DNA of 64,000 nucleotides, from assembly GCF_006345805.1 (NCBI RefSeq), contig NW_021829832.1, positions 744,001 through 808,000 of the forward strand, read 5' to 3'. A program made the translations under genes and the position numbers. The DNA comes from Octopus sinensis (taxonomy: Eukaryota). Shown piece after piece: positions 1 to 64,000 of the stretch; position 1 is the first letter of the stretch; every line of letters begins with the position of its first letter. Under the pieces are notes generated by a model. It did no database searches. It had not been told where the DNA came from and saw only the letters and a program-made list of their open reading frames with translations.

Positions 1-567
1 CTGTCAAACAAAAAAATATTTTTGATAAAATGTATCAATCAATACAATCCAAAGAAACACATATACTGGATGAAAATAATAATAATTCGAAAAACTCAAA
101 AAAATATCAGAACGACTACAAAATTTTTTTAATAGGAGAACAAACAGTCAAAAATATGATTAATATATTAAATCTAAATCAATCAAAGTTGATTAATTAT
201 TTTTATAATATTCAGAATCTGCAAATTTTGTAACGAGAAAATGAAAAAGACCAATCATCTTGAAAAACACTGGGAAAAAGAATGTAAGGCACTCGGACGT
301 TGCCATTATTGTCATTATGTAATAATGATTTAACCATTTTAATTAGTTAATTGAGCTGGCGGAGTACACAAAACATTTAGAAAATGAATGCAAATCTGTT
401 AAATGTTTGATCATATTTCTATTTACGTTTTTTTAGATCTTGATGACCGTTTTAATCTGTGCCCAATTTGTCTGATTAGTTTAAATAATCAACTCTACGA
501 TCATCTTACCACAGAATGTGATCTAAATGAAAGACGATTAGTAAATATGTATTACTGCAAAAAATGA
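1..567 (+). CDS. CEP104: CEP104-like centrosomal/ciliary protein, 3' part (zinc-finger C-terminus)
   Basis: Spliced translation CKFCNEK..HLEKHWEKECKALGRCHYCHYLIELAEYTKHLENEC..NLCPICL..LYDHLTTEC resembles the CEP104 C-terminal zinc fingers; 28-nt GT-AG intron 319-346; TGA at 565-567; 5' end outside window. Confidence 0.65.
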
Positions 568-880
568 CAATTTTAAAAGTACTCATTTCCTGTAAAAACC
601 ACAAAATTTTTATACCTCACATCATGAAATTTTCCCTTTTTCTATTTATCTATTTTTAATCTTTCTCTATTAAAGTCAAGTGAAAAAAAACGTTTTAGAA
701 TGTATAGACTTATAAATCATTCAAAAAGTAAATTGAAAATATTTAAGAATACAGAGACGCTACTAAAAAGTTGATGCTTGTAGTAGTGATTAAAAATCAT
801 GTTTCTATCATCTTGTTTGGACTCAACAAAATTATAGAGATTAATAAAAGACCTACAATTTGGAAACCCGGTACCCATTA

Positions 881-2936
881 TTATAGACCAAAGAAATATA
901 GAAAATTAGTTTGAATCGCTGTCGCTTGTATCAATACTGTTATACATGTGATTAAGAGTTTTCTGTCGAAATGCAATGTTCTATTGTAATTAGAACGTAT
1001 AAATACGTTCAAAGTTGCACTATTTATATGTGTAGTCATTAAATCCTTAATCAAATCGACATCAATGTCATTCTCCTCGTCATTTCTGCTGATTCCAGAG
1101 CTGGGCAATTTTTCATGTTCCATCTAAGCAAAATAACTCATAAAAGTCACTGGAATATTAAAAACGTGGAAAAAATATGTAGGAAGGTAAAAGTAGAGGG
1201 TAGTCGGAGAATGGCTGTAAATATCAGCATACATTTTGACTTGATGGAAAAAGTAACTATGCAGAGAACCTAGGAATCAAATCTTAAACAACACGCCTGA
1301 TCGGAATGTGCTGCCAAAAGTCCCATAATTTGCATCAATCATTCGACTTAAACACTAAGTGGATCACCCTTTTAAAATACCTTGTAAACAGAAGAAATTC
1401 CATTTACTATATTTTTATGATCTAATTTTAAATCTTTTTTACAAATAGACCTGTGGAATGAATATTTGAGAATACATTTGTTTTTGCTGTATTTTATCAA
1501 GTCCGTCAAGTATTTTGTATCCACCGAGACACTTCTTCCAGTGGAAAATCTCCGATTTGAGATCAGGAATGATCAAAAAAGTTTTCCAAGAAATTTTCTT
1601 CGATTTGAGAATGTCTCCATAAATCGAATCCCCAACGTAAAGAACAGACTGATGATTTACACCTGTGAGTCGACAGAATTCAAAAGCCGAGCCTAAATTG
1701 AATTACACTAGAAAAAAACCCCTAGAATAAATCGACCCAGGTTTCAGTTTGTCGAATTCACATTTAAGAGTTGTTTCTTTACTCACCTAAGTTAGCATTC
1801 AATATGCGACTTGATCGACAAGACGAAAGTGGCGATTTTTTTCTGTGAAAAAACTCGGTTTTTTAGAATCGACGATAATGAAATGAAAATAGTCTCTCCA
1901 ACTAGTGTCCCCATCATCAAGAAGATAGCTCATTATGGTCTAGAAGTGATCATATAGCACTACGTCAACATAGTTATACTTGCTGTTTGTCAAAAGGAAC
2001 GTTTTTCCCCCACAACTCAAAATTCTATAGTTAAATTCAAGAATCTACAGAGAAAGCATTTGAGGGAGCAACGGATCCTTATCGAGATATTTTGAGATAC
2101 TAGCCATGACTAATTTTTTGAGTTTCTATAGCTTATAAGGCACATAAAAGACATTTGCATGTACGAATGTGGATGCCTGGTCAATATCAAAATAAATATC
2201 GGCAAAAAAGATAATATGTTTCCCATCGTCTACGTATATACCATCTTTCTTTCTAATAGTAAAAAAGTGACATAAAATTCACTCTGTAACAGGTCCCAAC
2301 TCGGTATAGTAGTCGATGGACATTGAGACTATGTTTATCACTATAAATAAACAAAAATAGGTTTAGGTTACTTGTTTTGCAATACACCGTACTCATAATA
2401 ACAATGTACTTCCCTCGTAGATCGACTAGTCGTTTTGGATAGTACCAGTCAGTTTCTCGTCTACATTATTTGCGGAAGAATTACTGTTCCATAAGTCGAG
2501 TTCCGTGAGTAGCAACTAGAATGTGTCCGCGGGGATCGACTTTGAGGAAGTTCCCGTAAATAACATCATAGGCCACCCCCCTAAAATCGTCTGCTAAGAA
2601 ATTACCTGACGGGGAATTCAGGATTATAATTAAATTCAAGAAATTTAGTAGGATACCCAATTTCCACTAAATGCTGCTTTATTAAGTCAAATATTAATTT
2701 TTCCATTTCAGGGGACTTGTAAACTACACAGTAAAGTTTTGATAACTTTACTTGCCAATGTGTAGTCCATGTCAAATCCGAAGTAATTTACTTTGTCTAG
2801 TCGCAAAGTTGAGTTTGCGTAAATTCTACTTGTTATTACGGAAAACTGACTTATCTGAATATTTTTCTTCAAAGGATTTATTCACATTCTTGCTAGAACG
2901 AAGAAGAAAGGACAGCTGTTTTGCAAACGAATCCAT
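881..2936 (-). CDS. NT5C2: Cytosolic purine 5'-nucleotidase (HAD family), multi-exon
   Basis: Motifs [86 protein letters not shown]; micro-introns between them; ATG at 2936, 3' end approximate. Confidence 0.9.
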
Positions 2937-3863
2937 TCTTTCGTATGATATTATTTAGGTATGTATTAAAAATTATTATTTTAACAATTTATTCATTCCT
3001 ATAAAAAATGCAAAATATATTTTAATTTAATGAAAATTAACAAAGTCCCCGAGTAAGTTACCTTTTAGATACCAAGATTTAAGACATACACCAAACTAGA
3101 GAAGGACAGTCTAATATGTTACCGACTATATCAGATGTAAAATTTACCTTTGACAGTTTAATCAGGTTTGTTTTATTGATTGGCACTCCAATCATGTAAG
3201 TCTTTAAATGAACAAATTTTTTCAATCATTTAGAAGAAAAACGTTTTCGAATTAACTTAATCGGCATGCAAGCCGGATGAAAGAGCTGTTCCGTGCAAAA
3301 CGACCAACAGGACTCTCTAGATTAGGAAAGTAAATTCTCTAAGATCCTCAAAGGTAAATTCCTGAATCCTCCCTGTTTCAAGCACGTTATTAAAATTAGT
3401 GCTTCGAAATTGACTGAAAATTGAATTTACTATTTTTAACCCATCTAGTGGATGGTTAAATCATTTTAAGAGAAACACGAGCTGCTTTTTAAATGTTTAT
3501 CTATTATTATAATTTTTTTGGCAGGAGAATCAAAATCTATTGTCTAAAAGCATATGAAAAATCTATTGCCAACTTTTCTCTGATCATAGGGTTTCTAACT
3601 GTCCCAGAATTTTTCCGTTCTAAATGGTTAAAAAAAGATAGCATGTTATGCCTGTCTAAAATTTATGGTGTCCCGGAATAGCGTCCCGGTATAAAGGTGT
3701 CCCAGAATCGAGAAACAAAAAGTTGGAAACCCAAATTTTATTACAAATTATGGAAGTACTAATAGCTTAAATTATGGCAAAACGGTATTCTATATTAAAC
3801 AAACATCAACGAAATCATTTTTAAGTAGATAATAAATAGGTTTATTTTGACAAAAAATAGCTG

Positions 3864-4121
3864 ACATAAAATTAAGGGCCGGTAGTGGCTTTGCACTGTA
3901 AGTTGTCCATGGTTAGTCTTTTCTCTTGTCTAGGAACCTTCGAAACTGGTTTTCGACAAGGTAGTCAATCATTGGGAATTTTTAGTGCTAACTCGGAATG
4001 TTTTCTCAGATTCACGCTGAAAGCCACCTTGAGCGCTAATCTCCTCGTTTCCTTCAGTAGTTTTATGATTCTTGCCTTAAAGGGGAACAAAATCCACCCT
4101 TCCAGTCCATACATCAGCATA
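3864..4121 (-). mobile_element. 5'-truncated 3' end of an APE-type LINE (same family as 43230-45420)
   Basis: Reverse complement matches the 45215-45420 region; 12-bp direct repeat AAAAAATAGCTG at 3852-3863 and 4122-4133. Confidence 0.8.
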
Positions 4122-4281
4122 AAAAAATAGCTGCCTGGAAACCAGGGATAGACAAAATTTGATTGGAAACGTGATCATTTGTTTACACCGTTTTTTCCTT
4201 AGGATAATGTTTTCTTTCATTTTTAGAAAATTATTCGCGTTATTGAGGAAAAATTGGACTTCAATTATGCTGCAATAATTT

Positions 4282-4711
4282 TTTAAGAGTGATTAGTTTA
4301 TTACGAAAAAAGAATTCGGTCAAGTGGTGAAAGCTTCATGGACGGGAAGCCGACGCGATCGAGAAAGAATTAGAGCGTACTATCGCAAAGGATACCCGCT
4401 CGAAAAACCATCTTGATTCGCGGGCGTCGTCTGTGATAGCAGACATGCGGGACCCGATCTCCTGAACGGAGCTGATTGCCTTACCGCCCAAGGAACCGGA
4501 AGTCTCAGCCGCGAATGGAAGGAATTGGAACTTCTCCGTAAGTGAGGAGTACTTCCGCATCTTTTTGCATTCCGCGGTTGTGACAATAGATCCAGGGGCG
4601 GATGCGGACATCAGCAGGTTCTGAGGCGAGAAAGAGTCCACACACGTGACATCCCAGGTAAGAGGCTTCCCCCTGTTGAAGGGAAACACAGTGATCCCGT
4701 CAGGCCTTTTC
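4282..4711 (-). mobile_element. CRE-clade non-LTR retrotransposon, 5'-truncated (RLE endonuclease end)
   Basis: KRPDGITVFPFNRGKPLTWDVTC..AECKKMRKY..FLPFAAETSG..WFFERVSFAIVRSN; TSD CTGCAATAATTT at 4270-4281 and 4712-4723. Confidence 0.9.
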
Positions 4712-4723
4712 CTGCAATAATTT

Positions 4724-4807
4724 GGGTCATCGAGAACGGACATGGCTTTTCCAACGCATATCAATAGCCATCTTGCGTGGGAATTGTCATTCCATCTTGT
4801 CCTCCTA
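4724..4807 (+). mobile_element. Very short CRE 3' tail (subfamily of the 7510 copy)
   Basis: HRERTWLFQRISIAILRGNCHSILSS*, near-identical DNA to 7560-7640. Confidence 0.8.
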
Positions 4808-5176
4808 AACATTTTGACTTTAATCCAATAATTGATATTTACAGATTAATAACTGATTTTCTTTATTTGGGTTAAAAAGCAAAAATTAGACAAATATTAA
4901 ATAAAAAAGAAATTTAGAAAAATTAAAGCAATTTTTTTACCATCGAATTTTGGAACACGTTGAAAATTTCGCGTCCTAAGCCGAGGTTGGATCATATCCA
5001 AAATTTGACATTATGTAAACAAGTGCAAAAACGTTCACGACTTTTTACTCGCAAATGTTAAGATATATTATTAAAAATTTATTAAAATATATTCCACCAT
5101 CAATCGCCTAGTAATAATCGAATTTATAAACTAATATTGACTATTTCCTAACAAAAAGTGATTAAAAATGATTTAT

Positions 5177-5619
5177 CTAAGAAGCCTGGATGGAATCGAT
5201 TTGAGATATTGACATTTCAATATCATCCTACTCGAATAAAAATAAACACAGCTCACATTTTGACGTTGTTGCAATTCATATTCCGCTTCGGCAGCCTCAT
5301 ACTGAAAGACTGAATTTGTCAAACCAAGACAAGAAGCCATTCCATACCCAACTCCTTGAAAACCTTAAAAGTAAGCATAACAGAATTCCCACATTCGACA
5401 GTCCTCGTCATAAACTGCGGGAGGAAACTCATTAGAGAAGACTGAAAAGGTTTAATGGTAAGACTAAACGCCGTATTGGGAGACGACGTCATTGTCCAAT
5501 TCTTCATCCTCACTGAATGTTCCGTCCTCGTACTGTCGAGTTGTGGAGCCATCTTTGAAATGGATTATTCTTTCGACTTTCTTTGGTTCAACTTTCACCG
5601 TACATTCTCCAGTTTCCAT
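5177..5619 (-). CDS. FAM177A1: FAM177-family protein
   Basis: METGECTVKVEPKKVERIIHFKDGST..EDEE..GVGYGMASCLGLTNSVFQYEAAEAEY after removing three 28-29 nt introns; matches the FAM177 RxIHFxxG and ASxLGx.xxYQY pattern. Confidence 0.7.
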
Positions 5620-5750
5620 TCTGTGTGATAAGTGACCACAAAGATATATTTATATTTTGATTAACATTTTAAACATTGATTTAGTTTTGAATTAAATTTA
5701 TCAATAATTACATTGATAAACCATCTATAAAAAATAAAAAAAGCATAATG

Positions 5751-6270
5751 CAATCACTCATATATAAAACTCAGAAAAATAGAATTGAACATAAACGGTC
5801 TCCAAAAAGAATTTATTTCCTTAGATTTGAGACCCATCACAAAATCACTTGAAAAAGTGTAAATAAAATGACGCTGTATTTGATACTTGGTACTTTTTAC
5901 TTTAGTTTTTAATAATTTTATGTACAACCTTCTCATTATTGTTAAATGCAATGATGAATTTGCTTTATTTTTTAAAGCTATCATATGTGACTTATCAATA
6001 AAACAGCGGTAATTTATATGCATTAAAAGGCGAGAGAATGACCTCTTCTTAGCATTCACGTGGCTTCCTATTTTTGGGGGCGGGACTCTCAAGTTAAGCT
6101 CATCGAACAGAGTTTCAGGGATATTCAAAAACCGGTTGGTTTTTAATGTCATTTTTTGATTGAGAGACACCCCACAAAGCCGAATTTGCACCCAGTCGAA
6201 ATTCTGCCTGTTTTCCCCGACTTTGACGTTTATTTGTAATGTTTGTTAATCATAGTTTTGGAAACATTCA
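5751..6270 (-). pseudogene. Unidentified decayed coding sequence, paralogous to 10800-11537
   Basis: 145-aa ORF shares FIDKSxxIxLKNxKANxSLxxTIMxRxY and the downstream AGACCGTTTATGTTCAAT (minus strand) with the second copy; no family recognised. Confidence 0.35.
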
Positions 6271-6614
6271 TTTTCACATGTGGTGTTTGACAGTGACCTG
6301 ATTATTGCCAATGTTTCTAAGGAAAGACTGTGTTTTCTAGAATAAACTGCAGACTTGGTGAGTATCTGTCTTCTATTTTAAGTGTAAAACTCACGAGGAG
6401 GCGACATTTGGACAAGAGTGAACATGTCAGTGTTTCCAAACTGATAGTCAAAAACAGGCCTTTTACAGGGGGGAAATACAGTCTCTTTTTTCAGAGGATG
6501 AAAATTTGGAGACCAACGTGTTTGATGGAGATTATGATAATACTTCTTCCAATTAATAAAGTCGTCTTTTTATATTTAATGTCGATATACTAGTTGTTAT
6601 AAAAATAATTTATT

Positions 6615-8319
6615 CGAGAATAAAAAAGGCATTAGATATCTTTGGGAGAAAAATGTTGAATATAAACAAATCCTGCTTTGACGCAGTAAAATATCTAATA
6701 ACACTTCTTTTGGTCATTTATAGAGGGAACAATATTAATATTTGTGTAGAGAGAGGGATTCATGAGTCCCTCCACATCTATATGGGCACAATCAGCCCTT
6801 TCATCTCTGAAAGACATGTTTCGATCACTCGTGGAGTGAATCAACTTTCCATTTTTATAAACAAAAGAGGCCAAGGTCATTGACAAATATCTGGCATTAT
6901 CTCGAATGTGTTTCCTCGACATGAGTCTGATATGAACCAGCAATTTACCCAAATTGTCACACGTAACAAAAGCCTGGCCATCCTGACTAAGAAATGCAAA
7001 ATTAATAAGCAATAACCCGATTATGTCTGAGTGTGTAGAACTGAGTCCCCTTCCTGGCTTCAATCATGGCAACAGATGTCCTGAACACTGAACTCAAAAT
7101 CAAATAACATTTTGAATGTTCACTCCAAAACGTTTGTTTTATAGGAACAAAACATTCGCCATAATTAAATCGTTTGAGTACTATTCCACCTTGAAGGTAA
7201 TCAACCAGTACTAAATTCCCATACGAACAACACGAATAAATCAGCGATTTCCTCCCCTCTTTGAATCTCAAAAAATAACAGGCCCGTGGTGGACAGACAT
7301 CACAACCAGTGGAAGCATGTCCGCGGAATTAATGTTCCACATCGCAATCCCCCACGGCCAAAACCAGCAGCCACCAGATTGTGTGGAACGTTCGGGGACC
7401 AATCGACACAACAACACTGCCCCATTTTGAACAAATTTGACAATTTCCGACTATCAATCATCAATTTTAATATAATCTCAAATACAAAATTCCCTTTAAT
7501 TTTCCCCAAATCTAAAAAATTCCTTATTAAACTGGGGTACCTGGCAAGCAGAAGGAGAAATGATCATCGGGAAAGGACATGGCTTTTCCAACGAATATCA
7601 ATAGCCATCTTGCGTGGGAATTGCCATTCCATCTTATCCTCTGCTTCTAATTAAATTGTTGAAATAGTAGTGTCGTATTAAAAAAATTTTCCCCAATGAA
7701 AAAGGCGGGAAAAACAGTCTGAGCATATCATCCGAACAAGCCAATGCCAGTAAACCAAGCATCCCTTCCTTCCGATACCCTGGATTCCACGAAAATTGAA
7801 CAATTCGATAGTTTTGAGGACTATAAGAATATTCACGAACAGGCTGGAATTCAATTTCCGGATATTTGAGACCAACAGACCACATCTGCAGCACACACTG
7901 GGCAGATGTGGGCAGTTAGGTGCCGTAGGGAGTGCTTTCTATCACATTTCCGTACATTGAGGGAATTTCCGACGTGAAACAAAAAGGCATATAAAAACGA
8001 CGATTTTGTGAAATGAGAGGACACCATTCGGCTGCCAACACAAGTCCCCAGACATTGAAACAAGAATGATCAGAAAGGTCGTTTTTGACCCATTTTTTAC
8101 ATCATTTTCTTCTCTCACATGTGAGACTGAGTAGAAATGATAGATTTCGAACGGGTTTCCTGTCCAGTCAACTGATGGATTCTTCTGGTCGCCAATTTGC
8201 TTATTTTCCAAATCAGAAATGGCGGTTCTGACTTTTTTGTTGAACCTGTTTTTGGGTTTTTTGTTCAACTTGTTTTTGGGATATTTTAGGAACGGCAATT
8301 CAACATCCGAATTTAACAT
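6615..8319 (-). pseudogene. GTF3C2: TFIIIC subunit 2 (TFIIIC110)-like WD40 gene, disrupted in this sequence
   Basis: LQMWSVG, LGLLALACSD, GQCCCVDWSPNVPHNLVAAGFG, GIAMWNI, ARKGT recall human GTF3C2; CRE insertion in exon (7510-7684) and a 1-nt frameshift in a homopolymer near 7349-7353; ends approximate. Confidence 0.7.
7510..7684 (+). mobile_element. CRE 3' tail with poly(A), inserted antisense into the GTF3C2 exon
   Basis: KFLIKLGYLASRRRNDHRERTWLFQRISIAILRGNCHSILSSASN*, then A7; TSD AATTTTCCCCAA at 7498-7509 and 7685-7696. Confidence 0.9.
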
Positions 8320-8469
8320 CAAATTTACCTCAGAATTTGATTCAGAATTTTCATCAGAATTTTGACATTTTTTTATATTTGCTGTTGAATCCTGAAGAAG
8401 AGTTGTCCCCAGATTTAATTATTGAGGCACACAATAATGAGCTAGACCAAATTATGATAGAAGAAGATA

Positions 8470-9175
8470 CAGGTATACTACAGGTTGAAAGTAGAATCGG
8501 CTTTTCGTACGGCAGAGTCAATACCGAGGGCAAACAGCAGTGGACCAAAAAGGTCCCCCTGATGAACGACTGTACACGATTAGATGATTTTATCTCCAAA
8601 AAAAAGAGAGCTGTCTGATCAGTATGCCAAGTGAACCAACCAGAGGACCCTTTCCATGCAACCTTCGAGAATTACATCTCTTCTCAGGCTGTTGAATTAT
8701 TATTATTAAAGCCCTGCCGCAAGATTGTATCTTGATGAAGCCAGCCAAGAAGATCAGGACAGAAAAAGAACATGCTAGAAACTAACTAATCCGAAAGATG
8801 TTGTTTACATCAAACGTACGATCATACTTAGTCGTAAATACCCGTTCCCATCCGAACACGGCAGTTAAGCGATTACAGGCTGTTCTAGTACTTGGCTGGG
8901 TGACCGCCTGGGAACAAACAGTGTCGTACAAATTTATTTGTCTATGTTGGTTACTTTTTAATGGTGGAAAATAGTCAGGCTGTTGAATGCATTCTTAATG
9001 TCCAGTTTTATAGCTAAAACTTCCGAATCATTCGAGTTTCTTTTTTTGCGAAAAGAATTTTATGGTTACATGCACTGCAGCTTCACATCCATTTGGATAG
9101 TTCGCAGCTGAGTCTCTGTGATGCTTTCTGTAAAGCGACTTTAGCAGCCAATTTAAAATATTGACTAAAATAACT
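8470..9175 (-). mobile_element. Decayed CRE reverse-transcriptase fragment interrupted by a 5S cassette
   Basis: LAAKVAL..PNGCEAAVHVT..AIKLDIKNAFNSL | RRDVILE..LAY*SDSSLFFGDKII*SCTVVHQGDLFGPLLFALGI..FNL*Y; in frame once 8698-8989 is removed. Confidence 0.85.
8814..8932 (+). rRNA. 5S: 5S rRNA gene (single dispersed copy)
   Basis: GTACGATCATAC..AGTTAAGCG (box A)..TAGTACTTGGCTGGGTGACCGCCTGGGAAC (box C)..TCGTAC; helix I and II pairings intact with compensatory changes; T6 at 8955-8960; ends +/-2 nt. Confidence 0.95.
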
Positions 9176-9294
9176 AATTCTCAACCAATACTCCTAAAAA
9201 GGCAAAATATCAACAAATAATGAATTATGATTAGCAAAGATATGTTAGTTAGTGACATTCAGAACAGCAGTGATAAAATAGTCAATATTGGCTG

Positions 9295-10320
9295 TATTTA
9301 GGCCAGTTATATTTGGCCATCACTGGTCATATAAATAGAGTATTCAGTACTCACCAAGTCGACCTAACATTCCTAAAAACACCCAACTTGATCTTTTCCC
9401 AACCCAAAAAACCCAGTAAAATAAAACATGCCAATCTGCCTCTCAATGTGACCCAAATCGAGAGTCGAACCAGTGAGACACCCCGTCCTTTCGCCATGAC
9501 TGGACGAGGAGGATTGTACTGTTGGTGGCCGAGACCACCATATATCGGACAGGGAAGGCATCTCTGTCGACGTATCCCTGATAGGTCATATCGAAAAAGG
9601 CAAAACACTTTTTTTACACAACAAATCCAAAATTTACTTCCATTCGTCCATCTATCAAACTTACAGACCATCATAACTGTCAGGTCCACTTCTGTCGGGT
9701 TGTGAGCACATAAATAGAGGAGGACTACTGACTCGTCCTCCCAATGCCTTCCATTAGGATAGAAAAGTAACCTCCAAGTCAGAGATCAGGCCAGTAAAAT
9801 CCAATCCTCTGGTCTGAGGGTCGTAGTAGCGGTAATGCTTTAGTTCCATTCCCACCATTCTGAGATTGGCAACACGTGGAATACAGAAATATGCCACTAT
9901 GGTTGGCCCAGGAAGAATTGTGGATAAAAATCTCCTTTTTCCCAGCCCAATTCTTTATCAAAAACTCACCGCCCAGTTCCAAAGACTGTCTGGACACTGC
10001 AGTTCTTTGAACATTAATTTAATGCAACTGACCAGTCGGTTCTATACGAGTGGGGAGTTGTGGCCAAATGACAACTACGTAGCACAACAACAGAATCCAG
10101 GGACTCCGGTAAGTGGAGGGTGCTCCTTGTTTAGTGACTGGGTGGACATTATTTGTTCAGCTTTGACACTTTTTTGACAGATTGGAGAACTAGTTGCTGT
10201 CCTCTGTCATCTCGGTAGGCACCTATAGAGGTGCCCCAATGGACGCATTTATAGACAAAATTATGGTTGTGTGATTGATTTGTGTTGTAGGCGGGCACGT
10301 GGTTAAGTCGAGTATTGATG
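9295..10320 (-). pseudogene. GOT: Aspartate aminotransferase (GOT) pseudogene, intron-containing
   Basis: [67 protein letters not shown]; in-frame stops at 10075-77, 10042-44 and 9634-36; frameshifts; internal deletion. Confidence 0.85.
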
Positions 10321-10639
10321 TTTATAACTGTGCGGCGAGAAAGTTTGTGTTTGTGGTTATAATTAGTGTGCCTCGACACGTGGATGGGAAAGTGGTCGAC
10401 CGTCGAGTGGAGAAGAGGGTGTCCCAAGTGGAGAAGTTGGAGGGTGATTTGGAGGAGGGTGTCAAGGAGAGTATTGACGAGGAATCGATGAATAAATGTG
10501 GGTGTTGAGGGTGATGTGTAGTGGACATGGAGGGGCTTATGGTGCCTGTTTTCCCCATCAACTATGCATTGGACACGAAGTACGGTTTTAAATTGATCAA
10601 ATCATAAAATAATAGTTACATCAGAATTTAACAAAGCCA

Positions 10640-10790
10640 TTCATTAGAAGTGGACCCCGCCGACATTATCAACGTTTCGTTGTCTCTCACGATAGCAACA
10701 GAGATCAACTCGAGAAGCCACCAGGTTTTACGTTTATCGTGACTTTTTAATGTGGCTAAGCATCCAAGCTTCTTTAAGAAGCTTCTTTCT
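10640..10790 (-). mobile_element. Degenerate CRE 3' tail
   Basis: FLKKLGCLATLKSHDKRKTWWLLELISVAIVRDN..IMSAG matches the CRE C-terminal helix motif; no clear TSD. Confidence 0.65.
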
Positions 10791-10799
10791 TTAAACAAA

Positions 10800-11537
10800 A
10801 CTCTGAAAAATATAATTGAACATAAACGGTCTTTAAAAAAATTTAATACTTTAGTTTTTGGTGATTTTTCTGTGTCAAAATAAACTTAAATTGTACAAAC
10901 AAATCGAGTTTTATAAATAAACAATATAAAAACTGAAAGACAAGGATGACTTTCATAATAGGCAATTGGGAAAAGTCAAATAGCAGAGTGATTTCGTCTG
11001 GCCTAAAATCTTGGTTTTATTGATGAATCCGAGATGAATGCTAAACTGGAACTTTCAAAAAGTGACATATAAAACCTGCTCATTATTGTTCAAAGCAATG
11101 ATAAATTTGCTTTATTGTTTTTAAACTATTATATCTGACTTATCGATAAACACTGTTTGATTTTAATCGGAAGCTGTTTCATCTGCGACTGCACAGAGAA
11201 GCGAAGAAGGGTATTCAGCAAAAGGCCGAAATTTTTGACACGTGGGGGAGTATGTGGACAGCACTTCTTCGCAAGGTGTGTCGTTTTCGTTTTGTGAATT
11301 CGATGCTTTCTTGATGACCGAATCTTGTGGTGGCTGTTTACATACTTTTCCAAAAATAGCTTTTTCGTTTAGAGATTATGGCTATATAAAACAGCAAGAA
11401 TATTAGTTCTTCGGTGGAGCAGACCAACATCAACTTGATTGTAAGAATTAGGCATTGTCGAGCTCTTTTTGATGATCAAAGTAAGAATGGCGGAATGTAT
11501 GTCGAGAACGGTCAAGTAATTTATTTTTGGGAACATT
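10800..11537 (-). pseudogene. Unidentified decayed coding sequence, paralogous to 5751-6270
   Basis: Homologous blocks at about 11090-11165 versus 5945-6015 and 10815-10835 versus 5780-5800; multiple stops. Confidence 0.35.
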
Positions 11538-11631
11538 TGCTACCTGATAAATAAAAAATAAGTTAAATTATATATTATTTGTATTAATTATAAAAAATAA
11601 TTAATAAGTAACTAAAAGTTGTTGTGGTTTA

Positions 11632-12857
11632 ATGCGGGTGTCTTTCAATTCGGCACTAAAGTTGTTAAAGTCGAATTATATATGCAAATATGTAAAATAT
11701 ATCCCCTCAATATTCAGCTGAGCACCAATGTGACCCCAATAACTCTAATCCCTGGCGACGGTGTGGGCCACGAGTTGATGAGCAGTGTGAAGGAACTGGT
11801 AAAGTCATTAGGAATCCCCATCAAATTCGAAGAACTACTCCTCAGGTATATCCCTCGGTCATCCCCCAGCGAAGTGACCCCACATTTAAGTGCCTCTGTG
11901 GATACCGTAGTGGACTCAATAACCAGAAACAAAGTAGCCATCAAAGGCATCACCACCAGCAGTTCTCGTTTCAAGACTGACGAACTGGTGACCATAAATG
12001 TACAGCTCAGGTAGTCCGCCTCCCTATTCCAGACGAGGACTGGATCTGTACGCCAATGTGGTGAGGGCCAAGTCAATGCCAGGCCTGCGTAACTCCCGTT
12101 ATAAGGACGTGGACATTATTGTGGTGAGGGAACAGACTGAGGGGGAGTATTCCTGTTTGGAACACCAGGTAGTCCCCAATCCCATATTTTAGGCAGTAAA
12201 AAACGTGGTCGAGTCATTGAAGGTCATAACTGAGCGACAGTCATTAAAGATAGCCCGATTTGCCTTTAAATATGCCCAGCAGAACGGCCGAAGCAAAGTG
12301 ACGGCAGTCCATAAGGCCAACATAATGAAGTTGAGTGACGGGCTATTTCTTAAATGTTGTGAGAGGGTGTCCGAGGAGTACCCTTCCATTCGATTCGACA
12401 GTATGATTGTCGACAACTGCTGTATGCAGATTGTCTCCAAGCCACAGCAATTTGATGTGTTGGTGATGCCCAATTTGTATGGGGCAGTCATCGACAATTT
12501 GGTGGCCGGACTGGTGGGAGGGGCGGGGTTTGTCCCTGGGGAGAGTCACAGTGACACAGTTGCAGTCTATGAGCCGGTTAATAAGGGGGAGTGTATTTCC
12601 AGGGGGCCAGACACTCCTTTGCGACTGGAGTTGGGAGGAATATTGCCAATCCGACTGCTTTGTTTTTGTGTACTGCCAGTATGCTGAGTCATTTGGGGAT
12701 GGAGGAGTATTCGGAGGCGATTTGTGAAGGAGTGAGGGCTGTGATTGGTCGGGGACTTGTGGTTACTCAGGATGCTGGGGGGTATGCTACTACTGTGGAA
12801 TATACGGATGCTGTCATATCCGAGACACTAAGGGCATATGAGAGCTTGTTAGGCTAA
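11632..12857 (+). CDS. IDH3B: NAD-dependent isocitrate dehydrogenase 3 subunit beta (mitochondrial)
   Basis: [56 protein letters not shown]; five GT-AG introns 11692-11717 (26 nt), 11846-11869 (24), 12011-12032 (22), 12169-12192 (24), 12577-12602 (26). Confidence 0.95.
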
Positions 12858-12929
12858 TTTCTTCTAATATTATTAAGTTCATTTTAATTAATAATATTTT
12901 AAAAAATTGAATTGAATAAACTCCCGCCT

Positions 12930-14370
12930 TTATATGGTTGATCAATGTGGTGACGTGGAAGTATGGAGTTATTATTGTACGTAATTAGGGGACAATAATA
13001 TACACTCTCTCACGAAAGTGGGGAATATACAAATTCAACGACGACTGGTGTTTGTTCATCATTATTTAGGCTATATATGGGTACTCATTCCTATCCGGAG
13101 TACACATACATACAGGCCACTAACTTTCATAAAATATCCTTTCATAACGTACTTATATTTTCCTACCTAGAACTTATTCAAAATCTATTTTTCGTGTCCT
13201 TCAAGTTCGGTGACCTTGGCGGAGTCAACTTGCAAGGGGACCCTCCAGGTAAACTCATTTTGGTATAAATTAGAGCGGGAAAGTGCCATTTTTTGATGTT
13301 TTGCACAAAGACAGGGTCGCCGGGGTGAAGGAACTTATTTTATATTTGCATTGCCGGGAAATATTCTTGAAAAAATTTTATCCATCAGTCATAGGGTGGT
13401 TCTTTAGGCCTAAAATGCTGGTTAGTACGGAAAGCACTCTTTTTGTTGATTTTTTGAATTGTTCTTTGTACAAAACGTTATTGGAGAGTCTGGCCAGTAG
13501 TCCTGGGCAAAAACGGTGTCCGTGTGGTCACCCAGTCAGTGTAGTCGTCTTTCTTATGTTGTAGAGTGTGTTTGAACTGAAGTATAAAATTCCATTTTTC
13601 GATGAAATTGGTGATAATTATAACGATCATGTTAATATTTAATTTATTTAAATTTAGTATTTTTTAATTGGGTGTTTGACCTATGAAAATAATACAAATA
13701 GCGTTTTGAACCTTCATCTCCGGGACCAAACTAGTCTGGTGGTTTGTCGTGCTGATTTAACACATGGCAATATAAATGAAATATGTGTACGATTGAGTAG
13801 TCAAATTGTTGCTGTCTCGGGAAAATATGCATTCAAACAGCATTTGAACACAACTGCTCTGCCAAATTCAACCCCAATTGATAGCTGTCCAAGATTCTGT
13901 CGTATCATTGAGATGTACATGGGATATTCTGGGCTATATCTGGTTAAAGTCATAGTGATCTCCGTGTATTCCCTCAGCATTGTCGTCAGAGACTCGTTTT
14001 TGACTATAGAAATGAGGTCTGCCTCATAAGGAATTATTTTGACAGTTTTCTTTTGGATGACGGCACTTCTCCAGCCAAGGGATTTGCGAGTGGTCATGTG
14101 GCGAGGGAAATGCTTTGTCTGAGGACGGAGACGTGGGAGGAATTGACCGATTTGGTGACTAAAAATGGCCCAATCGAAATATCGGCATGATTTGTGGATT
14201 ATATTTGGAAGAGCTACCAACGAGATAACTCGCCAAGTGACATGTCGTACTTGGGGCAGTGTCTTGGCCAGGAAGTAATAGGAAGAAGGTTTGAAATGGT
14301 GGTGAGGCTACCAAAAAAGTCGAGTATTTGGAGTCGTATTCGGGAGGCTGCAGTTTGTGAGATATTTTAG
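12930..14370 (-). CDS. Probable multi-exon gene, unidentified
   Basis: Raised GC, 139-aa ORF 13801-14220 and intron-like GT..AG breaks; no family recognised; ends approximate. Confidence 0.35.
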
Positions 14371-14600
14371 TTCTTTTATATTTTAGCGGAGATTCCTAAA
14401 TGTATTCCAAAACTGAGTTTTAAGATTGAGTCGGTTGATGTGCTTGATTGATATTGTTTCTAAAAATATATTTTTTATAAATATTTATACATGTGTTTAT
14501 TTATATATTTGGATATAATTTTGATAATATTTGATAGATTTAAGATATTAAAGGATAATATGATTACTATGATTTATGATTATCATCGAATTTTGTCCCA

Positions 14601-14606
14601 TATATA
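14601..14606 (+). promoter_or_regulatory. TATA box upstream of tRNA-Sec
   Basis: TATATA about 27 nt upstream of the tRNA-Sec 5' end; animal tRNA-Sec genes use upstream TATA/PSE promoters; the AT-rich flank weakens this. Confidence 0.45.
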
Positions 14607-14627
14607 TTTTTCCTTGCAATTGTGTAT

Positions 14628-14714
14628 GCCTAGCTGATCCTTGGTGGTCCGAGGTACGGGCTTCAAACCCGTGGCCGGTTGACACCGGAGTGGTTCGATT
14701 CCACCTGGTAGGCG
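14628..14714 (+). tRNA. trnU(UCA): tRNA-Sec (anticodon UCA)
   Basis: 87 nt GCCTAGCTGATCCTTGGTGGTCCGAGGTACGGGCTTCAAACCCGTGGCCGGTTGACACCGGAGTGGTTCGATTCCACCTGGTAGGCG; 6-bp D stem, long variable arm, CTTCAAA loop, co-linear with animal tRNA-Sec. Confidence 0.95.
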
Positions 14715-14809
14715 GATTATCCTTATAATGCTTGATTAATTTTCTCGTGTTCCGATAAATATCTTTTGCCGAAAAAAATTATGAAAATTAATACAAATAA
14801 TAGACAGAT

Positions 14810-15373
14810 AACAGCGAGTTGGAGAGGTGGCCGTACTTGAGAATCTTTCGCTCCTCGGCCTGCCTCGAAGCGTGCCCAGGATTGGCGGCGGACAGAGCGA
14901 TATTTCCATGCGAGAACGTGTCCGAACAGGCAGAATCCCAAATAAGGGATTTCCCCTGCTCGTAGGGGAAGGTGGACATGCCGTCAGGGCGTTTGCCATC
15001 CCCTCTATCCAATCCAACAGGTTCAAGGATGGACGGGATGCCTGCTGAAGCGAGGGCTCTCTGATTCGAAAGATTCTCAAGTACGGCCACCTCTCCAACT
15101 TGCTGTTCTTTACTCCAATTGCCGTGGAGTCCTCCGGGATCTTCAGCCCCAAGACACTCCGCTTCCTTCGCTCGCTCGGTCGACGGATTTCAAGGACTAG
15201 CTACGATCCAAGAGAGTATTCTTGGCTCCTGGAACGTCTGTCGATTGCTGTGATCCGAGGGAACGGCTTCGCCATTCGCGAGGCTGGCCGGGTGTCTCGT
15301 GAGGCCTTTAATTAACTTAGCTATCTTTAATTTCTTTCTTGATTAACTAAATTATGACCAGAAAAAAAAATTT
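14810..15373 (+). mobile_element. CRE retrotransposon copy with 5' inversion
   Basis: Minus-strand segment 14810-~15063 (ALASAGIPSILEPVGLDRGDGKRPDG..KILKY) followed by plus-strand 3' end 15067-15370 with A9; TSD ATAGACAGAT at 14800-14809 and 15374-15383. Confidence 0.92.
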
Positions 15374-15819
15374 ATAGACAGATTATTAGAACTAATTTAG
15401 ACAGGCCTGCGAACAAATTGATAAAAATTTTATTTAAGGATGACAAAAAGATCATCCGAAATAACAAGCTGCTCTTTAGAAATTTATGTTTTTAGTTAAA
15501 GTTTTGAAAGTTTAACTCCAATCACAAGATATCAAATGCTTTAATAAGTTTTTGAGTGATATAAATTTAAAGTTTAACTTCAATCACTTGCATAATTCTG
15601 CCGTCATTACTAGAAATCAGTTTTGAACTCAAAAACGGATCTTTAAAACAATTTGGTCTTTAAAACTTGCGTATTTATCTGCAAGAACGTTCTGAGACTA
15701 TTTTATCGTCGACGGACAAATTAAATTCTTTGAAAATGAAAATCAGTTTTTGGAGAAAAAGGTTTTAGATTATTATTATTTTAACCCAAGAATCACCAAC
15801 AGTTAATTAGGGTAATTAA

Positions 15820-16632
15820 TTAGGTGATTCCAACAATCCTCAAAATCTTTCTCAGCTTTTCTTGATGTTGGACTCTGGACCCAACGCAAGTGCGGGACGG
15901 GCGGAGAGCAGTTTTTGTGAGGAATTGTATCGGGGTGATGTGCCTCTTGTTGTTAAAGTCCTTTGGCAGGTGGTCTTGTTGGATGGCTAAGAAACCCTTT
16001 CCATCTTTCTTAATAAGTTGGTCAAGCGGAGTTGGGGTAATGTTGTTCAATTTAGAAATTTTCGTTATGCTAGCTGCGGCTCGGCATAGTGTACTCTCAA
16101 TTTTAAGGCGGTTAGACCATGAGAGATTAGAACCCCAAGCGGCGCAGGCATAGCCAATTGTTGGTTCGATGAATTGTTTGTAGAGAGTGCCGAGAGCCGG
16201 GAACGGTGTCTTTAGTCCACCAAAAATCGATTTGATTAGTCCAATCTTTCTCTGACTGGATCCGGTGGCCTTCTCTAAATGGGCAGTAAAACACATGTGG
16301 GTGTCAAAAGTGACCCCCAGAATTTTAGGGTTCTTAGTGAATGGGATCTTTTCGTTGTCCAGAAAAAGATCAATAGTAAGGCTTCCAAGTCTCTTGTCCG
16401 ACGTAAATAGGGTAGTGGACGATTTTTCGGGGGAGATGTTCATCCTGTTTTGATATAGCCAAGTTCGAATTTGTAATAAGAGATCTTGTGTTCTTTTGGA
16501 AGCTTTCGAGAGGTCTTGGTCACGTGATTCAATGAGTAGGTCGTCAGCGTAGGCGAGAATGATTGAGTCTTCCATTTCAGGGTTAGGAATGTCGGATAGG
16601 TATAAATTGAATAGAGCTTGAGAGAGGGGGGA
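15820..16632 (-). mobile_element. APE-type LINE (I/Jockey group) reverse-transcriptase 3' fragment
   Basis: PLSQALFNLYLSDIP..YADDLLI..NPKILGVTFD..LYKQFIEPTIGYACAAW. Confidence 0.9.
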
Positions 16633-16633
16633 G

Positions 16634-17113
16634 ATGGCGATTATAATATGTTTTCTAATACAAATGGTTAATTTTAATTATGTCTACGACAAAGTTCGGA
16701 ATATTATTACGCTTATCGAAATTGGGATTACTTCTCAGCAATCTTTGAAGCAAGTAGAAGTAGAGAAATTACATAAATATGACCTTTTGGCGAACGAATT
16801 GAAGGTAATCCATAATGCAAAAGTGAATGTCATACCGTTGGTTATTACGTGGGATGGAATAACATCCAGATTCTATAAACACTACCAGAACTCCTTGCAA
16901 GTCCAGGAATTTACGCGAGCTTATATCCAGTCAATCGTGATCAAGAGAACATTGGAAAGCATGCGCCCGGAGTATAAACTCCTTCCTACAGCGGCGAAGC
17001 ATGCAATTAAATCGGACTCGAGAACAATCACAAAAGTGGCCTGCCCTGTAAAATGGATAAGTGTACCCGTCGAAGACACTTGCTCGGGCTCGAAGAGGAG
17101 GAGAATCGACTGA
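16634..17113 (+). mobile_element. R4/Dong-like RLE endonuclease C-terminal fragment
   Basis: ITLIEIGITSQQSLKQVEVEKLHKYDLLANELK..IPLVITWDGI: PD-(D/E)xK pattern of R4-type non-LTR elements, distinct from CRE. Confidence 0.7.
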
Positions 17114-17499
17114 AAGCAGACGCAATAATTAAAAATCAATTTTATCTGGACTTTTCAAATAAATAAATACTATTTTAATTATAATAACGATATAATGATG
17201 ATTCGATACAGGAACTAATTAATGAACATTTGAGAAACATTGATGCTGAAATGCGGGTGGCTTTGTCAACCATTCGACCTGATATTGATGATATATGCAA
17301 CAACAATAATAATTAAGATTTCATTTTCATTATTAATAAAAATTTGGGCATTAAACTACCAATTTTTGTACTTAGTTCTACATATCTTAAAAATTTATTT
17401 TTTTATTTTTAATGTGTGCCGTGTATTATTTTTTTAAGGTTAGTGTGCCGCGAGAATTATTTTTTGAAAAGCTCTGGTCTAGTAGTTTATTGTGTTCGA

Positions 17500-19100
17500 A
17501 TGATCTAATAGCCTGAATGGAAATTTGATTGTGTATCTGTTTGGACATAGTTGATCCGTTTTTCGGGAAAGGTATTTTTAAGAGTGGTCTCAATTGGTCC
17601 GCAAGAGTGGCGATGATATGCCTTTTCTTTTTTCACAGGGGAATTATAATCCACAAATTGATGCCTGACGAAGAGGATCCTGGATTCCCAGTGGATGTGG
17701 TTGATAGGCGTTGATGGAAGACATCCAGTGACTGTATGCAGGCCAGCCTTCTAAAGGCGCTGATGTTTTTTTAAGTTCGTAAGAAATACATTTCAAGACC
17801 AGAATGGGCTGGCATAATTCAGGGATGTTCGAACAAACTGTTTATATACAATTAATAGGCTTTCTATTGCTTGACTGAAAAATTGGTCCGATAAGGCTTT
17901 TAGGCCGTTTAGTTTGCGTTTTACTTTACTGCATGTAAAGTCAATGTGTTGAGAAAAGGTGAGGCATTAGTCAATGATGATCCACAAAATTCTTAAATGT
18001 TTGAGGGTGGGAAGTTTTTTGTTGTGTTATGCAGATCAGGAGTTAAACTTTTACCGTTCAGAAATTGTGCGTGTGCTTGACTAAGTAAAGAATAACTCTT
18101 TCGAGGATTTTTGAAACTACGGAGAGGATAGAGATCAGTCTGAACGATGCAGGTTCACATGGATCCTTGTTTGGTTTGAGGATTGAATGATGATTGATTT
18201 TTTTATTTCATAGGTATTATACCAGAATTTCATAGGTATTATAGACTTTGCTCCGCGGAAACTGCCACTCGATACGCAGTGCGGCGACTTTGAGCTGACC
18301 TCCAGGCTCTTTATTAATTCGTGTATAACTTATTCCCCATTTTAATTAAATATTTCTAAAAACAAAAAAAAAATTTATACCAGAATTTAATGATGAATTC
18401 ATAATGTTTGATAGCGCCTTCAGGCCCCATGGGTCTAAATTCTTTAGGCGGAGGCCATTAGGTCCCCTGGGGCGTGAGTTTTTTGCATTTTTGATCCGCT
18501 CGCAGATTCGACAGGAGGAAATAATAATTAGATCTGATTGTTTTTTCTTGTCAAAGAATGGACTTCGGTTGTGGTTATCTTTGTTCATTTGATTTGGCCA
18601 ATTTTCGCGTAGGTGATGAGAGTGTTTGCTTTTTCGAGGAATGTCTTTTTTTGTGTTTATTGTTTAGACACGATCATGTGACAAGGAAATTTTTTTAGTG
18701 TTTTCAAAACCAACTTGTTTCATTTATTTTCATTGTGCTGAGCAATAAGGTATCCAATTTTTTTGTTTATGCCAGTGAGCCTTGGCTTGCACAATCGATC
18801 GATGCAGCTTTTCTTTTTGAATTGACGTCTCTCTTGAATAAGGTTGATTATTTCTCGGTTTAGGAGAGGCTTTGGTCCTTGAAAAATTTTCTTGGTATGA
18901 ATTTTTTTTAATTTTAGACTCAATGTTTTTGATGCACTATTATTATTAATAAGCACATCGCAAAATAACGTTAGTAAACTTATCTCGCTTGTGCCAACCT
19001 CTCCTGGATGCGTTTTGTTAATTGCTTCCAAGTCCCTCTGTTCCTCGTAGTTTTCTCAGGTGCTCAAGATCGTCTGCTGATTTTAACCCTTTTCTAATTA
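17500..19100 (-). mobile_element. Degenerate APE-type LINE interrupted by a CRE tail
   Basis: PRGPNGL..SNIMNSSLNSGIIPM, ASFRLISILSVVSKILERV, YKQFVRTSLNYASPFW; stops and frameshifts. Confidence 0.8.
18250..18374 (+). mobile_element. CRE 3' tail (subfamily of the 40033 copy) with poly(A)
   Basis: Matches the reverse complement of about 40045-40150; 14-bp TSD TTATACCAGAATTT at 18217-18230 and 18375-18388. Confidence 0.85.
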
Positions 19101-19233
19101 AAGTTAGGTCTTGATGCAGAAGGGTTGCTAGAGTAATTCGTGGTCTTCCTCAGAAGGTCGTTACTCTATTTAAACTTTCTGATGCACCATTAACTACTCA
19201 TTTATTTTAAATTATCAGCACACATCAATCATT

Positions 19234-20160
19234 TTAATCACATATTTTATCTTTATTAATTAAATGTTCCCAGGCTCGCTGAATTTGGTCAGGACTCAAA
19301 TAATGTGACGAGATGATTTGTTTATAATTACAAAAGTTTCCAAAGTATCTCATAGAATTAATTCCATTGTCGTGTATGAGACTGACATCCGTGTTCTTAA
19401 TGCACATACCTGTAATATATATGTACATTTCAACCAGTTATGTAAATGTCCTCAAACTTGATTATATTGGAAGAGTCACAATTTTTGATCACAAAATCCA
19501 AAGTTGCAGATTTAGCCGCATATACAGAACCCTGGCAGTAAGTCGGGAAAAACTGTTCGGGATACTGTTCTACAGAAATGTACCTAATTTATATTCCAAT
19601 AACGTCTCAGTACCACAAAGAGTCAGGTCTACGAATTGGGACAGTTTTAATCATTTCTTTGCAAAGAAAGAAATTTTTTTTGTTGATATTCTCCAACTTT
19701 GAAATGAGCTCTTTTAGGTTGAGGAAGACATCGTCGTCTACTTTGGCCACATATTTCGTGTCGAGGTTACTTCTAAGGCTGGTTTATGGAGAAATACAGT
19801 TTTTTGAATGTCAAATAAGACTTAAGAGCTAAATTGCTATACATTTCTGGAAATTCGGACAAATACAAAATGTCATTATATATTTCGTTTTCTGACAGAA
19901 TTTTTTCTCTCAAACTTGAATCGTGCGCGACCGAAAATATTCTTTTGACCGTAAATGGATAAGCGCTCATGTTTCCCCATGTCTTTCTGATTATTTCTCG
20001 TCGTTTTACGTTGTTGGAGTCTATCAGTAATGTAATAGTAATGACCTGAAATGATTATTAAGGTGATGGAGATTGGCGGCTTGTAGTTTGTATATATAAT
20101 ATAATACAAACAAACAATTATAAAAAATACAGCACATATTTTTTTCTTCTTAAAAATCAT
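19234..20160 (-). CDS. GT31-family beta-1,3-glycosyltransferase (B3GALT-like)
   Basis: N-terminal TM, REIIRKTWG, ENEIYNDIL..EMYSNLALK, YVAKVDDDVFLNL, YPEQFFPTYCQGSVY, FEDIYITG; 25-30 nt introns. Confidence 0.85.
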
Positions 20161-20673
20161 TATTCTAAATAACTGAATATTATATAAACTCAAAACTGCG
20201 ACATATTGTTAACTTATTAAAACTAATAATTAAATCATTAATAAGTTACTTATTTCAATTAATTACTGAGTTGCCAAACAAAACATTAAAAAGCCAAATT
20301 TGAGACTACCAAACAAGAAAGCCGGGGAGCTGAAGCCGGGGAGCTGAGTGGTCTAATATCTACTACTAATCTCACAAGTGCTGCGTTTGATTTCAAGATG
20401 TCTACGCCGGAAGCTTTAATTGAGTTTACGAGTAACGCTGTCATGACATCTCATCAAATATGGATTCCAAAAAGCACTCAATTATTTCAAATTAATTAGA
20501 ATAATAAACTTCTTTGTTCTCTCATCAAAAGCTTTTTTGTGCGGCTTGGGTAAGCAAAACCTCAGTATCCTACGGACCTCTAATTTGGAGTTGGCTTGTT
20601 GTTGCCTTGTAAACAGAAAGCATAAATCACCTCAAAATAAATAAAATTTATTAATCAAGAAAGTAAATAATCG

Positions 20674-22976
20674 TCAACTCCACACATCACAGGAATATCG
20701 CCTTGATTGTCTTAGCTGTCTGAGGTAACTAGACGCCTCTTCCTCGTCCATATTCCCCTCACAGGCGACAATTCTTGTTAGCGTGGAATTGACATCGCGT
20801 GCCATTCCTTTTGCATCCCTGTCCTAGTAAATCCCAGTCCTACCCACACACATATAAATGTGCTTTCTCTTCCTCCAACAACTCCCATAAAACAGTTCGA
20901 CACTCCCACATCAAATGTTGGACATAAATCTTGGTTTTTTGATCCCTGGAAAATGCCACGTGGAGTTCCGTCAGGGTCCCGTCCTCCACCATTTCGGCCA
21001 ACTCGTTTTCATACAAATAATCCTCAGTGGAGTGACGACAGCCGTAAAACAAGAAGGATTTTGCAATTCGGTCTGAAAATTAAAATCCGTCAAACTCTGA
21101 TTCTTTCTCCTGGCTTGTCTCTCCCTCAAAAAACCCATAAAAGGAGCAATTCCAGTCCCCGGCCCGACCATGATTATAGGCAGAGAAGGCCTTTTCGGTA
21201 ATTTAAAGTTTGATCTCCGAATGAAAATTGGCACTGGATTTAGATCTTGGAGTCTTTCCCACATAAATGATGTATTCACGCCTTTGATTCGGTTTCCAGA
21301 ACTTGTGGTGTAGTCCACAAGAACTGCTGTAATCTCGACTGCATTGGGAGAGGTCTGGCCATTAAAAAACACAGAACCCTCGGAATTGAAGATATCGAGT
21401 AAAGACGAGGCCGAAGTCGAGGCAATATCTCACAAACGAGGTCAACTGGGGGTCTCAGAGATGGCAATTCCTCCAAAACTGATACAATTCCTCTTCTATC
21501 AGCCAATATCCATTCGTCATAAAATCCCTAAAAAACCAATTATATATAAACTCAAAAATTCATCTAATTTATTTTATGTTTGATTATTAATTGATTTTAC
21601 TTTAATTGAATGGCCTCCACTATTTTCAATAAGAGAATTGATCACGTGTACATCATTGGAGTCAGTGGCATGTGGACGCAGTAACTGCAGGACCTCTCTT
21701 CGAAGAGGGGAAGTGATGTCAACATAATGTAAAAGTGCTGCTCGGTAGGTGGTCGGGCAGGGAAATGGATTTTTATGTTTTAAATCATCTAAAAACATCA
21801 AGAAATAAAACCCACCATCAATCCCCTCGAGTGTAAAGACCTGATCCAAATCCACATTAAGGATCTCTCCCAGTCTCTTTACCACAGAGGGGTCATTAGT
21901 AGGATAAATTCCAACATGGTCCCCTGCAGTATATCTAAGACAATTGGCACAGTACCCACCTTAACCCAGATCCAGTCAAATCAAAACTTGCAGAGAAGAA
22001 AATCCTATCCCCTCCACGGCCGAGTCTCCGTCTGTCCACAATCCTCCCCATAAAGGGGTTGTAGGAGTCATAAATACTACAATTTGGCCATAACAACCCA
22101 CCCCAGTTTTTCACGAGTAGAAATCTGATGAGTGAAGTGTTCCACGTCGTAGGAGTGCTCGATTAGTCGGAAATGTCTTTTTCTAAGCATATTTATATAA
22201 ATAGCCACATTTCGACTTGTGTGTCGATTAAACCAAAAAGGTCGAAGATCCGTGACATAAGACGAGCTTTCCAATCTATAAAATCTCCTTCAATGCTTCG
22301 AATTGGTGTGTTTTAGTTATACTTGTCATTGCTGTCACCCAAACCCAGTTCAATGACCGGATTTCCCCCAAAAGACTCCAGTTTTTGGTGAACAAACCGA
22401 CCCATTTCATTATAGTAAGTGTAGGAGGAATTTCCACAGCCAAAGACCTGCGGATTTAAATACCTCTAAGGACTCAACCGCATATTTCATTTGGGATAAA
22501 TCATGTTCTCCATCAGTCAAAAACTCGTGTAGATTTCTGGCATTGTCGGTGGGGTCTCCCTCTCCATAAGTGGCCACAATAAACACTGCAAGAAAATGGT
22601 CGATTCTAGAACATTCGAGAAGGCATTCCTGTTTATAATTTACAATAATAATTGACAATATTCCAATCGGAAGGGTCAATTACAAATGGATGACGACCTA
22701 TTTGTTGGAGAGAGTCTGCGAGACAGCGAGCAAAGTATTCACTTGTCCCACTTTCTGAGCCAAATAGAATGGCGGTGTCCTTTGACTGGAAATGTTATAT
22801 GAGGGAGTGCCTTATGTAGCATTGTTTCGATAAACGAGTTGGAAATGGTGGGTTTGGTAGGGATTCTATTAAAGATATGGCAATGTACTAAACACAGGAG
22901 GTGCCTTCCTTCTCAATAAAATTATTAAAATCCAAACGAGTGTTATAATAATCGAGACTTGAAAAAATGACAACAT
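20674..22976 (-). CDS. POR: NADPH-cytochrome P450 reductase
   Basis: N-terminal anchor, [73 protein letters not shown]; many micro-introns including a GC-AG one. Confidence 0.95.
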
Positions 22977-23497
22977 GAATAAAATCGTGCTTCAAAATAT
23001 TTTATGATCAAAATTAATATTTCAAAATATACTTTTTTCCTTTTGTTCTCAATTTTACAAATAAATTATTGATGTTTAAATAAATAATAACTTCCAAAAG
23101 CCTGTTCAGAATGAATCACCAGTTTCCAAACCACGTTGTAGTAGCTCAGTATGATGTTTAATATCACCACGTTATATAAATCGTCGTGGGGTACTTTGTA
23201 TAAAGTTAACCCTATCAAGTTTGGAGTTGTTTAGAAACAAGCAATACGTACTAATTATTCAGGGTTGATGTCGAAAGAGAATGATGGTTTTTTGGGAGTT
23301 CCTGTTGAATTGGCTGTGTAGTTTGTGAGGTTATGAAACGGCAATTTGACTTAGTGTGGTGATGGGTGGACACTGACTGATGCCACTCGAGTACCCCTAA
23401 TAATTAATATAAAATATGTGTTAAATATTAATCAGAATTAATTATGAATAGCACATGATAAAATAATTGTTTTCTGTTCTTGTGTTGAACTCTCCCA

Positions 23498-24079
23498 ATG
23501 GAAAATAGGAACGCAGGAATGTTCAATTTGCCTTCTTATTTGGGAGGAAATATAGCAGGCCATGGACAACAGGACGTCAACACCCCAATAATGTCTCCCT
23601 ACCTCAACGTCAACCCAAGATATCTCAACTACGAGCCAGAATTTATATTTCCCCAAGGAGCTAAACGACAGCGAGGGAGATTGGAAATGTCCTTCTCACA
23701 AATCGGGGGATCGGTCATGGTCGGCGGTGCCTTTGGAGGTGCCAAGGGTCTCATTAGCGGGTTAAATGAAGTAAAAGGTGAGCGCGGGAAAGTTATGAGA
23801 GTAACTATTGTCAACCACGTTGCTAAAATGGGTGCTTCGTATGCTCAGTCTCTTGGCTGTGTGGGTCTTTTGTACAGTTCTCTCGGAACTATTATATCAT
23901 ATGGACGAGACGTGGAGGACTATTGGAATACACTACTTTCTGGGGTCTCAACTGGGCTGCTATTTCGGTCGCCTGGAGGTCTCCGGAGTTCGTTGATTGG
24001 TGGGGCATTTGGTGGTGCTATTTCTCTGATGATGGTGGCCTGCACTCACTTTGATGATATTCGTCGGCGTATATTCTGA
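23498..24079 (+). CDS. TIMM23: Mitochondrial inner-membrane translocase Tim23 (intronless)
   Basis: SPYLNVNPRYL, EFIFP, RGRLEMSFSQIG, NHVAKMGASYAQSLG, TGLLFRSPGG. Confidence 0.93.
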   Translation: MENRNAGMFNLPSYLGGNIAGHGQQDVNTPIMSPYLNVNPRYLNYEPEFIFPQGAKRQRGRLEMSFSQIGGSVMVGGAFGGAKGLISGLNEVKGERGKVMRVTIVNHVAKMGASYAQSLGCVGLLYSSLGTIISYGRDVEDYWNTLLSGVSTGLLFRSPGGLRSSLIGGAFGGAISLMMVACTHFDDIRRRIF

Positions 24080-25309
24080 ATTAGTTTATATTTACGCTAA
24101 AGAAATACCACTTTCTAATTTATTGTCTTTTAATTTACTTAGAAACGTCTTTGGTAGTGGGTTTTATACTTTATTGTGTTGTGTTTATTGCAGTTTTACA
24201 GAAATAATATTCGTAACATTAATATGAATAGTTTTAATGATAGCTTAAGGCGTGAACACATTTATATAAGGGACAATTAGGTTTGTTGAAAATTGTAAGA
24301 GTTAAAAGGAAACATGGAGTCGTCATAAACAAGATGTGGCTGATTAGTCCAACTTTAAGTACGACAAAAAGTATTTGAAGAAACTCGGTTCAGACATTTA
24401 ATTATTTAAAACAATAACAAACATACATAACAAAGAGAGCCACGGCACCACCTCAAACACAATCAGAAGACAAGCAAAGTAGCGAAACGGGTGGAAAAAA
24501 TTAACGACGAAAATAGTTAAAAACATGGCACAAGCAAATCCATAAACACTGTTTATTGGTCCTCCCAAATAAATAAATTGGTGACGCGGACAAAAACTAA
24601 CAAAAACAGCAAACTCTCAATTCTAAAAATGTGACGATTATTAGTTAGTTATGTTACCCCGGCTTCACTAACACGTAGGAGCCGGCTGCAATTAGGTAAC
24701 GAGACGCGAAGATCGGGCGCTCCCGAGATCCCGGATCCAATAGGCAGAGACAAGTGAGGCGGTCCAGGACAGGGGAGAGGTCTTCAGGCGATTATTAGAA
24801 AATGGAAATAACTGAATTTATATAAAAAAACAAATTTCAAAGCAAGATTATTTTTTAATCTCAAAAATATCTAAATTATGTAGTTTTTCGTCTATCTTGA
24901 GAGCCTACTTTATTTTATTTAAGCCAATAGCCACATTCCGTCAAAATTATCGCATTGATTAAATAAATCTTTGATTGTTTGTCAATTTTTTAATAACAAT
25001 TTTTAGCTTATCAACAGGTTCATTTTCTGTTCCATCCTCAACTTTGTTTTTTATATTATTATTTTTATTAAAATTATTATTTTCATTAAATTCTCTTTGA
25101 AGAAACCCATTTTCATTCATAGAATCGAGTACTTTGGCTACAGAAATAAACACATCATAAATTTCAATTTAACAAATCTCAGCCAACGTTGAAGTTTCGC
25201 TTGTTTTTAACATTCAGCAGTTTTCATTTTAGCTTTTTAGACAAAAACAGTCTTTGAAAGATTTTATAACTCCTTAGTCCAATGGTAAATTGCGGCTGTC
25301 GCATTAGCA

Positions 25310-25900
25310 CAGTAGTTCTCAACCTTTTTTGGTCTCAGACCCCCACCATATTTTTACAAGTTTTTTGTCAAAAAAATTATTACTTTTCTAAAAACATATT
25401 TTATTATTAAAAAGGAAATAAAATTAGTGAGAAGGTTGATGTTGTTTTTTTGATACATTTTTTTTCAATTTGAGTCGCAGTTATCACAAACATACTCTCA
25501 TGCACAAAAGATTCAAGCATAGTAAAATTATTTAGCTAAAATTTTTTTTAACAGTTGTAACTTCATAACAAATTCACTTAGTTAATATTAATCAGTTCAA
25601 AAACTTAATTTTATCCATAAAATCAAATATAGTTTCACGCCTTTCCTAAATAGATTTGGTGACTGAATTTATAAGAGAAACAAAATCTATCAAGCAGGCA
25701 AGCTTGGATAGCCATGAACTGTCCACCAATTTCGAAATGTAATTTCAGATGATTTGGAATTGTTTTAGAGATTAAAACATTCAAATAATTCATTCCTCAA
25801 AAAACTCTGACAAGAATTTTTTTCGAAATGGCCTTCTGATTTTAGTGTGGAATAGCAAAGTCTTTCCGTCTTTTCAAATTCTTCGCAAATTAGGCTGCAG
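25310..25900 (-). mobile_element. Degenerate hAT (Charlie/Buster-like) transposon end
   Basis: Terminus CAGTAGTTCTCAACCTTTTT at 25310; minus-strand remnant ending QHQPSH*, typical of the Buster C-terminus. Confidence 0.55.
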
Positions 25901-26134
25901 AAAATGTTCCATCGTTGTACATTAGGACGGGTTTCACGGAGGAATGATTATTAATTTATCCCACCAAATTTAGCTACACTATTTAATAATGGTTTTCACT
26001 CCTTATTGTTACAAGTCATTCTCCTCTTTGTAGGGGGAGAATAATACCTAACTCCTTATGGACTTGAGTCAATTCACTGCTCATTGTGAAAATGAGATAA
26101 TGGATAGTCACTGGTGATTTATTACAATTTGCAG

Positions 26135-26690
26135 ACCTCACCCCTTCGTTGTGGGAATAAAGTTGACGCCTTTGGGCTACATCCTCTGTCTTATCGAATT
26201 AGTGCCTGCCGATTTCCTCGGCACACTGAAATTAACAATCTAATTCACAAAGCTCTGGAAAGAGCTGGTTTCCCTTCAGTTGTGGAACCGACGGGCATTG
26301 TCCTTGAAGATGCAATTTGAATCCGGGAAGCAGCTCGTTTGGGACGTCACCTGTGCCGACTCTTTCGCCAAAGGAGCCTTGAATTCCACTGCTTGTCGAC
26401 CCGGTTCGTCGGCCGAGAAGGCCGAATTCGCGAAATTAACGAAATACGAGGATTTACGGGATCGGTTTTGCTTTTGGGAAATTGCCGTCGAGACTTCCTG
26501 TGCTTTCGGGGCCAAGACGCTTACTCATCTCAAGAAACTTGGCCGTCTGTGCTCCTATCGTTCCAGAGATCCGAAGGAATTTATATTCTTTATTGAGAGG
26601 ATCTCGCTGGCTGTTTTACGCAAGAATTGTCTTTCAATCCTGCGAACCAGTACTTAATAGCTAGATTTTTTTTTCTAACAATTTCCAACT
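26135..26690 (+). mobile_element. CRE 5'-truncated copy (same subfamily as 48490-49690)
   Basis: RFPRHTEINNLIHKALERAGFPS..GKQLVWDVTCADSF..ERISLAVLRKN; high DNA similarity to 49120-49690. Confidence 0.9.
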
Positions 26691-26949
26691 AAAATTATAA
26701 AATTTATTTTATTAATAAAAGGACTAGAGAAAAATGGTCATCGGCAGATAGCCAGAGTATTGCCTCTGACTGAATTATAAAATAAAAATTTATTTTAAAA
26801 ATATAGATTTAAAATAAAATAATTTATATTAAATATTGTTTAATCTTAATCAAAATTTTATCTAGAATTTTACCTTTAAAAAATTAGTTTTTATTTGTAT
26901 TAAATTATAAATAAATTTGCTTCCTATTTTATTTCCCTTTTTTTGTAGC

Positions 26950-27810
26950 ATGAAGATTGGAGGCATTTGGTTCCACGATCCACGTTATTTAAAAAACACA
27001 GAAAATGTAACTATCTTAATCTTACTAAATTATAGTCCGAAATTATGAGTGGTATTAGAGAAAATGTCGATTTTAACCAGCTAAAAGGCTATAAATTTCC
27101 CAAAATAAGACATGCTTCGTTTTCTTCTTGTAATCTGGTTAATGAAAAAATAACTTACTTTCCTTTCTGTCCTAAATTAACAGACGTTAGTTTTGCTTAT
27201 ATAATAAATAGTTGTCATTCTGGGAAGTTAACATTACTGACGGATTGGACGTTATTGCTAAAAATTGTCCAGAATTGGCTGATTTAGTATTTAGAAATTG
27301 TCCAATAACACTGGAAGCTCTCTCTAAACTGGTACTAATGTTATAATAACACATGCAGAAAAAGGCTCCAAGTCTTTTAACATTAGAAATAAAAAATACA
27401 CCTATAGTCGAGGAACCTGACTATCGACAAACTATATTTAATTTAATCCCACAGCTCCATGTTGTCAATCACAGGGACAGAGAAGGAATTATCCACCATT
27501 GCTGTTTGCTGTTTTTCTAAGTTATTTATTTAGGCGAATTTAGTCAATTTGGAGGAATTCGTTATTTTGATAAGAGACATAAACCCAAACGGAATAGGAA
27601 ACGTCGCAACATAGGATTTCGATTTCCCAATAATATTTCTGACGAAGAGGATTACCAATTCCGTAATACTTCAGACGAAGCGGATTCAGTAATTCTTGAT
27701 AACTACGAGTATTATAAAAATGCTATGGAGGATTCCAATGATAAAACGATACGACGTCCTTTCGCTATTTATATTTCATTGCCTAATAAGAAAAAGAGAG
27801 TTAGACAGTA
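26950..27810 (+). CDS. Probable LRR-containing protein, multi-exon
   Basis: Cys-containing LRR-like segments (FSSCNLV, CPKLTDVSF, NCPELADLVFRNCPITLEALSKL) separated by micro-introns; model incomplete. Confidence 0.4.
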
Positions 27811-28433
27811 ATTTATAATTGCTTTTTTGGGTCTTTGTTTTTTTTTAGAATTGTGTGTTGTTATATGCTACTAGATTTTATATTTTTGATGGAATCCTAT
27901 GGGTGTTTAGGCGGGCATTATTTCTACTTCCTTTGAGACTTTTATAGATGTATCCCGATTCAACTATAATGTTTGATTATTTAGTCGAAACTCTCTCAAT
28001 ATGTAGTTATTTTCTTCTCAACAACCATTTTTTTTATTTGACCCATTATTCGTCCATATAAGAAGGACGCTATTTTAGCTTCCTTGCCAGGATATTTCTT
28101 TCTATATCCCACAAGCGATGGTGCGTGACGATCCCAAAGTATTTCCTCGGACTTAGAAAAAAACTTTTGGATATAACCCAGTTGCTTTTCCCACTTTTCA
28201 ATTTTTTCTTCCAATGTGTTCTTGTAAAGTTCTGATCACTCATTTTTGGAGCAAAAATGTTACATTTAATTTAATTTTCTACAAAAAAATTAAAAATTTA
28301 TTTTTCTCTAGAATATTTTTCAATGATTAAAAATCATAAATCATTGTCTAACTAACACATATTTTTCTTTGAATGAAAAAAAAAACTAACAACTTGGACG
28401 TCGAAACAAAAATTCCCTGAACTTTAGAAGGTA

Positions 28434-28804
28434 CAGTAAAACCTCTCGAATCCGCCGATTTTGGGACCGACCAAAAAATTTTCTTTTTGAACCGTGAAGA
28501 AAAAATCCTGGAAATTTGAGGTGCAGAAACGAATGGGTTGTCAGAAATATAACGTAGTATAGAAATTTTTTCGTTGATAGAAAGTCTAACACAGCGAGGC
28601 ATCACAAAAATACAATTTAACGTGTAATGAGAATTTTAAAATGTTAATTAATTTAACTTACAATTAGATAAAAAAATTATTTTTTATAATACTTGAGGAG
28701 CGGATTCGAGAAACAAGCGGATTCAAGAATCATTCATAGGAAATTTCAAATTTTTGATTAAAACAAGCGGATTCGAGAAGCAGCGGATTCGAGAGGTTTC
28801 ACTG
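28434..28804 (-). mobile_element. Internally deleted pogo/Tigger element (MITE-like)
   Basis: TIRs CAGTAAAACCTCTCGAATCCGC / GCGGATTCGAGAGGTTTCACTG, TA duplication at 28432-33 and 28805-06; HTH-psq start MPRCVRLSINEKISIL on minus strand; subterminal GCGGATTC(G/A)AGA repeats. Confidence 0.85.
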
Positions 28805-29186
28805 TATTTCATGTCAAATGGGCCAGCTCATGTAAAGCAATATTATTTTATTTATTTTGCAAAACAGAACTAGAATGTTTACCAGAATATTTCACTAGTT
28901 CATTTGAAAGCCAACAAAAATTAAAGGATTTTCGTGTAATTTTAAAAAAGATAAAATATGGTTCTTTTCCTTCCACTAAATGTGATTCCTCTACAAAAGT
29001 AACCACAATTTTCCCACTTTGATGCCAAACCATACAGCCGACTAAATAGAAAGATTTAATAAATTTTTTCTAGTAGACCTGATTAACAAATATGACAAGA
29101 TCTATTGGGATTAATATTAATATTAGTTTAATTATATTAATTAACAAAACAACTAATCAAATATTAGTGCCGACTAACGTTGTCTA

Positions 29187-30651
29187 ATGCTACTAATTGC
29201 AAAATTAACCAATCAAAGTAATCAATTACCCACCAAAACTCAATTTTTAATGACATAGAACTACTTCGAAGAATCTCCTCCACACCAACCAACTTGGTCG
29301 ACTATTATAAAGTACTGGGGCTGACCAAGAATGCGACAAGCAGGGAAATAAAAGAGAAATATTATAAAGTACAAGTAGTGCCGACTATATAGCTCGCCAA
29401 ACTATACCACCCTGACTCAAACAAGGAACCTGGGTCTGCCAACCGATTTAAGGAAATAGCAGAGGCCTATCAAGTACTGGGAGACAACCAAAAGAGGAAA
29501 GAATATGATGGTTCTCCCGATGGCAGTAGTCGGCAGCAGGAACCGTTTCACGGGGGCTTTCAGGGAATGGATCCCTTTGATCTCTTCCGAATGTTTACGG
29601 AGGGGTTCTCTTTTAATAACTCTGATAACTTTGATGGATTTACTTCACAGTTCTCTCAAGAAAAGGTACCCATATTGTGACACCACATGAACAGTTTATA
29701 TATAATTAATTAAATATGTTTTAAAATAATTATGAATATTAATTCGTTTTTTATTAAAAATATATTTAGATAATGATGGAGCTATCCTTTGAAGAAGCCG
29801 CAGTAGGGGTGACCAAAACAATCGAGGCCTCAATTCCAGACATATGTGGACTGTGCAACGGAAGCAGACATTCTGCAGGCTCATTTCCTACCCGCTGTCC
29901 TCAGTGTAAAGGAACTGGATATGTGAGTCTCCCCACTCATTAGTTGCCAGGAGTCCAGCACTAGTGGGGCGTTTTTCGTCCGTTTTACCTGCAGTGCCTG
30001 TGGGGGGACAAAATTCAAGAATACCGGGAAATGTCTGGAATGTTCGGGGAAGGGATTCACATTGCAGAAACAACGTCTCAGGGTCACCGTACCACCGGGT
30101 TTGTATGTTTGGGTGAAGTCAGGGATCTCTGACGGGGAAATAGCCAGGATTCCCACAAAGAGCAATCGAAGTGAAATTTTTGTGTGTTTTAAGGTTGCTG
30201 TGTTTTGTGAGGTTCGGAGGTGATGGAAAGTGATTATTTCGAACGAAGAGACTTTGATGTGATCTCCCCATGTTCGATATCCCTGGCACAGGCTGCCCTG
30301 GGAGGTCAGATGAGTGTCAGGGGGCTCTACCAGACCGAGAATTTGACAGTTTGGATACTTAAACAAACCAGATTCCTGCCGGTTGTTCGTCACACACGAA
30401 GATAAGACTGAGGAATAAGGGTATTCGGTACCCCGACCGATCAACCTTCGGAGATCATATTTTCACAATCAAAGTGAATGCTCCAAAGTATTCCTGTCGG
30501 ACTAACATTGAGAGTTCTTTCGGCCGAACAACGTCGACTGATGCAGGAATATGCCAATCTTGAAAGTCGGGAAGGTTCTATTCACGACAAAAATCAGTCT
30601 AATGACGGAGAGGGCTTCCTCGGCAGGATTAAAAAAGCTATTTTTGGATAA
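29187..30651 (+). CDS. DNAJA3: Mitochondrial DnaJ (Tid1) chaperone
   Basis: [13 protein letters not shown]-domain, G/F region, ELSFEEAA, CxxCxGxG repeats, [11 protein letters not shown]; micro-introns plus one 104-nt intron. Confidence 0.92.
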
Positions 30652-30837
30652 TATTCTTATATAATAACAATCTTTGAACTAGTGCGGATATATGGGTCCC
30701 AATTAGTAGTCAAATGTGAGTACTCTCTATCTCCTTCCCCAATATCCTCACTATAAATTGTAACCTCGCTAGTTATTTATGAACGATTAGAAACAGTAGA
30801 ATGTTAATAGTTCTGAGTAGACTGAATTAGTGAGGCA

Positions 30838-31982
30838 TTAGTTGTCCCTTCTTGGAGGCTGGGGAGGGGGAGGTCGAGGTAGCCGGAAGGCGAGTTTAAC
30901 GGAGTCATAAATAAACCACTGGAGTGCAGTCAATGTGCCAATCATGACAATCCTCGGAACAAGCCCCTTCCACATTCCTACCACAATAACCAACCCATCA
31001 CTCACCACTGAACCCGAGACTCCGACTGACCCTGGAAAGTGTAGCTGTGGGGTCCTGGTTCAGCTTGGAGACAATCACATCGGCAGGATGACTCACAACC
31101 GCACAAAAGACACCAGCTAGTCAAATCAGCACAATAAATAGACCAATATATCCAGCTATGAACGTAACCACCAACTGTTCGCTCTTTGTGCTCTCTGCCC
31201 TGCTCTTAGGCCACACATACAGCCACAGTGCCTCGACAGTCCTCTCAAAACATGCAAATTTCATCATCGTGTAGGGAATCTGTCTACTCCACAAGGGAAT
31301 GATCCCCTTATACAATCTGGACATATAAATAGACCACACAACCCGGAATATCCGTCCGTCTTTACAAACTGCTGGAAAGCCTTGGAGAACGTGGTGGGAT
31401 ACCCCGGTCTGGTCTGCATTCGCACTTTTATTGCCTCGAAAGGACACAGCCCAATATCCGCAAAAAACTCGGCCGAAGCACTCGCAGCCAAGTAAAGGCT
31501 CGTTCTGTAGTTGTACGAGGCTTCCTGGAATAGACAGAGGGAGTGACCTCGCCCAGCAGATTGGAGTAGATTACTTTGAAGACTTCGTAGAATCCGAATT
31601 TGCCCAGACCTTGGACGGAGTACCCCAATAGAGTGGGTGCCCATCCGAGAGAAAGGCCTCGTATTCCCTCTTGGGCCATTGTTATGGAAAAGCCTTTGAA
31701 TATGTTTTGGTATATTTCCGGGGAGACCTGAATTGGTAGGTAAAACTACCTGAATTCGACATTTGACAAGATCCAATGGGACAACAGCAGTGTGTGTTAT
31801 TCCACAGCTCAAAACACCGCCCAGGCCACATAGCATGTAATATTTTGCAGACCCAAATTCACAGCTGGTTTCTAATTTGGTTAGTTTTATCGTCCACCTT
31901 CAATTGGCGATTTGGCATTGACTACAAAGTTGTTTGAGAAGTTAGATTTGAACTGTTCCAGGATATCTCCAAAGGCCTTCAT
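30838..31982 (-). CDS. SLC25A3: Mitochondrial phosphate carrier
   Basis: [79 protein letters not shown]. Confidence 0.95.
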
Positions 31983-32069
31983 TTCTACACCACAAGAGAT
32001 CTAGTCAACGCTACGACTATTTATATAATAATTGTGGTTTAAATAAACTTGGGTTTAAAAATATTCAAA

Positions 32070-32610
32070 ATACCCTCTCAAAATGTAAATTTCATTTGCT
32101 ATGAGGAAACCGATCTTCTCGAAGACTATTCCGAGCACATGAGAGCTTGCACTGAGGATATCCTCAACGTCAGCTTCGATACGCAGTCGTGGAGACAGGC
32201 GACTCCCAATTTCCCTTGGAGGGATAGGCTTGATCACCCCGGCAGACTCATATTTTTCCTCAGTACTCTCGTCCAGAAATCTGTTCTTTCTCAAATAAAT
32301 GAAGAGAGAAATTCATTTGCTGTGGATGATTGCGTCGCCGTATGGAAAAGCTGGCTGAGAAGAGGAAGAGTGAGAAATACGCTGGAATCGGAAATGGGAG
32401 AGTGTTTGTCCCCCTGGCTGTTGAGACGTCAGGAATACAGGGGCCTTCTACTCGTACCCTACTCCAGCGGATTGGCTCACTAATGGAAAGGGTTACCGAC
32501 GACTTGTGTGAGCACCTGTATTTAATCGAAAGAATATTTATAGCCATAGTCAGAGGCAATACTCTGAGTATCTGCCAATGACCATTTTTCTCTAGTCCTT
32601 ATATTAATAA
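32070..32610 (+). mobile_element. CRE relic with large internal deletion
   Basis: RACTEDILNVSFDTQSWRQAT (post-RT region) joined to AEKRKSEKY..FVPLAVETSG..IERIFIAIVRGN; zinc knuckle and RPDG missing. Confidence 0.8.
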
Positions 32611-32774
32611 AACTATTTCCTAAAATACTTTTAAATGCTTTCTGAAAACAACAAACTTTCATTAAAAAAACTAAAAAAATTTTTCATTGTGTTAAAAAAC
32701 CCATCAATTAATCAAAATAAGTTATTTGTCATCCAAATTAGTATTATTAATTAAATTGTTAGTAAGTGAGGATT

Positions 32775-33149
32775 CTAGAAATATTGTCTATTCGGCCATA
32801 ATGAGTTTGGGAGTTGCCGATGATAGTATTTCATCAAGTCGATAATAGCAATAATTTCCCTCAATTGCTTGCGATTTAAATATGAATATTCTCGATTGTA
32901 TCCTCGATTTTGCTTTGCTGTATTTCTAGGAACGACATTGTCAGCTTCGTTTTGATTTTCTGGTCTCGGATTGCAAAAATCGGGATATTTGTCACAATAA
33001 TTTTCCTCAAAATATTCATTTCTAGATTCATATTTAGTCGGCTCGTATATTAAGTCTTTTGGGAGTCCTGCAAAGGCCGACTGTGATGGAGATAAAATAA
33101 ATATTAGCAACAAACACGAAATTTTGAAAATATCAACAAAACTGTGCAT
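32775..33149 (-). CDS. Small secreted protein, unknown family
   Basis: 124-aa single ORF with hydrophobic signal (CLLLIFILSPSQSAFA), one Cys pair and a polar body. Confidence 0.6.
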   Translation of the reverse strand: MHSFVDIFKISCLLLIFILSPSQSAFAGLPKDLIYEPTKYESRNEYFEENYCDKYPDFCNPRPENQNEADNVVPRNTAKQNRGYNREYSYLNRKQLREIIAIIDLMKYYHRQLPNSLWPNRQYF

Positions 33150-34035
33150 AATTTGGTAAGCAATCTACGAAATTTACTTAAATAATTATTTTTGAACGCA
33201 CAGAATTCAATTATTCCATTAGTGTTAATTAAAACTAATTGATTGTCATATATCCAACCCACCGATGAGAAAATTTGCAAATATCATTTCTCTGGTTTTC
33301 TCATCATTTCTATCCTCCCGGATTGACGAGTGACGCCGTCATCACTGCGGAACCGGATGTTTTAATGGGGGAGACAATATGAAACAGAAGAGACACATGA
33401 CTTTGTTTGGATTAGTTAGTTCCTTGGTAACATGTTCTCTTTTTGTCTTGTTCTTTCTCTAAAAAAAGTGTGGTCGTCCTGAGCAAGATGGGCGATATGT
33501 CAACATTTTGTTTACATTCGCGCAAAGGCTGTTTAGGATTTTTTCGGTTTTCTCTCTTGGACTAATCAACCGATAAACCGATAGAAACAAGGGGGTCTTA
33601 AAATATTAAACGGCTTTGAAAGAATTTTAAGGACAAGACTTGATTTGAATCTTCATGTGGCTTTAAGATCAGAACGGCTGTTTTTAGAAGATGGTGATTG
33701 GGGAGAAATGACCGACGTGTTAAAAATATCTGAGAGTGCATTCTGTTCCAAATATTTTATGTAAATGAAATTATGTTGAAATTTACGGGAATGTCTGTTT
33801 TCTTCTCTGTCGGCGATTAGTTTGAAATGAATTTATTTGAATCCAATCAGTGAATATTAAACGTATATTTGTTAATGTTTTTTTATAGAAATGGAGACAC
33901 ATTTATGTGAATTCGAATTATTTGACATAAATTCTAATCCTATGAGATGAATGAAGAGTAATGATGAAAGTATTACTTGGGTAATATTTAATAATTGTAT
34001 TTAAGTTCAATTTAAAATTAATGATGACGTGAGTG

Positions 34036-35247
34036 ATGGAACAAATATCCCGAATAATTAAGACATTTGGTCCAATTAGTATCGCCCGATATATGGAACA
34101 AGTCCTAATCGGAGGAAGCTCTGTAAAAATGAATGAAACACTTTTTAGGGATATTACTGTAAGGGGTCCTCCATCGGAAAGGATTTCATCACAGCCCCGG
34201 AAATGAGTCAAATGTTTGGGGAGGTTTATATTTTAAGTAAAATACAAGATTGTGGGCATTTGGATTGTCAACGAACTAAAGAAATGTCCTCGAGAATTAG
34301 AAAGAATTCAACTCATAGAATTAGGCCCTGGAAAGGGAACACTAATGCAAGACATTCTCAGAGTTGACCACTCAGACACGGAAGTTTAGGTATTGCGGAA
34401 ATTTATATTGCTGTCCGACGTGGACGTCCACTTGGTCGAGGTCAGTCCCCTTCTCCGCCAACAACAGCGGAGGACTCTCTCAGAAGAAAACATAACTTGG
34501 CACAACAATGTCTATTCCATTCCCGATGCATATTCCGTGTTTATTGCCAACGAGTTTTTCGACGTCCTCCCCATTCGTCAGTTCAAAGTAACTTATTTGA
34601 GCCACTCAGTTCTCCTCTGATGAGTGGCGGGAAGTCCTCATTGACTGGAAAGGGGACAAATTGGAATACGTTTTGTCTCCCAAAAAATGAGTCCAGCCTT
34701 CCATCGACTCCACCAGGTTAAGTTTGATGTCACGTTTAGAGACATTCACCCTCCTTTCTCGAGATTTGTCCTCAGGCCTTGACCATCAGTGCAGAGATTT
34801 CGCGGAGGATTCGCAAGTTTGGCGGATTGTGTCTGATTAGCGATTACGGTGAAATTCCCAGTCGAGGTCGGACGTTTAGAGTGAGAGTGGGGTCACTTAT
34901 TCTAGGCATACCGTCGGCACCAACTGACAGATCCCTTGGAGTTTGTGGGGGAGAGTGACCTCACTGCGGATGTCGATTTCCAGGCTTTGCAGAAGGCGTT
35001 TGGTTGTGGAGGTTTGTGGTGATAATTTTTGTGTTTAGTCAATTTCTGCGGGCCACAGCGACAGGGAGAATTTTTGTTACAATTGGGGATTGAGTGTCGC
35101 CTGAAAGTCCTGCTTTCCAAGGCCGAGGACCCACGGAGGCTGAGGGGACAGTACGACATGTTGATATCTCAGGAACAAATGGGGAGACTGTTTCAGTTCG
35201 TGGCGGTCACTGACCTCCTTCATGGCCCTGTCGACGGGTTTATTTAG
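34036..35247 (+). CDS. NDUFAF7: Complex I assembly arginine methyltransferase
   Basis: GPISIARYM, GYY, DFITAPEMSQMFGE, IELGPGKGTLMQDIL, VEVSPLL, IANEFFDVLPIRQF, DLTADVDF, QGEFLLQLGI; start approximate. Confidence 0.9.
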
Positions 35248-35612
35248 GCAGTAATTGACTATGTACTGATTAAAATGCATGTAGGCAGTGTTCTTGGAGG
35301 TGTATGGGGGTTGGTTGACTTAATGTAGAGAGCTATGGCCGTGAAAAATGAGGACTTTTTTGTCATTTAAATACAATATATAATGGTTATTGATTCTTTG
35401 ATATTCTCATGGGAAACAGCATTCTATTTAGCAAACATAAATAAACTTGTTATATTTTAGTGCGTTATTTTTATAAAGATTAATTAGTAATAATAATAAA
35501 CAATTTATACCATAAACCTATTAATCCAATTCAGATTTCAGTTTAGTGTTGTGCAATTAAGATTATAACCACGAAATTCTCATTAGGACTGTGCTAATTT
35601 AATTAGGCCTAA

Positions 35613-38600
35613 ATGGGACGTGGAAAGGACGACATGCGAGGACTCACCATGTTCATAGCAGAAATCCGCAACTGTAACTCAACCGACTTACATTGCCAGG
35701 CCGCAGTAAAGAAGATGAAATAAAACGTGTTTCCAAAGAGTTTTCCAACATTCGAGACAAATTCAGCAGTACCGGTGATTGATACTATTTTTAGATTCCC
35801 GTTCTCTGAATACGTACAACAAGAGGAAGTATCTCAGCAAACTGCTCTTTTGCTTCCTTCTTGGTTATGACGTGGACTTTGGATACATGGAGGCGGTCTC
35901 CCTCATTCTCTCCAACAAATTCATCGACAAGAAAATAGTTTATTTATCCAATTATTTCTGGCCTTTTTATTTCTGTCGATTATGATAAGCCCGGACCATT
36001 CCGCTCAAAAAGTAATCAGAAAATCAATCCGGACAGAACTGGATTCCTCAGACCCTGTCTTTCGCTCTGTCGCGTTGGAGGCAATCACAAACATGGCAAG
36101 CAATGAAATGGCCAAAGAATTTGCCTACAGTGTCCTACAAGTCCTCATTTCTCCGTTTTTTTTTTATGTCTACTGTCGTAGGAACAGTGCTGATTCCAAC
36201 AAGCAGTGTTCTGCCATTTGTCTTCTCGCTCTCTTCCGCTGTAATACTGCTGAAATGGACCACCTCTCCTCTAATAGTGAATGGAGGGATCAGCTTATTC
36301 AACTCCTCCAACATTCCAATCTTGTGATTCTGTTTTATTTTATTTATTAGAGTCTGGTGTCCTCTGCTATTCATTTGCTTACTTTTTTGTGCAATGCCTA
36401 CCCTGCCGACTACCAGAAAGTTGTGCCACTGGCTGTTAATAGACTCGGCAGTGTTGGGAGTGTGTTTGTAGTGCTAGATTGTCAGTACAGCCTCCACCAA
36501 CCAACTGCCCGACCTTCGATACCACCAAGTGGCAGCCCCCTTCATTACTGTCAATCTCCTAAAACTGCTCCAAACCCAAAATGGTGCTCAATTTGTGATT
36601 AAAACAGATTTCCGAGCCATTGAGTCAACTCTGACTGAAATCCTTCGAAATATCCACGAATTGACGATCGCCCAAAGATCGAAGCAATCGCAGCACATCA
36701 ACGCCAAACATGCAATTTTTTTCGAGGCGGCGAACCTGGCAGTGAACGCAGGAATGGTTGAGATTTGCCAACTTTATCAATCCTACTTAATGGAATTACT
36801 GACCTGGGAATTGGCCAACTACCGACATTGCTCGTTGGTGGTCCTCACTTCGATGAGTTCGATTCCCAGTGTGTTTGGAGAGATCAAACGTTCTAGAAAA
36901 GTCTTCATCAATTTGTTGAAGGTTCGGAATGTCGGGAAACTGTAGAATGAGCCGGATAATAGTGTCAAGAGGTCAGCAATTTCCCTTCTTTGTGCAATGT
37001 GCACCAAGTCAGACGTGGAGTCCATTGTGGGGGAGTTATTGGAGTATTTGAGTACGGCAACCTTCGAACTGAGGGAAGGACTGGTCCTCAAAATAGCAGT
37101 TCTCTGCGAACAGTTTGCTCTCGAGTCCAAGTGGTATGTCGACACGGTCGTTTCTCTGATGATATCCGACGGGGACCTCATCGGACAGGAGGTCAGGCTG
37201 TCCTTCCACTGTAGATTTGCTTCCGTGTTATCAACATTATTATGCAGAAACCCGACTTGCAGAAATACTCCGTGGACGTGCTCTTTAAGGTTGGGTGAGC
37301 GGTGATGACCCAGGCACTCGGGTCTAACTCACTTCACGAGAATTTGGTGGTTTTGATTGCCTATGTCGTCGGGGAGTTCGCCCAGCTTGCTTCTGTCCAG
37401 TTTGGCCACAAAATGAGTTTAGACCACAAAAACTGCTGGCGGCTCTTCATGAAAAGTTCTTCCTTTGCAGTCCGGCCACACAGTATCAGCTCATATCGAC
37501 CTATGCTAAATTGGTCAATGTGTTTCCGGTGCTGGCCGCGGATGTCCTCGGGGTCACTTTACTGGGTGATGGGTAGATTCTGGAGGCCCCGAATATTTGT
37601 TTCTCTCCCGATGTGGAACTGCAAAAACGAGCTGTTGAATATTCTGGAATCATTAAATCGACAAATCAGAATTTATTAGTTTCCCACTATTTCTAATTTA
37701 AGAATCAAGTTTTTGAGGAAATGCCGTTTCTGGTTAAAGTGGAGGACGAAAAGTCTCCGTCCGTCCAATCTCTTTTGGATGAGGTTTGTTTTGGGTAGTC
37801 GACTGTTAGACCGAGGATCCTCCTCCTTTGTTTCTTCAGTTTTCGAATATTTCTGTCAATCAAGGGGTAGCTGCTGACCCCCACCTTCTAATAAGAAAGT
37901 ATTCGAATGTTTGAGTTATGCAGGTTTCTCACGAGTGACTCGGGGTGTTTGTTTGACGGAGAGGACTGTTCTGTCAGTCTTCACCTTCAGCGGAGTTCTA
38001 CGCAGTTTCAAAACGTGGATGTGTCTCTCGTAGTGGCATCGAAGGGGCCTCGTTTAGATGCCGTGCTTCTCCTCCTTCCAGACAGCCTCAAAAATGGTGC
38101 CCTTAGGATAAAGGTGGGCCAGACATCGCAATCTGTCGAGTCCTGTGGTCAGCTTGTCTTCCGTCTCCAAATCACGTGTGTTTGCGTGTTCCGGTCCCCT
38201 CTTCCAAATATAGTCCTGGAATATATGTTTGTGTGTGAGTGATCTTTGTGGCAGGCGTGGGTCTAATAAAGTTAAAGTGCCGATTTGCATTCCGATCACC
38301 GTTGGCAAGTTTTTTGTGTCTCAGAATATTGAGGCGTCTGTGTTCTTCAACAGATGGGGCAAAATCCCTGAGTAATCCCCCCAGTGTTAATGGCAGGTCG
38401 AGTCAGTATCAAAAAGTACTGTCGGTGATGTCGAGTCAGTCGGTGTTGTTCAGCGAGGTGAGTTGGATGGATGGAGAGTTTAGATGGGAAAGTTTGGAAT
38501 TTCACATTTGCCACTGATCGACCCAAACAGCAACAATTTCGTGGGTTCGACGGTGTTTTATTCGGAAAGTCAGTGCATTGGCATTCTCGTTCGAATGGAG

Positions 38601-38728
38601 GCGATTGGGGGAGATAGTTCGGTTGCCGTGGTCTCTCATTGTAGACTGAAATGAGACTGACTGTTAAGTATACTGCCAAGAACCAAGAGTTGTTGGAAGA
38701 GTTGCAGTCCCTCATCCAAACAATATAA
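35613..38728 (+). CDS. AP2A: AP-2 complex subunit alpha
   Basis: MRGLTMFIAEIRNCRSKEDEIKRV..NIRDKF, KRKYLSKLLFCFLLGYDVDFGYMEAV, ELREGLVLKIAVLCEQF, appendage domain; many micro-introns. Confidence 0.93.
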
Positions 38729-39641
38729 AGGATTATTAACTAAGTTTTTTTACTTGAGGACATTATTCTTATAAAATTTTAATAACTATATTTTCTTATC
38801 CAGTCACACTAATTGTTGTTTTGTCTAGACTCAGTCCAACATACTAATGAATAACTCTTCAAAATTAGCCAGATTCGGAAAACAATAACTCTAGCCTGCG
38901 AAAGATCAAATTATCCCGCAATGACAACTTCTTTTATATCACAATATTTATCCTACTAGTTGAGCAGTGGATACAAAATTGTAAAAAATCTAACACAAGA
39001 GAGTGTGTCGATCTATCTATTCATCGATTAAATCATCCCGTGACAATGGAATGAAGGCACTTGTCATCCTAGACAAATTCCTGGACAAATTCCGATGACC
39101 TGGAAAACATCTTGCATTGCTTCCATTCTAAAATCAAACGGAGATTACAAATACTCAGCAACGTATCGACCAATCTCGCTTCTATCACTTATTTCAAAGT
39201 CATTTCAAGAGTTGTATTGAAAATAGTTTATCCTCTTTTACATTTGCAAAATCAAAGCATGGTTTTCGTCCACACTATTCCACAACAACAAATCTAATAA
39301 CCTTAACTCATTTTATGCCAGACGGATTTAATAATTTCAAACCTGCTCAAAGAACTATACTTGTGTCGGTTGATCTTACTAATCTTTTTGATCGCACTTC
39401 GAGAAATGTTCTGACAATAAAATTGCTATGAGTGATATTTCAACAAACTCGGAAACGTTGGCTAACAACCCTTCTATCGGGGCGCTTAGTTCAAACAGAG
39501 GTCAGAGGATACAAATCCCGTTTTCGACACGTACCTAATGGAGTCTCCGCAAGGCTCAGTGCTATCGCCAGCTCTCTTCAACCTTCATTTAAGTGACGCA
39601 TCAGTTACCAAGAATATTTTACATACGCAGACGACATAATC

Positions 39642-41888
39642 TGTGACATGGTTTGCGTGATGCCTATGGGCCGCGTGATACCTGACGTGACCTTGAAGCT
39701 TAACTTAATGTCAATATTGTAATTAATTTTTTTTTTCCTTCAAAGTAATTATTGAAATAAGTTAGTCAATGATTAAAAGGCACTTGCGGTTGCACGCATG
39801 ATGGAGTGTGCATTGCCGCGAACGACAGCTATTCCAATTTGTTGGAATAACCATGACACTTCTCGAGGCTCCCCACGTCGCCTAGCAACTTTTCCTCCGA
39901 CTTCTCTGATGAAAGAAGTCGTAAGAGGGCCGGTTACCCCAGAAGTCTCCACAGCGATAGGTACGAAGCGGTACCGTTGTCCAAGATTTGCGTATTTGGC
40001 AATTAATATTAAACTTCAAAGAATAATAACTTTTTTTTTTGTAATTATATTTAATTAAAATGGGGAATAAGTTATACACGAATTAATAAAGAGCCTGGAG
40101 GTCAGCTCAAAGTCGCCGCACTGCGTATCGAGTGGCAGTTTCCGCGGAGCACTGCGACCGAGATTCGCTGGAAGAGCCAGCTCGTCTCCCTCCGGTCGTT
40201 GGTCTTCTTGGCGATTCTCCTGGCAATGTCGGCAAGAAGGCGAGTCGCAGACCTGCCGACAATTCCAGATGTTTCGAAGGCGAGGGGGACAAACTCGTAA
40301 GAGTCCGAAATATTTCCATACTTCGACCTCTTAGCCTCCTCAGCCTGAGCACTGGCGGAACCCGGGTTAGTGATGGACTTGAGTAACACCGACGCGGAGA
40401 ACGAGTCAACACAAGTTGCGTCCCAAATCAGGGACTTGCCTTCCCTAAAAGGGAAGGTAGTCATCCCGTCAGGACGCTTTCCATCACTCCGGCAGAGACC
40501 GACTGGCTCTAGAGTGGAGGGGAAACCTGCCGACTCTAGAATAATAACTTGTTAATTATTTTTTAAGTCTGGACATTGGCACAATCGAAATTTCGCTCAT
40601 CGAATTTTTTATCTATTAAATTTAAATGTTTAAACTACCTCAACGCGATTGTTTGATAAAGTACTGATAATTTCTGCAGATGGATAATATGGAGATTCAA
40701 ACTTATCCAGTCGCAACGAAGAATTTGTTCCAAAGTTTTTTTTAACTCGAACCTAAACATTAATTTTTAGCATACTTTATCACCAACGCTAAATTCATAC
40801 TTACTATTGTGAACATTCATTTTTCTGTTCATCGCTTTGTAATAATTAGAATTAGGATCAATGGGGTTGATTTCGAACTGAAATCTTTCGGGACTTGTAA
40901 ACGAATAATTACAATCATCTACATATAGAAATTCAAATTACATGAATTTTCAATTGGACTTGGACAATTGTTTGCATCATCGACTTGATCAGGACTCAAC
41001 AAATCATTACTTGAATTATCTAAGAAATAATTTTATAATTACAACCATAAAATATTGTATTTATTCCACTTATTCCCCGGTATCTTTCAAAAGGGCTCTC
41101 ATTAGAAGATGAGTGGACAGAAATTTTCAGATCTATAAGATCTATCTGAAATCTTTCATTTGGGCAAGATGCAAAGACATGGTTATTTATATCTCCAATC
41201 TAGGATTTAAAAAAGTTAAAACTTTTAAGGGTCGTGCAAATTTACAAATTTCACAGTTTCAAATGACTTTTCGAATAATCTCATTTTTAACTGTGAAATA
41301 TCGTTGTCGACATTCATATTCAATTTTGTTAACTCCTCCATGCGAGAAGTCATGCAAACTTTTAGCAACGATCTCCATTTCGGGTTCATTGTCTAGACAA
41401 ATCACTATCTTGTTATCTGAATTCGCACATTTATAATACGATCTATACATTTACAATTTGTATGATACCTTTCATTAATTACAGTAAAATTTTCAATTTT
41501 CTTAACTTGTCTATATTTTTTTTGCTTTGTAAGATTTTCAGGAAATTTATCCTGTAAAGCATCTTTTAAAATTTGATATTCCAAACTATTCTTTACATAA
41601 CCTTTGTACGAGGACATTGCTGCAAAATATACTTGCACGCTAGAAATAACTCAAGAAATTTAGGTTTTCCACCAAAAAAATTAATTTCTGATAATTAAAT
41701 TCCTACAAATATAATTTTTTGTCAAAATGAGAGAGTCTTTAGCTAATTTAGTAAATTATTAAATGATAAGAATGAGTCGCGGTCTAAATAAAAGATTTAT
41801 AATTTAATCCCATCAATGTCATAATTCCACATTTCAAGGTCACGTCAGGTATCACGCGGCCCATAGGTATCGCGCAAACCATGTCACA
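39642..41888 (-). mobile_element. Ginger/TDD-like DNA transposon with retroviral-type integrase relic
   Basis: 56-bp TIRs 39642-39697 and 41833-41888 (2 mismatches), TG..CA ends, 5-bp TSD TAATC at 39637-41 and 41889-93; HDFSHGG..CEIC zinc-binding motif and ERFQIDL core. Confidence 0.85.
40033..40537 (-). mobile_element. CRE 5'-truncated copy with poly(A), nested in the Ginger-like element
   Basis: GLCRSDGKRPDGMTTFPFREGKSLIWDATC..WLFQRISVAVLRGN; 13-bp TSD AGAATAATAACTT at 40020-32 and 40538-50. Confidence 0.92.
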
Positions 41889-42352
41889 TAATCATTGCAT
41901 CAAGAAATAGCAGTCTACCAACCACTTACAATCTCATCTGGATTTCATTGCTGCCTGTTTTACCATCAACAGACTATCCATCTCACCATCTAAATCGACC
42001 GCAACACTCTTCACGATTAACAAACGTGAACTTAATAATGAACCATTACTCTTTGTATTTGTAAATCGTTTACCCATAACAAAAAACCCCAAAATTCTGG
42101 GTGCTACTTATGATTAATCTTCGAGTTTTTATATGAATACAAGATGCACTAAAACCAGGCGAAATGTTAAACGCACTACATGCAGTCTCTGGTTATTCTT
42201 TTGGACAAGCCAAGGAAATTTTAAAACTAATATACAAACAATTGATTTTAACGACAATGAATTATGTCTTTGTGCATCTCGCTCACATTCTTTGAGAACT
42301 TACAACGAGTCCAAAATGGTGGGCTAATAACGATAACCGGGTGTTTAAAATA

Positions 42353-43235
42353 CAGTCAACCCTCGTTAATCCGAACTTCAATAATCAGAAAACTTCAATC
42401 ATCCGAATTTTGTTAATTGAAATTATAAAATTTTCTATCCGAAAATTCTAATTTTTTAATTAATTTTTTTCAAATTTAATTAACAGCACAAAGGAGTCAA
42501 GTCAAACTTCATTTGTAAAATTAAGGATTCGAGGAAAATGTCGCTGAATGAGTTGTCTCAAATTATCAGAAGAGAATTAAACCTGGACCTAGGAAATTCT
42601 ATTTAATCTAAATTTTGAAAAATAAAGAACAATGGAAAAATAGTGAGAGCTCAAACAGTTACTATGGACATGCTTTTAAAAATCATTATCTGCTTGAGAA
42701 TTTATTGATAGAATGGATATCTTGAAGGGATGCTATTAACAGTTACCTGACTAATGAAGTTATTATTACTAAAGCAAAGGAATTTAGACAAAAGCTAAAT
42801 ATTGAAGACCTGCAATTTAGCAAAGGATTGTTATATAGATTCAAAAATCGGTTCAATTTGCAATTGAAAGTTCTTCACGGAGAAGCAAATTCACTGAATG
42901 ATGCTGATGTTTCATAGAAATAGACAAAAATTGGTTGAAAAATTGGCAGGAATTGACTCAGAAGTTATACTAAATATGAATGAAACATGACTTTTCAAGC
43001 ATTTTTTACAAGAACGATTTCATTAAGCCAAAGAAAGGGCGTTAAACAGTCTAAAGTTCGAATAACTGTTGCTTCATGTTCTAATGAAACTGGATCAATT
43101 AAAATGACACCTTTGTTATTCGACACAGTAAGAAACCAAGGTGTTTCAAAGGATTCAATGTTTGAAAATAATGTCATTATTATGAAAATTCTAAAGCTTG
43201 GATGACCAGTTATTTGTTTAATTGCATGATGCACA
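42353..43235 (+). mobile_element. Degenerate pogo/Tigger transposase, 3'-truncated
   Basis: TA+CAGTCAACCCTCG terminus; KAKEF..FSKGLLYRFKNRF..LHGEA, KVRITV..CSNETG, AWMT. Confidence 0.8.
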
Positions 43236-45420
43236 ATAATGAGCTATTAGTACTAATTGCTGGTGACCTTAATTCTAAATGCCTATCTTTTGGCTGTCGA
43301 AAAGAAAACCGAGATGGAAAAATCCTGCGGGCTGTATCCGATCAAGTTGGTTTTGATGTTTGGACATCTAAAGAGCCAAATCATTTTTCATGCCATGGAG
43401 ATGATTTCTTAGGGCTGTTCCTAACTTCACCCTCATTGAAGCTCCTATGTGAACCTCAGAGGAAAATCGAAGACATCGGCAGCGATCATGCCCCCCAGAT
43501 GATGACTATAATGCTGCATACGATATTAATGGAGGATATCTTTTTGCACTATAGAACTTCAAAAACGGACTGGGCCCTTTATAAATTATTCATTTCTTCT
43601 GAACTTGGAAACACCTGTCTGGCAGTCGAGGAGAATGAAGATGCAATAGAAAGGGCAGATGACTACATTAGAAGCCTGCTGAGCAGGTTCATGGAAAAGT
43701 ACTCTGAGAAAATCAACTCAAAACAGAAAATTCCAAATACTTCCGGGACCTATGATAAAGCATTGTCTGAAAAAAATAGACTTTCGTCGAAGCTTAAAAG
43801 ATGCTGGGATTCCCTAGACAGAACTCGGCTGAAAGAAAGAATAAGTGCCATTGAAAAATCACTTTGTCATAGAGCCCAATTTGAAAAAGAACGTGCTTGG
43901 TTACGCCAATCAAAAATGCTCCACCCAAAACATCCCAAATTCTGGACAGCGTACAGTAAAATTACTGGAACCGGAACTAAGGCGGAAGTTATTTGCCTGA
44001 GACTTCCTGGAGGTCGCCTGTCGAGCCAGGAGGAGACTACCGAACTCCTCCGCAATCAGCTCGCAGGTGTTTTGGAAGCAGATCCATCTGCCTCCTTTCC
44101 TAAACCTCCTCCAGCAAATAACTCAGACAGATTGAAACACTTCCACCCGATTACTGAATCCGAGACCTGGGAAGCAATAAGTGCAGCTAGAAATGCGGCT
44201 CCGGGATATGAAAAGATCCCTATGTCCTGCTTCAAGCATGCTCCAAGCTGTTTGGTGTCTCTGCTCACAAACCTCTTCAATTCCAGCCTCCAGAGAGGGT
44301 ACGTCCCAAAATCATGGAAAAAAACTGAAGTTCGAATGGTTCGAAAACCTAAGAAACCTAAAGAGGAAGCCTCGAGCTATATGCCCATAAGCCTAATCTG
44401 CTCTATATCAAAGATAATTGAGAGAATCGTCTACAGAAGGCTAGTACGCCACATAGAAAAAAATCACTGGCTCTCCCACGATCAGTGGGGTTTTCGTCCG
44501 GGCCGGTCCTGTGCTGACTGCATCTATCGACTGAATTCGTAAGTATCTAAAGCACGAGACTCTGGCTTATCGACCAGTATTATCTGCTTAAATGTATCGA
44601 AGGCTTTCGACAGTGTCTGTCACTCAGTTTTGCTGGAAAATCTTGTGAATTGCGACATTGATGCGGAAACCCTTGAATAGCTAGCGAGCTTCTTGAATGG
44701 GAGGATCTCCTTTGTCAACTATCTTGGCCGAGACTCGAAAGCCATTCTCCAAAAAAGGGGAGTACCTCAGGGCTCAGTCCTAACCCCGCTACTATTCAAT
44801 GTATATGGCAGACTTCCCTAAACCTGTGTTCATTTCAATTAATGTGCTCATCTATGCAGATGACGTCATTATCACGGACGAAGCAGCCCTTCCGACGACG
44901 TCGGAAATGAAGCTAAAAATTTACTTAGAACAAATACAACAGTGGATGGCAGTGAAATACTTGACTCTGTCAATCGAGAAATGCACGCTCACTAGAGTGT
45001 CGGCAAAAAGAAATGCGAAAATGTTACCATATACGATCGAATCCATCCGGGAGTCGTTTCTGTACCTGGGAGTCCAATTTTCCGATAACGGAAGGTGTGA
45101 GGAAGATATCATCCTAAGGAAAAAACGGTGCACACAAATGATCAAGTGCCTGATCAAATTCCGCCTACCCCCAGATACTGTGCTATTCATCTTCCGGGCA
45201 GCTATCCTTCCAGTACTGATGTATGGGCTGGAAGGGTGGATTTTGTCCCCCTCCAAGGCAAGAATTATAAAACTGCTGGAGAAAACGAGGAAATTAGCGC
45301 TCAAGGTCTTTCCTATGATTGGCGAGCTTGTTGAAACCCAATTCCAAAAGTTCCTAGAGAAGAGAAGAAAATAGCCCCGGACGACCCTGTGTGTAAGGCC
45401 ACTACTGGCCCTTAATTTCT
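43230..45420 (+). mobile_element. APE-RT LINE (Jockey/I group), 5'-truncated, few lesions
   Basis: IAGDLNSK..GSDHAP endonuclease motifs; PISLICSISKIIE, QWGFRPGRS, KAFDSV, GVPQGSVL, IYADD. Confidence 0.9.
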
Positions 45421-45458
45421 TTGCTAGTATTTAGAGTTTGATCTTAATAAAAGAATAT

Positions 45459-46088
45459 GGATCACATAAAACAAACGCCCCCAGGGGCGTTTGTTTAATA
45501 TGTGTAAAGTTAGGGGCGTTTATTTAATATGTGTGAAGTTAGGGGCGTTTGTTTAATATGTGTTATATTGATGTTATAAAAAATTATACTATAATTTTTC
45601 CCATGTTTATTGTAGGTAGTACATACGAAACAACTTTAAGAGAACTTCTAGGAAGTGATACAATCGGGATAATATCATTTTTTAAGGCAAAAGGACTAAT
45701 GAAATCAAAAATGATGTGTGTTTACTGCAGAAAAAAAATGGTTTGGGTTTTCAAGCGTACCTTATCTGACCAATATACTTGGAAATGTCAGAATCAAAAC
45801 TGTTCAAAATACAAGACCACATTGTCAATACGAAAACCCTAAACCTAACCCTAATTTTGAAAAATTATTATGTTGTTCAATAAACTTGTTTCTAAAGTAT
45901 AGTATTTATTTATAAATTTGATTTTTAGTTTTACATTATTTTAGTGTTTTCGTCGAATGTTTGACATGTATAAATTTAGGGGCGTTTGTTTAATATGTGT
46001 AAATTTAGGGGCGTTTGTTTAACATGTGTAAATTTAGGGGCGTTTGTTTAACATGTGTAAATTTGGGGGCGTTTGTTTAATGTGATCC
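45459..46088 (+). mobile_element. Merlin (IS1016/ISXO2-like) non-autonomous element
   Basis: 24-bp TIRs starting GGATCAC, 8-bp TSD AAGAATAT at 45451-58 and 46089-96, N-terminal CxxC..WKC..C..TTLSIR zinc finger, 29-bp subterminal repeats. Confidence 0.85.
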
Positions 46089-46149
46089 AAGAATATTTTT
46101 AGATATAATACTCTCGATTCGTTTATGAAAGGGAAAATAATTCCACTAT

Positions 46150-46990
46150 ATGACTTAAATATGCCCTATATTAAAATTTCTAAAGAAACCGGTATTCCAT
46201 ATTCAACAGTTGTAAATTTAAAATATAACTGGATCATATGACCGCCAACATGGTTCTGGAAGACCATCAATTTTGAATAATTTGCAAATTAATCATTTGA
46301 TGTTGACATCAGAGGAAAATTAATCTTAAAGTGCTTCTGAACTCTCTAATGAAATAGAAAAGTTTTTTGGTACACGTGTCTCGTCGCGAACCATAATACG
46401 AAATTTAAATAAAAAATGAAATTTTCGGAAGAATTGCAAACACATGGTTTCCAGATTCGAGATGGTCAAAAATTTCTTTAAATTTCAGACCATGATTTTA
46501 GATCAATAATCTTTTCTGATGAATGTATTTTTGAATTATTACCGACCAAAAAAATTGTGTATAAAAAAATTTATCCGAAAAAAATACTTCAACTGTCAAA
46601 TTTGAAAAAAAATTGTGATGTAATAAAAAATTAGGAAAAGTCGTAGTGTGGGGTTGTTTTTCCCATCATGGGGTAGACGATTTGGTATTTAATTTTGCAA
46701 AATGTCAATCTATTTTGACCAATAATTTGCCACATTCTGCTCAAAAAATGAGGATTATTGACTATATTTTTCAACATGACACCGCTCCCAGTCATACATC
46801 AAAATTGATTATTCAATATTTTCGCGAAAAACATGTTAAAAAATTGAATGGCCTTTGCAATCTCATGATTTAAATCCGATAGAGCATTTGTGGGATTATA
46901 TGAAAGTTCATATTAGGCATAGAAAAAATGAGAAAATTCAAGCACTTAATTATTTTCAATTTTATCAGATTTTAAAATATATCGGAAGAA
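46150..46990 (+). mobile_element. Degenerate Tc1-like transposase
   Basis: TGIPYSTV, GSGRP, FSDE, VWGCFS, FQHDTAPSH, SHDLNPIEHLW; termini not found. Confidence 0.75.
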
Positions 46991-47257
46991 AATATTGTAT
47001 AAATTAAGTAAATGGAAGACTCACCAATATCGAGGGGTTTAAGTAGTATAAAAGTCAATTCAACAAGTCGATTCGACTCCATTAACTAAAATGGTTCGTT
47101 GAATATGTACCACGTGCAGTTGATGTTACATTAGTCAGTTTATAAATTAGTTCTTAGCGAATTATTTTATAATAATTAATTATTGATTAAAGATTTTAAT
47201 GTAAAATTTTCAAATAAATAAATCAATTTTACGAAGCAAAAGTAAACTTGTTGTACC

Positions 47258-47740
47258 ATGTTTTTCTCAATCGAAAAGGAAGTTGAATCAACAGTTTTAT
47301 TTATCCAAAGTCTAATCAAAAACCAACTCGACTCCAATGTTCTAAGTGACTTCACATCCAACCTACGAGTCATCCTTCACGAAAAGTTCTCTCAAATGTG
47401 GGACCCCACCAACCCATCCCTGGGCAGTGGATATCGCTGTATTCGCAACACAGCAATTAAACAAGATGAGGCAATATCTCGGGCTTGTCAGAAGTCCAGG
47501 ATGAACAGGAAGGACCAGAAAACCTTAGCAGAATCACTGGGAGACATCTCCATCTGGACTGACCCAAACTCAGTAATCTACAAGAAGGACAATGGACCGC
47601 AAATGGAGATCTACAGTCCCTCTCTCTGTCATAACATGCCCTACTACACGTCCTACGGCATTTACTCTCACGACGCCTACCCCTACAACACATACGACGA
47701 GTATCTCTATAGCAATTGGTGTCCCTCAGACTTTGTTTAA
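47258..47740 (+). CDS. BTG: BTG/Tob family antiproliferative protein (intronless)
   Basis: EKEVESTVLFI..WDPTNPSLGSGYRCIR (box A)..ISIWTDPNSV (box B). Confidence 0.85.
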   Translation: MFFSIEKEVESTVLFIQSLIKNQLDSNVLSDFTSNLRVILHEKFSQMWDPTNPSLGSGYRCIRNTAIKQDEAISRACQKSRMNRKDQKTLAESLGDISIWTDPNSVIYKKDNGPQMEIYSPSLCHNMPYYTSYGIYSHDAYPYNTYDEYLYSNWCPSDFV

Positions 47741-48376
47741 TTTTTATTTTTAATTTGAATTATTCTAATTTTTATTGATTTACTAATTAATTAATTTATG
47801 TCCTGCTTCCTAGTATAATTATCTAAATAAGGTTTATTTTTTTCATTTTGATTAAGGTTTAATCACCTCTTCATTGTCGGCCGCAGAAATTACAGCTTTC
47901 CTCTTCTTACAAGATCTCCCACAGTAGTTCTCGATGTTGGGAAGTTTCATATTTTGGATTGTTGATAAATTTTATTAATTAAATTGGAGATGTCTGAGTT
48001 GTTTTCCCATGGGGTGACTATTTTTGTGAGACAAGCATACTCTGCAAGGTTTTCTTCAGTGGAAATAATTTAATGCATAAGTTATTCCATTTATGTTTAA
48101 TAACTTGACATAGTTTCCGAAGTGAGATGTACAAGACCACAAAATTTACACTCGCATGGAGTATCATCTCTAACTCTCTCCAAAAGAGATCATATTTTCT
48201 TGGTTTTTCTAGCAATAATTGTTGTAAGTTTTATGTTGACGTTATTCCCACTTTGCAAAGAACGGCCGTGCTTCTTACCTTACACAAATATATCATCCTT
48301 GTTATGTTCAATTCAAAAGATTCGTTTATTACCCTCGTTTCTGTACTTTTAGTTAATAGCGGATTTCCAAGAAAAC

Positions 48377-48449
48377 GGCCCTGTGGCCTAGTGGATAAGG
48401 CGACTGGCTTCTATCCAGTCGATCGTCGGTTCGAATCCGACCAGGGTCG
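48377..48449 (+). tRNA. trnR(UCU): tRNA-Arg (anticodon UCU), no intron
   Basis: GGCCCTG/CAGGGTC acceptor stem, GCCT/AGGC D stem, ACTGG-CTTCTAT-CCAGT anticodon arm, GGTTCGAATCC; T6 terminator immediately 3'. Confidence 0.95.
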
Positions 48450-48489
48450 TATTTTTTAATTACTAGTGTAAAAAAAATTTTATTGATAA

Positions 48490-49690
48490 AAATCTTATTG
48501 CATCTCTTTGTGAAAAACTTTTTGTCATTGATCCTCATCCTTCATTCTACATCCTCAAGAACTATCTTTTGATCCCAAAAATTGTTTATATCCTGAGGAG
48601 CTCACCTTGTTTTTATGCCACCCAAGTGCTGGAATCTTATGATTCCTTGGTTCGGAGGTCTGCGGAGAAAATTCTCAATGTGCATTTCGACGATATTGCC
48701 TGGTGTCAGGCTAAACTTCCTGTGAGTCACGGGGGTCTGGGCCTCCGTTCCTGATTTGGCTTTCCTGCCTTTCTTTCTTCGGCGTCTGGATCATTTCTTG
48801 TCCAAAAGATTCTGGAAAAAACTACTGAATCATCGTTGGACTCTGATATTGATTCGGCCCTCGCTCTTTGGAAACGCAATTTCTCTGAAGTCCCTTCCGA
48901 TGTCTTTTCTCAGCGAGACTGGGACAAAATTCTTTGCCGTCGATCTTCAACTGACTTGGAACCACTCCTCGACCAACAAAGACTGGCTTGTTTCCTTTCC
49001 GCCTGTCAGCCATACTCAGGCTCCTGGCTGAATGTACTCCCTTCTCCGCTTTTGGATACTGTCCTCGATAGGGATTCACTCCGTTTGGGTATCTGTAATC
49101 GCCTTGGACTTCCTGTCTTTAGACCTCACCCCTTCGTTGTGGGAATAAAGTTGACGCCTTTGGGCTACATCCTCTGTCTTGTCGAATGAGCGCCGGTCGA
49201 TTTCCTCGGCACACCGAAATCAACAATCTAATTCACAATGTTCTGGAAAGAGCTGGTTTCCCTTCTATTCTGGAACCGACGGGCCTTGTTTTTGAAGATG
49301 CAAAACGTCCAGACGGCTGTACGCTTTTCGCTTTTAAATCCGGGAAGCAGCTCGTTTGGAACGACACCTGTACCGACTCTTTTGCCAAGGGTGCCTTAAA
49401 TGCTATGGCTTGTCGACCCGGTTCGTCGGCCGAGAAGGCCGAATTCGCAAAACTAACGAAATATGAGGATTTACTCGATCGATTTTGCTTTTGGGCAATT
49501 GCCATCGAAACTTCCTGTGTTTTTGGGACCAAGACGCTTACTCATCTCAAGAAACTTGTCCGCCTGTGCATCCACCGCTCCAGAGATCCGAGGGAATTTA
49601 TATTCCTTATTAAGAGGATCTCGCTGGCTGTTTTACGCGGGAATTGTCTTTCAATCCTGCGAGCCAGTACATAATAGCTAGATTTTTTTT
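48490..49690 (+). mobile_element. Longest CRE copy in the window (post-RT region to RLE), 5'-truncated
   Basis: PKIVYILRSSPC..WCQAKLPVSHGGLGLRS, SGSWLNVLPS, RHTEINNL, KRPDG, RISLAVLRGN; frameshifts; start approximate. Confidence 0.92.
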
Positions 49691-50219
49691 TGACGAAAAA
49701 AAATACATATCTGTTTTGACTATCATTACAGTACGACCTCTGTTTGAAGCAGACCTCAAAGGTGCTCCCCAGCTGTTATTGGAAGCACCCCCAGTTTATG
49801 GGCAGCTTTTGAAAACATTCGATTTTTCATTATATTATTTATTTTTAACAACCCCGGATTAAGATACATATTTGGTTAAATATTTTATATCATCGAAAAA
49901 AGGAATCACGCAATCCAAATAATCAATCTTGTACACAATATAAATCATCTACACTTTAAATCGATTAGTTTTTGAAACTTTTTTACGGTTGGGAGATAAT
50001 ATCTTCAAATTTTTGGAACCATATTGAAACTTATCGCAAAAACATTTCTACAAAAATAACTTATGAGGCAGTTTCGCATAGAGAGCCCCATTTCTAATAA
50101 TTTTTCATTAAGGAAAGATTATTTATTTATCTTAATAAAAAACCAAAGATAAGAAAATCCCAAGCTGTAATTACCATCTTTCAATCCTGCATAGAGCTAC
50201 TTCCGGATGATTGACATTT

Positions 50220-50760
50220 TTCCGTATACAATTTTTGATATCTCCGATAAATTTTCATCCGTGAGTCGTTTTCTATCAACAGTTTTTAATTTCATTAATG
50301 AAAAAAATGGCTACACATATACATCGAACCAAACATAGCAATTATTTTGGTAGCAAAATTTATAAAGTTTTAAAAGAAAGTATTCCAACCTCAAAATAGT
50401 TCGTCTTTAGTATAAAATCCGATTGAATCTCTAAACATTTCATTTGTAAACATGTATCTGCATTAGAAGAATCCAAAGCGAATGATGCTGTGAATAATGA
50501 AAATTCCTGTTCAAACGAGGAGAAATCGTTGAATCTTTCCTAAAATTGCTTTAACAAATCTATTTTTCTTTCATACTTGGAAAAATTTATTACAGTATGT
50601 GCTCCAACAGTACTCTTCAGCTTTTTACAAGTAGGGAAATTTTTCCATTTCGATAAGCTGATTGATTTTACCCTTATATTCATTAAAATTGTCGTCGAGG
50701 CATCGAAATGATGCCAAAGACAACGATAATTAATTGCTGGCAGAAAATTAACAAAAACAG
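50220..50760 (-). mobile_element. hAT (GTF2IRD2/SPIN-like) transposase C-terminal fragment
   Basis: FPTC, RFNDFSSFE, LQM, IIAMFGSMYMC, RLTDENL. Confidence 0.7.
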
Positions 50761-50889
50761 ATCAAAAATTTCAAACAAACCTATCAGAAGTGGAAAAAAC
50801 CAATTTTATTAATATCATGTCATGCAACCATGCAATGCGAGCAACCAAACGCGTTTTAATCAATATCACGATAGTAGCGCAACAGGCCA

Positions 50890-51210
50890 CGCATTCATCA
50901 GTATCGTGGGGTGACGTTCGGCTCTTGACAAGATCATTCTTGAGGTCCTCGGAAAAGCTGGGTATCCTTCTGTCCTCGAACCAATTGGTCTCGACCGTGG
51001 TGATGGAAAAAGGCCTATTGGCTTTACGTTGTTCGCTTTTGACACTAGTAAACCATTAGTTTGGGATACCAAGTGTGTTGATACCTTCTCAAATCGGCCA
51101 TCAACGAATCCGTCTCTCTGCCAGGGTCTCGTGCTAATAGGGCTTGTGTGTGTTGGTCGGAAGCAAGCTAGTCTGTGCTGGTCCGAGAGACGCTCCAGCA
51201 TGTCAACATA
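50890..51210. mobile_element. Scrambled CRE relic (two pieces in opposite orientation)
   Basis: Plus: KAGYPSVLEPIGLDRGDGKRP..KPLVWDTKCVDTFS; minus: ERLSDQHRLACF. Confidence 0.65.
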
Positions 51211-51461
51211 ATTTTCAGAAAGTGTGTTGCCTCAAAAGTCCAAGACATAGATAAGCTGAGGACCTTTCTTTGGGTCGTCGGGATCACCTAATTAATTTAT
51301 TCAATTAACTGTTGGTGATTTTGGGTTAAATAAAAAACGACCAATTATTGTTATAAATGCGATAAAAATGTATGGAGGATACAATAAAAACAAATAAATA
51401 TATACTCTCGCTTTTTGGAGCGCTATGATAAAAATAATCCCCAAACAGAGGTCGTACTGTA

Positions 51462-51975
51462 CTACACAACTGAGATATCTTGTTTCCAACAGTAAAGGAT
51501 AAGTATCTTCTTTAAATAGTCTTGTTTATAAAAAGATGCCTCATTTTCGAAAGCTTAGTGTTAGCTTCGAGGAAAGCATGACTGACTTTCAAAACCCACG
51601 GCACATTTTTGACTGTAATTCATCAAAAAAGTTTGATTTGTACAAATTGATTCGTAAATCTTAAATAAAGAAAATCAGATGTTGTGCATCAACAAAATAT
51701 TTTTCATAGCATAAATGATTCGTCTAGCTGCTATTAAATATATTAATGTTTTCTCTTTTTGAAACTTTTTATCGAAATACAGATCCTGATAATTCGTGAT
51801 TAGAAATTATTGATGAACATCTTGAGAATCTTGTTGAGAAATTTGAAAATTATTTTCCTGAACAAAATTCTGTTCCTGATTGGATTGTAATTATAAATCT
51901 TTATCGATACTAGAGGTCCCTGAATTTTTTAAAGCACTTTGGAGGTCCCCATTAAAAAAGGTTGAAAAACGTTCG
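51462..51975 (+). mobile_element. Degenerate hAT (Buster/Charlie) fragment
   Basis: FENYFPE..DWI and a degenerate right end AAAAAGGTTGAAAAAC. Confidence 0.5.
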
Positions 51976-52009
51976 TCTAGCATTACTAAAAATGCATTAG
52001 GGAAGCTGA

Positions 52010-52450
52010 TTTAAACCATCAGGTCTTGTTGTTGCGTAATCCCGATTTGGTTTGATCAATGGAATGATACGTGATTTCTTCTAAAAGGATGGTATTTCAT
52101 TTTTTTGCAACAGAATTGTTGAAAATAGAGACTATTGCATTGATAGAATTAGTACCAAATCTGATGAGATAATAGATTTTCAGGACCAGTTCAAGGGGAC
52201 TTTTTAGAGTTTTTAATGCATTGCGAGACTTCATCTGCAGTGAAAGTCGGTGTAGAATTTTTGAAGGGAAGTCGTCTAAGAGATTTGGCGACTTTCCGAT
52301 CATTTTTGTTAGATGCTTTGTGACTTAATGAAGTATAATATTTCATTATCGTTTTAGATGAGTTGAGTGGCGTATTTGAGTGAGGACGAGGAATAACAGA
52401 CTCAGGTGATTTTGACTTTTCGAATATCTGTTCATTCATTCCCTCGAGCG
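52010..52450 (-). mobile_element. APE-type LINE fragment (EN-RT linker)
   Basis: FTADEVSQCIKNSK..TGP..IFNNSV..FWKKSRIIP. Confidence 0.7.
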
Positions 52451-52688
52451 TTGACCAAATTTTCGAAAAAAGGTCCTTGGGAGCAACGGCTTGGCGCCTG
52501 CTCTGCTGCAAACGACCTCTCGGAAGGGATCCGATCCGATAGGAAGGAAGTTGTGGGTCTATTCGTAGTTGTGAAATTATTTTATTCAAAATAAACCTTA
52601 AATATAGTTTTTTTTTACTTTTTTATTTTTCATTGATAATTGTTCATTGATTAGTTATTATGTTTTAAATATTGAAATAAATAAATTA

Positions 52689-53304
52689 ATGGGTTGTTGT
52701 GGTGTGTAATTTTAAAGGCTCGTTTTTGAGTATTTTTTCGGGATTATTTGGAAAAAAGGAATATCGAGTATTGATTCTTGGGTTAGATGGAGCTGGCAAG
52801 ACCACAATCTTGTACCGTCTACAAGCAGGACAAGTAGTTCAGACTATTCCAAGTATTTCCTCTAATTAATACTTCCAGCAATCGGATTCAACGTGGAGAC
52901 CCTCCAATACAACAACGTCAAACTTCAGGTGTGGGATCTGGGAGGTCAGACCAGCATTCGTCCTTACTGGCGATGTTACTACGACAAGACCACAGCAATC
53001 GTGTTTGTTGTGGACAGCAGCGACAAAGAGAGAATTCCGATTGCCAAAAACGAACTAAAATTAATGTTGGAGGAAGAGGAACTGAAGGATGCCGTGTTGG
53101 TGGTGTTGGCCAATAAGCAAGACCTCCCCCACTCCACGGGAGTCACTGATTTAGCCAATGGATTGGCCCTCTCCGCTATTCGGAATCGTACATATCAGAT
53201 TTTCCGCACCTCCGCGATAACGGGGGACGGAATTAACGCGGCCTTTGAATGGTTGGTTCCTTTTGCTTATTTTTAGGTTGGTTGACTCGATTCAGTATCA
53301 CTGA
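52689..53304 (+). CDS. ARL1: ADP-ribosylation factor-like 1
   Basis: [44 protein letters not shown]; 25-nt intron after ATG-G plus two more micro-introns. Confidence 0.95.
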
Positions 53305-53559
53305 TATATTTTTACTTATTCACGAGTTATATTATGTCCATTAATGGGAATTTAGACTTAGTTATTTACAATTACAGTTGACGAGTAGGTAGACTTGATC
53401 ATTCGAGGCTATGTTTGAGTACTGAGGGGAGCTTGAGCGTATTTTATTTGAAAATGAAACTTATTATTTTCACTATCAGGGAACATAAGGGAAAGAAAAA
53501 CTAATTAAGTTCCCAAATATGCTACACATGAAACTGCTGTGTTGATCGTATTTTTCCAG

Positions 53560-53890
53560 AATGTACGGTCTGTTTTATACTCCTGAAAGTATCAAAACCG
53601 TTTCTATTTTTCATGTCCTTTAATGCGCTGAAGATCTATTACAGTAAGTAGTGTTGGACGTTTTCGGGACGCGGATTTGTCGTCTTTTTAATGATTTCAT
53701 TGCCCAGTTATAAGCATCTGGGTCAAGTCTTAGTATGTGCCCTAATAGCCGCAAACGAACTTCGGTTATGTCCATAGTGATGGGTCTACTGTACAGATAT
53801 GGTATAGAGTGGAGTTCTTGATTTTTTCGCCCAGTTGATGTCTATAAGTCTTAACTGTCTTCGGTGGAACGCATCGAGGGACTTTAAAAC
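53560..53890 (-). mobile_element. RTE-like LINE 3' fragment
   Basis: LDAFHRRQLRLIDINW..IKNSTLY..GHILRL. Confidence 0.65.
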
Positions 53891-54002
53891 TTTATTGTTG
53901 AAAATATAAATGTAAACAGAAAAGTGAAGTTAGATTTATATCAGTTGTTTATATTTATTTGTGGAATAAAATTATTTGTAAATAAAAGTAGTTTCTATAG
54001 AA

Positions 54003-55643
54003 ATGTTTGACATTTCGAAGGCGTATGTTCGAGACCGAGAAAGAGACGATCAGAGAATTGCTTCTGCTAAAATCCTGGAAAAAGTTCAAGCCGAACAGGA
54101 CTTTATAAAGCGGGAAGACGTGCTTGATAGAAAAAGAATTTGGAAACTAAGACAATTGGAGGAGCAGGAGAGAGAACTAGTCGAGTCTCTTCAAAGAGTA
54201 TTTACACAATATACAATTCAGAAAAAACATATTCAGGAAACCAACAGAAAAATAACCCAAGAAAACGAGCGAATTGCCAAAGAACTGCGAGACAAAAAAG
54301 ACGTGGAAACAAAAGACCAGGCAATCAGGAAGAAGATCAGAGAGTCGAGGTATTTTAGTTTAGTCAACGTAGCGAGGAGATCCGTCATTTGGAGGCCAAG
54401 TTAAGGGCAGCCTACGTTGCCAAATGTCAACGAGCACAAATCACGGAGCGAAGAGCACTGGACTACGACCAAATGGTTAATTTTTAATTTGTCGAAAATA
54501 GGTTCAAGAAAATGCTTATTTTAACTCTTTGGAACTCGAAAGGCAAAAAATCGAGGAAATTGAGAAACTCTCAGCCCAAGACTCGGCGATCAAAGTCAGG
54601 CAATACCAGGAGGAGCTCGACCGACAACTCGAGGTCCCCCCTTATCGGAACCTCACCAGGACAAACTGAAATTGCAAGAGGAGAAAAAAATTGAAAAACT
54701 CAAAGAACGGGAACAAATCGAGGACCAACTCAGAAAACAAAAACAGGAAGACGAAGAGTTTTTTTGGTCTTTTTTAATATTCTAAGATCTCGAGCCAAAG
54801 CCCAGCGCTACAAGGAAGAACTCAAAACAATAATTTCAGAGGACATGTCTTTGCGGGCAAAGGAAAGGGAGATCCGACAAAAGGAACTCGAGGAAGAAGA
54901 GAGAAGGATTGCCCTTGACGAACAGCTGATCCTATCGAGACAGGAAACTGTCCAGAAGGCCAAGGAAACTCGCAAGGCAGAGTTGGAGACCGTCCAGTCG
55001 CAGCTCGGAGAACTTATTCGACAAAAGGAAAAGGAGCGGATGGAATTGGACGAAATCCGGATGGAACTGAGTTTGGAGGAAGAGGAGACGAGAGCCTTCG
55101 AACACGAGCGGATTGAAGAGGAGCGACGAAGGAAGGCCAAGAGTGACCTCCAGGCTGACAAGATGAGACAATTCGAGGAACACCGACAACGGAAAATGGC
55201 TCGAGAGGCGGAAGACGAGGCCATAAAACAAGCCATGTTGGCTAAATTCGCGGAGGACGACAAACTGGAGCAACTCAGCAACCAACGACGCAGACAAAAA
55301 ATGATGGAACACCGCCGTGCCGCGGACGAGTTTGTCGAACAACGACGGAAACATTATTTGGAACTGCTGGTATTTCGCTGGCTGTCATTTCAAGGCCAAA
55401 GAAGAGGAAGATCTGATCAGAGAAAGGGAGGCTCAGCAGGCCTACGATTCGCTCGTCGAAGAAGAACGTTTGAAGATTCTGGAAAGTCACGCCCAGGGGT
55501 TGGTGGGGTACATGACAAAAGTAAAAATCCCGCCAAAGTAACCCCAGGGCGTCATTAAAACTGAGGAGGACCTGGAACGCCTTGGAGAGGAGGTGAAGGC
55601 TCACTACAAGCACATTCCGACCGCCTTTGAGTATCGGCCGTAA
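54003..55643 (+). CDS. MNS1: Meiosis-specific nuclear structural protein 1 (axonemal coiled coil)
   Basis: AMLAKFAEDD..KMMEHRRA..EEERLKILESHAQGLVGY..GVIKTEEDLERLGEE. Confidence 0.9.
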
Positions 55644-55674
55644 TATTAACGAATTTTCTTATTAAAACTCACAA

Positions 55675-55932
55675 TCAGAAACATGTCCTGTACACGAGAA
55701 ATGTGTAGTTTAAGATTCTGCAGTACATTCGATAGCTGAGAAGGAAAGTGTAGGCTGACGCGAAATCTGTCCCCATTATGCACTGCCAAATGCCTCCGTA
55801 CAGTTTATGTAGCTCGGCGGTGGCTTCGCGAGCGATATCCTCAAAAGTGTCCTTCCCTCTGATTGCTTGGCAGATTATTTTGACCGTGTTTTTCATTACA
55901 GTTTCGTCCATGTCGCAGAAAAATATTTCCAT
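55675..55932 (-). CDS. Dynein light chain, LC8/DNAL4 family (divergent, intronless)
   Basis: CDMDE..DIAREATAELHKLYGGIWQCIMGTDFASAYT. Confidence 0.8.
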   Translation of the reverse strand: MEIFFCDMDETVMKNTVKIICQAIRGKDTFEDIAREATAELHKLYGGIWQCIMGTDFASAYTFLLSYRMYCRILNYTFLVYRTCF

Positions 55933-56079
55933 TATGTAATTTGCTCGTTAAATTGTCTCTATTACCGAATGAAAATTTATTTGGTTTTAAAAATACTAAA
56001 ATTTATTATTTTTAATGACATTTTAAAATTTTATAAAAATTCTATATTTTGAAACTTTTTGTTTTGTGGTATTCCATCC

Positions 56080-57297
56080 ATGGAACTTGCTGAATTGAAA
56101 AATACTCTTGAAAAAAACAGACTACAGGTATATAAGTTAAAGAATCAATAAAAAGTTATCATTTCTGGTTTCTCTTCAAAAGTCTGGACTAGATTTGTCT
56201 CAAATGAGACAGGATACTGAGGAGACCATCGAGACCATAGAAAGTAGGCATTCTAAATGGTTCTATAAACAGAACAAATATCTGAAAAACAAGAATTAGA
56301 AAACCAGAAAGAATCAGCAGGTTCAATCTACATTGAGGACTCATCCGGACTCCCAATTAGAACAAATTGTGTCATTATGGAGAAATACGAACATTCTGTA
56401 CACTCAAACCTATAAATCTTAGTTGGTTGTTCTTATTTCTACTCCTTTGGACAAGCAAATGATGTCTTGTCCGCAATTTCTTGAAGACGGCTGTTCTCAG
56501 AAAGATTGTCCCTTCAGTCACGGACTCACCATCCCCAAGGATGAACTACTCCCAGTACTCCACTTCACATCCCAGTTACTTCTCGGGTCTTAATTTCTCA
56601 GGTCTCTTGCACCGGGCTTGCTGTGTCTTGTCAGGGATCAACGTGAGGATGGACTGTGGAAACTGGGGACGATTGAGGGTTTGGACGTGGATGGTCTCCA
56701 CTGTTCTGTTCGGGCTGGAATCCACACAGAAAGACGATTGGTGGAGGAGTTGTCCCCTGTGGAAGTCGAGGAGGAGGAAAAGAGAATCAAACCTGTCAGT
56801 TCTCCTCTGTTGGGATTCGGGGAGTGGGAGAGGTACACAAAGGTGGTGGAGGGGAGTTTACGGTGGTAGGGAATTGGATTCAAGTTGTTGAGGAAGATGG
56901 GGTATTGTCCAGGGGAAGGGCTGGGACTGACGGGAGGGGGACAAATTGAGCCTCTGACTGCCAATTATAAGCAATGGCGACAGAAAAAGGGACTTAATCT
57001 CGGTGTGGAAAAGACAAGGCAGAAAGGAAGGGAGAGCGACGACCTGCGATGAATGTGAAAAAGTCATTGAGTGTGAGGTCGGTAGAAAGTGGGGACAGGA
57101 TTGGGAGATTGGAGAAGGATATTTTGAAAGTGAAGATGTCGATGGAGAGGAACTCCTTCTGCCCGATTAGTGCTGCCAAGTTCGGGGAGAAGTACAAGGC
57201 TTTGATGGGTGAAATGGAGATTGAAATGAAGAAACAGAAACAATTAAGTGACCGTGTTGAATCGCAGAAATTGAAACAAAAAATGCTCAAATTTTAA
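56080..57297 (+). CDS. ZGPAT: CCCH zinc-finger and G-patch protein
   Basis: CPQFLEDGCSQKDCPFSHG, Tudor-like segment, WERYTK/GIGFKLLRKMGYCPGEGLG, KMLKF*. Confidence 0.85.
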
Positions 57298-57621
57298 TTG
57301 ACCTATTAATTTATTTTTTATATTTTGACATTCCTGAAAATTTAAATAGTTTTAGGTTTTAGAAACTATTTGGAAATGGTAAATCCCATATGCGGCACAA
57401 CAATGTATACTCGACAGAAATGAGTCATTAACAACTATTAGTTGATAAAAGGTATCCGTCATTCAAGGCCCGAAGATACTAGTGAGTGTTTTGTATATTT
57501 GAAGACGTGAGAAAATTATGTTTACCATCATACTGTTCCAAAAAAACATTATTATTTAATGTTCAAAAAAATTCGAATTTTATTTAAATTGGAATTAGTA
57601 TGAACATTTGTTGTGTTCAAA

Positions 57622-59170
57622 ATGGTTGATAGGCATCGTGAATTGTATCGAAAAATTGACAAGAACAAAGACGGAAAACTTTCAATCGCTGAGGTCAGAG
57701 CGGTCTTTCACGCATGCCCCGATGTGGCTCTGGAGCAGGTAATTAGACAACATTTATAATAAAAGCTGATTGGTGGAAATAAAGAGGGTACCATGGAAGT
57801 GACGTTTGATCAATTTTCCCATTTTTTAACGGCACAAGAAAACAAATTGTATTCCATTTTCAAAGAAATCGACAAAAATAAAGACGGTCCAGTTAATTGT
57901 TGTATTCAATTATAGATCAATTAAGTCTTAACGAACTTTTAAAATGCTTAATCGACGAGGGAATCCAAATCTCGTACAAAAAAGCGGAAAATTTAATAAA
58001 AAAGTGTTTTCCCCGCTAAATGATTAAAGAGCCGATAAAGATGGGAATATGACTTTGTCCTACGAGGAGTTTAGGGATTGCCTACTATTCGGACCTCTCA
58101 GTTCGAATATTGTCGATTTGGTCAATTACTGGCACCACCCAGTCATCATTGACACAGGAGACCACGAATCCATCGCCGAAGATTTTGACCAAGAAGATTT
58201 GGAGACCGGCATATGGTGGAGAAACCTTCTGGCCGGGGGGATTGCAGGGGCTGTGTCCCGTTCTTGTACTGCCCCTCTTGACAGGATTAAAGTTATTTTA
58301 CAGGTTGTGGTCGAGGAGAGACTTTTCTAGGTCTACGGAGGGTCAAAGAACATTCGATTTCTTTCGGGGCTTTCCTATTTGAGAAAAGAGGGAGGATTAT
58401 TGGCTCTCTGGAGAGGAAACGGGGTTAACGTAGCCAAGATTGTCCCCGAGTCCGCAATCAAATTTATGGCTTATGAACAGGTTTTTAAGCAGATTATTAA
58501 AAACAGATCAAAAAATTAATAAGGGACTACAAAGGCACTGAGGAACTCAGAATTTACGACAAGTTCATGGCAGGCTCAATGGCAGGTGCCACGTCCCAAA
58601 CAGTGATATATCCAATGGAGGTTAGGGAGGCTTATTTAAACTACCAGGTCATAAAGACACGGCTCTGTCTGGCCAAGACAGGGGAAGTCTCCACCATCTT
58701 CCAATGTGCCACGCAAATACTGCAGCGTGAGGGAGTTAGGTCTTTTTATCGGGGCTATGTCCCTAATCTGATTGGGATTATCCCCTATGCTGGGACTGAG
58801 TTGGCGTTGTACGAGACCTTTAAAGGATTTTTTGGCAAACACCTATGTGAGGGGTTTGAACAGCCCTCCGTTCCTATTTTATTGGGGTGTGGTGCGGCTA
58901 GTTCTGCTTGTGGGCAGTTCCTTACATATCCTTTAGCATTGGTCAAGACAAAGCTTCAGGCAAAGGGTATTTATTCTTTTGAAGTTGGAAGGGGCTTATG
59001 ATAAGTCGGGAATGTCCTCAATTTTTGCAGAAACTATACGTCGTGAGGGGTTCATTGGTCTCTATCGGGGACTGACTCCAAATTTTTTGAAAGTTATTCC
59101 GTCCGTTAGTCTAAGCTACATGCTCTATGAAAATATCAGAATGTCCTTGGGGTTGAATTCTGCTTCTTAA
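57622..59170 (+). CDS. Calcium-binding mitochondrial carrier (SCaMC, SLC25A23/24/25 group)
   Basis: EF hands DKNKDGK; [61 protein letters not shown]. Confidence 0.92.
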
Positions 59171-59328
59171 TTTCCCATATTTTAATAAATACATTGATTT
59201 TAATTATAAATTAATTATTTAAATTGGTGGACTAATCGCCCACTTGATTAAATTGAATTTTAAGATGAAGTAAATTTTACTAATTAAACAAAAAAATCAT
59301 TAATAGAGAAAAGAACCGGTTTATTTAA

Positions 59329-60738
59329 CTAAATGTTAATGGTTACAGGTTGCCTGTTTGCAGTCTTTTTAACAACTTTTGGAGCGGAAACATTGGGCAA
59401 AGCAACAGTCAATCTTCGTTTGAAAATATAGACTCCCAGAGACACGAAAAAAAGAATTAAAAGTGCAATCGTCACCATAGGGGTCCAGATGACTACTGTC
59501 CTACTTGGCCCTTCAGTATAATGTGCCGGCTTTGTTGAATGTGCGAAAACGGGGAGTATTTCTCGGCCAGCAATAATCTTAATGCAAGTATTGAGTGAAT
59601 TGAGAATGTCTGAGCTGACGTTATGGTCATAAGAGAATTTGATGCAGACATAATCATTGTCGGAAACTCGGGAGTTAGTCTCAATTACAGCGTCGTGGGA
59701 AGGAATGTCGAGGACTTGACTTTCAAAGACAAGCGTCGAATTTCTCGATATCAAAGTCTTGAACTTTAAATTCGATACAATTTTTTTCGAAAGAAAAATT
59801 CGATAAAAACTTTGAGATCCTGACTGAGAGAGATAGTGAAACTCGGTTTTAAAAAGATTGCTAGCACCAAGACACGTAGTCAACTGGTCGGTGGAACAGT
59901 CGGTCAACTGAGTTAGATTTATCGGGAGGACAAAATAATAACAGATGCAGGAAAGTCGACGACTGATCAAATGAATCACTTTTTGAATAGAAAAGGGATT
60001 TTTAGTTGAAATGTGATGTCCTGATGTTTTCAAAATTGTGTTATGTGGAATTTGTAATATTAATTTTTCCAGGTTTTCGAATTGGTTAAAAACTGTCAGG
60101 TCAATTTCAGCGATGGGGGCTCTTATTTCCACCATTTTTAACTTTGGTGCCATGTTCAAAGAACTGGGTAGACTGGAGGTTGAAACATGGTTTTCTACCC
60201 ACACGAATCGCTCAAGATTGTCATTGAAAGTGCGATTAAATTTGGAGATTCCACAATCCACAAGAGTCAGCCATTTTAAAGTTGGGGAATAAACGTCGAA
60301 TGTCGAGATATTTTGATTATACAAAGATAAGAGTTGAAGGTTTTGGAGATCTGAGATCTCTGATGGCAAAGACGTCAATGAATTGTTAAACAATTTGAGA
60401 GAACGGAGGGACTTGGAGATATCTTTGAATGTGTGGTCAATGTTGCAGATTATGAGGTCATTTATGCTCAATTCTTGGATTTGAGACCCAAAACGGTGTT
60501 TAGATAAATTGAGAATTGGATCAGAAATTACAAAAATAGAAAGTCCACTTTCCTGATAATTTTGTCCACTTGCGAGATGGTGGTAAAAAGCACCGGTGAT
60601 TTCGGAATTTCCATGCTCAATTACAGAACCGAATCCGTAGGAGAAAGCAAAAACCGTCAGGAGCGAGAGGAACATTACTGGCCAAGCGAAACGATGATAA
60701 TATAAGTGAATGGAATAAACGGTATTTATTTGCCTCAC
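59329..60738 (-). CDS. Single-pass membrane protein with leucine-rich repeats (intronless)
   Basis: 469-aa ORF; signal-like MFLSLLTVFAFSYG; LRSLKLFNNSLTSLPSEISDLQNLQLLSLYNQNI; TM IALLILFFVSLGVYIF followed by KRR. Confidence 0.75.
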   Translation of the reverse strand: MRQINTVYSIHLYYHRFAWPVMFLSLLTVFAFSYGFGSVIEHGNSEITGAFYHHLASGQNYQESGLSIFVISDPILNLSKHRFGSQIQELSINDLIICNIDHTFKDISKSLRSLKLFNNSLTSLPSEISDLQNLQLLSLYNQNISTFDVYSPTLKWLTLVDCGISKFNRTFNDNLERFVWVENHVSTSSLPSSLNMAPKLKMVEIRAPIAEIDLTVFNQFENLEKLILQIPHNTILKTSGHHISTKNPFSIQKVIHLISRRLSCICYYFVLPINLTQLTDCSTDQLTTCLGASNLFKTEFHYLSQSGSQSFYRIFLSKKIVSNLKFKTLISRNSTLVFESQVLDIPSHDAVIETNSRVSDNDYVCIKFSYDHNVSSDILNSLNTCIKIIAGREILPVFAHSTKPAHYTEGPSRTVVIWTPMVTIALLILFFVSLGVYIFKRRLTVALPNVSAPKVVKKTANRQPVTINI

Positions 60739-61299
60739 ATTATGTAAATTTTAATTATTATCTTCGATTAATTCCAATAATTCGTTTAATAAAGCTTTCA
60801 TCCAATAAAGAAAGTGAAAGTAAATTTTGAGCGCAACGCTCTCTTTATTTCTTTTGAGGGACTGTGATTATCGGGTTTTAGTACTGGTCTTTTTATGGGC
60901 TTCCTATTAAAACAATAAGACGTGGCCTTCCTTGTTTAGATCCTCACATCCAGAACCGAAATCCAGAGTTCATTTCACGGAAAGTGTCAAAGTCGGTATG
61001 GTTTTGATTTTAAGATTTTATTTTGTGAAACTTATCGGATCTAACCGCAGAATCAAATGTACTTGGAATAAATTCTCTTTTTATTTTAATTTAAAATATA
61101 ATCACATGTCTGAATGTCATAAATTTCTAATATCGATCATAAAAGAATTAATCGAAATGAGTAATCGTCTATAGTTCCCGTGTATCTCGTTTCTCCAATA
61201 TTATATTTTATTTTAAAAAGTCAACACGTTTGGATTTAAGTCTGGAGACGAAAATATTCAGAATTTTTGAAGTTTTAGCTTCTCAAAAAAATGAGACTG

Positions 61300-62300
61300 T
61301 TGTTCATTAGCAAAGGAATAATCCTAGGAATGGGTTATAATTAAAAATATTGCGCATTATGAAAAGTGAAAGTGGCCATTTGGTTGATAATTTTCAACAA
61401 ATTCTTAAAGAAGATATTCAATGGAATTGTTTAAAATTAGCGTTCTGACGATTCTTAAAAACACATTTTTTGTCTTAGGAGAGTTTCCTCAATAAAATTT
61501 AAATGTTTGATTAATAAATATTTTTCTGTTAAAAACAAAATTATTTTAAAACTGGTAGGAAAAAAGATCGATCAATCCAAATATAATCATCAAGCGTTTT
61601 AAACATTAATAAAATAAATTGATTTATGTTAACAAGCCAGAAACGTCAACTTGAAAAATAGCTTATCAAAACAATTTTCAAAAATATGAAAAATCAAAGA
61701 CTAGATAAGTAAAACCAAAAAATCAAAGTCAAAAATAAAAACCAGAGGCAAGGTCAGAAAATAAAACCAAAGACAAGGTCAAAAATAGGTATCCGTGTCA
61801 TTGGACGAGTTTTCAAATCTGGTGCTTCTGGAATTGATGCTTCTGGATAACCTTAGATAATCAAAAATAAAATAGAAAACTCTTCCATTTTCGGTAAAAT
61901 AGGATTGCATATTTCTCCTACTCGATGCCACTCACCAAGAGGACACTTATAAATATCACATGAGTTAATCGTATCGTAATTGAAGGGCAAAACCTGAAAT
62001 TGAGCAGGAATAAAACCTACCATTTTAAACTGGCAATCGCGATATGCGTAGATAAGCTAGCTTATATTGTGATAATTGATTTTATCAACGCAAAATTACC
62101 GGTTTTATAGAATTCTTTTTATCTATTACAGTGAAGATTTGTAGGACTGTCATTATTCCAATCAAAATCTGTTTTTTGTTTCGAGAAGGATACTTTCCTC
62201 AATCGTAGGAGTATTCTTATCATTTTTTATTGACAAAGAACTACATCAGTACAAGTGGGTGAAAATCGATTGATATCTTATCAGGAAATATATTTAAAGT
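61300..62300 (-). mobile_element. Possible degenerate MULE-like transposase
   Basis: FKMVGFIPAQFQ..CNPILPKMEEFSILF weakly recalls the MULE core; many stops. Confidence 0.35.
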
Positions 62301-62827
62301 GAGCCCAAAGAATTTATTCCACAGATTATTTTGCATTTAATTATTTGAACGCTCACGAGATAGTTCAAAACTACTTTTTAAGAAACTAGTATTAGTCCTA
62401 AAATAATTTATTAATGTTAATTGATCTTACTCATTTGTTTTCTTGTAAAAAGACATGTTCAGTTATAATCAGTTATTATTGACTTAGTTATTATTATTCT
62501 CAAGATTAAATTCTCTTTGTTAGTAATTTTCAATATTCTATTCGACAACGTCAATAAATAGAAGTAGTGGGAAGTTGGAATTTTCTCATGAAATGATGTG
62601 ATAGATTTCACTATTTTTTCAATTTGCTATCTTCCAAATATTTTTTACAGAATAGTTTGGGAATCAATAAAAAATATGGTTTTTTGGGATTAAAACCAAG
62701 TCCTTGAGAAACAAGTTAGTTTCTCAAATATTTTTAAAAAATTTAACATTTACTTTAATACAAAACTGGATCTTTAAAATAAGTAACTTAAATGTAAAGT
62801 CCTCACTGAAATTGGAAGGAGAATTTT

Positions 62828-62925
62828 CAGCGAATCTCGGTCGCCGTGGTCCGCGGAAACTGCCATTCAATACGCAGTGCGGCGTCGTTGACCTGACCCT
62901 TAGGCTCTTGACTCGATTTTAAAAA
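62828..62925 (+). mobile_element. CRE 3' tail (subfamily of 40033/18250)
   Basis: FQRISVAVVRGNCHSIRSAASLT* with similar 3' UTR. Confidence 0.8.
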
Positions 62926-63451
62926 GTTTATGTTTAAGTACTTTAAGATAGAAATACTGACATTACCAGATCTAGTGGTTAGCTAATCAGTGGGAACAAT
63001 AGTCCACAATCTTGAACATGATATAGAATTTGTTTTACGAAAATTAATTACATTTTGCTTTTAACTTGGAATCATGAAAGCTAAAAAACCATAAACCACA
63101 CAGTTTAGTGGATCGTGACAAATAGTGCTGTTGAATAAGAGTAAATACGACACTGTATGAGTAATGACAAATCATAGGTGAAAGATGTTCTAACCAGAGC
63201 AATCAATGGCAATTAAGAAAATATAGAGAGTATGATAGTCGGGTTAAGTACTACACCAAATAATCTGATTGCAAAAAATTAACTAAGACCGTCAATTGAT
63301 CTGCTAAAAATTCATCTTCAATTGATGTATAGGAGTGACAGACAAATCAACAGTAAGATGCCCCAAAATAACAGTTCTTATTAATCAAATATAGTTAACA
63401 ATTTTTATTAAACAAAAATGTAATAAATTAAAATAGTACTGACTAAAGCAA

Positions 63452-64000
63452 ATGTACAACAGCATTCCACTAATATGCACTGATAAATATCAGATAAACA
63501 TGATTTACAGTGCCTGGAAGAACGGCCAGCACAGGACAGAGGCAGTGTTTGAGCTTTACTACCGGAATAACCCATTTAACTCAGGGTATGCAATCTTTGC
63601 TGGTCTCGAGCGATGCCTCAAGTTGATCGATGAGTTCAAATTCACAGAAGGAGGTAGCCTTGTGGCCACATTGCAGAAATTGAGTATATTCGGAAAGTCG
63701 TACTCCCAACGACAGTCGAGGAGGACTTTTTCGAATACCTCAGATCGTTCAACTGCAGAGAGGGAGTGGATATTTGGGCGGCGGAGGAGGGGTCGGTGGT
63801 GTTTCCGTACCTCCCCCTCATTACAGTGCGGGCTCCTTACTGCGTGGGGCAGTTGATGGAGTCAGTCCTTCTCAACAGTGTGGACTATCCCAGGTAAACT
63901 GCCTTGTTTGATCAGTCTCGTTGCCACCAATGCTTCTCGATATAGACTTTTAATTGGCCCACACAAGTCACTGGCAGAATTCGGACTGAGACGAGCCCCA
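63452..64000 (+). CDS. NAPRT: Nicotinate phosphoribosyltransferase, 5' part
   Basis: TDKYQINM..AVFELYYRNNPF..IFAGLE..AEEGSVVFP..LVATNASR..EFGLRRA; runs off window. Confidence 0.92.

Follow-up and report, generated by a model that had tools for sequence, protein, structure and literature searches.

How did a complete 5S rRNA gene come to lie inside the reverse transcriptase (RT) gene of a retrotransposon? The dispersal of 5S genes, and their linkage to other multigene families, have long been ascribed to untested ideas, retroposition or circular DNA. Ordinary 5S retrocopies, being without flanks, arrive dead. If an antisense read-through RNA were the template, the retrocopy would retain the whole gene neighbourhood and could therefore function at once. 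The locus described here is a concrete test case, with clean junctions and a datable host. It was examined within a stretch of 64 kb, referred to as the window, from a contig filed under Octopus sinensis.

Boundaries of the insertion

An earlier note on this DNA described a complete 5S cassette bracketed by a 14-bp direct repeat. Both parts of that description were confirmed, since the repeat is exact and the gene gives a full-length match in Rfam. The 14-mer TCAGGCTGTTGAAT has exactly two copies in the 64-kb window. The left copy lies where the note had placed it (8684-8697), while the right copy, which had been put at 8976-8989, is actually one base lower, at 8975-8988. The insert therefore spans 8698-8974 and measures 277 bp rather than 278 bp. 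The 116 bp claimed for the upstream flank stand, and the downstream flank is reduced from 43 bp to 42 bp. Coordinates of all features are collected in Table 1.

The significance of the repeat was evaluated with 2000 first-order Markov resamplings of the region, in which the 400 nt to either side of the 5S gene were searched for a straddling repeat. Exact repeats of 14 nt or longer across the gene occurred with a frequency of 0.001. Apart from the duplication, the ends of the insert have no terminal inverted repeats, LTRs or other terminal direct repeats. DNA-transposon superfamilies generate duplications of fixed length (2-11 bp) and LTR elements generate duplications of 4-6 bp. LINE and SINE insertions are flanked by duplications of variable length, 5-20 bp. 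The 14-bp duplication lies outside the DNA-transposon and LTR ranges and inside the variable range of LINE machinery.

On its minus strand the insert ends with ...GCGGCAGGGCTT(TAA)4, hard against the duplication. TAA/AAT runs of at least 4 units were found at four places in the 64 kb, and only the cassette's run adjoins a long flanking repeat. With only four such runs in the window, it is very unlikely that (TAA)4 meets the boundary of insert and duplication by chance. The features of a retrocopy made through target-primed reverse transcription (TPRT) were found together: a duplication of the variable kind, a microsatellite tail at one of its copies, no terminal inverted repeat or LTR, and a LINE with the same tail in the window.

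A tRNA-Sec with a flanking repeat (13/15, 288-bp spacing) was considered as an analogous cassette. It was set aside because a rough estimate puts at about two the number of 9-mer seeds that chance alone would yield in this AT-rich region.

Table 1. Positions of the 5S insertion, its host and related features in the 64-kb window
Feature	Position	Strand	Remarks
Decayed RT remnant, RLE-type non-LTR element	8400-9160	-	Interrupted by the insert
Target-site duplication, left copy, TCAGGCTGTTGAAT	8684-8697		Minus strand encodes part of ..NAFNSL.. in the host RT
(TAA)4 microsatellite tail	8697-8708	-	Abuts the duplication directly; last A common to both
Insert	8698-8974	- (RNA sense of the proposed retrocopy)	277 bp; 5' end 8974, tail 8698-8708
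5S upstream flank, 116 bp	8698-8813	+	8750-8795 homologous to 33406-33455 (-)
5S rRNA gene, complete	8814-8932	+	Rfam RF00001; antisense to the proposed retrocopy RNA
5S downstream flank, 42 bp	8933-8974	+	TTTATTT right after the gene; T5 run 8955-8959
Target-site duplication, right copy	8975-8988		Exact 14-bp match to the left copy
LINE15k 3' part, 5'-truncated remnant	15769-16575	-	RVT_1 in RT ORF; extends to ~18.9 kb
Second locus sharing ~50 nt of the 5S upstream flank	33406-33455	-	~260 nt upstream of a minus-strand ORF
Second copy of the LINE15k 3' end	51223-51330	+	75% identity over 109 nt, E=2e-15

The host retrotransposon

The host carries the motifs GCEAAVHV (9067-9090, upstream and in another frame), KLDIKNAFNSL|RRD and QGDLFGPLLF. 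When position 8697 is joined to 8989, the minus strand reads ..AIKLDIKNAFNSLRRDVILEG..QGDLFGPLLFALG.., and the joined RT fragment matches Pfam RVT_1 with E=5.7e-6. A word search returned a sole database relative, P0001, from ENA assembly ERZ26694896. It contains uninterrupted KLDIKNAFNSLRRD and aligns without a gap across the junction (46% identity, E=3e-20). The RVT_1 match and the ungapped alignment bear out the earlier claim that removal of the insert restores the RT motif KLDIKNAFNSL|RRD...QGDLFGPLLF in frame. The order of events claimed with it also holds: a relative from another assembly has this RT stretch uninterrupted, which places the arrival of the 5S after that of the RT gene. The evidence supports a secondary insertion: the cassette entered an RT gene that was already there, and it has a true target-site duplication on its flanks. 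The host RT gene is dead. Its remnant is decayed, with three in-frame stops in ~130 codons and frameshifts on both sides.

Copies of an ORF of ~150 aa with a domain like a restriction-like endonuclease (RLE) are present at about ten places in the 64 kb, in differing contexts. Searched alone, the RLE-like domain gave no Pfam match and no PDB match, and an AlphaFold model of it built from 8 window sequences was unusable (pLDDT 40). An exhaustive profile search identified 10,250 representative proteins with the domain, which in long proteins occupies the extreme C-terminus. Nine long relatives have a central RVT_1 domain, with the DNA-binding domains PHD or RFX at the N-terminus in 5/9, and Exo_endo_phos (APE) is absent from them. 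The joined RT fragment matches the RT of 51 RLE-domain proteins, and the E values of the 25 best lie at ~1e-16 to 1e-22. When 23 full-length members were combined into a profile, it aligned to solved R2 proteins through RT, CCHC and RLE (9nl3, E=2.9e-22), whereas its alignment to L1 ORF2p covered RT only (~5e-10 to 5e-11). The homology to the RLE of R2 is visible solely with the full-length profile and not with the RLE-like domain alone. With P0001 as the query, the best solved-structure match was again R2 (E=3.3e-4).

Within the window no contiguous copy was seen to hold both the RT fragment and an RLE domain, and it is the architecture of the relatives (RT plus a C-terminal RLE), together with the R2 alignment, that by sequence relationship identifies the host as an RLE-bearing non-LTR retrotransposon, a group that includes R2. 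Elements of this group have a central RT, then a C-terminal CCHC motif and a PD-(D/E)xK endonuclease, and they have no APE domain. CRE, NeSL, R2, R4 and HERO are the members of the RLE-bearing group (PMC4640811). The earlier note had called the host a CRE element. The RLE-type part of this assignment stood, on the RLE-domain relatives and the R2 profile alignment; a place in CRE, the clade of CRE1, CRE2, SLACS and CZAR, rather than in HERO, NeSL, R4 or R2, is plausible.

P0003, a representative relative from an unrelated assembly, has no DNA similarity to the window and no 5S. Apart from P0002 (described below), none of the representatives exceeds 57% identity to the window's copies. Elsewhere in the window, split and inverted copies of the RLE domain resemble the products of LINE twin priming.

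Organism behind the contig

Genes in the window have introns of 22, 24 and 26 nt. With three tiny introns removed, the reading frame is open and its match to Iso_dh runs from end to end (E=6e-68), and a fourth, of 26 nt, lies at 54476-54501. Myxobolid myxozoans and Dicyema japonicum are the only animals with reports of introns this short (PMC13644364). D. japonicum was collected from Octopus sinensis and its genome has a GC content of 36.7% (PMC6736024), near the ~38% of the window. Given the tiny introns, the collection of D. japonicum from O. sinensis and the similar GC content, the contig is most likely DNA of a dicyemid parasite in the octopus assembly. Dicyemids have thousands of small circular DNAs, many of them <500 bp, in a data set of 24,065 circular contigs (PMC6543705).

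The NCBI model P0002 bears the name 'ADP-ribosylation factor-like protein 1 [Octopus sinensis]', and its first 110 residues match the transposon ORF at 49186 with full identity. Its contig puts the window at positions 744001-808000 of VCDQ01004456.1 in assembly GCA_006345805.1. At least one NCBI gene model on the contig is a chimera in which a transposon ORF is joined to a cellular gene. Exact protein look-ups gave no match for ten window ORFs, a TIM23 and an LRR protein. CRE elements insert site-specifically into spliced-leader (SL) RNA genes; Rfam found no SL RNA in the window, and dicyemids may or may not have SL genes.

The 5S gene and its flanks

The 5S gene scored 98.1 bits against RF00001 (gathering score 38), covering model positions 1-120. 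Helices I-V are intact except for the two outermost pairs of helix I, which are non-canonical. No second 5S gene and no tandem 5S was found in the 64-kb window by Rfam or similarity search, nor was there a second copy of the cassette within the 64 kb. Besides the 5S, Rfam placed neither an SL RNA nor any further known RNA in the cassette. No protein homologue was found for a 58-aa ORF that runs through the 5S, and exact look-ups returned no identical protein for the cassette ORFs. Exact-pattern scans with the upstream flank and the 5S core gave no match in JGI metagenomes, GTDB genomes or IMG/VR.

The earlier note had drawn attention to genomic flanks that a processed 5S retropseudogene does not have. 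These are present, and both the 116 bp upstream and the 42 bp downstream lie inside the duplication. Part of the upstream flank recurs in the window. The part shared with the 33.4-kb locus is 8750-8795, or 5S positions -64 to -19, ~50 nt in all, and the local alignment scored 49, compared with 21.6 +/- 2.8 (maximum 32) for shuffled sequences. No 5S, TAA tail, detectable duplication or counterpart of the cassette's terminal 50 nt was found at the 33.4-kb locus. From its sequence, the common stretch may be a promoter module or a fragment of a repeat.

In the downstream flank, 8950-8974 (GTTACTTTTTAATGGTGGAAAATAG) resembles the tiny intron at 54476-54501, with 24/28 positions identical and a blastn E of 0.014. 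These final 25 nt of the insert stop exactly at the intron AG.

LINEs in the window

One LINE, at 15.8 kb, has a tail comparable to that of the cassette. This element (LINE15k) is interrupted near 16.6-17.1 kb. Its RT ORF (15820-16575) carries YADD, and its 3' UTR has 39 nt after the stop and ends ..GGTGATTCTTGGGTTAA, followed by (AAT)4 at 15769-15780. The UTR end is confirmed by the copy at 51.2 kb, where the tail is ATAAAAAA. The window also has an APE-type LINE, with Exo_endo_phos_2 and RVT_1 at 43202-44542. Because LINE15k is 5'-truncated, we infer its endonuclease type, APE, from its C-terminal region, which resembles that of the APE-bearing LINE at 43.2-45.4 kb. LINE15k is a candidate for the type of element that drove the insertion.

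Neither LINE15k nor the other TAA runs have a duplication beyond AT-rich 10-12-mers. Between the 3' end of the cassette and the LINE15k 3' UTR, the shared sequence is limited to GGG(C/T)T and the tail. When a LINE-like stem-loop was sought at the cassette's 3' end, the terminal hairpin was not better than in shuffled sequence (z = -0.39). With so little shared at the 3' end and a hairpin that is not significant, no specific partner LINE is singled out. A SINE mobilised by a stringent partner LINE has a 3' end homologous to the 3' UTR of that LINE; such homology was not found here.

Proposed origin by target-primed reverse transcription

We favour, with a probability of roughly 60%, a single LINE-mediated TPRT event whose template was a Pol II RNA in antisense orientation to a 5S locus, similar to an orphan transduction or a retrocopy made in trans. 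Of the two routes offered in the earlier note, movement as DNA or retroposition of an antisense RNA, the second fits better, since (TAA)4 abuts the duplication and the window has a LINE with a similar tail. We infer the RNA intermediate, its Pol II origin and the LINE that drove the insertion.

The event would begin with a Pol II-type RNA that ran across a 5S locus in antisense to the gene, with a (UAA)n tail at its end or acquired. Two T runs lie on the minus strand of the insert, T5 (complementary to 8764-8768) and T4 (complementary to 8967-8970). Pol III would stop at them, short of the tail, which makes a Pol II or read-through RNA the probable template. The RT and endonuclease of a LINE would then have taken the antisense RNA as template. 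The likeliest driver would be a LINE of the APE type whose tails are of the AAT/TAA kind, for instance the family at 15.8 kb. The plus strand of the resident RLE-type retrotransposon, by then already inactive, would have been nicked after ...GTTGAAT. The cDNA would have started on the tail, copied the upstream flank of the 5S and then the antisense 5S, and gone on for 42 nt more, where it may have reached the end of the template or stopped by 5' truncation. A second-strand cut staggered by 14 bp would account for the duplication. Both gene flanks would have been retained because the template was antisense genomic read-through and not mature 5S RNA. The copy would include any upstream promoter elements and the downstream T-runs present in the flanks, making Pol III transcription possible.

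To our knowledge, the nick site TTGAAT^G has no resemblance to any known endonuclease consensus. Long duplications can also be made by RLE-type elements, for example 20 bp in reptile Utopia (PMC4640811), and the class of the driver is for this reason uncertain. The cassette is a real, cleanly bounded insertion, best explained as a variant of a known retrocopy process and not as a new kind of element.

Alternative origins

The presence of both gene flanks in the insert could also be explained at the DNA level. A 5S unit, or a 277-bp microDNA-like circle, would have been linearised and ligated into a staggered break of the dead retrotransposon, the duplication arising from fill-in of 14-nt overhangs. 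We consider this unlikely, and we know of no description of dicyemid extrachromosomal circles reintegrating. The prior for such a route is raised by the richness of dicyemids in small circular DNAs, the contig being most likely dicyemid, and 277 bp falls within the abundant class of circular contigs of <500 bp in Dicyema sp. (PMC6543705). Against it, end-joining of a circle would not lead one to expect a 14-bp duplication or a break exactly at (TAA)4, and the 64 kb contain no tandem 5S and no second unit. Recombination through a 9-nt identity between target and 5S was rejected as a version of this route, because it would have given a permuted 5S, yet the 5S is intact.

The recurrence of 8750-8795 at 33406-33455, in an orientation that matches the cassette minus strand, raises the prospect that the cassette belongs to a multi-copy family of non-autonomous retroposons. 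Its 3' module would be recognised by a partner LINE and the 5S would be an antisense passenger. If this were true, the family would be a standing vehicle of 5S dispersal rather than the product of a one-off event. The tail and duplication fit such a family as well as they fit the single retroposition favoured above. The family is nevertheless improbable: the 33.4-kb locus shares only ~50 nt and is without the terminal 50 nt, TAA tail, duplication and 5S, no further copy is present in 64 kb, and an antisense 5S cannot act as the Pol III promoter of a SINE.

A third route needs no insertion into DNA, since the insert would have been gained at the cDNA stage. An RT copying the host RNA would have jumped to a UAA-tailed antisense 5S RNA and then returned, copying 14 nt a second time. 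Jumps between template ends are made by R2-type RTs, the host is related to R2, and the RNA sense of the insert is that of the host RT gene (minus). This template switching would demand an internal exit from the host RNA and re-entry 14 nt back, with no microhomology at either junction; a duplication from a staggered cut is simpler, and we give the switch very little credence.

A chance repeat or an assembly artefact, for which one could cite the origin of the contig from a mixed host/parasite assembly, is close to negligible given a repeat probability of ~0.001, the exact and in-frame restoration of a conserved RT motif as independent evidence, and the fact that chimeric reads do not produce exact flanking duplications.

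Comparison with known systems

The closest parallels to the single retroposition that we favour are human L1 retrocopies and orphan 3' transductions. Like these, the cassette has a duplication of the variable-length kind (here 14 bp), is tailed at one end only, is free of element termini, carries genomic cargo that is not LINE sequence and was probably truncated at its 5' end. It differs from them in its tail, which is (TAA)4 instead of poly(A), and in its cargo, an entire Pol III gene that is antisense and has its two flanks.

Processed 5S rRNA retropseudogenes are known from rodents. They consist of the transcript only, in sense orientation relative to the A-tail. On the favoured reading the cassette resembles them in that 5S was moved by reverse transcription and is flanked by a duplication, but it is not limited to the transcript, having flanks of 116 + 42 bp, and its tail is on the opposite strand.

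SINE3 is a 5S-derived SINE. The 5S-like head of such SINEs is in sense orientation at the 5' end and acts as their own promoter. 5S-related sequence also travels with retroelement machinery in the 5S-related SINEs of Aspergillus (PMC5063351) and in Cassandra TRIMs, which carry 5S in their LTRs and have short duplications (PMC10853983). The cassette is alike in this respect, but it has neither architecture; its 5S is internal and antisense to the tail, not a sense 5' Pol III head.

In U6/L1 chimeric retrocopies (PMC6789731) a small-RNA sequence was likewise mobilised by a LINE RT. Those chimeras differ in having a mature, sense small RNA fused to L1 or mRNA, without gene flanks. 5S-targeting LINEs such as Mutsu (PMC5340908) offer another proposed link between non-LTR retrotransposons and 5S copy-number dynamics. 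The roles are exchanged, however: Mutsu inserts into 5S and disrupts it, whereas the present insertion delivered an intact 5S into a retrotransposon. The circular DNAs of dicyemids (PMC6543705, citing Noto et al. 2003) belong to the likely organism group and their sizes include ~277 bp, but the junctions of the cassette, with a tail and a 14-bp duplication, are of the TPRT type.

Implications for 5S dispersal

The insertion is a real and rare instance of how 5S genes might come to new sites, one copy having been examined. A broader proposition is that 5S genes spread in dicyemids as self-sufficient cassettes of gene, upstream promoter module and terminator. We regard this as unlikely. If it were true, the cassettes would spread by antisense Pol II retroposition, with copies functional on arrival, or by reintegration of the programmed small circular DNAs of the lineage, and the present insertion would be an example, caught in the act, of 5S reaching new loci or joining other gene families. 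The weight of the finding would rise substantially if this were a general route of 5S dispersal in dicyemids.

Sequence shared by target and 5S

Nine bases, CAGGCTGTT, are common to the duplication and the interior of the 5S (8876-8884), with a chance probability of ~0.01. The proposed antisense RNA would be able to pair through them with the primer strand just upstream of the nick, which may be an aid to targeting or a coincidence.

Origin of the contig

Genes of the contig filed under Octopus sinensis (GCA_006345805.1, VCDQ01004456.1:744001-808000) contain introns of only 22-26 nt, and the IDH3 gene, once spliced, matches Iso_dh end to end. Dicyema japonicum is a renal parasite of Octopus sinensis. 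Since reports of introns of 22-26 nt are limited to myxobolids and Dicyema japonicum (PMC13644364), the 959-kb contig is probably dicyemid DNA within the host reference assembly.

Tiny introns and RLE-domain fragments in the window
Feature	Position
Tiny intron (example of the 22-26-nt class)	12011-12032
Tiny intron (example of the 22-26-nt class)	12169-12192
Tiny intron (example of the 22-26-nt class)	12577-12602
Tiny intron (example of the 22-26-nt class)	54476-54501
RLE-domain (3'-end) fragment	4336-4812
RLE-domain (3'-end) fragment	7394-7648
RLE-domain (3'-end) fragment	26198-26654
RLE-domain (3'-end) fragment	32354-32572
RLE-domain (3'-end) fragment	39788-40560
RLE-domain (3'-end) fragment	49186-49674
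RLE-domain (3'-end) fragment	50915-51175
RLE-domain (3'-end) fragment	62828-62887

Sequence features of the 5S cassette

Nine bases of the 14-bp target-site duplication that flanks the 5S cassette, CAGGCTGTT (8685-8693 and 8976-8984), recur inside the 5S gene at 8876-8884, with a chance probability of ~0.01. The right end of the insert, 8950-8974 (GTTACTTTTTAATGGTGGAAAATAG), resembles a 25-nt GT..AG intron, shares 24/28 positions with the real intron 54476-54501, and has its AG at the exact end of the insert.

Part of the 5S upstream flank has a 50-nt homologue (AAGAACAAGAC..GGAACTAACTAATCCAAA) on the minus strand at 33406-33455, an intergenic locus that lacks a 5S. The two loci may share a promoter module, or the homologue may be a fragment of a repeat. 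After it on the minus strand comes a stretch with weak C/D-snoRNA similarity, 33277-33349 (Rfam E=1).

The tRNA-Sec gene (14628-14714) also lies between direct repeats, 14441-14455 and 14729-14743, which match at 13/15 positions. Their spacing is close to that of the 5S cassette (288 bp versus 291 bp). This repeat is probably a coincidence, because the surrounding region is very AT-rich and ~2 chance 9-mer seeds are expected, by an estimate made without simulation.

Retrotransposon fragments

RT fragments are far fewer than fragments of the RLE domain, the C-terminal restriction-like endonuclease of R2-related elements, and the sole RT fragment found in the window is at 8475-9011. The RLE-domain excess is the expected pattern of heavy 5' truncation. 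Two RLE-domain copies, one at 26.2 kb and the other at 49.2 kb, share 83% protein identity, and both finish in ..TAGCTAGA(T)9 directly past the stop codon. Copies at 14812-15285 and 4345-4799 are split into two halves of opposite orientation that diverge from a common point and overlap slightly (minus strand, residues 19-96; plus strand, residues 82-160), resembling LINE twin-priming inversions.

One RLE-domain ORF has entered an NCBI gene model, 'ADP-ribosylation factor-like protein 1' (P0002, 49186-53273). Residues 1-110 are the retrotransposon ORF, which the model splices to a real Arf-like gene ~3.7 kb downstream; P0002 is thus a chimera of the two.

At its end, the APE-type LINE of 43.2-45.4 kb carries three ~29-nt tandem repeats (GGGGCGTTTGTTTAATATGTGT..; 45470-45570). 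Some 300 nt beyond these repeats lies a short interstitial telomere-like run, CCCTAAACCTAACCCTAA (45837-45854).
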